Source: a virus (taxonomy: Duplodnaviria > Caudoviricetes). Taken from it: 64,000 nucleotides of DNA. The stretch lies in the IMG/VR virus record IMGVR_UViG_3300005573_001593, positions 23,534 to 87,533 of that record. One strand, written 5' to 3'. Position 1 is the stretch's first letter. The number at the start of each line of letters is the position of its first letter. Made by a program: the position numbers and the translations under genes. Under the pieces are notes generated by a model, which saw only the letters and a list, made by a program, of their open reading frames with translations, did not search any database and was not told where the DNA came from. Below, piece after piece: positions 1-64,000 of the stretch.

Positions 1-99
1 GTGTTATCGCTTTCGCTTGCCTTTTGCTTTACCACATCATTGGTTCGATGTTGAGTTCCTACCACGCGCTAAGCGGATATACGAGTTGGCAGTATAACG

Positions 100-324
100 T
101 CAAGAATCGCGATCCGTTGAATGGCTATATCTTGTGCCGCTGTTGGCCGGATTGGTCGACGTTTGTATCCATGTATTTGCCAGATGGCTGACTTCACGCG
201 AGTGAGCCGTAATGGTGAGGCTGCAACTAGCATGTGCGCGACACCATGCTTCACACTCCTTAGCCCACTTCTGCTCATCGAACGTGAGACCACAGATAGG
301 ACATGCAAAAGTTGTCGGTTGCAT
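100..324 (-). CDS. Small zinc-finger-like protein (CPxCG...C..WC..H.SC)
   Basis: ORF MQPTTFACPICGLTFDEQKWAKECEAWCRAHASCSLTIT with a GGGGAG Shine-Dalgarno upstream; Cys/His spacing typical of small prokaryotic C2H2-like proteins. Confidence 0.6.
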   Translation of the reverse strand: MQPTTFACPICGLTFDEQKWAKECEAWCRAHASCSLTITAHSREVSHLANTWIQTSTNPANSGTRYSHSTDRDS

Positions 325-552
325 AATAGCTACTCCCCTTTACTGAGGGTTGAGTCCGTGAGTTTCTGGAAATCGACTACCACCTGCTACGTAGGCGGTA
401 CCTCTCTGGCAGCAGATATATGCCCACATGCAGGCATTAGGACAGGTAGAGCCGGTATCGGACCTAGACCGCAGCACACGGAGCAAACGTCATCGTGCAC
501 TCCACCGTCTGCGTCGAACGTATCGTGGCCGCTGGCGGTGCATCTAGTCGGA

Positions 553-681
553 TTAGTCAATGGCATGGTCGAGCACCCAGACGTTGTGTTCGCTATCGAA
601 GTAGAGCTCACACAATAGATCAGGCTCGCATCGCACGCGGTAGCACGTCCGGTCGCTCCCGAATCTCTGCCAATTTTGCAT
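553..681 (-). pseudogene. Possible frameshifted remnant of a DUF6504-like small protein
   Basis: Hand translation MQNWQRFGSDRTCYRVRCEPDLLCELYFDSEHNVWVLDHAID resembles the C-terminal YRV...LCELYxD...WxL..xxD pattern; a plausible N-terminal part lies upstream in another frame. Confidence 0.3.
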
Positions 682-813
682 TAGATGTTCCGGTCAGGAT
701 GGTGCGCACAGTTATGAACACTTGTGGTCCAGGCCCGGCTCGCTGGAACCACTCGTGACGCTGTGGATCGAGGTGGATTGGCACTGATGACGGACGAGAC
801 AGTAGCTGAAGCG

Positions 814-1209
814 CTATTCCTTGTACGTGACAGTCGCCTTCACTTCAACTAGGTTCAAGCACTCCCTCGCCTGATATCGACCCATATTCTCATGGCCTAC
901 GCACATAAGAGTCCCCTCATGGCTCGTCCGCTTCTCGCGTGCCATGTCGCGAATGAACTGGGCGACGGGAAAGCCACCGTGGCTGCAGACCGGATTGTGA
1001 CACTCCATGTACTCTGCGGGCATATTTGCCATTGAAAAGGTGCGCTCGCTGAGCGTGCGGGTGCTGTTTCCAACCGAGTATTCACGTGCCTCCAGTGTGA
1101 AGTCTGCTACCTCTGGCACAGTCTCAGCGAATGATGATACCAACCTACCAAAGACCGGTGGATGGTTTCTGAGATCGTCGTTGGCGTTGGGGCGCCGGTT
1201 TCGCGTCAT
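814..1209 (-). CDS. Hypothetical protein with CxNPxC / CxGxE / C motifs
   Basis: 131-aa ORF, protein-like composition, clustered cysteines, downstream of the ImmA gene on the same strand. Confidence 0.65.
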   Translation of the reverse strand: MTRNRRPNANDDLRNHPPVFGRLVSSFAETVPEVADFTLEAREYSVGNSTRTLSERTFSMANMPAEYMECHNPVCSHGGFPVAQFIRDMAREKRTSHEGTLMCVGHENMGRYQARECLNLVEVKATVTYKE

Positions 1210-1324
1210 GGCTCGCTCCTTTCATGCGTTGGTCGTATCACTGTGCGTCTCGCAAGGCAATTCAGGTGTATACGGTAATTCGATAACTCGCTCTCTGGTC
1301 GCTTCGAGCACGGAACGCTGGCAA

Positions 1325-2464
1325 CTAACGAAACCTTCCGAGTTCCAAGGGGGCAGATGGGTCGCTGCGCGGCGAGGAGCGCGATGTATACTCCTCCCTA
1401 CTGGCATACGGGGCCAGGATTCGCTTCATGGTATGGGGATATTGGCCCATTGCATCAGCAAAACGCTGGAAGTCGATCGCCGCAGTATTAGCGCCGTATA
1501 CGACTTCGGCCATACGTGCTAACGCCCGCGGCTTTTCAGGAGCAAGCTCAACAGGCTCCTCCGTCTTCCATCCCTTGGACCGCAACTGTTCGAACAAATA
1601 ATTGTACTGACGCTTCGAGATGATTTTCAGCTCGTACGCCCGTTTCATGAGTGCCTGCATGGATACTCGCCACCGTGCCTTCAAGGCCGCTAACGATGTC
1701 AGTGTGAGTGGCGGCACCAACTGGTCGCGAATCACGTCTTCGGGCATAAGGAACTCGGCGGCGAATGCATATGCTTCCTTCTCTAGTTCCTTGGTCGTGC
1801 CTCGCACAGCATGATGCATAACGAGGTGTCCCAGCTCGTGCGCTGCACTGAGCCTCATCCTGTCAACGCTTACGCCTCCTGATAGCACGATGACTGGCCA
1901 GCGGACTGAACCAGTCGACCATAAGCCAGAGGAACCCGTCCAGAGGGAGTAAGCCTCACGCCCCTCCAGACGCAACGGAAGAGCGAAAACAAGGACTCCG
2001 CTCTCCTCCAAGAGTCTCAGCAAGTGTGAAATAGGCGAATCAGGAGATACGCCCAACAAGGCTCTTGTCATGCGCGCAGCTTCAGCTGGACTGGTTGGTT
2101 CGTCTCCCAGTTGCGGAATGCTCAAACGGATCTTACTGCGCACTTGCTTTATCATGATGCCGAAGGCTTCAAACTCTATTTCGGCGTACCGCTGTGCCTC
2201 ACGCTTGTCAACCAATGACAGGTCAGTTTGCCCGCGAAAACGGAGAGAGCCTTCGGGAAACTGAGGTGGGTCATCTCGTTCAAAAAACACACCAGGAACA
2301 CCAAGGCGGTTCGAGAGCGCATCCAGCACGTCAGGCGACGGCTGGAAAATACCGCCCTCGATGTGCGCCACTGTCGTCTGGGCCACGCCTAGGTCTCGAG
2401 CTAGCTCCACCTGCGTAAGGCGATTCCACTCACGAGCCTGGCGTATACGCATTCCGTTAATCAT
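1325..2464 (-). CDS. XRE-family HTH fused to ImmA/IrrE-type zinc metallopeptidase
   Basis: N-terminal RIRQAREWNRLTQVELARDLGVAQTTVAHIEGG HTH; C-terminal AHELGHLVMH (HExxH) and EKEAYAFAAEFLMP. Confidence 0.92.
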   Translation of the reverse strand: MINGMRIRQAREWNRLTQVELARDLGVAQTTVAHIEGGIFQPSPDVLDALSNRLGVPGVFFERDDPPQFPEGSLRFRGQTDLSLVDKREAQRYAEIEFEAFGIMIKQVRSKIRLSIPQLGDEPTSPAEAARMTRALLGVSPDSPISHLLRLLEESGVLVFALPLRLEGREAYSLWTGSSGLWSTGSVRWPVIVLSGGVSVDRMRLSAAHELGHLVMHHAVRGTTKELEKEAYAFAAEFLMPEDVIRDQLVPPLTLTSLAALKARWRVSMQALMKRAYELKIISKRQYNYLFEQLRSKGWKTEEPVELAPEKPRALARMAEVVYGANTAAIDFQRFADAMGQYPHTMKRILAPYASREEYTSRSSPRSDPSAPLELGRFR

Positions 2465-3201
2465 TAGGCTTGCTCAGCATCATCCCGCTGCTCAGCATCG
2501 TCATCTTCCTCCGCGGTCAGCGGCTCTATCGGGAGATCACCGAGGATTTCAATATCGAGGTCAAGCTCACGTTCGGCGATAACATCGTGAAATATGTCGG
2601 ACTCCGCGGGATTGGGAAGCCAGACAGTGCCTAGAGATTTTGACGAAGTGTGACGTCCCGGCAACGCAAACACAGCTGACAGCCCCTCAAAGATACCGTT
2701 CTTGGAAGCATGCCATAGAAGCAGTAGCTCTGGTGACGTGCATGCAAATTCTTCTGAGAGAATGAGTTGAACAACTCCCTGCATGGCTGCAGAATCGCCC
2801 AATGGCGGAACGCCACCATCGGATGTGGCCTTACGGATGCGGATCACGCGGCCTTCGTAGCGCACCCGCAAACCGCTGTTTGGTATCTCGTCAATCTCCA
2901 GCGCCACGTCCAGCCCTCGATTGGAGAGGAACAGGCGTGATATGAATCGCACTGTGTGCGAGAAAAACCACGGGTCATATCGGCGGGTGCGACTTTCATC
3001 TACGAGGCTTAAGGATTCATCGGGCACACCCAGGTAAAGCTCATGCAAACTATCAAGCGTAGTTCTCGCCTGCGCGGTACCTTCTTCGACGGCTCGCCAG
3101 AGGTCCGGCACGATGGGCAAGACGTCTTTGAGGGCGTTCTGAATATGAGGGACATCACCAAGGTTCACCGAACACCTCCACGATTGCACGGCATTTTGCA
3201 T
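2464..3201 (-). CDS. Hypothetical protein coupled to the XRE-ImmA gene
   Basis: 245-aa ORF whose stop overlaps the ImmA start; acidic C-terminal tail; true start may be the GTG near 3168. Confidence 0.75.
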   Translation of the reverse strand: MQNAVQSWRCSVNLGDVPHIQNALKDVLPIVPDLWRAVEEGTAQARTTLDSLHELYLGVPDESLSLVDESRTRRYDPWFFSHTVRFISRLFLSNRGLDVALEIDEIPNSGLRVRYEGRVIRIRKATSDGGVPPLGDSAAMQGVVQLILSEEFACTSPELLLLWHASKNGIFEGLSAVFALPGRHTSSKSLGTVWLPNPAESDIFHDVIAERELDLDIEILGDLPIEPLTAEEDDDAEQRDDAEQA

Positions 3202-3622
3202 GTGCTAAAAATATACGAAAAATACCAATCCGTCAAGCTGCGTTGTGCCCGTAGACGAACATGTGTACTAAATGGCTAATAGATCATGGTCATTATGGTG
3301 TGCATGCTCACACGACCATCAGAGTCTTCCTGCGTGAGCAGCCGGACGACGTGTGTGACAGTGACCACTTTCACCGCGCCAAACCACAAGCGATACGCCC
3401 GTCGGCCGACAGCAAAGTCGTCGACCTGGACAGCTGGCCCACACGAGCATAAGGAAGCGCTGGCGAAGATCCTACGTCAACTGAGCGGCGGATTGCCGGG
3501 TGCGCGGTGAGTGGTCGCAATCTTGCGAGACATCGCTGTGATGCGATAGCGTGTTCATATTGACGCGTCGTGATAGTATGAAGCAACACCAGTGATTGGC
3601 GAGGTGATAGAGGAGAGTCGAT

Positions 3623-3844
3623 ATGGCAAGGCTGCGTGAGCGCGAAAACCAACTGCTGCGCTCTTCCAAGGGCAGCACTGGCCACGCGACCAAGGGCACA
3701 CAAAAGCATGAGGTACGGGCCGGGCGCGCTGGCGTGTCCTCCATGACCTATGCTCGCATGTCCAAGAATGCCCGGTCATTCCTCTTGCAGATGGACGCTA
3801 ATCCGCACATCAAGGCTGTGATGCGCGACCTGGCTGATAAGTAG
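3623..3844 (+). CDS. Putative antitoxin for Doc (Phd-like C-terminus)
   Basis: 73-aa ORF with GGAGAG SD, ends AVMRDLADK like Phd/Doc antitoxin tails, 2 nt before the doc gene. Confidence 0.7.
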   Translation: MARLRERENQLLRSSKGSTGHATKGTQKHEVRAGRAGVSSMTYARMSKNARSFLLQMDANPHIKAVMRDLADK

Positions 3845-3846
3845 TC

Positions 3847-4461
3847 ATGGCTTCGGGGCGTTTTAGCCGCCAGGGGCGCCGTACGTTTTCACGTGTGGCG
3901 CCCTTTCCGTTGCCGCTCGACGTACCGTACGCTGATGCGTGCAAGGATGTCATTGGCCAACTCTGTCACGACGTCGAAGGCTTCCATGAGTTCATCGTAG
4001 ACCAATTTGGCGGCGTGCCTGGAATACGATCACAAGACCAACTGGAGGCAGCCATAGCGCGACCGTTTGTTAGCTTCGGGCTGCAGAGTGTCTATTCTAC
4101 TGGCATCGAGCAGGCCAGCGCGCTTGCATACGCACTCGTCCAGAATCATCCGTTTGTCGACGGCAACAAACGCACGGCTCTCTACAGTTGCCTCTATTTT
4201 CTCCAGCAGTGTGGGTACTGGCGGCATGATCTCTATCTCACTCGGCACGAGTCCCAGTCCTTAGAGGGGCTTATCCTCATGATCGCGCGCGAGGGCGAGG
4301 ACATCCAAAAGCGGCGCATCCTTGCACGATACGAAAATCATGATCTTGCGGTGACATTGGACCAAATCCTTGCTGGATCGCGCAATCGTCAACCCTTCAG
4401 TAGACGTCTGCGCAATGGAATATTCAGACCGCTTCTTCATATTTTTGGCTCGCATGAATAA
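3847..4461 (+). CDS. doc: Death-on-curing (Fic/Doc) family toxin
   Basis: Motif HPFVDGNKRTA (Doc-type with Lys) and GGVPGIRSQDQLEAAIARP. Confidence 0.9.
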   Translation: MASGRFSRQGRRTFSRVAPFPLPLDVPYADACKDVIGQLCHDVEGFHEFIVDQFGGVPGIRSQDQLEAAIARPFVSFGLQSVYSTGIEQASALAYALVQNHPFVDGNKRTALYSCLYFLQQCGYWRHDLYLTRHESQSLEGLILMIAREGEDIQKRRILARYENHDLAVTLDQILAGSRNRQPFSRRLRNGIFRPLLHIFGSHE

Positions 4462-4467
4462 ATGCGG

Positions 4468-4499
4468 CCGCGGCTGACCCTCTGCAAAATCAGCCGCGG
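4468..4499 (+). terminator. Hairpin after doc
   Basis: 10-bp inverted repeat CCGCGGCTGA / TCAGCCGCGG just after the doc stop; no strong U tract. Confidence 0.45.
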
Positions 4500-5571
4500 A
4501 TATCACAGATAGTCCACAGGTTGGCGAGCAGAGAAGAGCGCTCCGGATGTCTCGGTCCAGAGCGCTGCTATGCGTGAGGCATGATTCTACTGCGCCACGA
4601 GCACACGGGTCTCAGCGACCATGCAGTCGGTGTGCTCCGAGCGCAGGTGCAGATCACGCCGTCCATCTCGTCCACCTTGAGCAAGAGGACACACAATCTG
4701 TCGTCATTAGAGCCGCGAGTGGGAGCGCTACGATTTCCCGCTCAGTACCTCTCCAATCGTTCTCAGCGCGAGGTTTTGCCCTGATCACTGCTATACCAGC
4801 TTTATTGCCCTGCACGTGATACAGTGCTTGTGACCTGCCGTGGGACTGGCTTGAACACTGGGCCAGCCTCCTTTCCGCTCAACCACGGGGAGTGTCTCAC
4901 GGCGGGTCTTGTTTTCCCTCTACTCCACGCCCTCAAGTCGCCGCCTCCCTCGCGCGCTGCTGGATGGATCGTGACTGATACCCTTTAGCTGTTAACGAGG
5001 ACAGTGGGTGGATGCGAAAGGGAATGGAGTAGTCTGTCTCCGCTGGGTCGCCGGGCGTCAACATGACGGCGCCCGGCTGAGAATCAGACTCATACCGGGC
5101 GCCGCTGAACCTGTGGGCGTGCGCATTGTCATCCTAACGTGTGGCGCGTCAGTAGCTTCCCCCCGCCATGCCATCACCAGCCCAGCAAACCACGCCAGGC
5201 CATGCCACGGCACGCCGCGCCCTCAGGCTCACCATCTCTCGCTGCATCACCTATGCCAGTGGTGTTACTGTTCTCAACCACCTACGCTTACAAGCGGCGA
5301 ATAGGAATTAGCACTCGCAACAGGCCAACCTCCATGCCTACCATTGTCACGATAGGAGGGGCAGCACATCGAGAGGAAACGTGGTGTGGCCTGGCTGGCT
5401 GATAGTACTCATTGTCACAAATCATGCCCATATGGACATCACCCACGTTATGTGAGCTAGTAGTGTCTCGTGTAGGAAGGCACTTACGGTTAACCGGCAA
5501 GGTAGCGATTTGATCTTGTATGGTAGTCTCTATGTCCTTGCGTTGTCAGGGGGGAGAAAGTCAGGGCGGTC

Positions 5572-5967
5572 ATGGATGCGATGCCGATCCTCATCGTGGA
5601 GAACTACGCAATCCTGCGCGAGATCCTACGATTGATTCTCGAACTGGAAGGGTATATCGTTTACGAGGCCCGGGACGGGTGTGAGGCGTTGCACTACTTG
5701 CGTGCAAGTGCGCAACCATTGATCGTCTTATTGGACTGGCATCTGCCAGGCCTGCCTGGGCGGGCGGCCCTCTACGCTCTGGCTGCCGATGCACCACAAG
5801 CGCGCCGTCATGCCTACATCCTCTACACGGCAGCCAGTTGTCCTCTCGACTTGCTAGCACAGGTACCTCCTGGCTTTCGTGTCACAACCCTCTCCAAGTT
5901 TAGCGGAGTTGACGAGCTACTGTATGCAGTGAAGCAAGCGATCAATCAAATTGCAGGGGACAGATGA
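5572..5967 (+). CDS. Single-domain response regulator (CheY-like receiver)
   Basis: ILIVEN...LELEGYIVYEARDG.EAL..L...LIVLLDWHLPG and a C-terminal K; no output domain. Confidence 0.85.
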   Translation: MDAMPILIVENYAILREILRLILELEGYIVYEARDGCEALHYLRASAQPLIVLLDWHLPGLPGRAALYALAADAPQARRHAYILYTAASCPLDLLAQVPPGFRVTTLSKFSGVDELLYAVKQAINQIAGDR

Positions 5968-6459
5968 TGTTGCAGTGTCGCGTTGCCCCCTATCCGCATG
6001 CTACGGTGGAGAGGAAAGTCAGCCATCACTTAACCGCTATGGCATCAACCATCACGCCGACATACCCGCAATCACTCGATGGTAGATCTTGCGTTACCTG
6101 CGATAAGCAGGTAGACTGCGAGCCGATGGCCAGTGACTTCATTGTCGTTGGACCATAGGCTGGGCAAGGAAGCACAGCCGGGGGGACTACGCCTGACACA
6201 TCTGGCTAGGAGATAGACGACGATGGCGGCGACATTGATTGACTGGATTGTCGCTATTGGCACAATTGCAGGTCCAGCTGTGTCTGCCTTTGCAGTTAAG
6301 AGCACTGTCTAGCGTCGCCATGCTAGGGGACTGTTATTCGGTTACTGGAAGTGCTTCACACTAGGCACGTTTCCTCTTGGTCATCATCTCGCTGTATGTA
6401 TGCTACAATAGCGCCGCATACACAGATGAGCCCCTTACCCCTAGAGAGGACCTCCGCTG

Positions 6460-6805
6460 ATGACTGAGCTCATATGGGATGGCAAGTACAAGGATGGTAA
6501 ACGTGTCGCTCCCGTGCGTATCGCCCTGCCCTTCCAGACCGTCGAGACTGTAAACGAATCCGCGCAGGTACGTGCACGCCAGTATGATCTCTGGGCGCAG
6601 GGACAGCCAACAGAGTGGCGCAACCGGCTCATCTGGGGCGACAAAAAGTATGTGCTGCCTTCGCTGCTGGCCGAATTCGTGGGCAAGGTGAACCTGATCT
6701 ACATAGACCCACCATTTGCCACTGGAGATGACTTCTCCTTCACTGCTACCATTCCTGAGGCGGATGACAGATTTATCAAAGAACCGAGTATGATCGAGCA
6801 GAAGG
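6460..6805 (+). pseudogene. mod: Type III R-M methyltransferase (Mod), 5' part, interrupted by IS256
   Basis: MTELIWDGKY...NRLIWGDKK...NLIYIDPPF (catalytic motif IV); ends at the 8-bp duplication GCAGAAGG. Confidence 0.9.
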
Positions 6806-8199
6806 GGTCAAGTCCGAACTCATCTGTAAATTGGGGTCTCTGGTAGACCCTGGGAATCATGCGAGTTGGAGCATTGGCGCCTCCTGGCTGAACAAAGGCT
6901 GCTGGGACGGGCGCTCGCGCCACAGCCAGTAGGCGGTCATGTCGAAATAGCGGTGGCTTGTGGTCCAGACTTCATCCTGCTCCATCAGCAGGGCCCCAAC
7001 CAGACGTACGACCGAGTCTCGGTTGGGAAAGATACGGATGACGCGCTCACGGCGGCGAATCTCCTCATTGAGCCGCTCGACGCCATTGGTGGTACGCAGG
7101 CGCTTGCGGTACGGCGCTGGTAGTGCGAGGACAGCAGTGGCATCCTCAAAGCCGCGCTCCAACGCCTTGACGGCGCCCGGCGCGGTCTGCTGGTAGTCGG
7201 CGACGAAGGTGGCCAGCAGCGTGCGCGCGGTGGCCTCGTCAGGCGCCTCGAAGATCGGACGCAGGCGAGCATGCACCTCTTCCTGGAGCGCCTTGGGTGT
7301 GGCGTCGGCGATGTTGGCCGACAGGTGCGTCTGGCAACGTTGCCAGGTGGCACCCTGGAACTGGATCTGCACGGCCTTAACCAATCCGCCGTGGTGGTCG
7401 GAGACCACCAGATCGACACCGGATAATCCACGGGCTTTGAGCCAGATGAAGAACTCCATCCACGTGCGCTCACTCTCGCTGTCGCCGATCCGCAAGCCCA
7501 GCACCTCACGGTAGCCAGCGTCGTTGACGCCGGTCGCCACCAGCGCGCTGACTGCCCGCACGCGTCCCTCTTCGCGCACCTTCACGACCAGCGCATCCAC
7601 CAGCACGAACGGGTAGCGCTGCGCTGACAGGTCGCGTTCGTTCCAGGCTGCCACCAGCGGATCGAGCGCCTTACAGAGATCGGAGACGGTCGACTTGGCG
7701 AAGCTCGTTCCACACAACTCCTCAGTGATGCGCGCCACTTTGCGCGTCGAGACGCCGTTGACCACCATTTCCATGAGCGTGAGCACCAAGGCTTGTTCGC
7801 TGCGCTGATAGCGGGCGAAGAGCTCCGTCGAGAACTGCCCGTCTCGGACTTGTGGCACTTGCAGCGTCAGTGCGCCTACCCGCGTGGTCAGTTGGCGGGG
7901 CTTGTAGCCGTTGCGGTACCCCTGCCGCTGCTCGCTGCGTTCATACGGCGCGACCTGGAGTTGCTCGGTGACTTGGGCGTTCAAGACTTGATTCAAGACC
8001 GCCTCCAGCAAACGACCTAGCTGGCCGTCTCCGGTAAACAGGCGTTGCACGCTCTCGCTATCTAGCGTAAGCTGGTACTGCATCACGGGTGTCCTCTCTT
8101 GGCTAGCTGACGGTTTGGTCACTATCAGTCTACCAGAGAGGCCCCGCTTCCCTTACCTAGCAGGCGCTTCCCAATTTACAGATGATACCGGACTCAATA
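6806..8199 (-). mobile_element. IS256-family insertion sequence, 1394 bp
   Basis: 30-bp imperfect terminal IRs GGTCAAGTCCGAACTCATCTGTAAATTGGG / TATTGAGTCCGGTATCATCTGTAAATTGGG; 8-bp target duplication GCAGAAGG at 6798-6805 and 8200-8207. Confidence 0.95.
6857..8122 (-). CDS. IS256-family (mutator-type) DDE transposase
   Basis: RNGYKPR, GVSTRKV, VLVDAL, VVSDHH, QRCQTH and RTTNGVERLNEEIRRR motifs. Confidence 0.97.
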   Translation of the reverse strand: MTKPSASQERTPVMQYQLTLDSESVQRLFTGDGQLGRLLEAVLNQVLNAQVTEQLQVAPYERSEQRQGYRNGYKPRQLTTRVGALTLQVPQVRDGQFSTELFARYQRSEQALVLTLMEMVVNGVSTRKVARITEELCGTSFAKSTVSDLCKALDPLVAAWNERDLSAQRYPFVLVDALVVKVREEGRVRAVSALVATGVNDAGYREVLGLRIGDSESERTWMEFFIWLKARGLSGVDLVVSDHHGGLVKAVQIQFQGATWQRCQTHLSANIADATPKALQEEVHARLRPIFEAPDEATARTLLATFVADYQQTAPGAVKALERGFEDATAVLALPAPYRKRLRTTNGVERLNEEIRRRERVIRIFPNRDSVVRLVGALLMEQDEVWTTSHRYFDMTAYWLWRERPSQQPLFSQEAPMLQLA

Positions 8200-8207
8200 G
8201 CAGAAGG

Positions 8208-9853
8208 CGTATCGGGATACTTGGGGCCGCGGACTCGACAGCTATCTGCAATGGTTCTATGAGGCAGTTGTGCTACTAAGAGAACTGCTGACCGAGGATG
8301 GGAGTATCTACGTTCACCTGGATTGGCATGTGGGTCACTATGCAAAAGTCATAATGGATGAAGTATTCGCCTATGACAATTTCATAAACCAGATTGTATG
8401 GAAACGACAGACCGCTCACAGCGATTATGGGCAAGGTGCTAAGCACTTTGGACGCTTACATGACACCATCCTGTTCTACTCAAAGTCTACAGAGTTTGTC
8501 CTGAATCCCGCCTATAAAGCCTATGATGCCGAGTACATAAAGAGCCACTACAGCCTTATAGAGGAAGAAACAGGGCGGCGTTATCAACTCGGAGACCTCA
8601 CTGGACCCGGCGGACAATCGAAGGGTAATCCTTATTACGAACTGATGGGATTCACAGGATATTGGCGGTACTCGAAGGAACATATGGCAGAACTTGTCGC
8701 TGCTGGACGTGTTATACAGCCAAGTCCTGGTTCTCGCCCTCGTCAGAAGCGTTACTTGGACGAGATGTCTGGTTTACCAGTTCAGGACGTATGGGATGAT
8801 ATCAACCCGATTAACTCTCAAGCGCGAGAATCTATAGGCTATGCCACCCAGAAGCCGGAAGCTCTTCTCGAACGCATCATCAAGGCTTCTTCCAACGAAG
8901 GCGACCTTGTGCTCGACTGCTTCTGTGGCAGTGGCACAACAGCGGCAGTCGCGGAGAAACTGGGGCGCAGGTGGATCGCTGCTGATCTTGGCCGCTTCGC
9001 CATCCACACTACGCGCAAGCGACTATTGAGCATTGAAAACGTCAAGCCATTTGCCGTCCAGAACCTCGGCAAGTACGAGCGGCAGGCGTGGCAAGTAAAT
9101 GAGTTCGCGGGCGGAGATGTGCGACAGTCGGCACAGGCGCAACTTGGCTATCGCCGCTTCATGCTCGATCTCTACCGCGCCCAGCCGATCTCCGGCTATA
9201 CGTGGCTGCATGGAGTGCGTGACGGGCGGCTCGTGCATGTCGGCAGCGTAGACGCGCCAGTAGCCGTCGGTGACGTGCAGCAGATCGTCAAGGAGTTCTG
9301 GAAGACTCGTGGGCAAGCGATGACGAATGGCGTGGATGTGCTCGGGTGGGACTTCGCCTTTGAGCTGAACGAGGTCGCCGCGCAGATGGCGGCGGAGGCC
9401 AGCGTCACCCTCAAGTTCAAGCGTGTGCCGCGTGAGGTGCTGGAGAAGAAGGCAGTCGAACAGGGCGATATCAGGTTCTTTGAGCTGGCCGCGCTGAGCA
9501 CACGCGTCAGCCAGAAAGCAGGTGATATGCTCGATGCTCCGGCGCGTGAGCATGGGCCGCACGTCACCATCACGCTCACCGATTTCGTCGTGCCGCCGGA
9601 TGATGTGCCGGAAGACGTGCAGCGAGCCGTCAAGCACTGGAGCCAGTGGATTGACTACTGGGCGGTGGACTGGGACTTCAAGGGCGACGCCTTCCACAAT
9701 ATGGCGCAGACCTACCGCACGCGCAAAGACCCGCAGCTTCAGACGAGCCTCGCGCACCTGTACGAGCAGCCCGGTACCTACACCGTCGTCGTGAAAGTTA
9801 TTGACATCCTTGGCAACGACACGACCAAGACACTCACGGTGGAGGTGCGCTGA
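8208..9853 (+). pseudogene. mod: Type III R-M methyltransferase (Mod), 3' part
   Basis: Rejoined across the IS it reads in frame EQK-AYRDTWGRGLDSYLQWFYEAVVLLRELL; contains GSIYVHLDWH, YATQKPEALL and DCFCGSGTT (motif I). Confidence 0.92.
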
Positions 9854-12417
9854 TGGCTCGCCGGAAGGGCACGGAAGCGGACGCTTACAACCTTGCGCTC
9901 TTCGACAAGCAGGAATACCTCAAGACCGCACCATGCGTGCCCGCCCTGCGGCGCAAGGTGGTCGAATGGCGTGATGCCGACTACGAAGGCGCAACGGCAA
10001 CGACCCGCAGCCTACTCCGGTGGTGGTTTAGAAACGATCATCGCATGCCGGATGGGCGCCTCTTCGCCTACCACTCGTCGCAGCGTGAAGCCATCGAGAC
10101 GCTGATCTACACGTACGAAGTCGCGAAAGTACGCACCCGGCAGGAGCTCCTGGAACACTTCGCACGCGCCGGGGAGCAGATTCGCCTGCCACCGGATGAT
10201 GACTTCGCGCGCTATTGCACGAAGATGGCGACTGGCTCCGGCAAGACCAAGGTCATGTCGCTGGCTATCGCGTGGCACTACTGGAATGCGGTCATGGAGG
10301 CAGACGGCAGCGACTACGCCACCACCTTCCTGATCGTCGCGCCCAACGTCATCGTGCTGGAGCGGCTCAAGGCCGATTTCGCGGGTGGACGCATCTTCCA
10401 GGCTGATCCCGTCATGCCGCCGCACCTGCGCTACCTCTGGGATGTCGAGACGATGGTGCGCGGTGACGGTGAGCGAGTGCACTCCGATGGGTTGGTCCTG
10501 CTCACCAATATCCAGCAACTCTATGAGCGCCCAGAGAAAGCCAACGGCGACGAACCGGAGGCACTTGCGGCGGTACTTGGTCCCAAAGGGCCGGCACCGC
10601 GCGGCGAGTCCGCCGATTTTCTGGACGCTATTGCCAGACGCAGCGGCAAGTTGCTTGTGCTCAACGACGAGGCGCACCATACCCACGATGAGGACAACGA
10701 GTGGAATAACGTCATCAAGCGGTTGCATAGCGTCACGCCCATCGCGAGCCAGGTGGACTACTCCGCGACACCGCGCTTCCAGAAGGGTGCGCTCTTCCCG
10801 TGGGTCATCTCAGACTATCCGCTCAAACAGGCCATTCTCGATGGCGTCGTGAAGCGTCCATACAAGGGTGTGGCGGATATTCACGAGGCGCCATCGGAGT
10901 ATGCCAGCATCCGCTACGAGGGCTATCTCACCGCGGGTGTGCAGCGCTGGCGTGAGTATCGCGACCAGTTGGCTGACGTCGGCAAGCGCCCGTTGCTCTT
11001 CCTGATGCTCAACAGCACCAGTGAAGCCGATGACGTCGGCGACTGGCTGCGCACGAAGTACCCCGAGGACTTCGCGGGTGACAAGACGCTGGTTATCCAT
11101 ACCAAGAGCGATGGCGAGATCACGACGAAAGACCTCGAAACGGCGCGCAGGATTTCCCGTGAAGTGGACAGCCCCGATTGCCCGGTCAATGCCATCGTGA
11201 GCGTGCTGATGCTGCGGGAAGGCTGGGACGTGCAGAATGTCACCGTCGTGGTGGGCTTGCGCCCGTACAGCGCGAAGGCGAACATTCTGCCGGAGCAGAC
11301 CATCGGGCGTGGTCTTCGGCTGATGTTCCGCGATCAGGGGTTGAGCTACCGCGAGCGGGTGGACATCATCGGCAACAAGGCATTCTTGGACTTTGTCGAA
11401 GATCTGGAGCGACTGGAAGAGCTGAGCCTCGATTCCTTCCAGGTCGGCAAGGACAAACTCTCCATCCTCACGATTCATCCGGTGCTGCCAGACAAGAGGG
11501 CATTTGACATCGCCTTCCCGCAACTCAGTCCCATCCTGCAGCGCAAGAAGTCGCTGGCGGAGGAGATCGCAGCCATTGACGTACGCCGCTTCCTCTGTCC
11601 ACCACTGCCCAAGCGCCCCGGTGACATGGCAGAGCGGCAGTTTCGCTACGAGGGCTACGACTTCATCACGCTGGAACGCGAGTTTGAGCGCGAGTACAGC
11701 ATCCCGACCCCACAGACCTCCGGTGAGGTCATCGGCTACTACGCGCGGATGATTGCCAAGGATCTCAAGCTGCCCTCACAGTTCCACGTGCTCGCGCCCA
11801 AGGTGCGGGAGTTCTTTGAAATCAAAGCGTTTGGAGAGCCCGTGGATCTGGATGACCCGGCGATCATTCAGGCGATGAGCCGACCAGCGGTGGGCTACGT
11901 GGTCAAGCGCCTCTTCACTGCGGCACTGAGCAGCCGCCTGATCGAGGAACTGGAGCCGGAGTTACTGACCGAGCCTCGCTACCTCTCCGAGACGCAGCCG
12001 TTCCCCTTCTCCAATGGCAACGCTGTGGACGGGCACAAGTGCATCCTCAACTACGCGCCCTGTACCAACGAATTTGAGAAGCAATTCGGGCGGTTCCTCG
12101 ATGGCGCGGGGGATATTACGGCGTGGTGCAAGATTCCCGACAGCTTCAAGTTCAGCATCGAGTACACCGACCAGAACGCCAGCCTGCGCTACTACTATCC
12201 CGACTTTGTCGCTATTGCGGACGACGGCACACACTGGATCATCGAGACGAAGGGTGCGGAGACGGTGGAGGTGGCCTACAAAGACCGCGCTGCGCGCCTC
12301 TGGTGTGACAATGCCACGGACCTCACGGACATGCGGTGGGAGTACGTTAAGGTGCAGCAGAAGGCATTCTACGAGATGCAGCCAGCGGTCTTCGCGGATA
12401 TTACACTGATGCGGTAA
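9853..12417 (+). CDS. res: Type III restriction endonuclease (Res) subunit
   Basis: MATGSGKT (Walker A), NDEAHH, MLREGWD, QTIGRGLR; C-terminal PD-(D/E)xK YYPDF...IETKG; TGATG overlap with mod. Confidence 0.92.
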   Translation: MARRKGTEADAYNLALFDKQEYLKTAPCVPALRRKVVEWRDADYEGATATTRSLLRWWFRNDHRMPDGRLFAYHSSQREAIETLIYTYEVAKVRTRQELLEHFARAGEQIRLPPDDDFARYCTKMATGSGKTKVMSLAIAWHYWNAVMEADGSDYATTFLIVAPNVIVLERLKADFAGGRIFQADPVMPPHLRYLWDVETMVRGDGERVHSDGLVLLTNIQQLYERPEKANGDEPEALAAVLGPKGPAPRGESADFLDAIARRSGKLLVLNDEAHHTHDEDNEWNNVIKRLHSVTPIASQVDYSATPRFQKGALFPWVISDYPLKQAILDGVVKRPYKGVADIHEAPSEYASIRYEGYLTAGVQRWREYRDQLADVGKRPLLFLMLNSTSEADDVGDWLRTKYPEDFAGDKTLVIHTKSDGEITTKDLETARRISREVDSPDCPVNAIVSVLMLREGWDVQNVTVVVGLRPYSAKANILPEQTIGRGLRLMFRDQGLSYRERVDIIGNKAFLDFVEDLERLEELSLDSFQVGKDKLSILTIHPVLPDKRAFDIAFPQLSPILQRKKSLAEEIAAIDVRRFLCPPLPKRPGDMAERQFRYEGYDFITLEREFEREYSIPTPQTSGEVIGYYARMIAKDLKLPSQFHVLAPKVREFFEIKAFGEPVDLDDPAIIQAMSRPAVGYVVKRLFTAALSSRLIEELEPELLTEPRYLSETQPFPFSNGNAVDGHKCILNYAPCTNEFEKQFGRFLDGAGDITAWCKIPDSFKFSIEYTDQNASLRYYYPDFVAIADDGTHWIIETKGAETVEVAYKDRAARLWCDNATDLTDMRWEYVKVQQKAFYEMQPAVFADITLMR

Positions 12418-12498
12418 TGGTTGCGTTCAGTCCCGGCATCAGAATGCTCCTAGCAAGTGCGATATGGAGCCTGTTGTAGGCGATGGGAGTGCGTGGAC

Positions 12499-13779
12499 AT
12501 GGAAGAGCAGCCCCACGAAGAAACACTCGACGTATTGAACCCTGGTTTTGATCGGACATGTGCGATGTCGTGGCCATTTGCCCATCGTCTCAGCCCAACC
12601 TATGGCCTTCCCGAGCACGGCACGGCGGGAACCCAGTCAGTTCCGATGCCGGATCCCTGGACGCGATTGCTCTGGTGGGAATCACAATGGCAGGCAGAAA
12701 TCGGCATCAAAGACCTATGCGCTCAACCGTACATTGATCTGCAAAACCTGCCAGGAATGGGCTATGGTGACGAAATAGCTGTACCAACACGAGCTTGGTA
12801 TCCCTATGCACTCTGCAGTTCGCAAACTGATCGTATCAAGACCGCCGCACGCACTATCTCAGCGCTCGCTCGGCAGGCTCGTGAGCTCTATGCGGCAGCT
12901 GCGGCAAGTGATGTGACCGATGTCAGTAAGCCAATCTTGTATTTCTACGGAGCTGAAGCTCTTGCTCAGGCCGTTATCATTTCTTTGTTTGGAGTTGAAC
13001 GGTTTGAGTCGAGGCACGCGCGAGAGCATGGTCTAAACTGCCCGCGTGAGCACGGCGTGACGACAAGGCACCCAGATGGGGTAAAGTGGCCGACTACGAT
13101 TGAGTGGAAGCCCAAGGGCATCTTTGCCATGTTCTATCGTGCAACACGCTGGGATCGTTTGTACGACTGCTGTTCAACCCACAGCGCGTGGAAGTCAATC
13201 ACCTCAACGGTCACTCCTGAGTTTCATGTATTGGAATGTATCCGCTGGTTGGGACTCGACTGGGGTACGTTGCCAGCGACCGGATTTGAAATAGAGCAGC
13301 CATATCAGGCGGTACCAGCCTCACGTCTTGAGCCGCTACTTATGGTGTATCGGCCTGGTGGTCACCTGTTTCTGTCCATTCACACCCCTCGCCCGTTCCC
13401 ATCTGTTAACGTTCCACGCGCTATAGTCCAGTACATGCTGCTGTTCTACTTCTCGATACTTGCTCGGTACCATACCGTCATCTGGCAGGAGTTACTTGCA
13501 GGTGTGGAGGAGCCGGAAGGCTTCGTATTCCGCGTTGCGTTTGAACAGGTGGCACTCGACTTCCTGAACGAGATGACATCTCTGCTGCCGAGACCATTCC
13601 CCGATGGACGCACACGGCCTATCGCATGGTATACAGGCTCCAAAGAGGAGTTATTGCGCGACTGGTATCGTCCAGACAAAATATTGGTTGGTGGTCCACA
13701 CTTGCCGCCGATGAAGTGGTATTACTGGCAGGAATGGCAGGGTGAACCGAGCGTCACGTGTCCCGAAAGGCAGCGTTGA
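12499..13779 (+). CDS. YaaC-like protein
   Basis: KPILYFYG.....A, HGL and YMLLFYFSILARYH..IWQELL patterns match my recollection of the YaaC family; start chosen after a GGGAG SD. Confidence 0.6.
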   Translation: MEEQPHEETLDVLNPGFDRTCAMSWPFAHRLSPTYGLPEHGTAGTQSVPMPDPWTRLLWWESQWQAEIGIKDLCAQPYIDLQNLPGMGYGDEIAVPTRAWYPYALCSSQTDRIKTAARTISALARQARELYAAAAASDVTDVSKPILYFYGAEALAQAVIISLFGVERFESRHAREHGLNCPREHGVTTRHPDGVKWPTTIEWKPKGIFAMFYRATRWDRLYDCCSTHSAWKSITSTVTPEFHVLECIRWLGLDWGTLPATGFEIEQPYQAVPASRLEPLLMVYRPGGHLFLSIHTPRPFPSVNVPRAIVQYMLLFYFSILARYHTVIWQELLAGVEEPEGFVFRVAFEQVALDFLNEMTSLLPRPFPDGRTRPIAWYTGSKEELLRDWYRPDKILVGGPHLPPMKWYYWQEWQGEPSVTCPERQR

Positions 13780-13821
13780 TTCTGCATCTGGCCCAGTTTA
13801 AGAGCAGACGTAAGGAGTAAC

Positions 13822-14118
13822 TTGGTGGACCCTATCGCTGAGACGGTACTGGCTACGGCCGTACGTGATGGTGGCCAAAATCCGACGTTTGCTGGTGGAC
13901 CATTCGACCTGGGCAAAGGGAAAACACTCTATCCCGTCAAAGCTGAGTGGGCTGATGAAAGCATCATACTGCCCGGAAAGATACGACTGTATGTCGTGTC
14001 GCAGGATGCCAATCTCAACATCACGGTGACGATGTATTCGCTTGGTGAGATCCAGGAAGAGGATGTGGGTGACGTCGCTGCGACGATGCGCGATGCGGTT
14101 GCACATGATGAGCTCTAG
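13822..14118 (+). CDS. Hypothetical protein
   Basis: 98-aa ORF with TAAGGAG SD and GTG start. Confidence 0.6.
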   Translation: MVDPIAETVLATAVRDGGQNPTFAGGPFDLGKGKTLYPVKAEWADESIILPGKIRLYVVSQDANLNITVTMYSLGEIQEEDVGDVAATMRDAVAHDEL

Positions 14119-14244
14119 CAGCTATGGGCACAGGAGCGTTGAGCAGTAGTGGGAGCTGGAGGCGAATTGCGCAAATATGGTCGTACCATGAGCGGTACGA
14201 CCTGCGACGACGGCACTCAGACGCACTGCTCGTATACGAGCGAT

Positions 14245-14481
14245 CTAGCGTTCCACCGATTCCTCGCGTTTTCCCTGACGATGAGCCGGCCACGCGACAT
14301 CATCCAGTCCCACGCCGAAGAGCTCGGCCAGATCGCAGGCCAATCCCATCCGCGGTTCTTGTTTGTCACCTTCCAAGCTGGCGATCGTCTTCAGGCTCAC
14401 ATGCACGGCTGCGGCCACGTGCTCGCGTGACCAGCCTCGTTCGGTCCGCAACTCCCTGAGCGTCTTGCGCTTCCGCTCCAT
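14245..14481 (-). CDS. XRE/Cro-CI family HTH regulator
   Basis: LRELRTERGWSREHVAAAVHVSLKTIASLEG...P...LA..LAELFGV. Confidence 0.88.
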   Translation of the reverse strand: MERKRKTLRELRTERGWSREHVAAAVHVSLKTIASLEGDKQEPRMGLACDLAELFGVGLDDVAWPAHRQGKREESVER

Positions 14482-14635
14482 AGCCGTATCCTCCCAGTGT
14501 GTCGCGCCATGTAGTTTTCTTCTCCCGTAATTCTACCACAACATTACTTCCGGATTTGGGCCTGTCTGACGGAATAAGTATATGTAGCAAACTTCTAGTA
14601 GTTAACTTCATAAGACAAGGAGAAAGGATAGCGCA

Positions 14636-14914
14636 ATGCGTGACATGTCCTCTCACGAAGTCAATCAGCAGCTCGCTCGCGGTCTCGCACGCGCGCTTGA
14701 ACAGCACGTCACCATCGCCGCGCGGGGATTCGTCACGGCGACAGGCGATCAGTTCTTCATCGTCAATAGCGCCAGCCACAACGGCACGCAGTACCTTGTG
14801 GCTGCGGTCGGTAGCCGCCTGGTCTGCTCGTGCCCTGCTGGTGAGCACGACCTCATCTGCAAGCACGTTGCGCTCGTGCGTGCGCTGCTCGTCGCTGAGC
14901 GCATGGTCGTCTAG
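14636..14914 (+). CDS. SWIM zinc-finger protein
   Basis: CSCPAG....ICKH (CxC...CxH) motif; AAGGAG SD; divergent from the HTH gene. Confidence 0.8.
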   Translation: MRDMSSHEVNQQLARGLARALEQHVTIAARGFVTATGDQFFIVNSASHNGTQYLVAAVGSRLVCSCPAGEHDLICKHVALVRALLVAERMVV

Positions 14915-14969
14915 AGGAAGTGGTGTGGAGGTGACGCACTATCACCTCCACTTCAGGGGAGATGACACG

Positions 14970-15284
14970 ATGACATTCTCGATGAGTGATGGCATGCAGA
15001 CCGAGCGTGTACAAGATGCGCGAGGCATTCTGCAGCAATGGACGCTTGATGACGGGCGCGTGCTCAGGACGCCGGAAGACTTCGATGAGGCGCTTTCTGC
15101 CTGCCCTATGACTACTTCGGGTAATGAAGACTTCGATCTCTTGTGCGCCGTGATTGACCATCTAGGGCAGCGCTGCACCGCTATTGCGATGTGGCCGGAT
15201 GACAGACCGCACGCGACGATTCTCGTGCGCTTCGATGACGGCTACGAACTGTATGTCATGGATACGGACTGCCGGTTCGACTAA
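14970..15284 (+). CDS. Hypothetical protein
   Basis: MTFSMSDG... after a GGGGAG SD; real part of the 14499-15284 track ORF. Confidence 0.6.
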   Translation: MTFSMSDGMQTERVQDARGILQQWTLDDGRVLRTPEDFDEALSACPMTTSGNEDFDLLCAVIDHLGQRCTAIAMWPDDRPHATILVRFDDGYELYVMDTDCRFD

Positions 15285-15301
15285 GGTGTGGGAGGAGAGA
15301 T

Positions 15302-15505
15302 ATGGTGGTGCCATCAGGTGATATGGTCACGGTGATCTTCAAGTGTCTGGACTGCCTCAACCTGTTTGGACGGGTGGGGCAGGATACCGGCGAGGGCTCA
15401 ATCGATCTTGGCCCGATTGAGCAGGATGATCCGGCGCGTTGCCCCCGTTGCGGATCGGATGACACCTTGCCATGGGAAGTCATGCCGAGACCTACTGGCG
15501 AATGA
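15302..15505 (+). CDS. Small zinc-ribbon protein
   Basis: CLDC and CPRCG pairs; GGAGGAG SD. Confidence 0.7.
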   Translation: MVVPSGDMVTVIFKCLDCLNLFGRVGQDTGEGSIDLGPIEQDDPARCPRCGSDDTLPWEVMPRPTGE

Positions 15506-15695
15506 TACAGATACGCTTGTGCGGACGAATTCACCTATATCATCGCGCCATCGCGTCACACTACTGCCGACAAACGCCACTCATGGTGCTGGCAATAGCA
15601 GACACATTCGACCAAGCAAATGGAGCGCTATCCACGTGAATAACGCTCCATTTGCTGTTGCTTGCGGCCAGATAACTACAGATTTTCGTGCATCA

Positions 15696-17117
15696 TTACG
15701 CGACGGATTCACTTGAGATAGTGGACAGGTTTGTCTCGCTCTCTTGCGCCGATTCGAGCAGCGAACGCCATGCCTTGTACGCGGTTTCGCTGACCAAGCC
15801 ATGGCCGATAAGCAGACGCATCACATCATCAATAGGTGCGATAAGTGCGGTGCCATCCTTCTCTTCTGAGCCGGTATCGTGCATGATTTCACGCAGCTTC
15901 TTGGGCGCCAATTCGCCCTCTACCAGGTGCGAAACGTCCGTCGAACGGATCCACACGCCGCGTTTGCCGGCTGGCCTATTGGCGGGCTCGATGCCCATGT
16001 TGTGCAGGAAAGCGTTCATACGATCGGTCTGGGTTCGGGGTTCACGTGTGACGCCATTGCGCCGGGGTACGCGAAAGTTAAGAGCCGCCAGTTCCGGTAC
16101 CTCCTGCACCAGTTCCTCAGGCAATGTGCCGTGCTGCGCGAGGTGTGCGATCGTGCGGATCAATTGTTCACGCGCATCGCGCTGACCTTCATTCAGGCGC
16201 TGTTCAGTGAGTGCCATGACGCGCTCGATCTGCTGCTGGTTGGCGGCACGGGCGCGCTCTACCTGCTCGCGCGCATCGCGCTGGGCAGCATCCGCTTGCT
16301 CATGTGCTTGTTGCTCAGCGGCGGCGATGCGGGCTTCCATCTGCTTGCGCATCGACTCAGGTGCCAGAGCTGAGACGGTTTCCACGAGTCGGTACAGCCG
16401 TTCCTGTTGCGCTTGTGGCAGGTGTTGTGTCTCGATCAGTCCTTTGATGAGCTGGCCCGCATCGGCCTTGGAGAGGTCAATGCTGTCCAGGTAGAACATC
16501 AGGTGGTGCGCAAACTTGACCGAGAGCATCTGCTCATAATCTTCCATCGTGATGGCATGGGGCGTACGGGTCGCCAACACGATCGCTACGATGGGAATAA
16601 CGACCGCACGGGCAAAGACCAGCGCCCAGGCGACGAAGTTATCGGGCCGTTCGATGACGTACACCGTGAGCACGTAGGTGGTGGACTCGATAGCGGCCAG
16701 CATAAAGACCAACGCGAGTTGCCAGCCGAAGTCGGCCAGTTCCTTACCGCGTGCCAGCCCGTGCCGCATCAGCTCGGCCATGATGACCATGGTGAGGTCG
16801 CTGCCGATGACAAACAGCACGATCACCAGCAGACCCATGATGGCCACGGGGTCAGGCATCTGGTGCGCCAGGATGAGTGCCAGCTGCTGTTGTAACGACT
16901 GGCGTGCCAGCGCCACTAGCGCTGAGCAAGAGAACGCAAACAGCAGCAGATACGAGAGGAACCGACCCAGCGCGAACAGATGGGAGCCGCGATTACTGAG
17001 CGCGTTCAACGCATCCGCTATCGGGTCTCGCTCGCCAAAGAACGCCGTGCCCAAGCCACTGAAGATGCCCCGCCGGGGGCGTTGTGCTTCCATACCGCAC
17101 CTCTCACTCTCAACCAT
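15696..17117 (-). CDS. Multi-pass membrane protein with coiled coil and C-terminal soluble domain
   Basis: About five hydrophobic segments in the N-terminal half, then an A/E/Q/R-rich heptad region. Confidence 0.75.
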   Translation of the reverse strand: MVESERCGMEAQRPRRGIFSGLGTAFFGERDPIADALNALSNRGSHLFALGRFLSYLLLFAFSCSALVALARQSLQQQLALILAHQMPDPVAIMGLLVIVLFVIGSDLTMVIMAELMRHGLARGKELADFGWQLALVFMLAAIESTTYVLTVYVIERPDNFVAWALVFARAVVIPIVAIVLATRTPHAITMEDYEQMLSVKFAHHLMFYLDSIDLSKADAGQLIKGLIETQHLPQAQQERLYRLVETVSALAPESMRKQMEARIAAAEQQAHEQADAAQRDAREQVERARAANQQQIERVMALTEQRLNEGQRDAREQLIRTIAHLAQHGTLPEELVQEVPELAALNFRVPRRNGVTREPRTQTDRMNAFLHNMGIEPANRPAGKRGVWIRSTDVSHLVEGELAPKKLREIMHDTGSEEKDGTALIAPIDDVMRLLIGHGLVSETAYKAWRSLLESAQESETNLSTISSESVA

Positions 17118-17132
17118 TGGTCGCTTTGCTGA

Positions 17133-17192
17133 TACGCATTATACGCAATAATTGCTAGCTACGCAATATACGCCAACATGGTATACTACGCA
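17133..17192 (+). promoter_or_regulatory. Divergent promoter region with five TACGC(A/C) direct repeats
   Basis: Repeats start at 17133, 17142, 17160, 17169 and 17187; extended -10 TGGTATACT at 17179-17187. Confidence 0.5.
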
Positions 17193-17208
17193 CAGTGAGG
17201 AGGCGCAT

Positions 17209-17505
17209 ATGCCAGAACTTTCGTTGGATGAGGCCGAAGACGTTTTGGAACGTGACGGTCGTTATGCCTGGCTCTTGTCTGGTCGTCAAGCCTGGTCGGT
17301 CTATGACGTAGCGGAGCAGTACAAACAGGCGACAGGTGTCCCGGTCAGCCATGACACGGTGACGCGCTGGTTTCGCTCATTGCCGGACGGTGGCGCGGAA
17401 AACTATGGGGGCACGATCGGCTGGCGAGCTCGCCGTGACGCGCTCGTGCTGTTCTTTGCGGAGGGCAAGCATTTGCGGCGGGGAAAAGAGGATCAAGTGA
17501 GTTAG
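17209..17505 (+). CDS. Small DNA-binding protein (winged-helix/excisionase-like)
   Basis: GAGGAGG SD; WSVYDVAEQYKQATGVPVSHDTVTRWF is helix-turn-helix-like. Confidence 0.55.
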   Translation: MPELSLDEAEDVLERDGRYAWLLSGRQAWSVYDVAEQYKQATGVPVSHDTVTRWFRSLPDGGAENYGGTIGWRARRDALVLFFAEGKHLRRGKEDQVS

Positions 17506-17556
17506 AACGCATGAACTAGACTGTTTTCAGTCCGGTTCGTAGTTGAGGAAACAGCG

Positions 17557-18072
17557 ATGTCAGACGTAGCGACTCAGACGCCCATCCATGATTATGTGCA
17601 CTTGTCGGAGTGGAACTTCGATGGCCCGGTTACGTTCTACGACGGCAAGATTTACTTTTCTCTGCGCATCCTTTGCGACTTCTTGGGCGTTAAGGCACAA
17701 ATGCAACTGGAGCGCATCCGCAATGACGATACGCTCTCACGCTTTCTGCGTCAGGTTCCTATCAAGACGCGCACTGGTGTCCGTGAGACGTGGAGCATTG
17801 AGCGGCGTGGCATCGGCTGGTGGATCGCCACCATGCAGCGTCGCATTGTTCGCGAGGACATCCGCGCTCATCTCATCGAGTTCCAGGAAGCATTGATAGA
17901 CGAGGCGGACCGCCGGTTCTTCAGTGAGTCCGAACGCAATCCATTGGCAGCGTTGCGCGCGCAGATCATCACATTGGAGCGCCGCTATGCCGAACAGGAG
18001 CGCTACACACGGATGCTGGAGGATCGCATTACTCGACTGGAAGAGCGCAGAGACAGCAAGACCAGTGAATAA
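17557..18072 (+). CDS. Phage antirepressor N-terminal-domain-like protein with coiled-coil tail
   Basis: YFSLRILCDFLGVKAQMQLERIRNDDTL resembles P22 Ant N-terminal domains. Confidence 0.6.
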   Translation: MSDVATQTPIHDYVHLSEWNFDGPVTFYDGKIYFSLRILCDFLGVKAQMQLERIRNDDTLSRFLRQVPIKTRTGVRETWSIERRGIGWWIATMQRRIVREDIRAHLIEFQEALIDEADRRFFSESERNPLAALRAQIITLERRYAEQERYTRMLEDRITRLEERRDSKTSE

Positions 18073-18081
18073 GACGTGCAA

Positions 18082-18142
18082 AAACGCTAAAACCGGCCCG
18101 GAAGTCCGCAATTCAAGCGGCTCCGGGCCGGTTTTAGCGTTT
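18082..18142. terminator. Probable bidirectional terminator
   Basis: Perfect 21-bp inverted repeat AAACGCTAAAACCGGCCCGGA / TCCGGGCCGGTTTTAGCGTTT between convergent genes. Confidence 0.65.
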
Positions 18143-18281
18143 CGCAGATGTAGACAGTATCCCGCCGCAACCGGTGATACACCAGCGTATCTACCTGCTC
18201 TTCAAGTCGTATCAGGCTCCATCCGTGAGTGCCGCACAAGGAGGTGTTCCTGCTACTGCGCCATCCATAACGCTTGCTGGG

Positions 18282-18590
18282 TTAGGAGGTCACGTGGCGG
18301 TCCCGGGCTCTACGTAGTCCGCCTTGGCGTCCGATCCTGGCGTAGTGATCCGCACCATAGCGCTCTTTAGTTACTTTCCCACCGGCGCTGCCGATGCTCG
18401 CATAGAACGCGATTCCTCTTCCTTGGCGTACGCTTGTACCACCTTTCTTCCCGATCTGTCGGTAGAATTCCGTTCCTAATCGGTCGCGTGCGGCGAGGCC
18501 GCCACGTCGTGCCGCTTCCGTGCCTGGTCGTGGTCCGGGCTTACGAGGCATGGGAGATGCCTGTGACTGTTCTGAATCCTTTGCATCCAT
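18282..18590 (-). CDS. KGG/Em-repeat general stress protein (GsiB-like hydrophilin)
   Basis: Repeats EFYRQIGKKGG, AFYASIGSAGG, DHYARIGRQGG; GGGGGA SD. Confidence 0.8.
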   Translation of the reverse strand: MDAKDSEQSQASPMPRKPGPRPGTEAARRGGLAARDRLGTEFYRQIGKKGGTSVRQGRGIAFYASIGSAGGKVTKERYGADHYARIGRQGGLRRARDRHVTS

Positions 18591-18839
18591 CTGTGTCCCC
18601 CTAGTTTCGACGAGTGCCAAACACGTACAGCGTACCATAGCATAGCAAGCGGCCATGTTGTAGCTTCGAGATGCCAATCCGACAAGAACGAGTTCTCAAA
18701 ATGATTCTGAAGCGCACAGCGATCTTACGTTTCCGGATCGCAGGCAACAAAAAAGCTGGGGCACTATCCCGAGAGATAGTGCCCCAGTTCTTTGGTCACA
18801 TGTACGCGCTATTACAGGACCATCGCATCAACTATCATG

Positions 18840-19259
18840 TCACTTTGCGTCGCCTGTTGCTGGAGGTTCCGCTACTGATTGCGCCACTGGTACAGGGACG
18901 TTTGTGCCGGTGTTCACTGTTGGAAGCGCCTGCGTTAGGGTGTTCTTTAGGCGGCTGTTGCCGATGCTGCGTCCGCTGCCGGAGATGATGGTATAGACGG
19001 TCTGACTGCCTGCCCATTGCTGCACGGTATAGAGCAGATAGGTGAACGCATTCGAGAGCGAAAGCGCGTCTCTTGTGAAGGCCAGCCAGAGCACTCCGAG
19101 CAGACAAAAGACGAACGAGAGCAACCGCAACATCGTGTCATGATTGGCACTGTGCGTCTTGAACCCCGGCACATAGCTTTCCAGTAATGGTTTCAATAGC
19201 GACAGCAATGTCGTGGCAATCAGCACGATGCTGCCCCAGTCCTGCACGCTGAATGACAC
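18840..19259 (-). CDS. Putative holin
   Basis: GTG start after AGGAG; 2-3 hydrophobic segments; last gene of the late operon, downstream of the endolysin. Confidence 0.5.
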   Translation of the reverse strand: MSFSVQDWGSIVLIATTLLSLLKPLLESYVPGFKTHSANHDTMLRLLSFVFCLLGVLWLAFTRDALSLSNAFTYLLYTVQQWAGSQTVYTIISGSGRSIGNSRLKNTLTQALPTVNTGTNVPVPVAQSVAEPPATGDAK

Positions 19260-19269
19260 GTGAATACTC

Positions 19270-19389
19270 CTATAGCAGCCGGTCCCATACCCACGCAATC
19301 AGCGCGTCTAAGGGCCGGTTGAAGATGGAAAGCACATTCACGATCTTGAACGCGAGCGCGAGCAAGACCGCATCGAATGAGGCGCGCAT
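19270..19389 (-). CDS. Small hydrophobic 39-aa protein (not in ORF track)
   Basis: MRASFDAVLLALAFKIVNVLSIFNRPLDALIAWVWDRLL; starts 3 nt after the upstream stop and its stop overlaps the holin SD. Confidence 0.55.
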   Translation of the reverse strand: MRASFDAVLLALAFKIVNVLSIFNRPLDALIAWVWDRLL

Positions 19390-19392
19390 AGA

Positions 19393-19992
19393 TCACCCGC
19401 GATAGAAGAGACTCGTGACGCCATGCTCATCCATCCGGCGCTCGAAGTGGATGCCAGCGTGCTGCTCCAAGAGCGCACTGAAGACGGCGAATGTTTCGTC
19501 GCTGAGATCGAGCAAATGCTCGTTGTACCACTTCACAAATAGCGTCGCAGGAGCGGGTGACGGGTGTGGCGTCTCGACACATTCGCTCGTGCCGTCTGCA
19601 TTCTGCCGGTAGGCACTACTCCAACTGGTCACGACCAGTTGGCCCGCGATAGGATTGGGGATGCCTTCCACATAGAACTTGTGCGGCCAGCCATACTTCC
19701 GGTCGGCGCGCTCCAATCGTGCGACGCCTCTTTCCAACCAATAGTACAAATCCTGCGGATGGATGGAGCCACAATAACCACAGGTGCGATAGGTCTCAAA
19801 ATACGGATCAGGCCAGTCGGGATGCTCTCGCATCCGCGGCTTGCCACCGCTCGGCTCACGCCAGACGCAGGAACCAGGATACCGTTCTGCCTGCCAATTG
19901 CCATCATGGCAGGTGGGGCGTTCCGGCCAGGCCAGCGTGTCGGTGAACTGTGGAAACGCGCTGGCATCAGGAACGGGTATGGGAATGTCCAC
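19393..19992 (-). CDS. Phage hypothetical protein with CGYCGSIHP motif
   Basis: 199-aa ORF in the lysis region with a CxxC motif. Confidence 0.7.
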   Translation of the reverse strand: MDIPIPVPDASAFPQFTDTLAWPERPTCHDGNWQAERYPGSCVWREPSGGKPRMREHPDWPDPYFETYRTCGYCGSIHPQDLYYWLERGVARLERADRKYGWPHKFYVEGIPNPIAGQLVVTSWSSAYRQNADGTSECVETPHPSPAPATLFVKWYNEHLLDLSDETFAVFSALLEQHAGIHFERRMDEHGVTSLFYRG

Positions 19993-20003
19993 TTGAAACC
20001 CTT

Positions 20004-21005
20004 CTACGCCCGATAGGCCAGGCGTGTGCCCGCGTAGATCAGATTGCCGCCACGGCAGTTGGGCTGACCGTGCGCGCGTGCTGCCGCATCCAGTACCGCC
20101 TTGTTCGGCAGGTAGAGCTGGTGGAACCAGTTGCGCAGGTGCAGCTTGGCCGCGATACTCGACAGTGAATCGCGGTCCTGAATGACGTAGTAGCGGACGC
20201 GTCCCGGCGCGACGGTTGGGCGCGAGGTAGGCAGCTTGATCGGCGCCGCATTGGTGAGTGGCTTGCCCATCGCGCTGGCAATGGCCCGCACCAGATTGGG
20301 ATTGCCTGTCGCCAGCCGGTACTCCCAGAGCCAGATGGTATTCTCGTGTCGCGCGAGCGCCTGTTTCGCCAGCGCCAGTGGGTCGTTCGGCCCGAACTCG
20401 CTCGACAGATCGAATGCCGGTTCGATGATGCCCGCGCCGAGGGACGGGAACTGCCCGTCCTGCGTGGCGAGCCAGGCATCATACTCCTGCGGCACCCAGC
20501 AGTTGACGCAGTCCTTGATGGCTTCGATCACACCGGACCAGTATTGCTGGCGCGGATCAGCCCAGGTCGTGAGCCACAACTCACCCTTGACCGGGCGCAT
20601 CAACTGCTCAAACCGCTCGGCGGCCGCCACCTGCCCATCGTATTCCAGTTCCATATCGACCATCGCCATGCCGTCACAGGCGTCCATCGCCGCCTTGATG
20701 AGGCTGACCTCGGCGTTCACCTGCGTGATGGGCCACTGGCCGTTGTGCGTGCCATAGTTGTAGACATACGGGATGGCCCCGCAGCCACCGCTCAGGATGG
20801 CCTTACGGATGCTGGCGATGCGGGCGTTCGGGTACCACTGCTGGCTGCCATCGCCGACCTTGAAGGCCAGCGTGTCCACGCCCATGTGGCGGGCGATCTC
20901 GGCGGCCTGCGCGAACTCCGTGTCGCTCCACCCGTGCGAGTAGACAGGACTGAGGAACAGGCCCACCTTGCCCGCGAGCTTCGTCAATGCCGCTGCTGTT
21001 GTCAT
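20004..21005 (-). CDS. Endolysin: glycoside-hydrolase-like barrel plus LysM-like C-terminus
   Basis: AMVDMELEY (DxE, GH25-like), PQEY; C-terminal YYVIQDRDSLSSIAAKL...NLIYAGTRL is LysM-like. Confidence 0.75.
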   Translation of the reverse strand: MTTAAALTKLAGKVGLFLSPVYSHGWSDTEFAQAAEIARHMGVDTLAFKVGDGSQQWYPNARIASIRKAILSGGCGAIPYVYNYGTHNGQWPITQVNAEVSLIKAAMDACDGMAMVDMELEYDGQVAAAERFEQLMRPVKGELWLTTWADPRQQYWSGVIEAIKDCVNCWVPQEYDAWLATQDGQFPSLGAGIIEPAFDLSSEFGPNDPLALAKQALARHENTIWLWEYRLATGNPNLVRAIASAMGKPLTNAAPIKLPTSRPTVAPGRVRYYVIQDRDSLSSIAAKLHLRNWFHQLYLPNKAVLDAAARAHGQPNCRGGNLIYAGTRLAYRA

Positions 21006-21655
21006 GCGGTTGTCTCCTGCTTTCTGGCAGCGGGCGCACGTCTGCGCCGTCGCCGCCGCTGCGCACCAGATGCACCAGATGCCGGTGGTGCCGCCGGGGT
21101 ATGGGTAACGGTCGTGGGAAGTGCCACGAAGGGCTGAGTGTTCGCGCCCGCCGTGACGACTGCCGTGACCGTCGGGGGAAGATGGAATGATTGCAAATAC
21201 GCTTCGATACGGGTGAGCCGGGCGATGAACTCGTCGTCCTGGGCCGTCTGATGCTGAGCGACCTGTTCGATGTCGTGCAGGATGCGCTCAACGTTGTGGA
21301 ACGTCTCCTCGGCCTGGATTTCCGCGTGACGAGCGAGCACATTCTGTCCGGTCTGGAGCGCCGGAAGCGCCCACAGCTGGATCAGGTTCGACAGGAACAG
21401 GCAGAACACAAACGGATAGGGGTCGTGGCTGAACGGCGGCACGCCTAGCGTCGCCAGCAACATCCAGCCGATCTGCCAACCCATCAGGACATAGAGCGCG
21501 GTCACCGTACCAAAATACCGAGTGATAAGCACCGCCAGCCGCTGGTTGAATCCGGCGACACGGCTTGTGGCGGCTTTCTCGTCTCGCTCCGCCTGATGGA
21601 TGGCGTTGGCGCTCTGTGGCTGGTGCGGATGCCGGATGTGCGCATACAGGCTCAT
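21002..21655 (-). CDS. DUF1003-family membrane protein
   Basis: FNQRLAVLIT..FGT, DPYPFVFCLFLSNLIQLWALPALQTGQN; ATGA overlap with the endolysin. Confidence 0.85.
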   Translation of the reverse strand: MSLYAHIRHPHQPQSANAIHQAERDEKAATSRVAGFNQRLAVLITRYFGTVTALYVLMGWQIGWMLLATLGVPPFSHDPYPFVFCLFLSNLIQLWALPALQTGQNVLARHAEIQAEETFHNVERILHDIEQVAQHQTAQDDEFIARLTRIEAYLQSFHLPPTVTAVVTAGANTQPFVALPTTVTHTPAAPPASGASGAQRRRRRRRAPAARKQETTA

Positions 21656-21787
21656 GGGTCTGTCGCTTTCTGTGGACGAGTAGACGACAATGCCCGCATG
21701 GAAACCGCGCCCCGTCACAGTTGCTTACCAGCGAGGAGGAGTTGCCGCCGGTGAGCGCGGGCCGATTATGTCGTCAGGGAAGGAGCG

Positions 21788-22411
21788 TCAGGCTGCGGAA
21801 CGCTTTGCGCGCGACGTATTGCCTCGCGGCGTCTTGGACGCAGGTGTCACCGTTGCTGCTGGAGCCGTTTTGGCCACTGGTGGGAACGCATCGGCTGAGA
21901 CATCGTCGGCGGGCGTCGAGTCTTGAGGCTGGTAGACCATGTCGTGCAGTTTGACGAAGCCCCAGATGCGATGCCAGTGGTCGAGATAGGCGCGCGCGTA
22001 GTCGGCATCATAGACGAAGGTCAGCGTGTTTGACTGCGCGCTCGCGGACAGAGAATAGTTCCAGCTGCCCGACTCGACGGCAGAGTCATCCACGATTGTG
22101 GCCTTCGTGTGCAAGATTTGGTGGTGAACGGGCGACGTACCGATCAGAAGCGGCACACCGGCATCCACCAGTTTCTGCACTTCCTGCGACTCCGCGCGTC
22201 CCTCCGCCTGCGAATGATCGAGGATGATGTTTACCCGTACGCCATCTCGATGCTTGGCAATGAGCAACTCGGTCAGGGCAGGCAGATGGAAACCGTAGAT
22301 TAGGATGTACAGCGATCGTTTGGCGCTGCTCACGAACGTGAGGTATTCCTGGGCTGTGGCATCGAACGGCGCGAATAGTGTGCGAACAGCAACGTGAGCT
22401 TCAGCTGGCAT
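21788..22411 (-). CDS. Phospholipase D superfamily protein (single HKD, Nuc-like)
   Basis: SLYILIYGF, GVRVNIILD, HTKATIVD (HxKxxxxD) and GSWNYS. Confidence 0.88.
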   Translation of the reverse strand: MPAEAHVAVRTLFAPFDATAQEYLTFVSSAKRSLYILIYGFHLPALTELLIAKHRDGVRVNIILDHSQAEGRAESQEVQKLVDAGVPLLIGTSPVHHQILHTKATIVDDSAVESGSWNYSLSASAQSNTLTFVYDADYARAYLDHWHRIWGFVKLHDMVYQPQDSTPADDVSADAFPPVAKTAPAATVTPASKTPRGNTSRAKRSAA

Positions 22412-22422
22412 AGGACACTCCG

Positions 22423-23037
22423 TCAGGCGACGAGGGCACACATGAGACTATTTGGGGTGACGATTTCAGGGTCAGGAAACAGATCGGCTGCATGTGGGTA
22501 GTCGGCGTGCAGCAGGAAGTCCGCGGCCAGATGCGAGCAATCGAAGGCGTGTGGATCCACCAGGAACAACCCGTGCTTGGGAAAGACCCGCGCCATGACG
22601 TCATCGCCGATATCCGGCCAGCCGTAAGCATGTCCCTTCTGGCGACTGAGCCATTCCAACCCGTCAGCCAGTGCTCGTGACGCCAAGACGCGCGACGTGG
22701 GCAACAGCACATATCCCGGCTTGGTGGAGTGAGCGTCGATGCCTGTGGTGAGTGCGCCAATGGCCTCGGTGGGGGAGACGGCGATCTCCACATGCACGTA
22801 TGGCCCGCGCGTCCACCACTGGATGAGTCGGGAGGCGAGCGAGCCGTGCCCGACGTAGAACAACAGGTCTCCAGCCTGTGGCATGCCTCCATGCGAGATA
22901 GGCGCCAGCTTGACCGGTACTGTCGTGGGAGTTTCCACAATAGCATGGGTCATCGTGACAGTGCCGCCCGCATTGACTGAGGACAGGAGCCCGCCCGTAA
23001 TGAATACCTGTGGGGCATCGGATAGCGTCGTGCTCAT
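22423..23037 (-). CDS. Permuted papain-like (YaeF/YiiX, NlpC/P60-type) enzyme
   Basis: GDLLF...YVHVEI (His first) followed by YGW...FDCSHL (Cys later). Confidence 0.75.
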   Translation of the reverse strand: MSTTLSDAPQVFITGGLLSSVNAGGTVTMTHAIVETPTTVPVKLAPISHGGMPQAGDLLFYVGHGSLASRLIQWWTRGPYVHVEIAVSPTEAIGALTTGIDAHSTKPGYVLLPTSRVLASRALADGLEWLSRQKGHAYGWPDIGDDVMARVFPKHGLFLVDPHAFDCSHLAADFLLHADYPHAADLFPDPEIVTPNSLMCALVA

Positions 23038-23342
23038 AGCGTCACCTCCCAATAGACCGGACCAAAGTAGCGTGTAGCGCCGCTGGGGAAGGTGACGACG
23101 ACGTAGAGCCGGTAGACGCCAGCGTTCAGCGTCTCGCCCGCGCCCCAGGTGTACGTGACCTGACCGGTCGTCGTATTGATGGTGCTAAAGGTGCCTGTAC
23201 CAGCGACCTGCGTACGTGTGCGCGCGTTGACGATCAGCAGTGACGGCGTGCCATTGGTGAGCGGTGGCACAGCGCCGGTAGTGTCGAGCAAGGTGACCTG
23301 CAACGGCTGTGTCTGTCCGGCAGGCCAGGGAGAGATTGCCAT
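23034..23342 (-). CDS. BppU N-terminal-like baseplate/structural domain protein
   Basis: GQTQPLQVTLLD, TGQVTYTW...TLNAGVYRLYVVVTFPSG. Confidence 0.65.
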   Translation of the reverse strand: MAISPWPAGQTQPLQVTLLDTTGAVPPLTNGTPSLLIVNARTRTQVAGTGTFSTINTTTGQVTYTWGAGETLNAGVYRLYVVVTFPSGATRYFGPVYWEVTL

Positions 23343-23351
23343 CGCGTGTTC

Positions 23352-25091
23352 TCACTCCTCTGTGGCGTAGAACGTCGCCGTCGCGTCTAGTGCGGCAAAG
23401 ATGGCTGTGTCGTCTACGCAGGTCAACGTCGCCGTCGCGTCCAGCGTGATCAGCGTGGCGCTATCGTCTCCGGTGCTCAGGACCGCCAGCCCGTCCAGCG
23501 CCGTAAGCGTGACCACGACGTAGTCGACCGGCGCGTAGGTGATCGCCTCGCTGCCGGTGGCGCTGTCGGTGATGGGAATGGGGATGATCGTGAGCTGGAT
23601 GGTGCTCACGATCTCGCTGCCCGTTGCGCTCTCCAGGACAGGCAGCGTGACCAGCGCGCTTTGCAGTTCTGCGCCCGTGGCGCTATCCACGACGGTAAGG
23701 CGCACGGGGGCCAGCCCCACGCTCTCGCTGCCCGCAGCGCTGTCGCCTACCGCCCGAGAGATCAGCAGCGTGAGCGTGTCGCTGCCCGCCGCCGCATCGG
23801 TGAGCGGGACCGTGACCCCGTTGATGGCGATGGCCTCGGCTCCCGCGCCCGTATCGCCGACCGGCAAGATGACCGGTCCCAGCGCCAGCGTGTCCTGCCC
23901 CGTGGCGCTATCCGAGATCGTGAGCGCGGTGATGTTGTTGCCCGCCACGCTCACGCTATCACTGCCGCCTGCCGTATCCACCGGAGCGAGCGTGACCGTG
24001 ATCGTCTGCACCTCGCTGCCCGTCGCGGCATCTGCCACGATGAAGCTGACCTGATTGCTCAGGCTCTCGCTGCCGCTGGCGCTATCCACGACGGGTGCGG
24101 ATGCCGTGACCGTGATGGCCGCGCTGCCAGCGGCGCTGTCGGCCAGCGGCACGGAGATCGTGGCGAGACTGACGGCCTCGCTCCCACTCGCACTATCAGG
24201 CACGTTGAACGGCTGGATAGTGACGCTGGGCGCGTCGCTGCCTGCCGCGCTGTCACTGAGCGCGATGCTGACCGGTGCCAGCGCCACCTGCTCGGTCCCG
24301 TTGCCGCTATCCGCGAGCGGGAGCCCGATGACGAGGCTACTGTCGGCTCCAGCGGCGCTATCTGCCAGGCTGATCGTGACCGTGGCGAGCGTGACAGCGT
24401 CCGTGCCTGTCGCGCTATCGGAGACGGAGACAGCTGTAGTGCTGCTGGCAGGTGGCTGAAGGACAATCAGAAACGCCTGCCCGTAGTCCGAGATAGACGG
24501 CGTGGCGCTATACGCGCCGTAGCTGCCCGTGTTCGTGGTGGGCAGCGTCCAGCCGTCCAGACCAGATCCCGACAGCCCCGATGTCACCTCCGTCCAGGTG
24601 CCAGGCGATATGGAGTAGACGGCGCCGTTATAGTTGCTGAAGAGTGCCAGGAGCCAGCTATTGGCAACCGTGGTCGTGATGGCGGGCAGCGTCCACGCGG
24701 CAGTGGAGGCGCTGGGTGAACTGCTGTTGTAGGTGCTGTACGCGCCGATCGGGGTGGTCCCGTCCGTCCCACTAAAAGCCGCGCAGATGTATTGCATCCA
24801 GCCGGTGCCCTGGCACGTGAAGGCATAGGAGGACGGCTCACTCGCGCCTGCAATGTGGTAGAAGGCCTCCGAGTAAATGCTGCCAGAAGCCCCCGACGTG
24901 CCAGTACCAATCGTGGAGCCAATCTGCGTCCAGCCGGACGGCACTGTGAGCGGCGTCTTGGCAGAGTCCTCTACCGTCACGATGGCGACTAACACGTCGC
25001 CCGCTGCGACTCCGGTTGGCACCGCAACATTGATGGTAGAGATGCCGTTGCCGCTGCCATGCGTCGCGGTACCAACCTGTGCAATCGCCAT
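23352..25091 (-). CDS. Virion fibre/minor structural protein with about 16 DSAxGS(D/E) repeats
   Basis: N-terminal GDVLVAIV-type beta domain followed by 18-22-aa tandem repeats. Confidence 0.75.
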   Translation of the reverse strand: MAIAQVGTATHGSGNGISTINVAVPTGVAAGDVLVAIVTVEDSAKTPLTVPSGWTQIGSTIGTGTSGASGSIYSEAFYHIAGASEPSSYAFTCQGTGWMQYICAAFSGTDGTTPIGAYSTYNSSSPSASTAAWTLPAITTTVANSWLLALFSNYNGAVYSISPGTWTEVTSGLSGSGLDGWTLPTTNTGSYGAYSATPSISDYGQAFLIVLQPPASSTTAVSVSDSATGTDAVTLATVTISLADSAAGADSSLVIGLPLADSGNGTEQVALAPVSIALSDSAAGSDAPSVTIQPFNVPDSASGSEAVSLATISVPLADSAAGSAAITVTASAPVVDSASGSESLSNQVSFIVADAATGSEVQTITVTLAPVDTAGGSDSVSVAGNNITALTISDSATGQDTLALGPVILPVGDTGAGAEAIAINGVTVPLTDAAAGSDTLTLLISRAVGDSAAGSESVGLAPVRLTVVDSATGAELQSALVTLPVLESATGSEIVSTIQLTIIPIPITDSATGSEAITYAPVDYVVVTLTALDGLAVLSTGDDSATLITLDATATLTCVDDTAIFAALDATATFYATEE

Positions 25092-25132
25092 AGCGGGACT
25101 CCGGTGCTAGCGAGGAATGCCCTGCGAGCGAG

Positions 25133-25969
25133 CTAGGAGATCGTGAGTGTCATCGACGGCTGCCAGGTGGTTCCGCTTGCCTTGGTCCCTTGGCTACTTA
25201 CCACGCGGTCGAGACAACTGCCGCCGCTGGTGGTCGAGTTGCTGCCATTCCTGTTCGATACCACGAACTCGTTCCAACTGTAGTTCGCCACCGACGAGCC
25301 AAACGTGGCCCGGAAGACGATGTTTTCGGAGGAGCCACCGGTGATGGACGGGTAGGTCGCGTCCATGCCGACATAGGTCTTGTTGGTTGTCGCTTGTAGG
25401 TCTGCTTGCGTGTTGGCCGCAGCCGTCGTGCTGTCACCTACCCCGATCATCGCCTGCGCGTTGTTGAAGTAGGCGTCCGCGCCTGCCGCCGCGCCCGTGG
25501 AGTTGGTTGTGCCGGAGCCAACCGCCTGATTCCAGAGCGCCTGCACCCCCGCGATGAGGAAGATGTTTTCGAAGACTTCCTCGAACTCGCTGCTCTCCGG
25601 CCGGTGATTGCGCTTCAAGAGCGCGTCGGCCTCGGCGCGGATCTTCGCCGGAAGTGCCGCGAAGTCCTTGACATCCGCTTCGGCCACGCCCAGCGCCTTG
25701 GCGGCGTAGTACTCAATCGGCGCATCGTACCGGTCGATGCGCCAGACACCATGTAGACGCGCGTGCAGCGCCTCATGCACATCGGGATGGTCGGGGCCGA
25801 GATGCTTGATGAGCTTGACCAGTGCGGGCGAGAGCAGCCGATGCACGAGTGGCTGCCAGACCGCCAGCGGCAGATGGAATCCGGCGTGGTCATAAATGCC
25901 GCCGGGCGTGTAGAGATGCTGGTGGACGACCGCCACCTTCTCCGCGCCTTTGGCCTGTGCGACAGACAT
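25133..25969 (-). CDS. Phage tail/baseplate-associated protein
   Basis: C-terminal IGVGDSTTAA...VFRATFGSSVANYSWNEF pattern seen in phage tail proteins. Confidence 0.65.
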   Translation of the reverse strand: MSVAQAKGAEKVAVVHQHLYTPGGIYDHAGFHLPLAVWQPLVHRLLSPALVKLIKHLGPDHPDVHEALHARLHGVWRIDRYDAPIEYYAAKALGVAEADVKDFAALPAKIRAEADALLKRNHRPESSEFEEVFENIFLIAGVQALWNQAVGSGTTNSTGAAAGADAYFNNAQAMIGVGDSTTAAANTQADLQATTNKTYVGMDATYPSITGGSSENIVFRATFGSSVANYSWNEFVVSNRNGSNSTTSGGSCLDRVVSSQGTKASGTTWQPSMTLTIS

Positions 25970-26053
25970 GCGAATACCTCCCTCGCCCGCGTTGGCACGC
26001 GGGGTCGTGATGACAAGAAAGAACGGATGAGGCTATGGCGTGCCTGGGCGCGC

Positions 26054-26521
26054 TTAGGGCTTGACGGCCAGATGCACGCTCACGCCGAGCAGGTTGAGGA
26101 TGATCTGCAACAGAAAGAAGATCAGCACCGTGTAGAGCGCAATCGTGCGCGCATCGAAGTGCTCACGCAGGCTGTTGGTGAGGCTGGATGCTTCTTTGGC
26201 GGCGACGGTCACGTCATTCTTGGCTTCCAGGCGGGTTGCCGCTACGTCCTGCACGGTCGCCAGACGCAGGCTGTCGCACTCCTTCTGGAGCGCCGTGACA
26301 TGTGCTTCGAGCTGTGTCACTCGTACCGCGCTGCTCGCGTTCTGGTCCTTGATGCCATCCAGCACGACGGCCAGTTCCCGGCGGGGCATGTAGACATCGG
26401 GGAGCGTGTCACGGTGCTGGTCAAACGCCTTCTCCACCGCCTCGATCTTGCTGGTGAGCTTGTCTTCCAGCTTGTTGATCGCCGCGATGACATCAGCATA
26501 GGTTGCCGTTTGCGCGGACAT
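26054..26521 (-). CDS. Coiled-coil protein with C-terminal membrane anchor
   Basis: GAGGAG SD; ends TIALYTVLIFFLLQIILNLLGVSVHL. Confidence 0.7.
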   Translation of the reverse strand: MSAQTATYADVIAAINKLEDKLTSKIEAVEKAFDQHRDTLPDVYMPRRELAVVLDGIKDQNASSAVRVTQLEAHVTALQKECDSLRLATVQDVAATRLEAKNDVTVAAKEASSLTNSLREHFDARTIALYTVLIFFLLQIILNLLGVSVHLAVKP

Positions 26522-26617
26522 GGAACTCTCCTCGTGGTGGGTTTCACGATCCGGTGGAGAGCTACCAGACCGGCTATCAGAGGTGGACATGATATCTTGC
26601 TCGCTTGACTTGCGGCC

Positions 26618-26971
26618 TCATGCCAGGACATCAGACGCGGGCGGGGCGTCAGGGACGCTATCAGGCGTGTTCGGCGTATCCGTGCGTCGCAGCAAGAGAT
26701 GTTCAAAATCCAGATGCCACTTCTCACCACGTTCCGGATGGACAGGGTAATGCCGGGCGAGCCACGCGGTCAGGCTTTCGTCCAGATGCTGCGCCAGCAA
26801 TTCCGCGCGCCGGGCCTTGTTGGCAAAGTCCAGATATTCTCGACGGATGTCTTCTAGCAGCATGGCGCGCTGGCGCAGTTCGTCCACGTGATCGTGGTTG
26901 ATCTGAATGCTGTCCGGCTTGACGGCGCTCTGCCGTCGTGGGACATCGCGCGATAGCTTGCTCCGACCCAT
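26618..26971 (-). CDS. Hypothetical phage protein
   Basis: GGAGG SD; helical composition. Confidence 0.6.
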   Translation of the reverse strand: MGRSKLSRDVPRRQSAVKPDSIQINHDHVDELRQRAMLLEDIRREYLDFANKARRAELLAQHLDESLTAWLARHYPVHPERGEKWHLDFEHLLLRRTDTPNTPDSVPDAPPASDVLA

Positions 26972-27018
26972 TACCGGTTCCTCCACTAGCTGATGTATAG
27001 CAACCTTAGAAAGGAAGG

Positions 27019-27720
27019 TTGCTATACATGCATCGGTACACTCGCTTGTCCATTCTGCTTGTTGTCGTGGCCCTGCTGGCCGGATGCGGAACTGCCAGCG
27101 CGCAGAACGCGACCTCTCACCCGTTGCCTCGCGCTCTCCTGTTTATTGGCGATTCGCTCACCGGTGGTTATTACGCCACCGACCAAACCCATGATTATGT
27201 CGCACATGTGACAGCGGACCTCGGCTTGCCAGCGCTCTATCTCAGCAAGCACTACGGCATTCGCGCCGATGAGGTGCAGGCTGAAATCCAGCACGGGCTG
27301 GCCATTCCACCCGCGCGCATCACGGTTGTAGAACTGGGCACCAACGATTTCAGTGGCTATTCGCTCGTCGGAGCACACACGCCAGAAGGGCTCGCAGCCT
27401 TTACTACGGCCTATCGTGCGCTGCTGGGCGAGATCCGCCACGTCGCGCCCAGCACACGATTAGTCTGCATTGGCATCTGGCACGTGCCGGGTGACACGAA
27501 TGACCTGCATGAGACGGCAGGGAGCTATGACCAGCACATCGCCAGCGCATGTCAGGCGGCCCACGGCACCTACGTTTCGCTAGAGGCCATCGCCGCCAAT
27601 GGCGCGTACCGTGGACCAGTAGGGCAACACACGTGGCTGGGCCTCAATGATGGCTGGCATCCCAATGATGCGGGCCACACGGCCATCGCCGCGGCTATCG
27701 TCCACGTGCTGGGCCACTAG
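27019..27720 (+). CDS. SGNH/GDSL hydrolase lipoprotein (moron)
   Basis: Signal peptide with LLAGC lipobox; blocks FIGDSLT, GTND and DGWHPN. Confidence 0.9.
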   Translation: MLYMHRYTRLSILLVVVALLAGCGTASAQNATSHPLPRALLFIGDSLTGGYYATDQTHDYVAHVTADLGLPALYLSKHYGIRADEVQAEIQHGLAIPPARITVVELGTNDFSGYSLVGAHTPEGLAAFTTAYRALLGEIRHVAPSTRLVCIGIWHVPGDTNDLHETAGSYDQHIASACQAAHGTYVSLEAIAANGAYRGPVGQHTWLGLNDGWHPNDAGHTAIAAAIVHVLGH

Positions 27721-29205
27721 GCGACACGCGGCACGCGACACCACATCGGCCGCAGGTAGACCCCGACGCGTCCCTCATGCGTTCCATGCAGCGCGTAGCC
27801 CAGGGTGAAGGCTTCTTCACCGGGCCGGGCGCGTCGCACCCCACCGTTGCCGTCCGAGCAGACCAGATCGCCCGCGCGGATGACATCACGTGTCCGGATA
27901 CGCACGCGCCCGACCAGCGCGAGTGGCGCGACATGCTCATCTGTGACCGTGTCCTCGGGTTCGTCGTCGCTGAAGCGGTCGAACCGGCCACCACCCGCGC
28001 AGAAGGCGGGCGCGAGCGAGACGACCGAGGCGGCGTGGCAGTTGTCGTGCATGCAGCGGGTGAAGGCCTCATGCGGGCCGGGACAAACCACCGTGCCCGT
28101 TTCGTACTCCGCGTCCAGCGGGTAGGTTTCGGCGTAGTCGAACGCGTCGAACGCCCCATTGGCGCTATAGGCATAGGTGCTCGTGGCGGTATAGTACGTG
28201 CCGCCCGCGATGATGAACGTGCCGTCGCCCTTCATTTCCGCGAGCTTGCCACCACCACTGTTCTTGAAGCCCATGATGGAGGAGTTGGACTGCACGAACT
28301 GACCGCTGACGCCCAGCCCGTTCACGTTCACGCCGCCCGGCCCAACCTGAAAACCGGAGTGAAAGGTGTTGCTGCTGTCGTAGTAGCCAAACTGGACCGT
28401 GGGCGAGATCGTGGCCCACCAGCCACCAATTTGCACCCAGACATTCGTGCCATTGTACGTCGAGCGTGCTCCGGCTGCGGTCGTGCCCTGCGCCAGCACA
28501 TCGCCACTGAGCGGCCCACTGAACTCGTTCGCGGTCGCCGTACCGGAGACCGAGAGGCCAGCGCCATTGAAGATGCCCGTGTTGTCCACATGGGCATTCT
28601 TGGCGGCGTTGAAATACGTCCAGTTGTTCGCACCCGGCGCGATGACAATGTCCCACGGGTTAGCTGCGAACTGGATATAGTTTGTCTGGCCGGGACCGTA
28701 GAGCGTGGAACCAATGGAGATGCTGCCACTCGTTGTGAAGCCGCCAGCCGTGACTGTGCCAGTGAACGTGATGCCATTCTTGGTCGCGCCCTCATAGACG
28801 TAGCCCGCGTTGACCTCATCGTAGAGGTAGCCACCCACGGTGCCGCTGGAATTGTAGCCATGCGCCAGACCCAGCGTTCCACTCGTTGAGTACACCGTGT
28901 AGGCATCGCCACTGGACGGCTTGAACGTCACCGTGCCCGTGAAGACCGAACCACCCGATGAGCCGCCCGTCACCGAGCCGGAAACGCTCAGGTTGCCCGT
29001 AATGGTGACGTTGCCGTTGCCGTCTGACGTGAACTTGCCCGCGTCACTGGACAGATGCCCGATGGTCGCCAGTCCGGAGACGGTGATCGTCGTGAACGAC
29101 GGATCGGTCGCGTTATTGAGCGCGGCCAGATTCGCATTGACATCAGACGAGCGTATAACAGTGGAGGGTGTGAAACGTGATTAGCGTTGCGCCAAGACCG
29201 GCCAT
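27717..29205 (-). CDS. Tail fibre/spike with C-terminal autocleaving chaperone-like domain; start is one base out of frame
   Basis: FTPSTVIRSSDVNANL N-terminal motif, G/T/N-rich body, C-terminal DYAE...PLALVGRV (peptidase G2/IMC-like); ATG at 29205 to stop is 1489 nt (3n+1), extra T in TTT at 29173-29175. Confidence 0.75.
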
Positions 29206-29223
29206 TCGCTACCCCCTAGCACT

Positions 29224-29258
29224 TTGAACGGGTAGCGTGCAATACGCTACCCGTTCAA
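29224..29258. other. Perfect 15-bp hairpin between the endonuclease and the new fibre start
   Basis: TTGAACGGGTAGCGT-gcaat-ACGCTACCCGTTCAA; no U tract on either strand. Confidence 0.7.
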
Positions 29259-29270
29259 TCTGATTAACCG

Positions 29271-30233
29271 TTACTGACTTCGCCGCTTGCGACGCCCTTC
29301 AGCGTACGCCCGTTTGAGCGACTCGCTCCGCTTGGCGCGGGTCTCTGCGCTCTGGACGTGGCCGCGTTTCTTTTCTGCGATGCGTCGCTTCGTTTCCTCA
29401 GAGTGTGGCGTGGTATGGTACGCTTTCCCCAGGTGTGCAAGACGCATGCGCTCCAAGCCTTCCGGCGTCATCTGCGGTGGCTTGATCTCGCCTCGTGCGG
29501 CCCGCTCCAGGCCGATCTGGCGCAACTTCTCTCGTGTTTCCGATCCCCACGTCTTGCCTTTATTCCAGCCGCCAAAGTCCGCGCGAACTGACCTGCGGCC
29601 TTCAGCATAGGCGTGTTTGAGGGCTTCCGAACGCTTCTGACGTGTTTCAGCAGATTGCTTGCGGCCAGTCTGCCACGCGCGTACACGAGCACGGTACTCA
29701 TCTGTGCCATGGTGAAGGCGTATAGCCGCAGAAAGTCTTTCGCGGGTCGCCTCACTGAGCGGCACACCCTTATTGGATGGCACCTGCCCGAGATGGGCTA
29801 TGGAGAGCTTGCGGCGGTACTCGGCGCTGAAGGTCTTGCCCGAGTGAGGATGCCCATCTCGTTGAAGGCGTCGTCGTGCCGCCTCAGCCATGCGCTGGCG
29901 CATCTCTGGCGTGAAATCGAATGGCTTGTTTACCTGAAACGCGACATTGAGTTGCGGCGCGAGCGTGTCTATCCAGTGCTGCTCACGCTCCGTAAGCCGG
30001 TCGGGTGAACACTGTTCCAGCACAGCCCACTGGAAGGCTTTCTCTCCGTATTTGTTCCACTCATGTTGGAAATGGGGGCTGTGGTGCTTGTTAGCGCGAA
30101 GGAGCTCGAGATGATCGTTCCAGCGCCGTTCAATGTCAATAGAGCGACCGATGTACTGTTTTCCGGTGGGGATACACGTGGCGGCATAGATACCGCACAG
30201 CGATAAAGAGGCAGACTCGTCCACTGTTCTCAC
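29271..30233 (-). CDS. GIY-YIG homing endonuclease with NUMOD3-type repeats
   Basis: GIYAATCIPTGKQYIGRS, RWNDH; repeated H/QSxETR/KxK/R motifs; QSAETRxKRSExLKxAYAEGRR present twice. Confidence 0.92.
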   Translation of the reverse strand: MRTVDESASLSLCGIYAATCIPTGKQYIGRSIDIERRWNDHLELLRANKHHSPHFQHEWNKYGEKAFQWAVLEQCSPDRLTEREQHWIDTLAPQLNVAFQVNKPFDFTPEMRQRMAEAARRRLQRDGHPHSGKTFSAEYRRKLSIAHLGQVPSNKGVPLSEATRERLSAAIRLHHGTDEYRARVRAWQTGRKQSAETRQKRSEALKHAYAEGRRSVRADFGGWNKGKTWGSETREKLRQIGLERAARGEIKPPQMTPEGLERMRLAHLGKAYHTTPHSEETKRRIAEKKRGHVQSAETRAKRSESLKRAYAEGRRKRRSQ

Positions 30234-30261
30234 TCTCTAGCGTGAGTCTCTAGATGCGATA

Positions 30262-30321
30262 CCGCCAGGGGGCCTAGAGAAACCCCTTTTCGGCTGAGGT
30301 AGCTAATCCCAACCTAGACGG
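30262..30321 (-). ncRNA. Putative structured cis-regulatory leader (three-way junction)
   Basis: Hand folding: CCGUCUAG/CUGGCGG, GGUUGGG/CUCAGCC, GAAAA linker, GGGGUUU/AGGCCCC. Confidence 0.4.
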
Positions 30322-30335
30322 CCCTTACACTATAC

Positions 30336-30363
30336 ATTATACAATTCTGCACGGTAGTCACAA
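30336..30363 (-). promoter_or_regulatory. Sigma70-type promoter for the endonuclease
   Basis: TTGTGA-16 nt-TATAAT on the minus strand. Confidence 0.55.
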
Positions 30364-30372
30364 GTCCGGTAA

Positions 30373-30429
30373 TTAACGGTGTTGGACAGTCGATGGCGTA
30401 AACGTCATCAAGGAAGCGCCAAGGCCCAT
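30373..30429 (-). pseudogene. Stranded original 5' end of the fibre gene (18 codons)
   Basis: MGLGASLMTFTPSTVQHR*, 3 nt after the upstream stop; first 15 residues match the fibre N-terminus. Confidence 0.75.
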
Positions 30430-30432
30430 CGG

Positions 30433-31029
30433 TTATGCCCCTTTCTGCTTCCGTCGTCGTGGGACGTTCCGCGAGACAGGCGCCACTGGCACGTCGCGGT
30501 GCGGGTAGAGTCGGTGGAGCTCCTGCGCCGCAGGTACGGCTTGGAAGAGCGGCTCATGGGTCCGCGGGTGCAGGTCGCACAGGTCCGCTGCGTTGAGATA
30601 CCAGACATGCTCTGGCACATCTGGATGATTGGCGTGTGTGGCCGTGATCACGAGCAGCACTGGCTCCCCACCCGTCACGGGATCACGCTCGTCCGTCCCA
30701 ATGGGGAAGTAGCGGCTCTTGGGCTGCACGTCTACGTGCATGCGTGCCACATTGCCCGCCGCGCCGAAGTGCTCGCTGAGCGCCTGGGGAAACAACCGGC
30801 CCTGCTGCGTACTGGCGTGTATGCGCTCGTGCGCGGCAGGCGTCACATCGACCGGGATGCGCTTGACATCCGCGAGATCAAACCGTTTGCGCGCGGGTAC
30901 AGGGCGTGGCGTGGGTGGCGTCGCCGGAAGCAGATGCTTGGCCTGTCCCTCGCGAATCACCTGGTTCTTGCGTGCACGTGCTGCACGTTGCTGCGCGGGG
31001 GAGAGTGGCTCGGGTCGTGGCATGTCCAT
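30433..31029 (-). CDS. Hypothetical phage protein
   Basis: 198-aa ORF within the tail operon. Confidence 0.65.
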   Translation of the reverse strand: MDMPRPEPLSPAQQRAARARKNQVIREGQAKHLLPATPPTPRPVPARKRFDLADVKRIPVDVTPAAHERIHASTQQGRLFPQALSEHFGAAGNVARMHVDVQPKSRYFPIGTDERDPVTGGEPVLLVITATHANHPDVPEHVWYLNAADLCDLHPRTHEPLFQAVPAAQELHRLYPHRDVPVAPVSRNVPRRRKQKGA

Positions 31030-31042
31030 GGGTCACCGTCCG

Positions 31043-33049
31043 TTAACGGCCTAACGTGTAATCCTGGAGCATCGTCTGAAGATTAAGCAACTGAACATCT
31101 TGAGATGGAGCAAGCGAGGCGATTTCGAGGTCTACGTAGTCCCATCGATACGACACGCTCACAATGACCGCCACCTGATCGAGCGCCGCCGCCGGCGAGA
31201 AGTCCCAGTATCCTATGTCCCACTGCGAGACGTCCCAGAGCGTATTTGCGGCATTCGCCGACGGGTTCACGATCTGACACGTATCGCCTGGTTGGATGCT
31301 CTCAATGTCGTAGCCAAGACCCGTCTGTGCGTCGCCGCGGTAGTCCACAATCCTGAGCTTCGTGCGCACGAGCATGCGATCGTACTGATTGAGTAGGCCT
31401 TGCGCCACGACCGCACAGGAATGCTGGTCGGTGAGACGGCTGTCCGCAAGCTGCAACACACGTGCGCCAAAAGTCGAGAGATCCGTCCCTTGCGCTGTGG
31501 CCTGCACGAGAATCTGCACCTGCGTCTGAGCGGCGTAGGCGGCATTGGCTGTGAACGAGTTGACCGGCACGCTCGTCGCATTCTGGGCCGTATCTGCTGA
31601 GACCGTTACCGTCTGCTGGGGGCTACCATTGCCATTGAGCACGAGCTGCTGGCCCGCCACGATCGCCACGGGAAGCGGTGCGATCGTGAGCGACGTGTAC
31701 TGCGTGCCACTCACAAGCGCAGAGGTCAGGGAGGTTGCGAGCCCCGTCCCAATGACGCGCGTGACGTTCTTGAGGCTCGTCCAATCCTTGCGATACTGCG
31801 GCACCGCGATGTGCTGGCCGAGGATGAACTGGTGCTGCGCCGTCGTCGGGGCCACGTTGAGCGTCATGGACTTGTCGGCATTGGGTCGGTAGAACCAGTT
31901 GGCTGGCAGCATCGTGATGAGTGTATCGTAGATCGACTTGATCGACTGGTTCTCGAATGTGTACGCCACAAGGTTGCCCGACGACGCGGGATTGTTCGGG
32001 TCCAGCGTCATGGGAGACATGTATGGCTTGCCCGTCAGTGGATCATTGTTGGTGAAAAACCAATTGAAGATCGTGACGGGATCCACGTACGAACTGGTGA
32101 CGCCTGGTGTGCCGAAGGACTGACCTAGCACCAGCCCTTCATCCGCGAGTACGCTGTCAAAGGGCGTGATCGTGACCGTAATCGATTCCTCGCCGGACTC
32201 AAGAATCTGCGGCTCATAGGAGTCAATGACGCCCTGAAATTTCAGCAGGCCCCCCGCCGGCAGATTCGGTCCGAAGAGCCAGTATTGCACGATATTGCCC
32301 TGCGCGATGGTGCCACGATTACTGCCGACGCCCGCCTCATCGAAGTTATCGAAGGCTCGTGGAAGTTGCACCCGGAGCGGTGTCGTGGCGCTATTGATCG
32401 CGTACTTCACGCCGGACAGAAGCGGCGCGTCGCGCCAGACGTCAAGGAATGTGCCACTACTGCTGTAGACCAGCACCATCTGCTGTTTGTAGTGTAGCGG
32501 CGTGGCGTCAGACGGGTTGCCCAGCGACCCCACGCCCAGCGTCCACGGCGTCGCACTTGCGCCCTGCTCGATCTGGATGCCGCTTACCCACAGCGTCGTG
32601 GATTGTCCCACGACGTTGCCCGTGTCGATGCGCAGCCCGATCAGGTAGTAGGTCGAGGACGTGGGCATGGTGAACGTCACGGAGTAGCGCATCCACGTCG
32701 TGGTCAGCGTGAGCGTCTGAACCGTGCTGGCGTTCTGGTTGTCGGCGCGGAAGTTATTGAACTCCGCGAAGAAGCGCACGGACGTGTTATCCGTCCCAGC
32801 GCTCTTGAGATATACCGACAGCGTGTACTGCTGGCCGGGGATGAAGTTATACGCAATCGGGATGTTGATGCCCAGCGTCTCATACGACCCAGAGCCATCG
32901 CAGTACACCTTGAGCGAGCCATTGCCCACCGCATAGGTCGTAGGGTCGTATTGCGTGTAGCCGTTCACACCTCCTGAGAACTGGAACCAGTCGTAGCCGC
33001 CAGATGGATTGCTCAGGTCGCTTTGACCTGCGGTGAAGAGATTGGGCAT
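31043..33049 (-). CDS. Minor tail/hub protein with N-terminal carbohydrate-binding-like domain
   Basis: GQQYTLSVYLKS...LTTTWMRYSVTFT...IQIEQG (CBM4/9-like); position after Dit. Confidence 0.75.
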   Translation of the reverse strand: MPNLFTAGQSDLSNPSGGYDWFQFSGGVNGYTQYDPTTYAVGNGSLKVYCDGSGSYETLGINIPIAYNFIPGQQYTLSVYLKSAGTDNTSVRFFAEFNNFRADNQNASTVQTLTLTTTWMRYSVTFTMPTSSTYYLIGLRIDTGNVVGQSTTLWVSGIQIEQGASATPWTLGVGSLGNPSDATPLHYKQQMVLVYSSSGTFLDVWRDAPLLSGVKYAINSATTPLRVQLPRAFDNFDEAGVGSNRGTIAQGNIVQYWLFGPNLPAGGLLKFQGVIDSYEPQILESGEESITVTITPFDSVLADEGLVLGQSFGTPGVTSSYVDPVTIFNWFFTNNDPLTGKPYMSPMTLDPNNPASSGNLVAYTFENQSIKSIYDTLITMLPANWFYRPNADKSMTLNVAPTTAQHQFILGQHIAVPQYRKDWTSLKNVTRVIGTGLATSLTSALVSGTQYTSLTIAPLPVAIVAGQQLVLNGNGSPQQTVTVSADTAQNATSVPVNSFTANAAYAAQTQVQILVQATAQGTDLSTFGARVLQLADSRLTDQHSCAVVAQGLLNQYDRMLVRTKLRIVDYRGDAQTGLGYDIESIQPGDTCQIVNPSANAANTLWDVSQWDIGYWDFSPAAALDQVAVIVSVSYRWDYVDLEIASLAPSQDVQLLNLQTMLQDYTLGR

Positions 33050-33058
33050 ACGATCACC

Positions 33059-34123
33059 TTACGACAGGTAGCGCGGTGTCCAGATGGCGTAGACATCGAC
33101 GATGGGCTGCGTCGAAGCGGTCACCTGCAACGTGAGCACGGTCCCAGTTGGCTCGATGACCGGGAAGGTGCCGGAGAACGCGATGAGTGTGCCGGGCGCG
33201 GCGCTGGAGACGACCGTGTAGCCGTTGGCCTGACGCGGGTCACAGCCAATGGTGATCTGCTGTCCGGGTGCCCAACTCAGGTTGCTCACCTGAAGCGAGG
33301 AGCCATCGGGGTTCTGCGAGAGCGTAAAGCCCGTGATGGTCGCGGCAGCGTAGTCGCATGAGGTCGTGGTGCCCGGATAGGAGAAGTTGGCCGTGAACGA
33401 CGTGACACTGAGCGTAGTGGCCCCTGATGCCGCCGCTGCGGACAGCGTTACGGTCTGCGTGTGTCCCGTGCCATCATTGAGCGTAAACTGTGTGCCGGCC
33501 GGCGCGCTCGCGGGCAGGGCCGCTACGCTCAGACTGGTATAGGCGTTGCCGCTGGTTAGTGCCGCTGAGAGCGTCGTGTTGACAGCCTGCGAGTTGTTGG
33601 TCAGCGTGAGCGTTGGGTAGGCATACTCGGTACCACTGCTGGAGACGACCAGATTACCGCTGATCCAGTTGGATCCGGATACCAGGGCATACGCAAGACT
33701 ACTGGAGTCGTAGCTGCTGGGTGTGGCCGCGTAAAGGTACGGGTCCACCGCCAGGAACGTGATCTGGATCGTGACCGCAAGGAGGCGTGTCGCACGGTAG
33801 GTAATCGGTGCGCTGATGGCGTCGCAGACCAGATAGCGGTCGTCCAGCATGTGAATGGCCAGTTGCTGTTGCCGCTGGTTCAGCGCCTGCAAGAGCACAT
33901 CCACCTTGCTTTCGAGATCGGCGCGTGAGCTGCCGACGACGACCACCGTTACCGTCGCACGTCGCTCGTTGATAATCGTGCCGGTCGTCTTTACACCAGG
34001 GTACCGTGCGACTTTGAAGACGCTCTCCTGCACCTCCGGCAAGCCGAGCTTCTTGTCGGTTACGAAATAATTCGTACCGTCATTGAGCTGGAAGGTCCCG
34101 AACGTATAGCTGGGTAGCGCCAT
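33059..34123 (-). CDS. Distal tail (Dit)-like protein
   Basis: Immediately after the tape measure; ERRATVTV, ITFLAVDPYLY. Confidence 0.75.
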   Translation of the reverse strand: MALPSYTFGTFQLNDGTNYFVTDKKLGLPEVQESVFKVARYPGVKTTGTIINERRATVTVVVVGSSRADLESKVDVLLQALNQRQQQLAIHMLDDRYLVCDAISAPITYRATRLLAVTIQITFLAVDPYLYAATPSSYDSSSLAYALVSGSNWISGNLVVSSSGTEYAYPTLTLTNNSQAVNTTLSAALTSGNAYTSLSVAALPASAPAGTQFTLNDGTGHTQTVTLSAAAASGATTLSVTSFTANFSYPGTTTSCDYAAATITGFTLSQNPDGSSLQVSNLSWAPGQQITIGCDPRQANGYTVVSSAAPGTLIAFSGTFPVIEPTGTVLTLQVTASTQPIVDVYAIWTPRYLS

Positions 34124-34125
34124 GA

Positions 34126-37100
34126 CTAGATCCCCATCCCTGCGGTCGCGCCGCGGCCACCATACTCCACCGCGAGGCCCGCAATCTCGTTGAAGATCTG
34201 ATAGATCGTGTTGATATCCACGTTGCCGGTACCCTGAATGTTGATGTTGCCGATGTTTTGCTGAGTGACAGTGCCTAGCGTCGCCGGCGTAATGTTGCTC
34301 CCGAGTGGCTGGGCACGTCCGGCGAGCCCATGCACCTCAGCAATGAGCTGCTGCAGGAGCGCCGGCACACTGCCGCCATTGCCGCCGAGTCCACCAACTG
34401 GGAGTTGTGGTGTGAGGCCGCCGAGCGTGCCACCAGGGGTGAGGCCGGTTCGCATCGCCTGAGCAATCTGCGCTGTGGCCTGCTTCACTCGATCCTGCTG
34501 CGCGTTCAAACCTGCTACGAGCGTGTCCCCCATGTCGGGCATCCAGCGATCGAAATCGGCCAGCGGCCCTTCGTCCGGTACGGAGAAATGCAGGAAGGAT
34601 TTGATCTTGTCCGCGACGCCAGATACGGCGCTGGTGACATGTCCAATGGCGCCGGTGATGCCTGAGGCGAGATTGCGAATCATGTCGCCGCCCCACCCGA
34701 GCATATTGCCGATCAGCCCGCGCATGATGCCGCCGATTTTGCCCGGTAGACCGGTGATGGTGGAGACCACGGAACTCACCAGCTGACCAGCCTTACCTGT
34801 CGCCAGATGCACCAGGTTGTCGAAGTAGGACACCGCGATGTTGACCATGAGGGTGATGTGCTGCAGGAAATCCACCTCCAGCCGCACGGCTTCGTTGAGG
34901 ATGTTGTCCACAAACTGCCCGATAGCCGCGAGCACGCGGGTCTCCATGCTCAACACCCAGGAGATCGCCCCGTTGACCATCGCTGAGATGGCTGAGAGGA
35001 CACGCACCTCCATCTGGAAGAACCACGTAATGACGCTGTCGACCAGATGCGCGATGCCACTTAACACCTCGCTCGGAAGCGTCTGGGTGAGCCAGGTAAT
35101 GATGCCATGCACCAGATCGGGAATCACCGAGTGTCCGATCAGGTGATCGAACAGCTGCTCGAAGAAATGGATCACGCCCTGGATGAAGTTGACGACACCG
35201 GTGAGCGCCCCGCCAGTGAGTGCGTCAAACCACTGTGCGATCCCCAGGATGGTGTGCCCCACGAACGAGAGCACGAAGCCCAGCCCGTTCTGGAACAGCA
35301 GCCCGAGCTGGCGGAGCATATCACCCGCGATGGCCGGTATCTTACCGAACTGCCCGGAAAAGACCGCCTGGACGATCCTGCCAAGATCACCAAACAAGCG
35401 GAAAATAGCGGCAAAGAAGCCCGCGATTTGGGGGAGCGCCGACAGGAAACCGCCGATGACGCCCGAGACCAGGCCCAGCACGACCTTGAGCACAGTGCCA
35501 ATCACCGTGCCGACGATCTGGAGTACAGGCGCGAGCGAGCGGAAGGAGTTGATCAGGTCATGTACTGCTGGCGCGAGCTTGGGCCACGTATTCTGCCACT
35601 GCAGACGCACCATCGTCAGGAACGTGTTGATGGTGTTGTGGATTTCCGTGATAATGGGCTTGAGCTGGCCACCAAGAAAGCCGCCCACCTGGGTCAGCTG
35701 AGTACGGAACCGGGTAAAAATCAGGATGCCGAGCGTGATGGCACCAGCGATCAGCAACAGGGGTACGAGGACGGCCCCGAGTGATGCCGCCATCCCCATC
35801 AGCGCGGGAATGGCGCTGAGCGCGCCCTGGGCGGCTCCCATGAGGCCGGTCCGGAGCAGTCCGAGCAACTGCGCCGGATTGCCGAGCTTGCCCACGAGTT
35901 CGCCCAAAGAACCGGTGAATGTTCCGATGTTGCTGACGCCTTTGCCGACCCACGAGAGCGCCGTCGGACCGAGCCGTGCCAGGTCACTCAACTTGCCTTT
36001 CAGGACTTCAAGCGCCAGTCCGGGGTGTCGCACAGCCAGACCGAACTGAAGCAGTTTGGTTGAGATCCCTTCCCCAAAGGCCGTACCGAACCGTCCTGCT
36101 TCGCCAACGACCGATCCCAGACCGCCTTTGAGACTGAGGAACAGCTTGCCTAGCGGCGCACCCTTGCCCAGCATGGACGTGAAGATGCCACTGACCATGT
36201 TCCCCACGGGCCCGAACGCCAGAAACGCCGCGCCCACGGTTGCGACCGCTCCGGCGATGCCCAGGAAAGCCGCGCGCATCGCCGCGGGATGCGCGCTGGC
36301 CCACGCCGAGAACCGGTTGAGCGCAGGCAGGATCTTGTCACCGATCTCCTTGACCAAGGGCTCCAGCGCGTCACCCAGCTTGATGAGCGCGTTCTCACCC
36401 GCGACCTTGAGGTGGTCCCACTCCGCCGCCATCGTCTGCTCGTGGATCTTGAAGGCGTTGGCCGTCATCCCCTGCGACTGCGCCATATCGCCGAGGATCT
36501 TGTTGTAAGCCGCTCCGCCATTGGTCAGCAGTTGCATCGCCGCCTGAAAACCTGCCGCACCACCGGTCAACTTCAGCATTTCCGCCTTGTTGCCCTTGGT
36601 GATCTCCATGAGGTAGTGCAGCCGCCCAATGAGATCAAGCGACGAGAACTTGGCGCTATCGAAGCCCAGGCCCATCTTCTTGGCGTTGGTCGCGACGGCG
36701 GCGGCGTTGATGCCGATAGCGCGGAAGAGATTGGAGAGCTGCATGCCCGCGATGTGCGCTGAGGACCCGCTGAGCGTCATCGTGGACATGGCCGCGGCAA
36801 CTTGGTTGAAGCTGAACCCTGCCGCATTGCCTGTCACCGCCGCTCGTCCAATGGACGACGACAGCTCCTGCATCGTGGTCTTGCCATCGCGCAAGGCCAC
36901 GAGCAGCATGTCCTGATAGTTCTGCGCCTGCTGTGCGCCCGCGCCATACGCGTTAAGGGCGCTGGTTAGTGCATCAGCGTCCGTGGACGCGTCCACCATG
37001 CCTGCCGCGCTGGCTTCCGTCACGACCTTGAGTACGCCCATCGCGTCCTTGGCCTGTACGCCGGCGGACAGCACGTAGTACAGGCCGTCACCCAACTGCT

Positions 37101-37722
37101 TGGCCGGCACGCCCAGTTGCCCCGACATACTGAGCACCTGGGAGTTAAACTGGCTCATCTGTGCCGCGCTCTGCCCGGTAAGCGCCTGCACCACCGACAT
37201 GGATGACTGGTACTGCGATGCCATGTGGAGGGCCGCGATACCCGCGCCGGCGGTCGCAGCGGTCGCGGCCAGGATCGGCATCCCGAGCCCGCCCATGCCC
37301 GCGCCAAAGCCTTCGCTGGAGCTGCGGGCCGCGTCCAGACTGCCCGCCGCCTCATCCGCCGTCGCACTCAGTTCTGAAAGACTTGCGACGGCTCCGGATA
37401 CCTCCGTGTCCAGCACACCGATCTGGGTGCCGGCTGCGTCCGCCGCTTCGCCCAGACCGCCTACCGATTCGGCCGCCGCTGCGATCTGATCCGAAAGCGC
37501 CGAGAGATTCTCTTGCAGCGACGAGAAGACGGCATCCAGGCCGCCAATCGAACCGGAAACGCTGGAGAGACTGTCCTCAATGCCCGCCATTGCGCCGGAA
37601 ATCGTTTCGCCCAGGCTCGATGCCGCTTCCGCTAGGCTGTCCAGTGAGGCAATCGCCTCATCTACGGCCGCCGTCGCACCGCCGGAGTCGCCTTCAAGCT
37701 CGAACAGGATGTTCTCATCCAT
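34126..37722 (-). CDS. Tail tape measure protein
   Basis: 1198 aa, Ala/Gly-rich, TP901-type core, aromatic-spaced repeats, after the chaperone genes. Confidence 0.93.
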   Translation of the reverse strand: MDENILFELEGDSGGATAAVDEAIASLDSLAEAASSLGETISGAMAGIEDSLSSVSGSIGGLDAVFSSLQENLSALSDQIAAAAESVGGLGEAADAAGTQIGVLDTEVSGAVASLSELSATADEAAGSLDAARSSSEGFGAGMGGLGMPILAATAATAGAGIAALHMASQYQSSMSVVQALTGQSAAQMSQFNSQVLSMSGQLGVPAKQLGDGLYYVLSAGVQAKDAMGVLKVVTEASAAGMVDASTDADALTSALNAYGAGAQQAQNYQDMLLVALRDGKTTMQELSSSIGRAAVTGNAAGFSFNQVAAAMSTMTLSGSSAHIAGMQLSNLFRAIGINAAAVATNAKKMGLGFDSAKFSSLDLIGRLHYLMEITKGNKAEMLKLTGGAAGFQAAMQLLTNGGAAYNKILGDMAQSQGMTANAFKIHEQTMAAEWDHLKVAGENALIKLGDALEPLVKEIGDKILPALNRFSAWASAHPAAMRAAFLGIAGAVATVGAAFLAFGPVGNMVSGIFTSMLGKGAPLGKLFLSLKGGLGSVVGEAGRFGTAFGEGISTKLLQFGLAVRHPGLALEVLKGKLSDLARLGPTALSWVGKGVSNIGTFTGSLGELVGKLGNPAQLLGLLRTGLMGAAQGALSAIPALMGMAASLGAVLVPLLLIAGAITLGILIFTRFRTQLTQVGGFLGGQLKPIITEIHNTINTFLTMVRLQWQNTWPKLAPAVHDLINSFRSLAPVLQIVGTVIGTVLKVVLGLVSGVIGGFLSALPQIAGFFAAIFRLFGDLGRIVQAVFSGQFGKIPAIAGDMLRQLGLLFQNGLGFVLSFVGHTILGIAQWFDALTGGALTGVVNFIQGVIHFFEQLFDHLIGHSVIPDLVHGIITWLTQTLPSEVLSGIAHLVDSVITWFFQMEVRVLSAISAMVNGAISWVLSMETRVLAAIGQFVDNILNEAVRLEVDFLQHITLMVNIAVSYFDNLVHLATGKAGQLVSSVVSTITGLPGKIGGIMRGLIGNMLGWGGDMIRNLASGITGAIGHVTSAVSGVADKIKSFLHFSVPDEGPLADFDRWMPDMGDTLVAGLNAQQDRVKQATAQIAQAMRTGLTPGGTLGGLTPQLPVGGLGGNGGSVPALLQQLIAEVHGLAGRAQPLGSNITPATLGTVTQQNIGNINIQGTGNVDINTIYQIFNEIAGLAVEYGGRGATAGMGI

Positions 37723-37752
37723 CGGGATGGCTCCGTAGAACGTGGGTTCCTA

Positions 37753-37781
37753 TTGCGTCTGCCTGCTGGCGACGCTATAGT
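37753..37781 (+). promoter_or_regulatory. Sigma70-type promoter of the YbjQ-like moron
   Basis: TTGCGT-17 nt-TATAGT. Confidence 0.6.
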
Positions 37782-37820
37782 GTGGGCAGCGGCAAGCAAG
37801 TAGCACTGGAGGCTCACAGC

Positions 37821-38081
37821 ATGGCAAACAAAGCAACAATGCTGATGGCGACGGTTCCGACATTGCCAGGGCGGAACTATGACGTGGTTGGACTCGTGTC
37901 CACGGCGGAGCGCGCGTTCTCAGGCAATGTCAAAGTAGAAGACCGGCTGAAAGACCTGGAGGAACAAGCTAAGAAGCTGGGGGCAGATGCGGTTATCGGC
38001 ATCCAGGTCGCGACGAGCCTTGCCTCAGGCAATCAGATGATCACGACCCTACTCGGGACAGCCATCAAGTTTGCTGGGTGA
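37821..38081 (+). CDS. YbjQ/UPF0145-like small protein (moron)
   Basis: TVPTLPGRNYDVVGLV...LEEQAKKLGADAVIGI...GTAIK; GGAGG SD. Confidence 0.8.
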   Translation: MANKATMLMATVPTLPGRNYDVVGLVSTAERAFSGNVKVEDRLKDLEEQAKKLGADAVIGIQVATSLASGNQMITTLLGTAIKFAG

Positions 38082-38093
38082 CGTGGCTGTCGG

Positions 38094-38636
38094 TCAGCTG
38101 ATCGGCACGACCTCACCATCATAAATCGCCGTGCGACGCAGCGCGCGAACGAACTCGTCCTGTGTGGGCGCATCGCCAGCTTTCGCGCCACGCGCCTGAG
38201 CGATGTCACGCTCGTGCATGCGAACCGCCTCACGGTAGTACGCCAGGAGACGCTTCCACGGCATGCGGCGCATGCTCTCGTCAGACCAGTGGTAGTAGGC
38301 GGCTAGCTCAGCGAACATTGCCATAGGGTCAAACGGCTCGCTCGCAGGCAGTGGTGTTGCGGTCAGATCGTCGGGCGCGCTCTCCGGTTCCGCCGCGACG
38401 CGCAGGTGCGCCACAAGGAGCGCGGCCGCTTCCGGGTCGCGACCGGCCAGACGCTGTGCCTCCTGCCACGCGGTATCGCGGGCATCGGCATCCCACGCGA
38501 CGGGCTGGGTCTGGACCGCTTCCAGATGCGCGGGCGCGTAGGGTGTCGCTGTGCCGTGCCGCACGCCTTGGCGCAGCGCCCACTCCCGCCGCCAGCGGCT
38601 CTGCTGACTTAGCGGCGGGTCGTCTGGCCGAAAAAA
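38094..38636 (-). CDS. Tail assembly chaperone, frameshifted extension (gpT-like part)
   Basis: Frame entered by -1 slip; ends FAELAAYYHWSDESMRRMPWKRL as typical of GT products. Confidence 0.75.
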   Translation of the reverse strand, partial: FFRPDDPPLSQQSRWRREWALRQGVRHGTATPYAPAHLEAVQTQPVAWDADARDTAWQEAQRLAGRDPEAAALLVAHLRVAAEPESAPDDLTATPLPASEPFDPMAMFAELAAYYHWSDESMRRMPWKRLLAYYREAVRMHERDIAQARGAKAGDAPTQDEFVRALRRTAIYDGEVVPIS

Positions 38637-39097
38637 TCCATGAACAGCCGCACGATCTTCGCGACGGACAGGCCAGCGCGCAGCCGCTGCACGGTCATGG
38701 CGGGTTCTGTAAGCTGCCACACTCCCAGCACCAGGCGTGTCATGGCGTCCAGCTGCTGACGTTTGGACATCTCGGCGCGCTGTTCGAAGAGTTCGATGGC
38801 GTCCAACTCCTGCTCAACCGTCGGCGTCGCGCACAGATGTACCACACGCTCGCTGGGCACTCGCCGCACGTCCTGCTCTGTGTCCGGTCCCTCTACCGTC
38901 TCGGTGTGCCACTCGATGAACATCACGTCCACAAAGCGCAGGGTCACCTCATCGAGGTTCACCGCGCGTACCGCGTCCATGGCCTGCGCAATCTCAGGGT
39001 CTTGCTCATCGGGCAGTAATCCTCGATCCGCGGCGCTCTGTCGCGCCCGTCGCACCTGCTCCTCGCCGCTCACCCCGGCAAGACGATTACGGTCCAC
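38609..39097 (-). CDS. Tail assembly chaperone (gpG-like)
   Basis: GTG start after GAGGAG; between major tail and tape measure genes. Confidence 0.75.
   Translation of the reverse strand: MDRNRLAGVSGEEQVRRARQSAADRGLLPDEQDPEIAQAMDAVRAVNLDEVTLRFVDVMFIEWHTETVEGPDTEQDVRRVPSERVVHLCATPTVEQELDAIELFEQRAEMSKRQQLDAMTRLVLGVWQLTEPAMTVQRLRAGLSVAKIVRLFMDFFGQTTRR
38630..38636 (-). other. Programmed -1 frameshift site T TTT TTC
   Basis: GAT TTT TTC near the end of the chaperone gene; downstream stem CCCGCCGC/GCGGCGGG about 10 nt later. Confidence 0.75.
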
Positions 39098-39203
39098 GAA
39101 GATACTCCTCTCTGTTCTGGCCCGCCCGACGCGGGCAGTATAGCGTGAGGCCTGAAGCGTCAACTGAACACTTCAGGCCCTGAGGTACTTGGGGCAATTC
39201 AGG

Positions 39204-40439
39204 TTAATACGCCGCGTCGACAAGGTTCGCGACGGTGCTCTGTAAGAGATAGGCATTGGCACCCATATCGCTTGTGCTGCTCGCGGAGACCGCGATGCGG
39301 AACGCTTTGCCGTCCTTCTTCGGCGCCGGTGGCTCGGCCTTCGTGTACGTCATCGTGGGGATGTTGTAGGTCACGGTGTAGAACTGGTTGGCTTGGGTAA
39401 ACACCAGTTGCACACTGCCTGTCGCCACCGCCTGCGCATCGGTCGTGCCCGTCGGGCTGCCAAAGTATGTGCTGGCGATCCGGCTGCCATTCTGCATGAT
39501 GAGGTTCAGCCCCACATCCAGCGTGAGCATGCCGAAGATGAGCGTGGCAAGCGTCAGTTGCTCGGTCTGGATCGTCGTGTCGAGGTTATTCTTCTGCGTG
39601 ATGTCGAAGCTCTCGATCGCGACGGCATCGCCGGTTGTGGATCCATCCAGCGTCCAGACGCCCTCTGTGTACAGGAACGGCGGATGCGGCTCCAGCGTGA
39701 CCGTGCTGGCTGACGTTTGCGCCACCGTCGCAATGCCTTGCCAGTCCACTTCGTACGTCAACAGGCCACCGGCCTTGGCGCTGCGTTTGATCTGTTCGAC
39801 CTTGCAGTCGCGTACGCGCAGGATGATGCCGGACGTCCCACCGAGGCTCACCTCAAACGTGTAGAAGGCGCCGTCGCTTTCGTCAATGATGACGTGCTGC
39901 GCCGTGCTCTGTACCGTGGCTCCGCTGCTGTGCGCCTGCTGCAAGGTCGCGCCATTGGCGAGCGTCGCGGTATAGGGCCCCGTGCCGGAGGGCGGTGTTG
40001 TGATCGTGACGATTTCTTCCGTCGCGAGGCCAGAGTCAATCACCAGCGTGGCGGTACCAGAGCTGGTAAGGCCAGTGTTTGCGGTGAGGCTGATGGTTGT
40101 CGCGCCGGCGGTAGCCGCGGCGGCCAGCGTCGTGTTCGTCGTCGGCGCGGTATAGGTATCACTGCCTGATCCCTGTGCCATTGCTTCGAGCAGTCCCAGC
40201 TCATTGGGACGCGGCGCCACGACGAGCTTGCCTTTGACCTCCTGCCGGTTCTTGATGATCAAGCTGAGGTGGCGACTGCCGTCGCCTTCCCAGACATCCT
40301 CGGCTTTGATGTCGAGCTGGATGTTCGAGCCATCCAGCCAGCGTGGAAAGTAGCTCGGCGCGACGGAGGTGCCGCCTTGGCTCTGTTTGCCGATGCCGAT
40401 GTAGGCATTGTCTTCACGGATAGCGAGAATGAGGCTCAT
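39204..40439 (-). CDS. Major tail (tube) protein with inserted beta domain
   Basis: Upstream of the chaperones; S/T/G-rich; FTFEV...RVRDCKVEQI pattern. Confidence 0.8.
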   Translation of the reverse strand: MSLILAIREDNAYIGIGKQSQGGTSVAPSYFPRWLDGSNIQLDIKAEDVWEGDGSRHLSLIIKNRQEVKGKLVVAPRPNELGLLEAMAQGSGSDTYTAPTTNTTLAAAATAGATTISLTANTGLTSSGTATLVIDSGLATEEIVTITTPPSGTGPYTATLANGATLQQAHSSGATVQSTAQHVIIDESDGAFYTFEVSLGGTSGIILRVRDCKVEQIKRSAKAGGLLTYEVDWQGIATVAQTSASTVTLEPHPPFLYTEGVWTLDGSTTGDAVAIESFDITQKNNLDTTIQTEQLTLATLIFGMLTLDVGLNLIMQNGSRIASTYFGSPTGTTDAQAVATGSVQLVFTQANQFYTVTYNIPTMTYTKAEPPAPKKDGKAFRIAVSASSTSDMGANAYLLQSTVANLVDAAY

Positions 40440-40442
40440 GGA

Positions 40443-40937
40443 CTACGCTCCCTGCGCCGCATCGTCCGGCGCGGCCTGAGCTGTCTGCACGGTCTCAGCT
40501 GCAGGCGGGGTAGCGGCGCTCGTGCCTCTGCCACGCTTCTCAGCCCTGGCAGGAGCATCGGGCGCCGCAGCAAACCGGCGAGTGGCTTCGTCAAGCGCGT
40601 AGACCGGCTCGAAGTCCGCGCGTCCCTCATGGTGTTCGTAGCCGAGCGCCGCGCGTTCCGCGTCATCGAGCGCGACGTGCTCAGGTAGCACGACTTTGCC
40701 GACGCCCAGGAACCGCGGTTCGCGCTCACCACGCGGATCGAACAGGTACGACGCGCCGTAAACCTCGTGCGCACGCAGATGAAGCACGTCACCACGGTGG
40801 ACTTTGGTGTTGTTGCGCCGCGTGCCCGACGCGTCGCGCACGTCGCCATTGATGATGTGATGCGCCACACGCACCGCGTAGGGGCCGATATAACGCGCGG
40901 GCACGGGCGTATCCGGCTGAAGTCGTGGGGTGGACAT
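40443..40937 (-). CDS. Hypothetical structural-region protein
   Basis: 164-aa ORF with AGGAGAG SD. Confidence 0.65.
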   Translation of the reverse strand: MSTPRLQPDTPVPARYIGPYAVRVAHHIINGDVRDASGTRRNNTKVHRGDVLHLRAHEVYGASYLFDPRGEREPRFLGVGKVVLPEHVALDDAERAALGYEHHEGRADFEPVYALDEATRRFAAAPDAPARAEKRGRGTSAATPPAAETVQTAQAAPDDAAQGA

Positions 40938-40954
40938 GTGTCTCTCCTGGTAGA

Positions 40955-41467
40955 TTAGATGTCATAGGGCATCATCTGGACGTGCGCGGTGATCGTGCGA
41001 TAGACGAGCGAGATGCCCGGCACACGGCTGTCCAGCTCGCCCAGGTCCGGTGAGATCAGGATTTCGGGAATACTGACGGCGTAGGCCGTCCCACTTACCA
41101 CAAGCGAATCGTTGGTTTCCAGATTGGCCTTGATCGCCTCAACGTCGGTATCCATGCGGACCAGGATGTCATCGATGGTGTTGGGCTGCTGGTCCCATCG
41201 GTCGTAATACTGAATCAAGACCGGCAGGATGCCCGTCCAGACGCGATTGGACCAGATGCGAAACTGTTGCTGGCCGGTCTGCAGGTTCACGGCGGGAAAG
41301 GCACCGGCCATCATCTGGTAGCGGTGGCGGATATAGACCTGCGAGAGCCCTGTCGGATCGGACGGATTGGCTTCGGTGAGCCGGGTATTGGGCACGATCA
41401 CCTGGCGAATCGCTCCCAACACGGTAATCGCTGGATACGGATTGTTCGGTGCGCGTGGGATGCTCAT
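40955..41467 (-). CDS. Tail terminator/completion-like protein
   Basis: Position and size; FPAVNL motif. Confidence 0.6.
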   Translation of the reverse strand: MSIPRAPNNPYPAITVLGAIRQVIVPNTRLTEANPSDPTGLSQVYIRHRYQMMAGAFPAVNLQTGQQQFRIWSNRVWTGILPVLIQYYDRWDQQPNTIDDILVRMDTDVEAIKANLETNDSLVVSGTAYAVSIPEILISPDLGELDSRVPGISLVYRTITAHVQMMPYDI

Positions 41468-41964
41468 ACGCCACCTGCTATCGCCTCACGAATAGCGTCC
41501 TGGATGTCCGCGATAACCCGCTCACGTGTAGCCAGCAGAGTTGGCGTCACGAAATCATTGGGACGCATCCCTCGGACACTGCGCACAGGATGTGCGGCGT
41601 TTGGCCACATCAGCGCGCGTTTCGTGCGCGGGACGATGCGCTGACCAGATGGACCGTAGATGCCTGTTCCCTCGCGCACGTATCGCAGTTTCCTGGGTTG
41701 GGTGGTATAGACAATGGAACGCGTATGCGTGCTGGAGATCACCCAATCGGTCTTGAATGACAGGACCAGCGGACCCAGCGCGTCACCGGCAGGCGCACCA
41801 CCGTCTCCTGTTCCCCAGGGAGCGGCGTGCTCCAGAGCGGCGCGCACCGTTTCGCCGCCCCGGATGATGGCCATGTTGAACGTACCGGGCAGGCGCCTAC
41901 GGATCGTTTGGAATTTGAATTTGCGGCTCTCGATGCCACTCGTGCGTACGATGAGCAACGGCAT
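41464..41964 (-). CDS. HK97 gp10-like tail completion protein
   Basis: YVREGTG, V.SVRGMRPNDF; start chosen after GAGGT. Confidence 0.65.
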   Translation of the reverse strand: MPLLIVRTSGIESRKFKFQTIRRRLPGTFNMAIIRGGETVRAALEHAAPWGTGDGGAPAGDALGPLVLSFKTDWVISSTHTRSIVYTTQPRKLRYVREGTGIYGPSGQRIVPRTKRALMWPNAAHPVRSVRGMRPNDFVTPTLLATRERVIADIQDAIREAIAGGV

Positions 41965-41986
41965 GGCATACCTCGCGAGAACAGAG

Positions 41987-42259
41987 CTAAAACAGGTAGA
42001 GATGACCGCCATGCCGGTTGACGTGGGCATGTACGTGGCCGCGTTTGTAGTGGATCGTCGGGTTGGCCTTCTTCGTCATGTGCGACTTGCGGGCCTTCGT
42101 CACATGGTGCGCTTGGGTCACATGCTTCGTCGCGTGGTGCGTTGTGGTCACGACGTGACTCACGTGTGCCTTCTTCGGCGCTGTTGGTCGTGAGACGTGC
42201 GTCCGATGACGGAGCACATGACGATGCGCCATCGGGCCGCTGATGTGATGCGTCGTCAT
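41987..42259 (-). CDS. His/Lys/Arg-rich basic 90-aa protein
   Basis: AGGAG SD; 20 His and no Asp/Glu by hand count; fits between neighbours without overlap. Confidence 0.6.
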   Translation of the reverse strand: MTTHHISGPMAHRHVLRHRTHVSRPTAPKKAHVSHVVTTTHHATKHVTQAHHVTKARKSHMTKKANPTIHYKRGHVHAHVNRHGGHLYLF

Positions 42260-42280
42260 GACGATCTCCTAGACGATCTC

Positions 42281-42691
42281 TTAATAACGCACCGGGCTCT
42301 GGAACGGGCCAGAGGCCGTCTCGCGTCCGAGGTAGAGCAACCGCGACGGGAAGAGCAGTGGTGCCTGCTCCTGATGGAATAGCACCCACCACTGCGAGGT
42401 CGGATCGGACCCATCGAGCGCGCTGGTGTCGCCCGGCCATGGCGTCACACCGTCCAGAAGCGTGATCTTGACGATGCGATCGCCCGTGGCGATGTCAGTG
42501 CCCGAATCCACACGCGCGATGTACTGCGAGGTCACTGCGGATTCGGGCAGCGCCACGTAGTCCTTGGCCCGCATCGGCACGATAGCCGCCAGTACGTCCT
42601 GCAGGTAGACCTGTGGCGCGCTGGTGGCGTTAGTCGAGTTGTTGAACGCCGGGCGTGCGGTGGTGATGCGCACATTCGCGAGTGGAACCAT
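42281..42691 (-). CDS. Head-closure/stopper-like protein
   Basis: Position; VDSGTDIATGDRIV pattern. Confidence 0.6.
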   Translation of the reverse strand: MVPLANVRITTARPAFNNSTNATSAPQVYLQDVLAAIVPMRAKDYVALPESAVTSQYIARVDSGTDIATGDRIVKITLLDGVTPWPGDTSALDGSDPTSQWWVLFHQEQAPLLFPSRLLYLGRETASGPFQSPVRY

Positions 42692-42694
42692 ATA

Positions 42695-43648
42695 TCACCC
42701 TACTGCGACGGGCCGGTATGGCGCGAGCTTCAGCCGCGCCTTGGCGCACAGCTGATCTTCCATCGGGTCTGGCTTCATGGGACGCCGGGCGAAGAGATCG
42801 CCGTTGCGCATCTGGTCGATGCCGCCCATGCCCATCTGCGTGAGCAGTCGCTGCTGCAGGAGCCACGTCACCTGATCAATGCAGGCGGTCTGCACGACAT
42901 CGGGGATCGTGGCGGTATAGTCCGCCGTCACCGCTACTGTCGGATTCTGCTGCGTCGCAAAGGTTACGCTGCCCTCTATGGGATCAACAGTGTAGGTGTT
43001 GGCCTGCTGAATCGCGCCGTTCACATACACATTCGGCGTCGTAGGTGGGAGCACATTCGGTTGGATGTCCGGCGCCTGGTCGTACGTGAGCGTCCAGAAG
43101 CCGCGCAGCGCCCGGTACGTCGTGTGATCACCCGTGTCGTAGAGCGTGTCACCCGTGTAGGGCAGGTAGAAGCCCGCCTCCATATCCACTTCGAGCACTG
43201 GCGGGTTGAGACCCAACTCCCAGACCACCGCCGCCATGCTGTACGTCAGTGTCAGCGCGATGATCTCCGCGTAGCCCTCCCACTGCTGGATCACGACTTC
43301 CTCTGGCAGGAGGTCCGCGTAGAGCCCCGCGTTCTGCGGCCCCGAGTTCGAGATATGCACCCGTACCCGGGTGATCCTGCGGATGGGCACCACCGGCAGG
43401 GGAATGCGCATCTTGCGCGTCGTGAAGTCGAAGCCCTGCTGGTAGATGTTGATCGTGCCTGGGGCAAAGCCATTGTTGGTCAAGAGCGGCGCGCCGATGA
43501 AGGCGTCAATGGCGGCTTCCGCGCGGGCGATATAGCGCGCGAGCGTCGCATCCGGGATTGTGAGCAGCCCCGGCGCAACGCTGTTGGGCGGCGCGAGGAT
43601 GCCGTCATCTTGCAGACGGTAGATTCCCGGAGTGAGGTACTTCGGCAT
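42695..43648 (-). CDS. Head-tail adaptor/connector-like protein
   Basis: LARYIARAEAAIDAFIG...PDVVQTAC...L.PYR. Confidence 0.65.
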   Translation of the reverse strand: MPKYLTPGIYRLQDDGILAPPNSVAPGLLTIPDATLARYIARAEAAIDAFIGAPLLTNNGFAPGTINIYQQGFDFTTRKMRIPLPVVPIRRITRVRVHISNSGPQNAGLYADLLPEEVVIQQWEGYAEIIALTLTYSMAAVVWELGLNPPVLEVDMEAGFYLPYTGDTLYDTGDHTTYRALRGFWTLTYDQAPDIQPNVLPPTTPNVYVNGAIQQANTYTVDPIEGSVTFATQQNPTVAVTADYTATIPDVVQTACIDQVTWLLQQRLLTQMGMGGIDQMRNGDLFARRPMKPDPMEDQLCAKARLKLAPYRPVAVG

Positions 43649-43661
43649 GCAGCGCCTCCGC

Positions 43662-44225
43662 TCAGACGGGCTGCGTGATGTACGTGACGGTCACGTCGCC
43701 GGCGCTGGTACCGGCGTACTCATAGTACAGGCCGTAATCGCAGACGCAATCGAACATGAGTGTCGCCCCGGCCACCGGCGTGATGACCGCGATGGGACCA
43801 TAGCGTGGCGCGGACGAGGTGATCGCGGGATTGCCGTTGTAGAGCGTGAGGGTCATGGCGGACCCCGCCGCGTTGATGATTACTCGGCCGAGGCTCACCC
43901 CACGCACGCTCGTGATGTTGTAGGTCCCACTGTGCGTGTTCACGAAGGTTGCCGTGAACGTGCCCGCGCCCGGATTGATGGCCGTCACCGGCACGACTTC
44001 CGCCGTGCCGGTGCCACCATAGATCACGAGCGACATGCCGACCGTCATGTGTTGCAGCTGACTCGCATCAGCAACCGCGACGCTCGCGCTGCCAGCCGCG
44101 GCGATCGCGGTGCTGGACGTGGTGTTGACCCATGCCCCGATGGGAGCTGCACTCGCCTGCGCCGCGCTGATGTGGAACGGCTCGTATTCGCCGACGGGCG
44201 CGTATTGCGTTCTTCGAAAGGCCAT
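43662..44225 (-). CDS. Putative capsid decoration/structural protein
   Basis: GGGAGGGA SD; beta-rich; follows the capsid gene. Confidence 0.6.
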   Translation of the reverse strand: MAFRRTQYAPVGEYEPFHISAAQASAAPIGAWVNTTSSTAIAAAGSASVAVADASQLQHMTVGMSLVIYGGTGTAEVVPVTAINPGAGTFTATFVNTHSGTYNITSVRGVSLGRVIINAAGSAMTLTLYNGNPAITSSAPRYGPIAVITPVAGATLMFDCVCDYGLYYEYAGTSAGDVTVTYITQPV

Positions 44226-44305
44226 GGCGTGTCCCTCCCCAATGGCTCCGCGCGAGCGCGTAAGGAACAGCATTCACGCACGGAGCCACCGCAGGCTACT
44301 GGCGA

Positions 44306-44782
44306 CTACTGGGAGAAGCCTTCCGAGACCCACTCGACCTGCGCGGTCATCGCCGGTGCCGCGAGTCCGGTACCCGTAGACACCAGCTGAACCGTGATGA
44401 CGTCACCTGGCTCGATGACGTTGCCAGCTGCGGGTGTCAGGTGGACGGGCACGAAAGCGCTGGCGTTGACGCCGGACGAGAAGGCGATGCTGGCCAGGTT
44501 CGTGCCGAGCGCCGCGCCGTTACGCCACTGACGAATGTTGATCGTGAAGTAGTTGGTCGCCGCGCCGTTCACGGCCGCCTCAAAGATGATGTGGATGTGC
44601 CGGATCGTGAGGCGATTGACGGGCATGAAGCCAGCTGTTCCTGCTGGCGCCCCGACTGTGAGATCCGGCAGCGCCATGAGGGCATGCTCATAGCTGCCAC
44701 CAGCGGCCGTATTCGCGACCCGCAGGGACTGAAGCTGCGGCAGGTCGCGCTTCGCGCCGAGCACACGGGCAATCAAAGACAT
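44306..44782 (-). CDS. Putative capsid decoration/structural protein
   Basis: Beta-rich, IEPGDVITVQ; follows the capsid gene. Confidence 0.6.
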   Translation of the reverse strand: MSLIARVLGAKRDLPQLQSLRVANTAAGGSYEHALMALPDLTVGAPAGTAGFMPVNRLTIRHIHIIFEAAVNGAATNYFTINIRQWRNGAALGTNLASIAFSSGVNASAFVPVHLTPAAGNVIEPGDVITVQLVSTGTGLAAPAMTAQVEWVSEGFSQ

Positions 44783-44930
44783 GGTGCTCTACTCCTGTTG
44801 GTATCGAGCTAGCGCACGGTGTGGACGTGTCCTGACAGGGGCGACGGGCCGGAGTATATCGCCAGCAACGCCTCCTCGCCACCGTCCACGCTGCGCCAGT
44901 CGTGAAGTGGACGTCGTGAGATCGCGCAAG

Positions 44931-45476
44931 TTACGTGCGGCGCTCCATCCGTGCTTGCATCGCCTGCATGAGTTTGCGAGCGCGTTCAGGACCCAGCGCC
45001 TCAAAGATGGCATCGACATCAGAGGCTTCGATCATCGCGGCAAGCTTGGCGGGAGCCATCGGCTGGATGCCCGCTGCTTTGGCATAGGACGCTTCGTCCG
45101 CGTCATCGGGCAAGATGTGAATTGACCGGCCGATGGGCAGCTTCTTCCATTCCCGGGCCGTGCCGTATGGCACGTGCTTGGCGACGCCGCCGATGAACGT
45201 CGTGTTGTCGAGCCAGAAGCGGTTCTTCGCGTCAACCTTCCCATAGCCATAGAGCACGGTGACGCGATCCGTGTCTTCCGGCTCAGTTGGTCGCTTAGGT
45301 TCGATTTCAGCAGCGACTAGCGGCTTCCTGCTAGACGATTCGGCTTCTGCTTGAACGGCTTCTGCCACTGCCTCAGCGACCGCCTTCGGTGATTCCTCAG
45401 AATCACCGGAGATGTTCATCTGGACGCGCGCCGGATCCGCGCGCCGCTCATTGTGCACATGCGATGTAGATACCAT
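44931..45476 (-). CDS. Hypothetical phage protein
   Basis: GGAGGG SD; directly after the capsid gene. Confidence 0.65.
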   Translation of the reverse strand: MVSTSHVHNERRADPARVQMNISGDSEESPKAVAEAVAEAVQAEAESSSRKPLVAAEIEPKRPTEPEDTDRVTVLYGYGKVDAKNRFWLDNTTFIGGVAKHVPYGTAREWKKLPIGRSIHILPDDADEASYAKAAGIQPMAPAKLAAMIEASDVDAIFEALGPERARKLMQAMQARMERRT

Positions 45477-45635
45477 GTGGATAACCCTCCGGCGCCATAC
45501 GTTGGGAACCCTCAACGGCGCACGTATGATGTCGCCACCATCTCCGCATTCCAGCGGAGCCAGGCGCAGAAATGCGAACGGGTGCGTAGCATCGCGCTAC
45601 GCACCCAGGATGATCAGCCCATCAGGCAGTCAGGC

Positions 45636-46901
45636 TTACGCCGGCCGGCGCGCCTTGCCCATGAACAGTGGTGTCTTCACCGCCAGGCCGCTCATCGAGA
45701 AGATGATGTAGCGCTGGCTGAGGGTGTAGTCTACCGCAGCCGGCAGTTCGAGCACCGTGAAGCCTTCGGCGTAGAGCCAGGGCATGCTGATACTGTCCGT
45801 CTGCAGGAAGTACACGTCCTCAACGGTCTGACCGCTAACCGGTGAAGTGTACGTACCGAACGAGAAGCCGGGCACCGGCAGGACCTTGAGGATGCCATTG
45901 GCCCAGGCGATCTGGTTGACCTGCACGCCGGGGATGACTTCGACGAGGTTGTCGTTATACCGCTTGTTGGTCTCGTTCTCCTGGTCGAGCTGCTCTTTCG
46001 CGTTGATCGACATGACCACCACGTCCGGCAGGCCGCCAGCCTGCGCCGCCTTGGCCACCGCGGCCTTAATCGTCTGCGTCAGGTTCAGGCTGCCCTGCTC
46101 CATCTGGATCGCGTTGTTGGACGCGTAGTTGGAGCCAGCGACCGAGCCGAGGATGAGCCGCAGACCATCGAAGTAGGTGTTGTTGTACGCGCCACCCTCA
46201 TTGGCACCCGTGCCGGATGCGTAGGTGCCGTTGCCCTGCGCGAGCATCGTCTGCAGGTCATACGCCAGCTTGACCATGCCAGCGGAAAGCTCCAGCTTCT
46301 CCGGATTCCATGCCATGCCGCCCTGCCGGACCGCAGCCAGTTCCTTGAAGCCCACGCCACGACCGAGCGCGAAAACGGCGATGTTCGCCGTCTGCCGCAC
46401 ATAGTCCGACGCGGTGAACCCTACCGTGCCGAGATCCGAGACGACCGTGCTGATGGTGTTGCTGGTGGACGTCGTGTTCGGGTCCGGCGACACCATCTGA
46501 TCGAAGGCGTGCACGAGACCGTTGGCCGGCTCCTTTGGAATCATTTCATAGAAAGGAAACTGCTTCACGAACAATGCGTAGATGATGGGCTCCAGGTCCT
46601 GCCGGACCAATGCGGAGCCGTCAGATTCGCCCGTTCCTGAGGTCGTACCCAGAATGTTCTTGACGCTGTCGGGGATAAACGCCGCGCTGCGCAGTTCGCG
46701 CGCCATCGTCTGCTGCACCCCGGTTTCGTCGCGCGGGGCCGGCTGCATCTGTGCGATGCGCAGCATCTGTTTGAGTTCCTCAGCCGAGTAGCGCAGCAGC
46801 GTGTTGATCTTCTTGCGCCGCTCCAGCTGATACGTCACGTCCTGTGGATGCGCCAGCGTGGAGCGGAACTCCAGCGGGTTGTCCTGAACGGCTGTAGGCA
46901 T
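45636..46901 (-). CDS. Major capsid protein
   Basis: ALVRQDLEPIIYAL...PFYEMIPKEPANGLVHAFDQ resembles SU10/Twort-like capsids; after the protease gene; AAAGGAG SD. Confidence 0.85.
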   Translation of the reverse strand: MPTAVQDNPLEFRSTLAHPQDVTYQLERRKKINTLLRYSAEELKQMLRIAQMQPAPRDETGVQQTMARELRSAAFIPDSVKNILGTTSGTGESDGSALVRQDLEPIIYALFVKQFPFYEMIPKEPANGLVHAFDQMVSPDPNTTSTSNTISTVVSDLGTVGFTASDYVRQTANIAVFALGRGVGFKELAAVRQGGMAWNPEKLELSAGMVKLAYDLQTMLAQGNGTYASGTGANEGGAYNNTYFDGLRLILGSVAGSNYASNNAIQMEQGSLNLTQTIKAAVAKAAQAGGLPDVVVMSINAKEQLDQENETNKRYNDNLVEVIPGVQVNQIAWANGILKVLPVPGFSFGTYTSPVSGQTVEDVYFLQTDSISMPWLYAEGFTVLELPAAVDYTLSQRYIIFSMSGLAVKTPLFMGKARRPA

Positions 46902-47044
46902 ACCAACTCCTTTGCCATGCGTCAGCGGCATGGCCGTCATGGGTGCTGTGTCGTGAGGTCGTCATCTATGCCACGCCGCGCACCTTGGCACCCACGCACG
47001 AGGGAGCTGCATACGGCGGCGAAAGCACATTGGAGGAAAAGTGG

Positions 47045-50000
47045 TCAGTCGTCGTCGCCGATGATCGGAATCAGGGCATCGCCACTCTCTTCGTAGCGCA
47101 TGATGTGGCCGAGCCCATCCGGCAGGCCCATCACGGCCACGCGCTGCTCACTGCTGAGCGCGGGGCGGATGCCTTTGCCGACGCCAGCCGGCCAATGACG
47201 GCAGAGGCCAACACCTTGCACGTACTGCTTACTCGTGCGCTCATAGGCACGCGCAAGACGCTGCTCAGGCGTCAGGTCATCGTCCGACGCTGGCGTGGCC
47301 ATGAGTGCCACAAGCTGCTCGGTCGTGAGCGTGCCGGCATCACCAAGATCTTTCGCGCGCACGCCACCGAGCGCACGGGCAAGCCGTGTCGGGCGACCGA
47401 GTGGGACTTGCGAAAGCTCACCAATTTGTTCCGCGAGCGTGGTCGTCTCCGCGGCGAGTTGCTGCTGCTGGGCGGATGCGGCGCCGAGCTGGCGCTGGAC
47501 CAGCTGTACCTGTTCCATAAGTGCGCTGATGCCGAGACCGCTCATGGCCTTGGTGAGCGTGCCTACTGCGGCGATGAGGTCGGCGAGTGCCTTGCCGTCC
47601 AGCGTGTCCCGTGCATCCTGCATCTGATCACCGCCCGCGTTATCGGACATGGTCTGATCTTCCGCCGCGGCGGATGCGGCATTCGTGACCTGGCAGCACA
47701 TGCCATCGGTGAGCGACATGCAGTGATCATGAATCGCCTGAATGCGGTCCATGTCCTCCTGGCTATGACGGCGACCGGCCTTGCGTTGCACGCGGCGTGC
47801 GCTGCGCGAGCTATACACTGGACCTAGTGGTGCTGATGCTGGTTGGGGCGTGCTTGCGCCATCGTCATCGTCCGAGCCGTCGTCAATATCGGGAATGCCC
47901 AGCAGAGCCATCAGACGATCAACACGTGAGTCGAGCTGCCAGGGACTGACCTCGGAGAGCGCGTCGCATAGCGTGTCGGTCATCGAGTCGATCTCTGAGA
48001 CGAGCGTGATGACCTCCTGGCTATCGTTGTCATCTTTGAGCAGGCCCTTCAGCAAGACGCCATCTGCCCGAAGGCCGGAAGCATCCACGGACGCGAAGCC
48101 GAGCGCCGCACCGAGGTCGTTATAGGCCTTGAGCAGCGCGACCTTGTGCGCATCGAGCGCCTTTTCCTCAGTGTGGCGGTGCCCATGATCGGCGTCGCCA
48201 TCATGAGTATGTTCATGCTCATGACGCCCGCCGTCGCCATCATGATGTTCGTGGGTATGCGTGCCGTCTTCCAGGATCGTGACGATGCCGTCGCCGGCCT
48301 TGGTCTGATCCTTGGTCCGGTCGGGAGCAACGGCCTTCTCATGAGCATGACCATGGTCGGCATCGCCGTGATGCTCATGCTCATGGGTATGGCGGTTCCC
48401 ATGCCCGTCATGATGGACGTGCGTGTGGGAACCGGTCATCGGTTCGTGGGTGCCGTCGTCATTCACCCGGACGCTCTCGCCGTCCCCGTCGCCTTTCTGT
48501 GCGATGTGATCTGCGGACTTCTCATGCGGATGATCGTGACGCGCGTCACCGTCATGGCGATGGGTATGCTCATGCATCTCATCGTCGCCCTGGCTACCCA
48601 TGGCCTTGTGACGATGCGTGTGCTCACCTGTGAACGGCGCATGTCGCCCGTCAGCACTCACCGCAATGTCACCGTCTTCCGCCTTCACGATCACGAAGTC
48701 CGTGGGCAGGCTCTTCTCATCGGCCCAGGGTACAACGATCGAATCGTCGTCGAACTCCTTCGCCATCCGGCGGTAGTAGCCCTCGATGCGGCTCCTGATC
48801 TTCTCCTTGTCAGCCTCGGGGATATCGGCGGCATCCACGCCATGTGCACCGGCGCAGGCAAAGATTGCCCGTGGGACCGCCTTTACCTCGTCGCCAATGA
48901 CGTCACAAAAAGCGAGTTTGTACTCGCTGACGTTGTCTGCCACATCACCCTCAGGCGACCAGAAGTGCACGCTCCGGAACTTGCTCTTGTCGAGATTGTC
49001 CTTGCCGCCGGCCCATTCCAGGAGCCGCTTGTGTGCCGCGCCATTGTCCCATGGCCGGTCGCGTTCGGCCAGCGGCCAATCGGTCTTGCCCGTCGCGCCT
49101 TTCGTCACGTCGGGTGTGAGGTCGTTCATTGGCACTCCTTTCAGCCCGTCCGGTGTCATGGTGGGCACTGCCAGGGCTGCGGTTCGGTTGGGAGATGATG
49201 GAGTGATGGACGCCAGTAGGTCCTTGACGCGAGAACGAGGCACCTGTTGCTGCCGTCCGCCCGATTCGAGCACAAATGCGCGCGTCTCCGGCAGCCAGAA
49301 CAGGCGGGTGACGCTCTTCGATTTACGCGGCAGCGTCTCCGCGAGGGTTTGAGTGAGCTCGCGGCTCTCGACGCCGGAGAGCAGGTTGAGCCACTTCTCC
49401 GGCCACAGGCTGCGGACCACTGGCGCGAGCTTGGGATTGTAGGTACGAGCGAACAAGCCCTTCATGGCATGCTCCACCCACGACCGCTGATTGGCGGGAA
49501 TGCCCACAACGGACATCTCCACCATCTTGACGTGAGTGATGTCCACGACCACCTTGCCCTCGATGATGTCCCAGAAGTCGAGGTCACCCTCGTCCACCGG
49601 CGCTTCAGTCACCACGTCCACCCACTGGTAGCCGGTCACCATGAAGCCACCGGAGACGCCCATACGCCGGCCGCGCTGGACGTAGAGCCAGGTCTGCAGC
49701 GCGTTGGGGTTGAGAATTTCGACATCGGACGTGAAGTGCAGATCGGCAATGCCACCACTCATCACGATGGACGGCTGGCCTTGCAGGCTGCCGAAGAGCG
49801 AGTCGGGCAGAGTGTAATCGTGATTGAGGAAGATGCTGAGGTTGGCGTCGCACTGCGTCATGTCCTGCAGTGCCGTCACCGTCATACGATCGCCCTGCAG
49901 GTCGCGTTCGGTGCTGCTGCCAGTCATGTTGACGAGCGGACGTGGCAGCTCGGCAAGGCGATTCTGTAGTTCTGGTTTACCGACCAGTGAGATGAGCTCG

Positions 50001-50113
50001 TCAGTGTAGCCGTACTCGGCCAGTTCCATCGCGCCGGTGAAGACCGTGAAATCCACGGGATCGTGAGGACGTGCCGCCAACGTGGCTGCTGGCAGCTCAT
50101 GTGGCTCAGCCAT
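47045..50113 (-). CDS. Prohead protease-scaffold fusion with His-rich repeats
   Basis: SSTERDLQGDRM, FLNHD, VEMSVVGIPANQ (HK97-type protease); DWPLA..W..AAH domain; His-rich block; C-terminal coiled coil. Confidence 0.85.
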   Translation of the reverse strand: MAEPHELPAATLAARPHDPVDFTVFTGAMELAEYGYTDELISLVGKPELQNRLAELPRPLVNMTGSSTERDLQGDRMTVTALQDMTQCDANLSIFLNHDYTLPDSLFGSLQGQPSIVMSGGIADLHFTSDVEILNPNALQTWLYVQRGRRMGVSGGFMVTGYQWVDVVTEAPVDEGDLDFWDIIEGKVVVDITHVKMVEMSVVGIPANQRSWVEHAMKGLFARTYNPKLAPVVRSLWPEKWLNLLSGVESRELTQTLAETLPRKSKSVTRLFWLPETRAFVLESGGRQQQVPRSRVKDLLASITPSSPNRTAALAVPTMTPDGLKGVPMNDLTPDVTKGATGKTDWPLAERDRPWDNGAAHKRLLEWAGGKDNLDKSKFRSVHFWSPEGDVADNVSEYKLAFCDVIGDEVKAVPRAIFACAGAHGVDAADIPEADKEKIRSRIEGYYRRMAKEFDDDSIVVPWADEKSLPTDFVIVKAEDGDIAVSADGRHAPFTGEHTHRHKAMGSQGDDEMHEHTHRHDGDARHDHPHEKSADHIAQKGDGDGESVRVNDDGTHEPMTGSHTHVHHDGHGNRHTHEHEHHGDADHGHAHEKAVAPDRTKDQTKAGDGIVTILEDGTHTHEHHDGDGGRHEHEHTHDGDADHGHRHTEEKALDAHKVALLKAYNDLGAALGFASVDASGLRADGVLLKGLLKDDNDSQEVITLVSEIDSMTDTLCDALSEVSPWQLDSRVDRLMALLGIPDIDDGSDDDDGASTPQPASAPLGPVYSSRSARRVQRKAGRRHSQEDMDRIQAIHDHCMSLTDGMCCQVTNAASAAAEDQTMSDNAGGDQMQDARDTLDGKALADLIAAVGTLTKAMSGLGISALMEQVQLVQRQLGAASAQQQQLAAETTTLAEQIGELSQVPLGRPTRLARALGGVRAKDLGDAGTLTTEQLVALMATPASDDDLTPEQRLARAYERTSKQYVQGVGLCRHWPAGVGKGIRPALSSEQRVAVMGLPDGLGHIMRYEESGDALIPIIGDDD

Positions 50114-50133
50114 GTGGCGGGCCCTCCATAACA

Positions 50134-50493
50134 TTAGGACGCGGTACCAGCCGCGTTGTCAGAAATCTCAGGAGTGACGATCTCTGTCGCTGGTGCGCTC
50201 GTCTCTTCAGCGACCAGTGTGGCTGCGCTGTTAGGTGGCGCGCCTTCCTGCGCAGAGATCGGAGCTGGCTCTTGTGCAGGTGGCGTCTCCGGAGGCACGG
50301 GCAGCAGCCGATGCGACACGCCATTGGTGAGCGCTACGTGCTGTGGCTTCTCGCCCACGGGATAGGTCTTGCCATTGACCGTGAAGGTCATGGTGACGAG
50401 TTGCGTGCCATCGGGCTCCTGACTCGTCTGCAGAGAGCGCAACTCGCCCAGGTCGTCGGATTCGATGACGGCGGGGTTGTTCTTGTAATACAC
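50134..50493 (-). CDS. Hypothetical phage protein
   Basis: 119-aa ORF with Pro/Ala/Glu-rich tail. Confidence 0.55.
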   Translation of the reverse strand: MYYKNNPAVIESDDLGELRSLQTSQEPDGTQLVTMTFTVNGKTYPVGEKPQHVALTNGVSHRLLPVPPETPPAQEPAPISAQEGAPPNSAATLVAEETSAPATEIVTPEISDNAAGTAS

Positions 50494-50562
50494 GATGCGA
50501 TCTCCATGAATAACGAGGAATGGCCTATGGGAGAGACTTTCTGCAAAGGCGTAGAGATCAAG

Positions 50563-50880
50563 CTACTGCTCAGCCGGCGTCCAGTAATGCCAGGAGCGTG
50601 CCTGTTTCGTATCCGGGTGCGCGTAGGGCACGCTCGTCTCCCAGACCACGGGAACAGATGAGGTGTAGTGGCGGTCATTCGTGCCGTCAATGAACACGGC
50701 TAGATTGAGGGAATCGTCCCAGACCTTGACGACAAGCGCAGCCCGCAAGACGCCATCTGGCCCGACAAACGCGACGCTTTCTCCCACGCGGACCGACTTT
50801 GGGTCGAGCTGGTAGTCCCAGCGAGCGCCTTCGCCTTGCACGAGCTCTTGTGCCGGCTGTGCTGCGTGAGATTGTTCCAT
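50563..50880 (-). CDS. Hypothetical phage protein
   Basis: AAAGGTG SD; RAALVVKVWDDSLNLAVFIDG. Confidence 0.6.
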   Translation of the reverse strand: MEQSHAAQPAQELVQGEGARWDYQLDPKSVRVGESVAFVGPDGVLRAALVVKVWDDSLNLAVFIDGTNDRHYTSSVPVVWETSVPYAHPDTKQARSWHYWTPAEQ

Positions 50881-51023
50881 ATGATGTATGCGCACCTTTC
50901 GTGAACTGTGTGGACATGGCGTATGTGTGCAGATGCAAGATCGTGCGATATACACTGGGTAGACGAGGTCGTAAGCAGCAGTGCGATGTGCTACTGTTAG
51001 GAACAAGGAGGTGCGATTCGTAT

Positions 51024-51440
51024 ATGAGTACATCGCAAGGCGACTGGTCGAAGAACACTTATGACCGCGTCGCAGGACCAAATGATTTGAGCATGGGGCT
51101 CATGTACCCCAGCGGGCGTCAGCAACCACCTACGAGTGTATTACTCCACTACGGAGTGGACACGTTCCCAGGTATGTTTAATGCCGAATTTACTGTCAGC
51201 GAAGCGCAACAGTTTGCGGAATTACTACGTGCACGGCAGCCTGGAGTCGTGAACGGCATCGAGGTGTCTCTCGACCCTCGCACAGCGCTCTCGCGCAGCG
51301 ACGTGCTCGCTCTTTACTTCACCACAGGCTTTCGTGGGACACTTCGCATCTTCCTCGACTATGCAACCGCAGATCGCTTGGCATACCAGTGTGACTACAT
51401 GGTCAACCAGGTTCAGAAAGGCGCATCCGGCACACCATAG
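51024..51440 (+). CDS. Hypothetical protein (moron)
   Basis: AAGGAGGT SD; opposite strand within the head operon. Confidence 0.7.
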   Translation: MSTSQGDWSKNTYDRVAGPNDLSMGLMYPSGRQQPPTSVLLHYGVDTFPGMFNAEFTVSEAQQFAELLRARQPGVVNGIEVSLDPRTALSRSDVLALYFTTGFRGTLRIFLDYATADRLAYQCDYMVNQVQKGASGTP

Positions 51441-51453
51441 TGACAGTGCGCTC

Positions 51454-52134
51454 TTACATGCCATCCGCAAGAACAATCGTCTTCTCGTGGATACAGTTCT
51501 GATGAGCTGGATAGTCGGGAAGCAGGTCGTAGTCTTCGAGTGGGAACGTCTCGCCGGCATAGTCGCTACAGATCCCGTCGGGTGACGAGTAATCGGGTAG
51601 GATGGCCACGACCGCACCGCGGCTGTCTATCGGATCGCCATTGCTGTCCAGAGCGGTCCCGTCGAGCAATTCCTGGATGAACTGTTCCGTACCGTCATCG
51701 GCCGCGCTGGCCGTCTCGTACTGGGCAACCTGGCTCGACTTCCAGGCAGCACGGGTCGTGCACCAGTTCGCGAGGTGTTCGCGCAGCGCGTCACGCGCGC
51801 CATCCAAACTGCCGTCGTGCTGCGCCTGCCATGCCAAGAGAAACGCCAGCGCCGTCGCCTCCATGTCGGCGCGATACGTGTCTGCGATGTGCCGTGCGTT
51901 GGCCTCCGCGGCCTGACGCATGGCGTCGTGCAGGTCGTCCGGCGGCTGCCAGTCGTCAGGCACGTCGGCTCCCATCGTGGCGGCGGCGTCTTCGTAGGAG
52001 GCAGTAAGCGCCGCGAGGCGTGCCGCGAGGATCACCGCAGCCATCTGACGGATGGCGCTATCCGTCAAAAGGAACGCGGCGGTGACGCCGGCGATGATCA
52101 CGTCTCGCTCGTGGGCATTCTGAGAGTCAGACAT
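51454..52134 (-). CDS. Head morphogenesis protein (SPP1 gp7/Mu F-like)
   Basis: After the portal; C-terminal C...YPAHQNCIH motif. Confidence 0.75.
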   Translation of the reverse strand: MSDSQNAHERDVIIAGVTAAFLLTDSAIRQMAAVILAARLAALTASYEDAAATMGADVPDDWQPPDDLHDAMRQAAEANARHIADTYRADMEATALAFLLAWQAQHDGSLDGARDALREHLANWCTTRAAWKSSQVAQYETASAADDGTEQFIQELLDGTALDSNGDPIDSRGAVVAILPDYSSPDGICSDYAGETFPLEDYDLLPDYPAHQNCIHEKTIVLADGM

Positions 52135-52136
52135 GG

Positions 52137-54164
52137 CTAGCCTGCCATCTGAGCAGTTGCCCCGCGCTGCTGCGCCTCCTCGAAGAGCGTCTTCACCTGG
52201 CTTGCCAGTTCCGCCGCGGCATTGATCTCGCCTATGCTCTTGTGATGCGCCGCCGCCACCTCCGATCGCACCCTGCCGAGCTTGTGTGGTTTGTTGCCGT
52301 CGGACTTGGACGTCACGAGTGTGACCATGCGCTCGTGTTCTGGTCGCCAGTGTCGCCCGGGCATACGGGCATCACGACGCACGACCGATCGCAGCTGTTT
52401 CGGCGTGCTCGATGCGGCAGCATTCGCCGCAGCCGTTGGCGGTGTTGCTTCCGGCTGCTCCGTCGTGGTACCAGTGGCCGGGCCCGACTCTGCAGCAGGT
52501 GCATCAGTTGGCCGGCTGCGGTCCGGCTTCTCCTGGGTCGTGTCCTTTGGCTGCGTTTCGTCGTCGTCGAGTCCACCTTCGGGGTCCTGTGCGCCAAGGT
52601 CGCCAGCAGTGGCGAACGTTCCATAGTCGCCGGTCTCGCCGTCGTAGGACAGCCACGGCATCGGACCGTTCTTCGTATCCACCCAGAAGGTGTTGCCGCC
52701 GGCGACCGGCTCCTCACCGAGCATCTTGAGCGCCATGTTCGGCGTCAGGAGTGGCAAGCCCGACAAGCCGTCCTGTGCCATCTTGAGCACGCGCTCGGCG
52801 TGCAGCATCCGGCTGATCTCTGAGACCTCAGGGTAGATGATCCGCAGGTTCAACGCGTCCATAGTGGGACGGCCGTCTTTGTCTACCGGCGCGAAGTCGG
52901 CCAGAAGCTCGCGATTGAGGAACTCTTCCAGGAGCAGCAAGAGCGGGATGAGCCCGGCATCTTCGGTGATGTCCTGCTGTACCTCGGCAGTGGCTTTATT
53001 GATGTCGAACGTGATGCCGATCTGTTGCGGACTGATCTGGAAGACCGCACAGATCTTGCGCGCGAGATACGTCTGCCACTCCAGGAACTGGTTGTCCCTG
53101 AGGCTGAACATCAGCGGATAGACTGAGATGTCGCCGTCGGTGCCCAGATACATAATCTCACGCTTGCCCGCCACGTCCATCTCGTAGGCCCGCTGCAAGG
53201 CATTGATCGTGCTCTGGGTCGCGCCTTTGAGATGCACCAGATGCGGCGGTGGTACGTCGCGCACAAGGTTGGCTGCTTTATCAGTGGCCGCGAGATCCGC
53301 GCGAATCGTATCGAGCAGCACCTGTACCGGCGAGAGGCCGAAGCGGTAACTCGCGGCGTTGGCCATGATACAGATCAGCTCATCGTTGCGTAGCGGCACC
53401 GTTCGGATGCCATCCGGCGCGGCGTAGACGTAGCGCGGCATCGCGGGATCGCCGTTCCAGTCAGCGATGATCTTGATGGTGCTGCCGTCTTCATAGTACA
53501 GCCCGTGCGGCGTGCGCCGCGCATCCATGGACTTGCTGATGCAGCCGCGATCGAGCACAAGGATGTCATCCAGCACCGGCTCCATGAGTGAGCGGTAGGA
53601 GTCGCGATACTCGTTCGGGAAGTTCAAAAGGCGCTCGACTTGTCGCTGGACCTTGACGTTGAATGGCTTGGTCTCGTCAGCGGGAATCACCGTGATATCG
53701 GCACGGCCGATCTGCTGCTTGCGCGTCGTGATGGCCGCATGTACCCACGGATTCTTGCTGGCGAGTCGTCGCAGGAAGTCCGCGTTCGGCACGCCCACGG
53801 CATCCATGCGTTTGGCGTGCATGCCTGCCCACGCACCGGCGGCCCCGCCCGATGCGACCGGCGTGCTACCTGTCGGCGCGGCTTTCGTCTGCAGGTCGCC
53901 CAACGCCAGCGCACGCGCATCGACCTGTGCCAGTAGATAACGCACCTCGCCAAGCAGCTCAGGAAAGGCGTGGAGCTGTGGCGCGAGTTGTCGCAGCTGC
54001 AGGACAGCCTGGCGGGCTGATTCCGCTGCGTGAGCCGCGCTCTCCTGTTCCGCGCTGCCAGTCGAAGCCAACGCATCACGCAGCGCGGCCAGTACGAGTG
54101 CGCTATCAGGCCGTTGGTTTCTGGCCGATCGCGCTCGAGTTGTGCGTATGCGGCGTCGGCCCAT
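52137..54164 (-). CDS. Portal protein
   Basis: PWVHAAITTRKQQI, FGLSPVQ, RKICAVFQISPQQIG. Confidence 0.9.
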   Translation of the reverse strand: MGRRRIRTTRARSARNQRPDSALVLAALRDALASTGSAEQESAAHAAESARQAVLQLRQLAPQLHAFPELLGEVRYLLAQVDARALALGDLQTKAAPTGSTPVASGGAAGAWAGMHAKRMDAVGVPNADFLRRLASKNPWVHAAITTRKQQIGRADITVIPADETKPFNVKVQRQVERLLNFPNEYRDSYRSLMEPVLDDILVLDRGCISKSMDARRTPHGLYYEDGSTIKIIADWNGDPAMPRYVYAAPDGIRTVPLRNDELICIMANAASYRFGLSPVQVLLDTIRADLAATDKAANLVRDVPPPHLVHLKGATQSTINALQRAYEMDVAGKREIMYLGTDGDISVYPLMFSLRDNQFLEWQTYLARKICAVFQISPQQIGITFDINKATAEVQQDITEDAGLIPLLLLLEEFLNRELLADFAPVDKDGRPTMDALNLRIIYPEVSEISRMLHAERVLKMAQDGLSGLPLLTPNMALKMLGEEPVAGGNTFWVDTKNGPMPWLSYDGETGDYGTFATAGDLGAQDPEGGLDDDETQPKDTTQEKPDRSRPTDAPAAESGPATGTTTEQPEATPPTAAANAAASSTPKQLRSVVRRDARMPGRHWRPEHERMVTLVTSKSDGNKPHKLGRVRSEVAAAHHKSIGEINAAAELASQVKTLFEEAQQRGATAQMAG

Positions 54165-54173
54165 GTGGATACC

Positions 54174-55610
54174 TCATTCGCGCGGAGTGAACCCGAAATC
54201 GCCGCCGCGCTGCAAGCGTTGGAGGATACGCGCGAGGTCGGCCTGATGCTGACGACTGGCCTCGTCATCATCGGGATGGAAGGCCTCAGGCTGCTGGGCA
54301 GCAGCGCGCCGCAGGAGCGCCTCTGCGGGATCGGTCACGGAATGCGCGGAGGCATAGGCCGCGGTGCTCCGCAAGCGAGCCAGCGCGGTGTGCAGGGCGT
54401 AGCGCGTGGCGTCGAGCGCGTGGTCGTTCTGCTTCAACGGTTTCTCGTCAGCGTTGCGCTGCTCTGCCTCTTTGGTGGCGTATTGGTAGCTGCCGTACTC
54501 GGCAATCGTGTTGACGCACGCCGGATCCACATAGAGGCCGCGTGTCCCGTCGCCGCGCAGGGCCAGCAGCGTCGAGATGGTCTGGATGCCCGGAACGATG
54601 CTGTTGTCCGCGGGACGGGCGCGACTGTCGAGCATCGCCCCGTCGAGCGCACGATTGAGCTGGTCAATGTGTTCCGGCTCATCCGGCCCGCAGTACCAGT
54701 CCGTGACGCCGTACGCGCGCGTAAACTCCACGATCGCCGGAATGACGGTTTCGTCGAGGCTGGCGCGACGCTGGTAGAACTCGGCCAGCTGCCACGCGCG
54801 CTGATCGCCGTCGAGGCCGAAGACGAGTGCCACGGCTGGATTGGTGTAGCCCCAGTCCACTCCGCCGACGACCTGGCTGAACGTCTTCCCTGGTGGGGCG
54901 GCACGCACGTGCGTATCCGCCGCGAGCGGGTCACTCTCGAAGCGGTAGACGAGACCCTCGAACGCGGTGAAGAGTCCGAGCACCTCTTGCTCGTAAAACG
55001 CGCCGGTGTATCCCAGGCTTTCGACATAGCCGGGTGGAAGGTTACTGGCGTTCTCCAGTGTGCTGGCACGGTACAGCCGGTGGCCAGGCTGCGGCTTGCC
55101 CTCGAAATCGCGCCAGTAGCCATCTTTGCCGTGGGGCGTTCCGGTCGCCCAACCCGCTGTCACGTACCCCTGCTGTCGTAATCGGCCCTTGAGGATCTGC
55201 CAGGCATAGTAGCCGCACAGCGGCGCCTCATCCAGCCAGAACCAGGCGAGGTTGAGGCCGCGTGAGCGGTCCGGTTGATCCATGGAGCGAAAGAGGATCT
55301 CAGAGCCGTTCGCGAGCACGAGATGCTGGTCGTTGCGGTTGTAGCTGCGAATGGCAGCACGCGGCAAGAGCGCGAAGAACGTCCGCTGCGTGATGTCACG
55401 CAGCATCGTGTACGTCGGCGCGCCAATCAGCCCAAGTGAGCCATCGTGAGCGAGCGCGTACACAATCGAGCGGACCGCGCCGGCGTACGTCTTGCCTGCA
55501 CCGATCCCACCGATATAGAAGCTGTACTGCGCGCTCGATTCCACGAAGGCGCGTTGTTTCGGCTTGAGTATAAACCGCCGTTCGGTTTCACTGGGATTCG
55601 CGGTGGTCAT
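54174..55610 (-). CDS. terL: Terminase large subunit
   Basis: GGIGAGKT, WLDEA, TGTP, GGVDWGYTNP, NDHALDATRY. Confidence 0.95.
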   Translation of the reverse strand: MTTANPSETERRFILKPKQRAFVESSAQYSFYIGGIGAGKTYAGAVRSIVYALAHDGSLGLIGAPTYTMLRDITQRTFFALLPRAAIRSYNRNDQHLVLANGSEILFRSMDQPDRSRGLNLAWFWLDEAPLCGYYAWQILKGRLRQQGYVTAGWATGTPHGKDGYWRDFEGKPQPGHRLYRASTLENASNLPPGYVESLGYTGAFYEQEVLGLFTAFEGLVYRFESDPLAADTHVRAAPPGKTFSQVVGGVDWGYTNPAVALVFGLDGDQRAWQLAEFYQRRASLDETVIPAIVEFTRAYGVTDWYCGPDEPEHIDQLNRALDGAMLDSRARPADNSIVPGIQTISTLLALRGDGTRGLYVDPACVNTIAEYGSYQYATKEAEQRNADEKPLKQNDHALDATRYALHTALARLRSTAAYASAHSVTDPAEALLRRAAAQQPEAFHPDDDEASRQHQADLARILQRLQRGGDFGFTPRE

Positions 55611-56199
55611 CAGCGTCCGTCACCAGTTCTACGTCTGCTGGCATTTGTCCCACCGGCGTGCCAATCATCGCCCCGATAGCGGCACTGCCATCGGTCTCGA
55701 TGGTAATGCGAATGCCCGTGCCGCTCTCGCGTTCCGGTTGCGGCTTGCGATGGCCGAGTTCCTTGGCGATATCGTCCAGCGCTTCGCGAAATGCCTGATG
55801 CGCATCGCGATTGAAGTGCTCGTTCGTCATCGTGAGCATCTCGCCGGACTCCTGGTCACGTCCGATCTGGCGCACTTCCTTGAGCCATGGGCGCTGCTCG
55901 TACTCTTCGCGTGCGCTTTCCGCCATCTGTGCGAGGCCGATGATGCGCTGCTCTTTGCGCACATAGGGAATGCCCTGGGCCGTGAGCGATTCGATCAGGT
56001 GCTCACGCATCTCGTCCAGCTTGGCCTGAAAGTCCGGGTGTTCGATCCATCGCGCGAGCGTGCGCACGGAGACCTGGACATTTTCTGCCACTTTTACCTG
56101 TGAGAGTCGTCCCTCGAAGACGAGGGCAATCGCTTTCAGGATCCGCGCGTCCTCCATCTTCAGCGGTCGACGACGGTCTGGTCCTTCGTTGGTAGACAT
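55588..56199 (-). CDS. terS: Terminase small subunit
   Basis: N-terminal HTH SQVKVAENVQVSVRTLARW; overlaps the terL start. Confidence 0.75.
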   Translation of the reverse strand: MSTNEGPDRRRPLKMEDARILKAIALVFEGRLSQVKVAENVQVSVRTLARWIEHPDFQAKLDEMREHLIESLTAQGIPYVRKEQRIIGLAQMAESAREEYEQRPWLKEVRQIGRDQESGEMLTMTNEHFNRDAHQAFREALDDIAKELGHRKPQPERESGTGIRITIETDGSAAIGAMIGTPVGQMPADVELVTDADDHRESQ

Positions 56200-56275
56200 G
56201 CTAGGGTTACCTCAATCCAAGCATGGTGCGTTAGGTTACCTATGGCTAGATGAGTACGAGGAACGAGACAATCGC

Positions 56276-56794
56276 ATGAATGCCGAAGCGAAGAAAGAGC
56301 TGCAGCAGCAAGTGAAGCAAGCAGATGCCCTCTTTGGACCGGCCATGCAACGGCCCAGTGCCCACATAGCCGCGATCAGTGGTGCGTTCGCGGTAACATG
56401 TATCGCGTTACTGACTCCCTTCGTGAGCGACACACCCAAGATGCTGGATGCGCACTTGCAGGCAGCACTCATACGGCTTGCGATGGCGTTGCCGGTGCTG
56501 CTGCTGTCGTCACTCCTCATCCTGTTGGTGCGAGCGGCAGTCTTAGCTTTCATCGCCTTTGTCATAGGAGGTGTGCTTCTGCAGTCTGCTGTGTACGAGC
56601 TACTGCTGCATGTCTATCCGCACGCTGCCTACGATTTTGTTGCAGTGTCCGCGCTCTGCATCACGATGTTGCTGATCCGATTCGTATTCCGCCAGCTTAA
56701 GTGGAATGATACGATCATGGCAGCTATCCTGCATCTTCGCGAAACGCCCCACGCCGCTCCAACCACCGCAGAAACTCCAGACGGCGAAAGGTGA
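56276..56794 (+). CDS. Four-helix membrane protein (moron)
   Basis: Four hydrophobic segments; GAGGA SD; opposite strand. Confidence 0.65.
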   Translation: MNAEAKKELQQQVKQADALFGPAMQRPSAHIAAISGAFAVTCIALLTPFVSDTPKMLDAHLQAALIRLAMALPVLLLSSLLILLVRAAVLAFIAFVIGGVLLQSAVYELLLHVYPHAAYDFVAVSALCITMLLIRFVFRQLKWNDTIMAAILHLRETPHAAPTTAETPDGER

Positions 56795-56987
56795 GATCGC
56801 CGGTATCATCGGCATAGGTGCCGGATTGGACGGCGTTGCGCAATGCGGCGAGCCGTGGATGCAGAATGCCAATGGTGTCGAGAACCACGGATTTACTTGC
56901 GCAGGCGCACAGGTGGAGCGGCATCAGACAGCGCCAGCAGCGTGGATGATCGGGATCCGGACCGGCAAACGGTGAGAGCAGACTCAT
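56724..56987 (-). CDS. Hypothetical protein with CxxC..C.C motif
   Basis: AGAGG SD; ends RRLEFLRWLERRG; the frame is open upstream to 57209. Confidence 0.55.
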   Translation of the reverse strand: MSLLSPFAGPDPDHPRCWRCLMPLHLCACASKSVVLDTIGILHPRLAALRNAVQSGTYADDTGDLTFRRLEFLRWLERRGAFREDAG

Positions 56988-57397
56988 AAGCGGCGCCTCT
57001 ATAACACGAAAGCCGTCACCTGTCGCCACGTGACGGCTCCCGCGCGCTTGCCATCGTTCCAGCGCGTCAGCCACGGTGCTGCCGAGAAGGCGCCTATCCC
57101 CATCGCCGGTGTACAGGGCCGGGTATCGCGTGCTGGCTTGCTCGTCTCGGTCTGGCGCGTAGTTCGCCCCCAGGCACATGAGCCTGTGGCCATCCACGCC
57201 AGCCAACACTCCTGAGACGTTCCAGCGCCCTGCGGCTTACTCGGATTATCAGCCGTGGGTTAGCGACCGCTGCGTCATGGACAAGCCATTTTCAGCTTTA
57301 AAAGGCATTCAAAGAGCGTTTTTCAGAGCATAGAGAACCATTGCGGGCATGTGCACGGTCCGCCTTACGGGATGATGCCCCGCGCCCGTGCGGGCTG

Positions 57398-58051
57398 CTA
57401 CCCACCACGTTCTGCGATTGTATGCGGCTGATCTCCCGCCGCTTGAGAGCCATCGCGCTCATCCGCTGGGACAAGCTGACCACCGAGACCAAACGTTTGT
57501 CGCACGTACCGCGCGATGCGTTGCTCCATCCGCGTGAGCCACGCGACCGTGTGGCCGTACTCCGCGGCAACCTGTCGCGGATCCTGGTGTTGCCGGTGTA
57601 CCGCGAGAATTGCCGCGATAGCCTCACGTTCACGTGGACCCGAGAACGCCTGCAGTACACGACTGGCAACGTACTCCGATTCCCACCAGCGCCAGCATAC
57701 CAGGCGTTCCTCGCGTACTGCGTCCGGAAGTACCGGCGCGATATACTCGCGAAACGCGGGACTCCACCGGAGACCGCCAGCATAGGTACCGAGTCGTGCG
57801 GGCATGCTGCCTATGCGCTCCATCTGGCTCGTGTGGATCGCGAGCGGGATGGGACGTGCGTCGCGCGACGCACGTACGCGCAGCTTCAGCGTGTCCGCAG
57901 AGAGTGGCTCGCCGGTTACGGCGTCGCGCGCATGGGAGACATGTGTGGGTCGATGGGATGACGTACGCTGCAAGCGGGCCGTTTGACTGCCACCCGTAGG
58001 TGCTTGTGCCGTCTGTCGCCGCTGCGCCTTCGCCCGTCCCTTCCGTCCCAT
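57398..58051 (-). CDS. Putative late transcription regulator (sigma region 4-like HTH)
   Basis: REREAIAAI...DPRQVAAEYGHTVAWLTRMEQR; upstream of the terminase. Confidence 0.55.
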   Translation of the reverse strand: MGRKGRAKAQRRQTAQAPTGGSQTARLQRTSSHRPTHVSHARDAVTGEPLSADTLKLRVRASRDARPIPLAIHTSQMERIGSMPARLGTYAGGLRWSPAFREYIAPVLPDAVREERLVCWRWWESEYVASRVLQAFSGPREREAIAAILAVHRQHQDPRQVAAEYGHTVAWLTRMEQRIARYVRQTFGLGGQLVPADERDGSQAAGDQPHTIAERGG

Positions 58052-58103
58052 GCGCGCTCCCACTGTCGCGATCCATAGCGGGCGTGCCGCTCAAGTCAAG
58101 CTG

Positions 58104-58133
58104 AGTATAGCCAATCCGTTAACGATAAGTCAA
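58104..58133 (-). promoter_or_regulatory. Sigma70-type promoter
   Basis: TTGACT-18 nt-TATACT upstream of the late-regulator gene. Confidence 0.5.
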
Positions 58134-58630
58134 GTTCCCTCAAGAGAACGTTTAGACAAAGGTACTGACCGGCGTCCACGCGCGATGAGGTACCGTCCGA
58201 CGCGGTCCAGCTCAAGAAGATCACGTGCTACATCGGGTAGAGGATCGTGCGAGTTGGCAGCCGCGGCATAGGCGATCTTCAGGCCGAGCAGGTAGAGCGC
58301 GCCAGCGGCGACATCCTCCCAGGAGGATACAGTGGGCGCGGGCCTGGACGAGAGCCATTCCGCACGGATACATGCTGCGACCGCCGCGACATGCTCGCCG
58401 ATGACGATGTTGAGCGGTTGTGCCGATTGCACACGATCCGGCGCGCCAAAGTCAAGTCGGAGCACGTCACAGCCCTGGGCAGTCGCGACGATCTCGCGTC
58501 CCATGTCGTCCACGAGGACATGTGGACGACAGGTATCTCTGGTCCACATATCGCCCAACTGGTCAGCTAGGCGCCGCAGATAGCGACGGGTACGCGCGTT
58601 CACACTGACGCTGGGAAGAGTGGCGTTCAT
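58130..58630 (-). CDS. Hypothetical phage protein
   Basis: AGAGAG SD; 166 aa. Confidence 0.6.
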   Translation of the reverse strand: MNATLPSVSVNARTRRYLRRLADQLGDMWTRDTCRPHVLVDDMGREIVATAQGCDVLRLDFGAPDRVQSAQPLNIVIGEHVAAVAACIRAEWLSSRPAPTVSSWEDVAAGALYLLGLKIAYAAAANSHDPLPDVARDLLELDRVGRYLIARGRRSVPLSKRSLEGT

Positions 58631-58641
58631 GTGTTCTCTCT

Positions 58642-59598
58642 CTATTCCAGGCGTAGATTTGGTCCGCAAACATCGATGATCTGGCACGTTTCGAGCAGCC
58701 GATCGACCACACGCTCACCGATACGTGGCTTGAGTTGCTCCGTCCCGTAGTTGGTGCTCATGAAGGTGGGCAGGTTGTGGTTGTAGCGCTCGTTGAAGAT
58801 CACGAACAACCGTTCGATCATCCACTCTGTTGGCTGCTCGACGCCAAGGTCATCAATCACCAGCAATGGGATAGTCTTGACGCGCTGGAGCCGGTGCATG
58901 TAGCTGTGATCCTCAAAGCCCGAGCGTAGATAATCCAGCAAGTCCGCGCCGGTCGTGAACAGCATGCGATACGTGTGTCGGTCGGTGAGTACCCAGTGCT
59001 CCGCGATCACCTTCATGGCAGAGACCAACAGACCCGTCTTGCCGCGTCCATAGTCGCCTTTGAGAATGAGCCCCTCGCAGCCGTCCCAGTGCTCAAGAAA
59101 ACGCAGGATGTCCTCGTACGCCTGGACCTGGTCAGGATGAGGATAGCTGGAGAAGGTATAGGCGCTTGCACGTGGCGGAATGTTGGCCGCCTGCACGATC
59201 GCGCGCACCTGCTGCTGGCGCCGTTCCGCGACGATCGCGCGCCCACGGGCACACGCATTGCACGGCGTGTTCAACATGCCAGCGGCATAGCCCGTGTCGC
59301 GACACGTGTAGCACTCACCGGTGAAGGCGCGGCGGTTCGCTTCCTCCTGCGCCTGCTCGAACATCCGGCGGTCATTCCAGCGCGCCCGCACGACCTCAAG
59401 ATGTCGGCGTGTGGCTTCCACGCTCTCCTTGGGTACGAGCGGCCCGAGCTGCCTGCTTTGCCCGGATGAACGCGGCATATTCCCCGTCTGCCGTTGGGTC
59501 TGGTATGACCGGTTCAGCTTTGCGTGGAGACGCTGTGCGTCCTGTCGAACTCGCTGCAGGTCCTCCGGAGTTGGTTCGCGTGCCATTGTTTCCTCCAT
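58642..59598 (-). CDS. DnaC/IstB-like ATPase (helicase loader)
   Basis: CxxC...CxxC, GDYGRGKT, LLVIDDLGVE, RYNHNLPTFMSTN; start uncertain (59598, 59586 or 59478). Confidence 0.9.
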   Translation of the reverse strand: MEETMAREPTPEDLQRVRQDAQRLHAKLNRSYQTQRQTGNMPRSSGQSRQLGPLVPKESVEATRRHLEVVRARWNDRRMFEQAQEEANRRAFTGECYTCRDTGYAAGMLNTPCNACARGRAIVAERRQQQVRAIVQAANIPPRASAYTFSSYPHPDQVQAYEDILRFLEHWDGCEGLILKGDYGRGKTGLLVSAMKVIAEHWVLTDRHTYRMLFTTGADLLDYLRSGFEDHSYMHRLQRVKTIPLLVIDDLGVEQPTEWMIERLFVIFNERYNHNLPTFMSTNYGTEQLKPRIGERVVDRLLETCQIIDVCGPNLRLE

Positions 59599-60808
59599 TC
59601 GCTGCTCGGTATTCGGCGGGATCCGCCTGATACTCCAGCCAGTACTCCTTGAGCTTCATGAGGCTGAGCGGTTTCGTTCGCCAGAAGCTCGTCCGCTTCG
59701 TGATGTCGTAGCAGTCCATGATCTCTTCGACCGGCACGGGCTGGCCGTCTTTTGCCGTGTAGAACCAGTGAGCTGCGTTGCGCTCGCGGCCGGGGTTGGC
59801 GAGCTTCACGCTTGCGCCCAGGCGCTGGATGTAGGCGTTGAGTACCTGACTCACGTAGGCCTGCTCCGCGCGATGCGCTTCGAGGACCTCGCCTGTGAGC
59901 TTGGGCGTGCGCCGAGACGCCGGCGACGACCGTGGTGAGGATGGGGGATCGGATTTCGGCAATACGATTTCTGTGGCGATTACCCCCTGCGGCACCGCGC
60001 CGGCGCTTGTCGCCGCGCCAGATGCGTGAGCATCTGTTTCTTTCGTAACGCTTTCTTCCGTACCCTTTCTTAGCGCGTCCGCTCGCGTCGCTTCCTCTCG
60101 GGCTTCTGAGCGAGCATGCGTAACCTGTTTGATTCGATTTGAAGCAGACGAGCGTAACCCATTTGGTACACTTTCACCAACCGAGCGTAACCCGTTTGAT
60201 ACAGTTTCACTGGCAAGCGCGCGTAACCCATTTGATTCATCTTCAGCAGGCGAGCGTAACCCGTTTGATTTCGGGATACCAGGCTTGCGGCCTGCACCCG
60301 CACGTGTGTAGCGCTGCCGTCGATAGGTCCGATCCAGGGGCTTCCATTCCTCGAAGGCGAGATTCCAGCGCAGCATGCCGTGGCGAGGATCCTCGGCGTC
60401 CGGCTCATAGAAGAGGATCCCCAGTTCGACCGCCTTTTCTCGCAGACGGTACATGTGCTGACGTCGCATGCCATGCCGTGCTGCCCACTCGGCGTTGTCG
60501 TAGGGGCACCAGATGCCGGGCTCACGCATGCCTTTGCGGCGCTGATAGCCCGCATCTCCAAACGACCCGGCCAGCACCCAGTTGAGAAAGGCGCGTAGCT
60601 GGCCGGATATTGCCGCGTCCCCAATATTAATGGCCACCTGCTTGGAGTAGCCGGTCATGCTGCCTACCAGAGGCGTGATATTGCCCACTGCATCTGTATC
60701 CGCTGTATCCGGCTCTGGCGGAGCGCACCCCGTCACGTCCGTCCTAAAGGTTTCGCGCGTCCCCGCCATACGATGCCTCGTATCTATGTAGTCAACCGCC
60801 GCAGCCAT
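59396..60808 (-). CDS. Phage replication initiator protein
   Basis: Upstream of the DnaC-like gene; N-terminal HTH-like segment; internal SNGLR repeats coincide with DNA iterons. Confidence 0.75.
   Translation of the reverse strand: MAAAVDYIDTRHRMAGTRETFRTDVTGCAPPEPDTADTDAVGNITPLVGSMTGYSKQVAINIGDAAISGQLRAFLNWVLAGSFGDAGYQRRKGMREPGIWCPYDNAEWAARHGMRRQHMYRLREKAVELGILFYEPDAEDPRHGMLRWNLAFEEWKPLDRTYRRQRYTRAGAGRKPGIPKSNGLRSPAEDESNGLRALASETVSNGLRSVGESVPNGLRSSASNRIKQVTHARSEAREEATRADALRKGTEESVTKETDAHASGAATSAGAVPQGVIATEIVLPKSDPPSSPRSSPASRRTPKLTGEVLEAHRAEQAYVSQVLNAYIQRLGASVKLANPGRERNAAHWFYTAKDGQPVPVEEIMDCYDITKRTSFWRTKPLSLMKLKEYWLEYQADPAEYRAANGGNNGTRTNSGGPAASSTGRTASPRKAEPVIPDPTADGEYAAFIRAKQAARAARTQGERGSHTPTS
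60118..60270. repeat. Five iteron-like direct repeats (putative phage origin)
   Basis: GCGTAACCYRTTTG at 60118, 60152, 60185, 60221 and 60254 (33-36 bp spacing) inside the initiator gene. Confidence 0.75.
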
Positions 60809-62592
60809 CAGGACACCGCCGTTTCATCACCTGTCTTATCCCAGAGCACCTCGCGCACCTGTGGCGCGTTCCACCCGATGATCACCGCGTTGATTGCCTG
60901 ACTGGCCTCACCCGCAGTCAGACCCGGTCGCAGCCGCTCCGGAGCATGCTTACGCAGGAAGGCAATCTGTTTCGCGGTGATGCCCGCCTCATGCCAGCCT
61001 TGCTCCTTGCCCGCGAGATAGAGTATCGCCTTCCGGTCGAGCCACCTACGCGCGACCCGTTGTGCCATCCGGAGTGGCAGCGCCTGACCTGTCTGCGTGA
61101 GCACCTCCACGCCCTGAGGGCTGCGTACACCCACGCGGTACAGCCCTGAGCTCTGTGGTGCTGGATCGCGCATGAGATACAGGGTGTGCCACTTATCCGC
61201 CGCGATGGTGTAGCAACCCTCCGCTTCGTGCCACGTCCAGCGATACGTCGCGTCGTGTCGCGGATCCAGCAGGGTCAGCGTGACCGGTCGGCGCGCATGT
61301 GGTTCATCCGTGGACTGGATTTCGTCCGCGTCATCCGGTTCGAACACGTCCTGGAACAGGTCATCGCCGGAGGCCTCTGCAACCGGCACAACGTCACCAG
61401 CCGTGATCTGGCGTGGATCCGGCTCTCCCGCCGTCGCCTCAAGCAGCAGACAGTTGCGCTTGCCGGGCGCCAGACGCAGTCCACGTCCGAGAATCTGCGT
61501 GTAGAGCACCAGCGAGGCGGTCGGGCGTGCCATCACGATGCACGCCAAGTCAGGGAAATCGAAGCCCTCAGTAAGGATTCCCACGTTGGAGACGAGCTGG
61601 ATCTCGCCGCTCTTCCAGCGTGTCAGCGTGCGCCGGCGTTCGTCGCGTGGCATGTCGCCCCAGACGGCAGCGGCGCTGACTCCTGCAGCACCATAGGCTT
61701 CGGCAAGCGCCTGTGCATGCGCAACGTTCACGGCAAACGCGACCGTGGGTCGGTTTGTAAGCGTGATGTAGCGCCGTGTCCCCTCCACCAGTGCCGCAAG
61801 CACCTCCGGACGCAGCGCGTCGAGCGCCAGCGCTGACTCGTCATAGTCCGACTCAGTGCCGCCCGCGCCATGCGAGAACAGCATGTCCGCCAGGTGCATC
61901 GGCACGCGCACCTGCCGCACGACAAGAGGGGCCAGCCAGCCAGCTTCCTGCATGCTCGCAATATCGCGCTCGAAGACACAGGAGGGTAGCACGCTCTGTA
62001 GCACGTCTTTGTCGGCGCGATACGGTGTCGCCGTACAACCGATCACCGCCACGTCCGGTGAGTGCTCCGCGACGCGCCTGATCAGGGTCCGATAGCTGGT
62101 CGCGGTAGCATGATGCGCTTCGTCATAGATCAGTGCGGCAACTGACTCGTGCGAGGCGCTGAGCACACGACTGATGCGCTTGGCGTGCAGCGACTGGATC
62201 GAGGCTACCACGACCGGCATCTGATACTCGTCGCGACTGGCCATGACGATGCCCACGTGCCCGGGCACCCAGCGCTCGCAGGCCGCGGCGAGCTGCGTCA
62301 CCAGCTCCTCGCGATGCGCCACCAGGAGTACCCGGCCGCGTGTGGATAGTTCGGCGACGATGCTACCGGCGATCGCACTCTTGCCGGTGCCCGTTGGCAA
62401 GCTGTAGTACATCCGCCGTTCGCCTCGCGCTATGGCGGCAAGTACATGGTCGCGCGCCGCCTCCTGGTAATCGCGCAGCGTCATTCGACTCGACGGTCCG
62501 TCCGGCGCGAAGAGCGTCGTCTGTGCTATACTGGTCTGTGACATCGTCTTCTCGCTCTCGATGGTTGACTCTGTCTCCTCAGGCCTCGCCAT
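60808..62592 (-). CDS. Superfamily 2 DEAD/DEAH helicase
   Basis: LRDYQ, PTGTGKS, DEAHH, CTATP, TEGFDFP, QILGRGLR; alternative start at 62544. Confidence 0.93.
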   Translation of the reverse strand: MARPEETESTIESEKTMSQTSIAQTTLFAPDGPSSRMTLRDYQEAARDHVLAAIARGERRMYYSLPTGTGKSAIAGSIVAELSTRGRVLLVAHREELVTQLAAACERWVPGHVGIVMASRDEYQMPVVVASIQSLHAKRISRVLSASHESVAALIYDEAHHATATSYRTLIRRVAEHSPDVAVIGCTATPYRADKDVLQSVLPSCVFERDIASMQEAGWLAPLVVRQVRVPMHLADMLFSHGAGGTESDYDESALALDALRPEVLAALVEGTRRYITLTNRPTVAFAVNVAHAQALAEAYGAAGVSAAAVWGDMPRDERRRTLTRWKSGEIQLVSNVGILTEGFDFPDLACIVMARPTASLVLYTQILGRGLRLAPGKRNCLLLEATAGEPDPRQITAGDVVPVAEASGDDLFQDVFEPDDADEIQSTDEPHARRPVTLTLLDPRHDATYRWTWHEAEGCYTIAADKWHTLYLMRDPAPQSSGLYRVGVRSPQGVEVLTQTGQALPLRMAQRVARRWLDRKAILYLAGKEQGWHEAGITAKQIAFLRKHAPERLRPGLTAGEASQAINAVIIGWNAPQVREVLWDKTGDETAVS

Positions 62593-62827
62593 CCCACTTC
62601 CGGCGAGGCCTTCGCTTTGTCCTGCCCGCTATCGCTCACGCCAGCGCGATCACTCTTTCCCCTGACGGAACAGTGCGAGCAGACGAAATGACCGCAAAAG
62701 TGATTGCATCGCCGTGATGGTTTCTGCCACCACTCAGCAGCGTGACCATGGATTTCATGCTGATTCGTGCCCTCCCTGATGGATAACGTATGCCCCCGGA
62801 TGGACTGGTGATCAGCCGATCAGCCTG

Positions 62828-64000
62828 ATGAATACGGTGAGTTTTCAGGCGCAGTGGCGTGGCCGGTCGCTGGAAGCGGACGTGCGGGCGCGACGCGTGG
62901 CGGAGTTGCTCTTCCAGCTCAAGATGGTGGAGGAGCGCTGGCTGCTCGGCGCATCCACCTATCTGATGGTGCCGCCCGCTCCCGCGCTGGCGACAGCCAC
63001 GACGGGTGGGACCGTGGCGGCTGGCACCTACTGGGTGAAGGTGACGGCGAAAAACGCGCAGGGCGAGACGACCGGCTCGGCGGCCAGCAAGATCGCGACG
63101 ACGGGCACGACCTCGACGATCTCCATCAGCATCTTCACCGTGCCGAACGCGACGCAGTACAACGTCTACGTCGCCAGCGGAGCGAGCTATCCGGGCAATG
63201 GCGCGGCCTGGCTGCAGGCGGGCATTTCCGGGGCAAACGCCGTGCAGCCCGCCGCCGGCACGCCGGTGACGCTGGCCGATGGCGCGACGGTGATGCCTTC
63301 CGGCGAGGTCAATCCCGCCGTGCTGACGGTAACGCTTTCCGCGCCGCCCGCGACCTCCGGCACCGCGCTTTCCACGGTGGCCGCGAATACGGCGGCGACT
63401 TTCGTGGACGGCTCCGGCAATCCGCTGATGTGGGACGGGATCATCGCGCAGGCGCTCAACAACGCCACAACGGCGAACGGCGCGGCACTCGGCGCGCAGG
63501 TGGCGCAGCCGGCCGACCCGGCGGGCAAGCTGGCGCTCGCGGATATCGACAATCTGCTGGCGGGGATGTATTTGCAAGCGGCTGGCGACCCCGATTACAT
63601 CGTGATGAATCCGCTGGATAACGTGCGGTTGACGAATCTGGTGGTCGGCGCGGGGCAGCTGCGATATGTGGTGCAGGCGGGCGATAGCGCGGACCAGGGC
63701 CAGCTGACGGCGCAGTACCGCGTGACGCGCTACCTGAACAAATCGACCGGCAAGGAGATGCCGATCATCATCGACCGCTACTGCCCGCAGGGGCACATCA
63801 TCTTTCTGCCACTCTCGATGCCCTTCCCCGTGCCGGAAATCTCCAGCGCGGTAGAGATCGAGACGAACCAGGACTACTGGGGTGTGGACTTCGCCGTGAC
63901 GGATAGCAACTTCAAGTTCGCGGACTATGTGGATGAGACGGTGAAGGTCTATTTCCTCGGCGGACTGGGCATCCTGAGGGGGATCTACCCCAGCTTCTAG
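62828..64000 (+). pseudogene. N-terminally truncated second major capsid protein with Ig/FN3-like insertion
   Basis: VSFQAQ...DVRARRVAELLFQLKMVEERWLLG, DPDYIVMNP, PIIIDRYCPQG; in-frame TGA at 62777-62779 and no clear SD. Confidence 0.6.

What the first reader, a model, noticed from the sequence alone, without database searches (positions are those of the whole stretch)
29158..30429. Homing-endonuclease cassette that splits a tail-fibre gene and supplies a recoded replacement start
Seen: on the minus strand an 18-codon mini-ORF (ATG GGC CTT GGC GCT TCC TTG ATG ACG TTT ACG CCA TCG ACT GT..., MGLGASLMTFTPSTV) is coupled to the upstream tail gene. It is followed by a promoter, a GIY-YIG/NUMOD3 gene, a hairpin, a new SD and a second start (ATG GCC GGT CTT GGC GCA ACG CTA ATC ACG TTT c ACA CCC TCC ACT GT..., MAGLGATLITF-TPSTV). 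The copies agree as protein but differ at most third codon positions. Deleting the segment between the two ACTGT copies gives an uninterrupted fibre ORF. Known: fungal mitochondrial GIY-YIG elements carry replacement gene ends, and free-standing phage endonucleases spread with cleavage-resistant alleles. Inference: an intron-less element that homes into a gene's 5' end and brings a nuclease-resistant N-terminus with its own expression signals. I do not know a described case in a phage fibre gene.
Basis: partly seen in the sequence, partly recalled or inferred. Interest (0 to 1): 0.82.

Follow-up and report, generated by a model that had tools for sequence, protein, structure and literature searches.

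The report
Endonuclease cassette with frameshifted replacement fibre start
A selfish DNA-cutting-enzyme gene sits in the first codons of a prophage tail-fibre gene and brings a recoded replacement start, but that start is one base out of frame at a slippery UUU-C, so the fibre is made only if ribosomes shift +1 there, or not at all.

Summary
On the minus strand lie an 18-codon stub of the fibre start, a promoter, a structured leader, an intact GIY-YIG/NUMOD3 endonuclease gene, a hairpin, a strong Shine-Dalgarno and a second, synonymously recoded start. Removing 30390-29163 restores a 494-codon ORF.

New here:
1. The same 1.2-kb cassette (30376-29172) sits in the same gene of a second prophage, about 75-80% identical, probably in the same host genome. 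Only the cassette exceeds 90% identity.
2. No intron signature was found, and no in-frame junction obeys the group I splice rule.
3. In both copies the replacement start is out of frame by one extra base (ACG TTT C), exactly where cassette conservation ends.
4. Skipping that base gives a product that aligns without gaps to uninterrupted homologues.

Best reading: an intron-less homing cassette of the "replacement gene end" kind. The closest described layout is the phage T4 MobA/gene 60 element, which pairs a homologous replacement region with a recoding site at its 3' end. Expression would need a +1 shift at UUU_C, a documented shift-prone site. This is inferred, not shown. The main rival is that both fibre genes are dead.

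This scan has already reported replacement-end endonuclease cassettes on other DNA. New variant of a known kind.

The parts
30433..31029 (-). Upstream tail-module gene (198 aa, no family match). Its stop TAA lies 3 nt before the stub's ATG.
   Evidence: The orthologue in L003 is 74% identical in protein.
30373..30429 (-). Copy 1: the stranded native start of the fibre gene, an 18-codon mini-ORF (MGLGASLMTFTPSTVQHR*). The first 15 codons are family-like. Codons 16-18 look decayed, with a 1-nt deletion relative to STVIRS.
   Evidence: Against the L003 copy 1 there are 11 base differences in 45, in 7 synonymous and 2 conservative codons (read).
29172..30376 (-). The conserved cassette (1205 nt), from TTAATTACCG to ...ATCACGTTTC. 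It is the only stretch at 90% identity or more to the second prophage in a 13-kb comparison.
   Evidence: dS is 0.125 in endonuclease codons 1-150, against 1.06-1.11 in the flanking genes.
30336..30363 (-). Sigma-70-like promoter TTGTGA-16-TATAAT inside the cassette.
   Evidence: Unique in the window. 27 of 29 bases over 30363-30335 are identical in L003; both differences lie in the spacer, and both hexamers are identical.
30225..30335 (-). Structured leader: a three-way junction followed by a hairpin that covers the endonuclease ribosome-binding site and start.
   Evidence: consensus fold -30.5 kcal/mol, no covariation available. Sub-threshold Rfam int-alpA match at 30324-30247 (27.7 bits, cutoff 35.8).
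29271..30233 (-). GIY-YIG/NUMOD3 homing endonuclease gene. The likely start is GTG 30224 (317 aa). GIY-N10-YIG is present, and Arg, Glu and Asn align with the I-TevI catalytic domain (by my numbering from memory, R27, E75, N90).
   Evidence: Against the L003 copy there are three short hypervariable patches in the DNA-binding half.
29226..29256 (-). 13-bp hairpin after the endonuclease stop, with no U tract. It is kept by 2 compensatory pairs while its loop changed at 5 of 5 positions.
   Evidence: The terminator scan found none.
29173..29216 (-). Replacement translation start: GGGGG (29216-29212), a 6-nt spacer, then ATG 29205 and codons 1-11 (MAGLGATLITF). This is a recoded homologue of copy 1.
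   Evidence: The 18 nt before the ATG are identical in L003, and the 2 differences within the 11 codons are both synonymous.
29170..29178 (-). Shift site ACG_TTT_C-AC. One extra base (C 29172, or one T of the run) separates frame 0 from the fibre frame. It lies exactly where cassette conservation ends.
   Evidence: The same ACG TTT C occurs in L003/L004.
29143..29145 (-). Frame-0 stop (TGA), which ends the unshifted 20-residue product.
   Evidence: The stop is at the same position in L003.
27717..29171 (-). Fibre/spike body in the +1 frame (484 codons, TPSTVIRSSDVNANLAALN...). The C-terminal part is shared with P0002-P0005 and resembles phage spike/fibre proteins with a Peptidase_G2 intramolecular-chaperone domain (a lead only).
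   Evidence: The first canonical start in this frame is GTG 28973, which gene callers used (P0001, 418 aa).
30386..30390 (-).
29158..29162 (-). Second ACTGT of the repeat pair.

Best explanation
This is an intron-less homing-endonuclease cassette of the "replacement gene end" type. It is 1.2 kb long and carries its own promoter, a leader that masks the endonuclease ribosome-binding site, an intact GIY-YIG/NUMOD3 endonuclease gene, a hairpin, a Shine-Dalgarno, and a recoded homologue of the fibre gene's first 11 codons.

It lies after about codon 18 of the native fibre gene, so the native start is left behind as a short dead-end ORF. That much is shown.

The following steps are inferred:
1. The endonuclease cuts cassette-free fibre alleles near the start of the gene, and repair copies the cassette in.
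2. Fibre synthesis now starts at the cassette's ATG (29205).
3. Ribosomes must slip +1 on ACG_UUU_C, with tRNA-Phe re-pairing from UUU to UUC, to enter the fibre frame. This yields a 495-residue protein colinear with uninterrupted homologues.
4. The one-base gap at the cassette's 3' edge may be a scar or "saviour indel" that spoils the enzyme's own target. That would be a minimal counterpart of the T4 MobA/gene 60 cassette.
For: Anatomy and endonuclease identity.

A second copy lies in the same gene of a syntenic prophage, L003 (identical to L004, from two metagenome assemblies).

Only the cassette is highly conserved:
- It is the only stretch at 90% identity or more in 13 kb.
- dS is 0.125 in endonuclease codons 1-150, against about 1.1 in the flanks.
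- The left break is clean at TTAATTACCG, but the host junction differs (codon 18 versus codon 21).
- The right break is at TTTC in both.

Evidence on the frameshift:
- It is present in both copies and in at least three assemblies.
- Its position at the conservation boundary is unlikely for a random later mutation, roughly 5 positions in about 1450.
- Skipping one base gives products that align without gaps to uninterrupted homologues P0129, P0132 and P0135.
- Both differences in codons 1-11 are synonymous in frame 0. After TTTC, the +1 frame is the conserved one.
- The 18 nt of Shine-Dalgarno region are identical, while the adjacent hairpin changed at 10 of 31 positions. This argues that initiation at copy 2 is under selection.

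Literature:
- UUU_Ynn is described as especially prone to +1 frameshifting in bacteria (PMC5009743).
- The MobA element carries a homologous replacement region plus a recoding cassette at its 3' end, with a variable 5' insertion point (bioRxiv 10.1101/2022.08.31.505936).
Against: - No known stimulator of +1 shifting is present. The frame-0 codon after UUU is CAC or CUC, both common here, and there is no stop or Shine-Dalgarno-like element next to the site.
- In-frame UUU_Y occurs 29 times in ordinary long ORFs of the window, so the site alone cannot shift efficiently.
- There are only two copies, and they are probably paralogues in one host genome. All four proteins map to one 384,404-bp contig. 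The shared frameshift could therefore have been copied between resident prophages without any test of phage viability.
- The overlapping codons 12-21 of copy 1 and of the fibre body differ by 20-27% within each genome. A simple recent insertion with a target duplication does not predict this.
- The endonuclease's target, cleavage site and self-immunity are untested.
- No DNA of a cassette-free cognate allele could be fetched.
Confidence: 0.5

Rival explanations
1. The cassette is as described, but the fibre genes of both prophages are dead. A one-base insertion arose once next to the cassette and was carried to the second, co-resident prophage by endonuclease-driven or ordinary gene conversion inside the lysogen. 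No full-length fibre is made.
For: - Both prophages seem to lie in one genome, so transfer needs no viable phage.
- There is no hungry codon, stop or Shine-Dalgarno-like stimulator at the site, and UUU_Y is common in normal genes.
- Gene callers find only truncated or off-frame products (P0001, P0125).
Against: - The insertion lies exactly at the cassette's conservation boundary, not at a random place in about 1450 nt.
- The Shine-Dalgarno and start region of copy 2 is perfectly conserved next to a strongly diverged hairpin.
- Since the two cassettes separated (dS 0.12-0.35), the 484-codon fibre frame, both endonuclease ORFs and the neighbouring long tail ORFs have stayed open.
- The record is rated complete.
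Confidence: 0.32
2. The cassette is not currently mobile. It entered the common ancestor of the two prophages once, and its high identity reflects later gene conversion between two related prophages in one chromosome plus functional constraint. This concerns history rather than mechanism and can coexist with either reading of the frameshift.
For: - Short parts of the endonuclease are as diverged as the flanks (dS 1.3 over codons 151-275; patchwork of identity).
- The hairpin loop is fully diverged.
- The two copies probably share one genome.
Against: - Copy 1 differs between the two prophages almost only synonymously. That fits a gene that was intact for most of their divergence, meaning a late insertion.
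- The conversion borders coincide with the element's ends on both sides.
- Both endonuclease genes are intact with catalytic residues.
Confidence: 0.3
3. The cassette is a self-splicing intron (group I or II) carrying the endonuclease ORF. Splicing would join the stub (exon 1) to the fibre body.
For: - The non-coding parts (about 140 nt and about 100 nt) are structured and well conserved.
- Removing the segment between short repeats restores the ORF.
- Many relatives of the enzyme carry the source annotation "group I intron endonuclease".
Against: - No intron family matched, even at E up to 10 over 2 kb.
- No in-register junction has exon 1 ending in U and the intron ending in G (read).
- The stub ends in different phases in the two copies (a 7-nt indel), so an intron with fixed ends cannot be in frame in both.
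- The cassette holds a promoter, and a Shine-Dalgarno plus ATG plus homologous codons, which an intron does not need.
Confidence: 0.04
4. The extra base is a sequencing or assembly artefact, or the fibre gene is restored at the DNA level by deletion between the short repeats when the prophage is induced.
For: The extra base sits in a short T run. The direct repeats (5 nt here, 11 nt in L003) would permit rare deletion.
Against: - The same base is present in two diverged copies and in independent assemblies.
- A run of three T is not an error-prone homopolymer.
- The repeats are too short and imperfect for efficient recombination.
Confidence: 0.05

Closest known systems
[quoted passage not shown] 2011 as cited in PMC5009743; Manning and Atkins, bioRxiv 10.1101/2022.08.31.505936)
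   Same: - Both are free-standing endonuclease genes inserted inside an essential phage gene.
- Both elements carry a diverged homologue of the host-gene segment around the presumed cut site.
- In both, a break in the reading frame sits at the element's 3' end.
- Both show a clean 5' break with a slightly variable insertion point and a fixed 3' end (searches compared).
   Different: - The enzyme here is GIY-YIG/NUMOD3, not HNH.
- The target is a fibre gene's first codons, not the topoisomerase gene.
- The host segment is duplicated and stranded as a stub rather than deleted.
- The coding gap is a single base at UUU_C, not a 50-nt hop with take-off and landing codons, a stem-loop and a nascent-peptide signal.
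- Neither decoding nor protection from cleavage is shown here.
Fungal mitochondrial mobile endonuclease ORFs (mORFs) that form gene hybrids: Allomyces macrogynus atp6, and Glomus atp6, atp9, cox2 and nad3 (PMC3630166)
   Same: The endonuclease ORF travels with a foreign copy of a gene end that replaces the native one. The native end is left as a diverged duplicate. The atp9 case uses a GIY-YIG enzyme.
   Different: Those elements replace 3' ends and are usually read in phase with the host gene. Here the 5' end is replaced, so the element has to supply a promoter, a Shine-Dalgarno and an ATG, and the replacement is out of frame by one base.
WHO elements of Torulaspora and Lachancea yeasts, which home into FBA1 (Coughlan et al. 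2020, PMC7282813)
   Same: Homing works without an intron or intein, by replacing one end of the host gene at each integration and leaving relics.
   Different: They are eukaryotic and nuclear, use an intein-derived LAGLIDADG-type enzyme, and replace a 3' end. No recoding is involved.
Genes split by free-standing endonucleases in T4-like phages: mobE in nrdA of Aeh1, and seg in gene 43 of phage 25 (PMC2988022)
   Same: A free-standing endonuclease gene interrupts a coding gene, and the downstream part gets its own start.
   Different: In those cases both halves are large functional polypeptides that reassemble. Here the upstream piece is an 18-codon stub, and the whole protein is re-encoded downstream.
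+1 ribosomal frameshifting at UUU_Y: bacterial UUU_Ynn sites, Yersinia YopN-TyeA, influenza PA-X at UCC_UUU_CGU (PMC5009743)
   Same: The same shift-prone tetranucleotide, read by tRNA-Phe re-pairing from UUU to UUC.
   Different: Those cases make a minor second product from an intact main ORF. Here the shifted product would be the only useful one, and no stimulator is evident.

Membership tests
GIY-YIG homing endonucleases (I-TevI type) | GIY-N(10-11)-YIG catalytic module with the conserved Arg, Glu and Asn | tested here: met
   Pfam PF01541 E 1e-10. I-TevI catalytic domain 1mk0/1ln0 E 7e-8, with GIY, YIG, ERRW, EREQHWI and QLN aligned.
GIY-YIG homing endonucleases (I-TevI type) | C-terminal modular DNA-binding region (NUMOD repeats) | tested here: met
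   PF07460 NUMOD3 E 8e-12. Several ET(R/K)-type repeats are present, and hypervariable patches lie in this half.
GIY-YIG homing endonucleases (I-TevI type) | Site-specific cleavage of endonuclease-free alleles, and resistance of the carrier allele | not testable with these tools
   This needs purified enzyme and substrates.
Mobile homing element (any type) | Presence/absence polymorphism at one site among related genomes, with the element younger than its flanks | tested here: inconclusive
   - The element is much less diverged than its flanks.
- Uninterrupted homologues exist at 40-75% protein identity.
- The two copies may share one genome.
Group I intron | Conserved catalytic core detectable by covariance models | tested here: not met
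   No Intron_gpI or subtype match at E up to 10 in 28800-30800. A core split by the ORF could escape detection.
Group I intron | Exon 1 ends in U, the intron ends in G, and the ligated exons are in frame | tested here: not met
   At no in-register position is copy 1 a U and the copy-2 side a G. The phases of the stub ends differ between the two copies.
Group II intron | Domain V/VI, and GUGYG...AY boundaries | tested here: not met
   No Rfam match. The boundaries read UUAAUU...UUUC.
MobA-type composite cassette (endonuclease, homologous replacement region and recoding site) | An element-encoded region homologous to, but diverged from, the host segment it displaces | tested here: met
   Copy 2 codons 1-11 encode the family N-terminus, with 12 of 45 base differences from copy 1 over the shared codons.
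MobA-type composite cassette (endonuclease, homologous replacement region and recoding site) | A frame break at the 3' end of the element that is decoded by the ribosome | tested here: inconclusive
   The frame break lies at the exact 3' border in both copies. Decoding is not testable here.
MobA-type composite cassette (endonuclease, homologous replacement region and recoding site) | HNH MobA-family enzyme, with the topoisomerase II large-subunit gene as target | tested here: not met
   The enzyme is GIY-YIG and the target is a fibre-like gene. It works like this element but is not a member of the family.
Programmed +1 ribosomal frameshift | A shift-prone P-site codon allowing re-pairing in +1 (UUU_Y) | tested here: met
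   ACG_UUU_CAC here and ACG_UUU_CUC in L003. The class is described in PMC5009743.
Programmed +1 ribosomal frameshift | A slow frame-0 A-site codon (stop or rare codon) or another stimulator | tested here: not met
   CAC is 58% of His codons and CUC 37% of Leu codons. There is no adjacent stop or Shine-Dalgarno-like element. Downstream stems are weak.
Programmed +1 ribosomal frameshift | Conservation of the site, and of both frames on either side, in relatives | tested here: inconclusive
   This is met in the two copies, but they are only two and probably paralogues.

The most novel reading that the evidence does not exclude
The single extra base at the cassette's 3' edge is a functional part of the element. 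It is a one-nucleotide coding gap placed at the endonuclease's own cleavage or recognition site. It makes the carrier allele uncuttable, and ribosomes read across it by slipping +1 on UUU_C. This would be the minimal form of the T4 gene 60 strategy, found with an unrelated enzyme family and target gene. It would suggest that recoding as self-immunity evolved repeatedly in homing elements.
Probability: 0.25. Interest if true: 0.8.

Novelty: new variant of a known kind. Interest (0 to 1): 0.6.

Why it matters
Homing endonucleases that enter coding genes without an intron or intein must keep the host gene working and must avoid cutting their own carrier. Only a few solutions are documented: split genes, replacement 3' ends in fungal mitochondria and yeasts, and the T4 bypass cassette.

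This locus shows replacement of a 5' end, complete with its own expression signals, in a prophage of a poorly studied host. Protein relatives of the fibre gene come from Ktedonobacterales (Chloroflexota) metagenome-assembled genomes.

In both known copies it couples this to a one-base frame break at a classic +1 shift site. If the shift is decoded, this would be a second, independent link between a homing element and translational recoding, and a simple system for testing whether such breaks serve as self-immunity. If it is not decoded, it shows how a selfish nuclease can spread a lethal lesion between co-resident prophages.

It also has a practical consequence. Gene callers truncate or mis-start the fibre gene (418 residues called, against 495).

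Tried and rejected
**Introns**
- The Rfam scan at E up to 10 gave no intron hit. It returned only a sub-threshold int-alpA match in the leader and a spurious DnaX match on the hairpin.
- A hand test of group I splice rules and of phase failed in both copies.
- Group II boundaries are absent.

**A tRNA reading UUUC as four bases**
- ARAGORN finds no tRNA gene in the window.

**Alternative starts in the fibre frame**
- The window has a TAA at 29183-29181.
- The first canonical start is GTG 28973, 66 codons in, and it is not conserved.
- L003 has an upstream GTG in the +1 frame (P0125), with no Shine-Dalgarno and no counterpart here.
- The TGATG overlap at the frame-0 stop opens the wrong frame.

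**More copies or empty sites**
- Searches that found nothing new: phage GenBank collection, IMG/VR by protein, by alignment and by DNA pattern, GTDB genomes, and JGI metagenomes (the same contig only).
- Relatives cannot be drawn for a virus record.

**RNA duplex search between the 5' and 3' non-coding parts**
- The output was uninformative.

**Other endonuclease copies in the record**
- None were found.

**Correction of an earlier reading**
- My first impression was that the middle of the endonuclease is as old as the flanks. One search revised this: the divergence is concentrated in three short patches.
Full report
**1. What is in the sequence**

Read on the minus strand, the tail-module gene 31029-30433 ends with TAA. 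Three bases later, ATG 30429 opens an 18-codon ORF (MGLGASLMTFTPSTVQHR, stop 30375-30373).

From T 30376 (TTAATTACCG) the sequence changes character:
- A TTGTGA-16-TATAAT promoter-like site lies at 30363-30336. It is unique in the window.
- A 110-nt leader follows. It folds as a three-way junction plus a hairpin over the next ribosome-binding site. It gives a sub-threshold Rfam int-alpA match of 27.7 bits against a cutoff of 35.8.
- An ORF runs from GTG 30233/30224 to 29271.

The product of that ORF matches Pfam GIY-YIG (E 1e-10) and NUMOD3 (E 8e-12). It also matches PHROG homing-endonuclease families and the I-TevI catalytic domain, with GIY, YIG, Arg, Glu and Asn aligned.

After the stop come three more elements:
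- a 13-bp hairpin without a U tract (29256-29226);
- GGGGG at 29216-29212;
- ATG 29205, followed by ten codons that re-encode the stub's peptide (MAGLGATLITF) with mostly synonymous differences.

Then there is one extra base (C 29172). After it the frame reads TPSTVIRSSDVNANLAALN... and stays open for 484 codons, to 27717.

Frame 0 from ATG 29205 stops after 20 codons (TGA 29145-29143). The fibre frame has a TAA at 29183-29181, and its first canonical start is 66 codons in (GTG 28973). Public gene calls use that GTG (P0001, 418 aa).

Deleting from the first ACTGT (30390) to the second (29162) gives a 494-codon ORF. Skipping C 29172 gives a 495-codon ORF.

**2. The interrupted gene**

The interrupted gene has no Pfam or PHROG match. 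It lies after a Sipho_tail (Dit) gene, a 668-aa protein with a carbohydrate-binding domain that matches tail-fibre families, and the 198-aa gene.

Its C-terminal third is shared with four metagenomic proteins, one of them from a Ktedonobacterales MAG. The protein atlas places it among viral proteins, some with the Peptidase_G2 intramolecular-chaperone domain of spikes and fibres (a lead only).

An exhaustive HMMER search with the N-terminal 107 residues found three uninterrupted small proteins: P0129, P0132 (Ktedonobacterales MAG) and P0135. They begin MG(L/M/I)G..L.TF.PST.IRS.DVN.NLAALN. The +1 products of both cassette-bearing genes align to them without a gap at the shift point. The extra base is therefore a pure one-base insertion in an otherwise colinear gene. 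Cassette-free relatives exist, though only at 40-75% protein identity.

**3. A second copy**

The 198-aa gene led to IMG/VR contig 3300005573_000008 (L003). An identical stretch occurs in 3300002966_000844 (L004).

This phage is syntenic with the window at 71-80% nucleotide identity. It has the same cassette in the same gene. In a 13-kb comparison, the only stretches at 90% identity or more over 150 nt are 30377-29753 and 29402-29253 (profile).

Nei-Gojobori estimates:

| Region | dS | dN/dS |
|---|---|---|
| Two flanking genes | 1.06-1.11 | about 0.16 |
| Endonuclease codons 1-150 | 0.125 | about 0.44 |
| Endonuclease last 50 codons | 0.35 | about 0.13 |

The apparently old middle of the endonuclease resolves into three short hypervariable patches in the NUMOD3 half, set between blocks of 82-92% identity. 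This is what adaptation of a DNA-binding region to different target alleles would look like, but that is inference.

On the left, high identity starts exactly at TTAATTACCG. The host junction differs, however:
- L003 keeps 21 native codons (MAGLGASLITFTPSTLIRSAQ).
- The window keeps about 18, the last three decayed and carrying a 1-nt deletion.

On the right, high identity ends exactly at ACG TTT C in both, and both have the same extra base. Independent assemblies agree, so it is not a sequencing error.

**4. A caution on independence**

Both endonucleases (P0007, P0008) and both fibre calls (P0124, P0136) are recorded on a contig of 384,404 bp from ENA/GEM. They are identical to the JGI versions apart from how the start codon is written. 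The JGI contigs are 310,400 and 69,640 bp, which sum to 380,040.

I infer that the two prophages lie in one host genome, so the two cassettes are probably paralogues.

**5. Not an intron**

- Rfam gave no group I or II match at E up to 10.
- For any in-register junction, exon 1 would have to end in U and the intron in G. No position satisfies this in either copy.
- The stubs end in different phases (a 7-nt indel), so an intron with fixed ends cannot be in frame in both.
- The cassette contains a promoter and a complete translation start, which an intron would not need.

I put splicing at about 4%.

**6. How the fibre could be made**

Three observations argue that the copy-2 start is used and that the frame break belongs to the element:
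1. The break coincides with the conservation boundary, within about 5 positions of roughly 1450.
2. The 18 nt of the Shine-Dalgarno region are identical between the copies, while the neighbouring hairpin changed at 10 of 31 positions, with two compensatory pairs and a fully changed loop.
3. The two differences in codons 1-11 are synonymous in frame 0, while after TTTC it is the +1 frame that is conserved.

The site ACG_UUU_C belongs to the UUU_Ynn class. Atkins et al. describe this class as especially prone to +1 shifting in bacteria, with Yersinia YopN-TyeA and influenza UCC_UUU_CGU as used examples (PMC5009743).

Against an efficient programmed shift:
- The next frame-0 codons (CAC, CUC) are common.
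- There is no adjacent stop or Shine-Dalgarno-like stimulator.
- In-frame UUU_Y occurs 29 times in ordinary long ORFs here.
- The predicted downstream stems are weak.

A low-level shift could still suffice for a low-copy structural protein, but that is speculation. The main rival is that both fibre genes are dead, the lesion having been copied between co-resident prophages. I weigh the two readings at roughly 50:32.

**7. History**

A simple recent insertion with a target duplication does not fit. Within each genome, the overlapping codons of the stub and of the fibre body differ by 20-27%, almost only synonymously, although they share lineage-specific residues (V16 here; L16 and A20 in L003).

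A single ancient insertion fits poorly too. The stubs differ between the two prophages almost only synonymously (7 synonymous and 2 conservative codons), as expected if they were part of an intact gene for most of the divergence.

Repeated exchange among related phages, with partial co-conversion, or import of the cassette together with a fibre allele, would fit. Two sequences cannot decide between these.

**8. Comparison with known systems**

The closest match in layout is the T4 MobA element. It combines an endonuclease, an element-encoded region homologous to the displaced host segment (67-81% identical), and a recoding cassette at the 3' end. It shows a clean 5' break, a slightly variable insertion point and a fixed 3' end, and the recoding insert protects against self-cleavage (PMC5009743).

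Other relatives in kind:
- Fungal mitochondrial mORF gene hybrids (PMC3630166) and yeast WHO elements (PMC7282813) share the replace-the-gene-end strategy, but at 3' ends.
- Split genes made by mobE, mobA and seg (PMC2988022) share the free-standing endonuclease inside a gene.

This locus is not a member of any of these families, because the enzyme family, target gene and gene end all differ. It appears to work like them.

This scan has already reported three replacement-end cassettes in other phage DNA: e1-5938753, e1-3321237 and e1-1969355 (the last one replaces a 5' end). It has also separately noted this same frameshift (e1-5972909) and the leader (e1-5972913).

**9. Verdict**

This is a new variant of a known kind.

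The distinctive and unresolved feature is the conserved one-base frame break at a UUU_C site, exactly at the cassette's 3' border. Interest 0.6.

Noticed in passing
window 30225-30335 (-): The endonuclease leader folds into a three-way junction followed by a hairpin that covers the ribosome-binding site and the GTG start. It gives a sub-threshold Rfam int-alpA match (27.7 bits, cutoff 35.8). It is 97% identical in the second copy, so no covariation is available.
   Followed up: partly
window 29226-29256 (-) and L003 5804-5835: The hairpin after the endonuclease stop is kept by two compensatory base-pair changes and one wobble change, while all five loop bases differ. It has no U tract, so it is probably not a simple terminator.
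   Followed up: partly
window 29271-30224 (-), residues about 158-175, 210-220 and 246-270: Three short hypervariable patches lie in the NUMOD3/DNA-binding half of the endonuclease, between blocks 82-93% identical to the second copy. They may reflect adaptation to different target alleles.
   Followed up: partly
window 29165-29216 (-): In the consensus fold, the Shine-Dalgarno GGGGU of the replacement start pairs with (A/G)CCCU, which lies 2-6 nt after the shift site. The translation start and the shift site are therefore enclosed in one stem.
   Followed up: no
L003 5857-6225 and 6235-7578, compared with window 27717-29205: In the second prophage the conserved N-terminal module is a separate 122-residue protein, followed by an unrelated 447-residue ORF. 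In the window it is fused to a 380-residue spike-like body. Homologues P0129, P0132 and P0135 are also small stand-alone proteins, so the module may be an adaptor that is sometimes fused to the receptor-binding part.
   Followed up: partly
whole record (G000) and the L003 contig: Both endonucleases and both fibre products are recorded on one 384,404-bp ENA/GEM contig. The JGI contigs of 310,400 and 69,640 bp sum to 380,040. Two related prophages, about 75-80% identical, probably lie close together in one host chromosome, possibly a Ktedonobacterales-like organism.
   Followed up: partly
window 28988-29143 (-): The frame-0 stop of the short copy-2 peptide overlaps an ATG (TGATG). That ATG opens a 51-codon ORF in the third frame. 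It is probably fortuitous.
   Followed up: no
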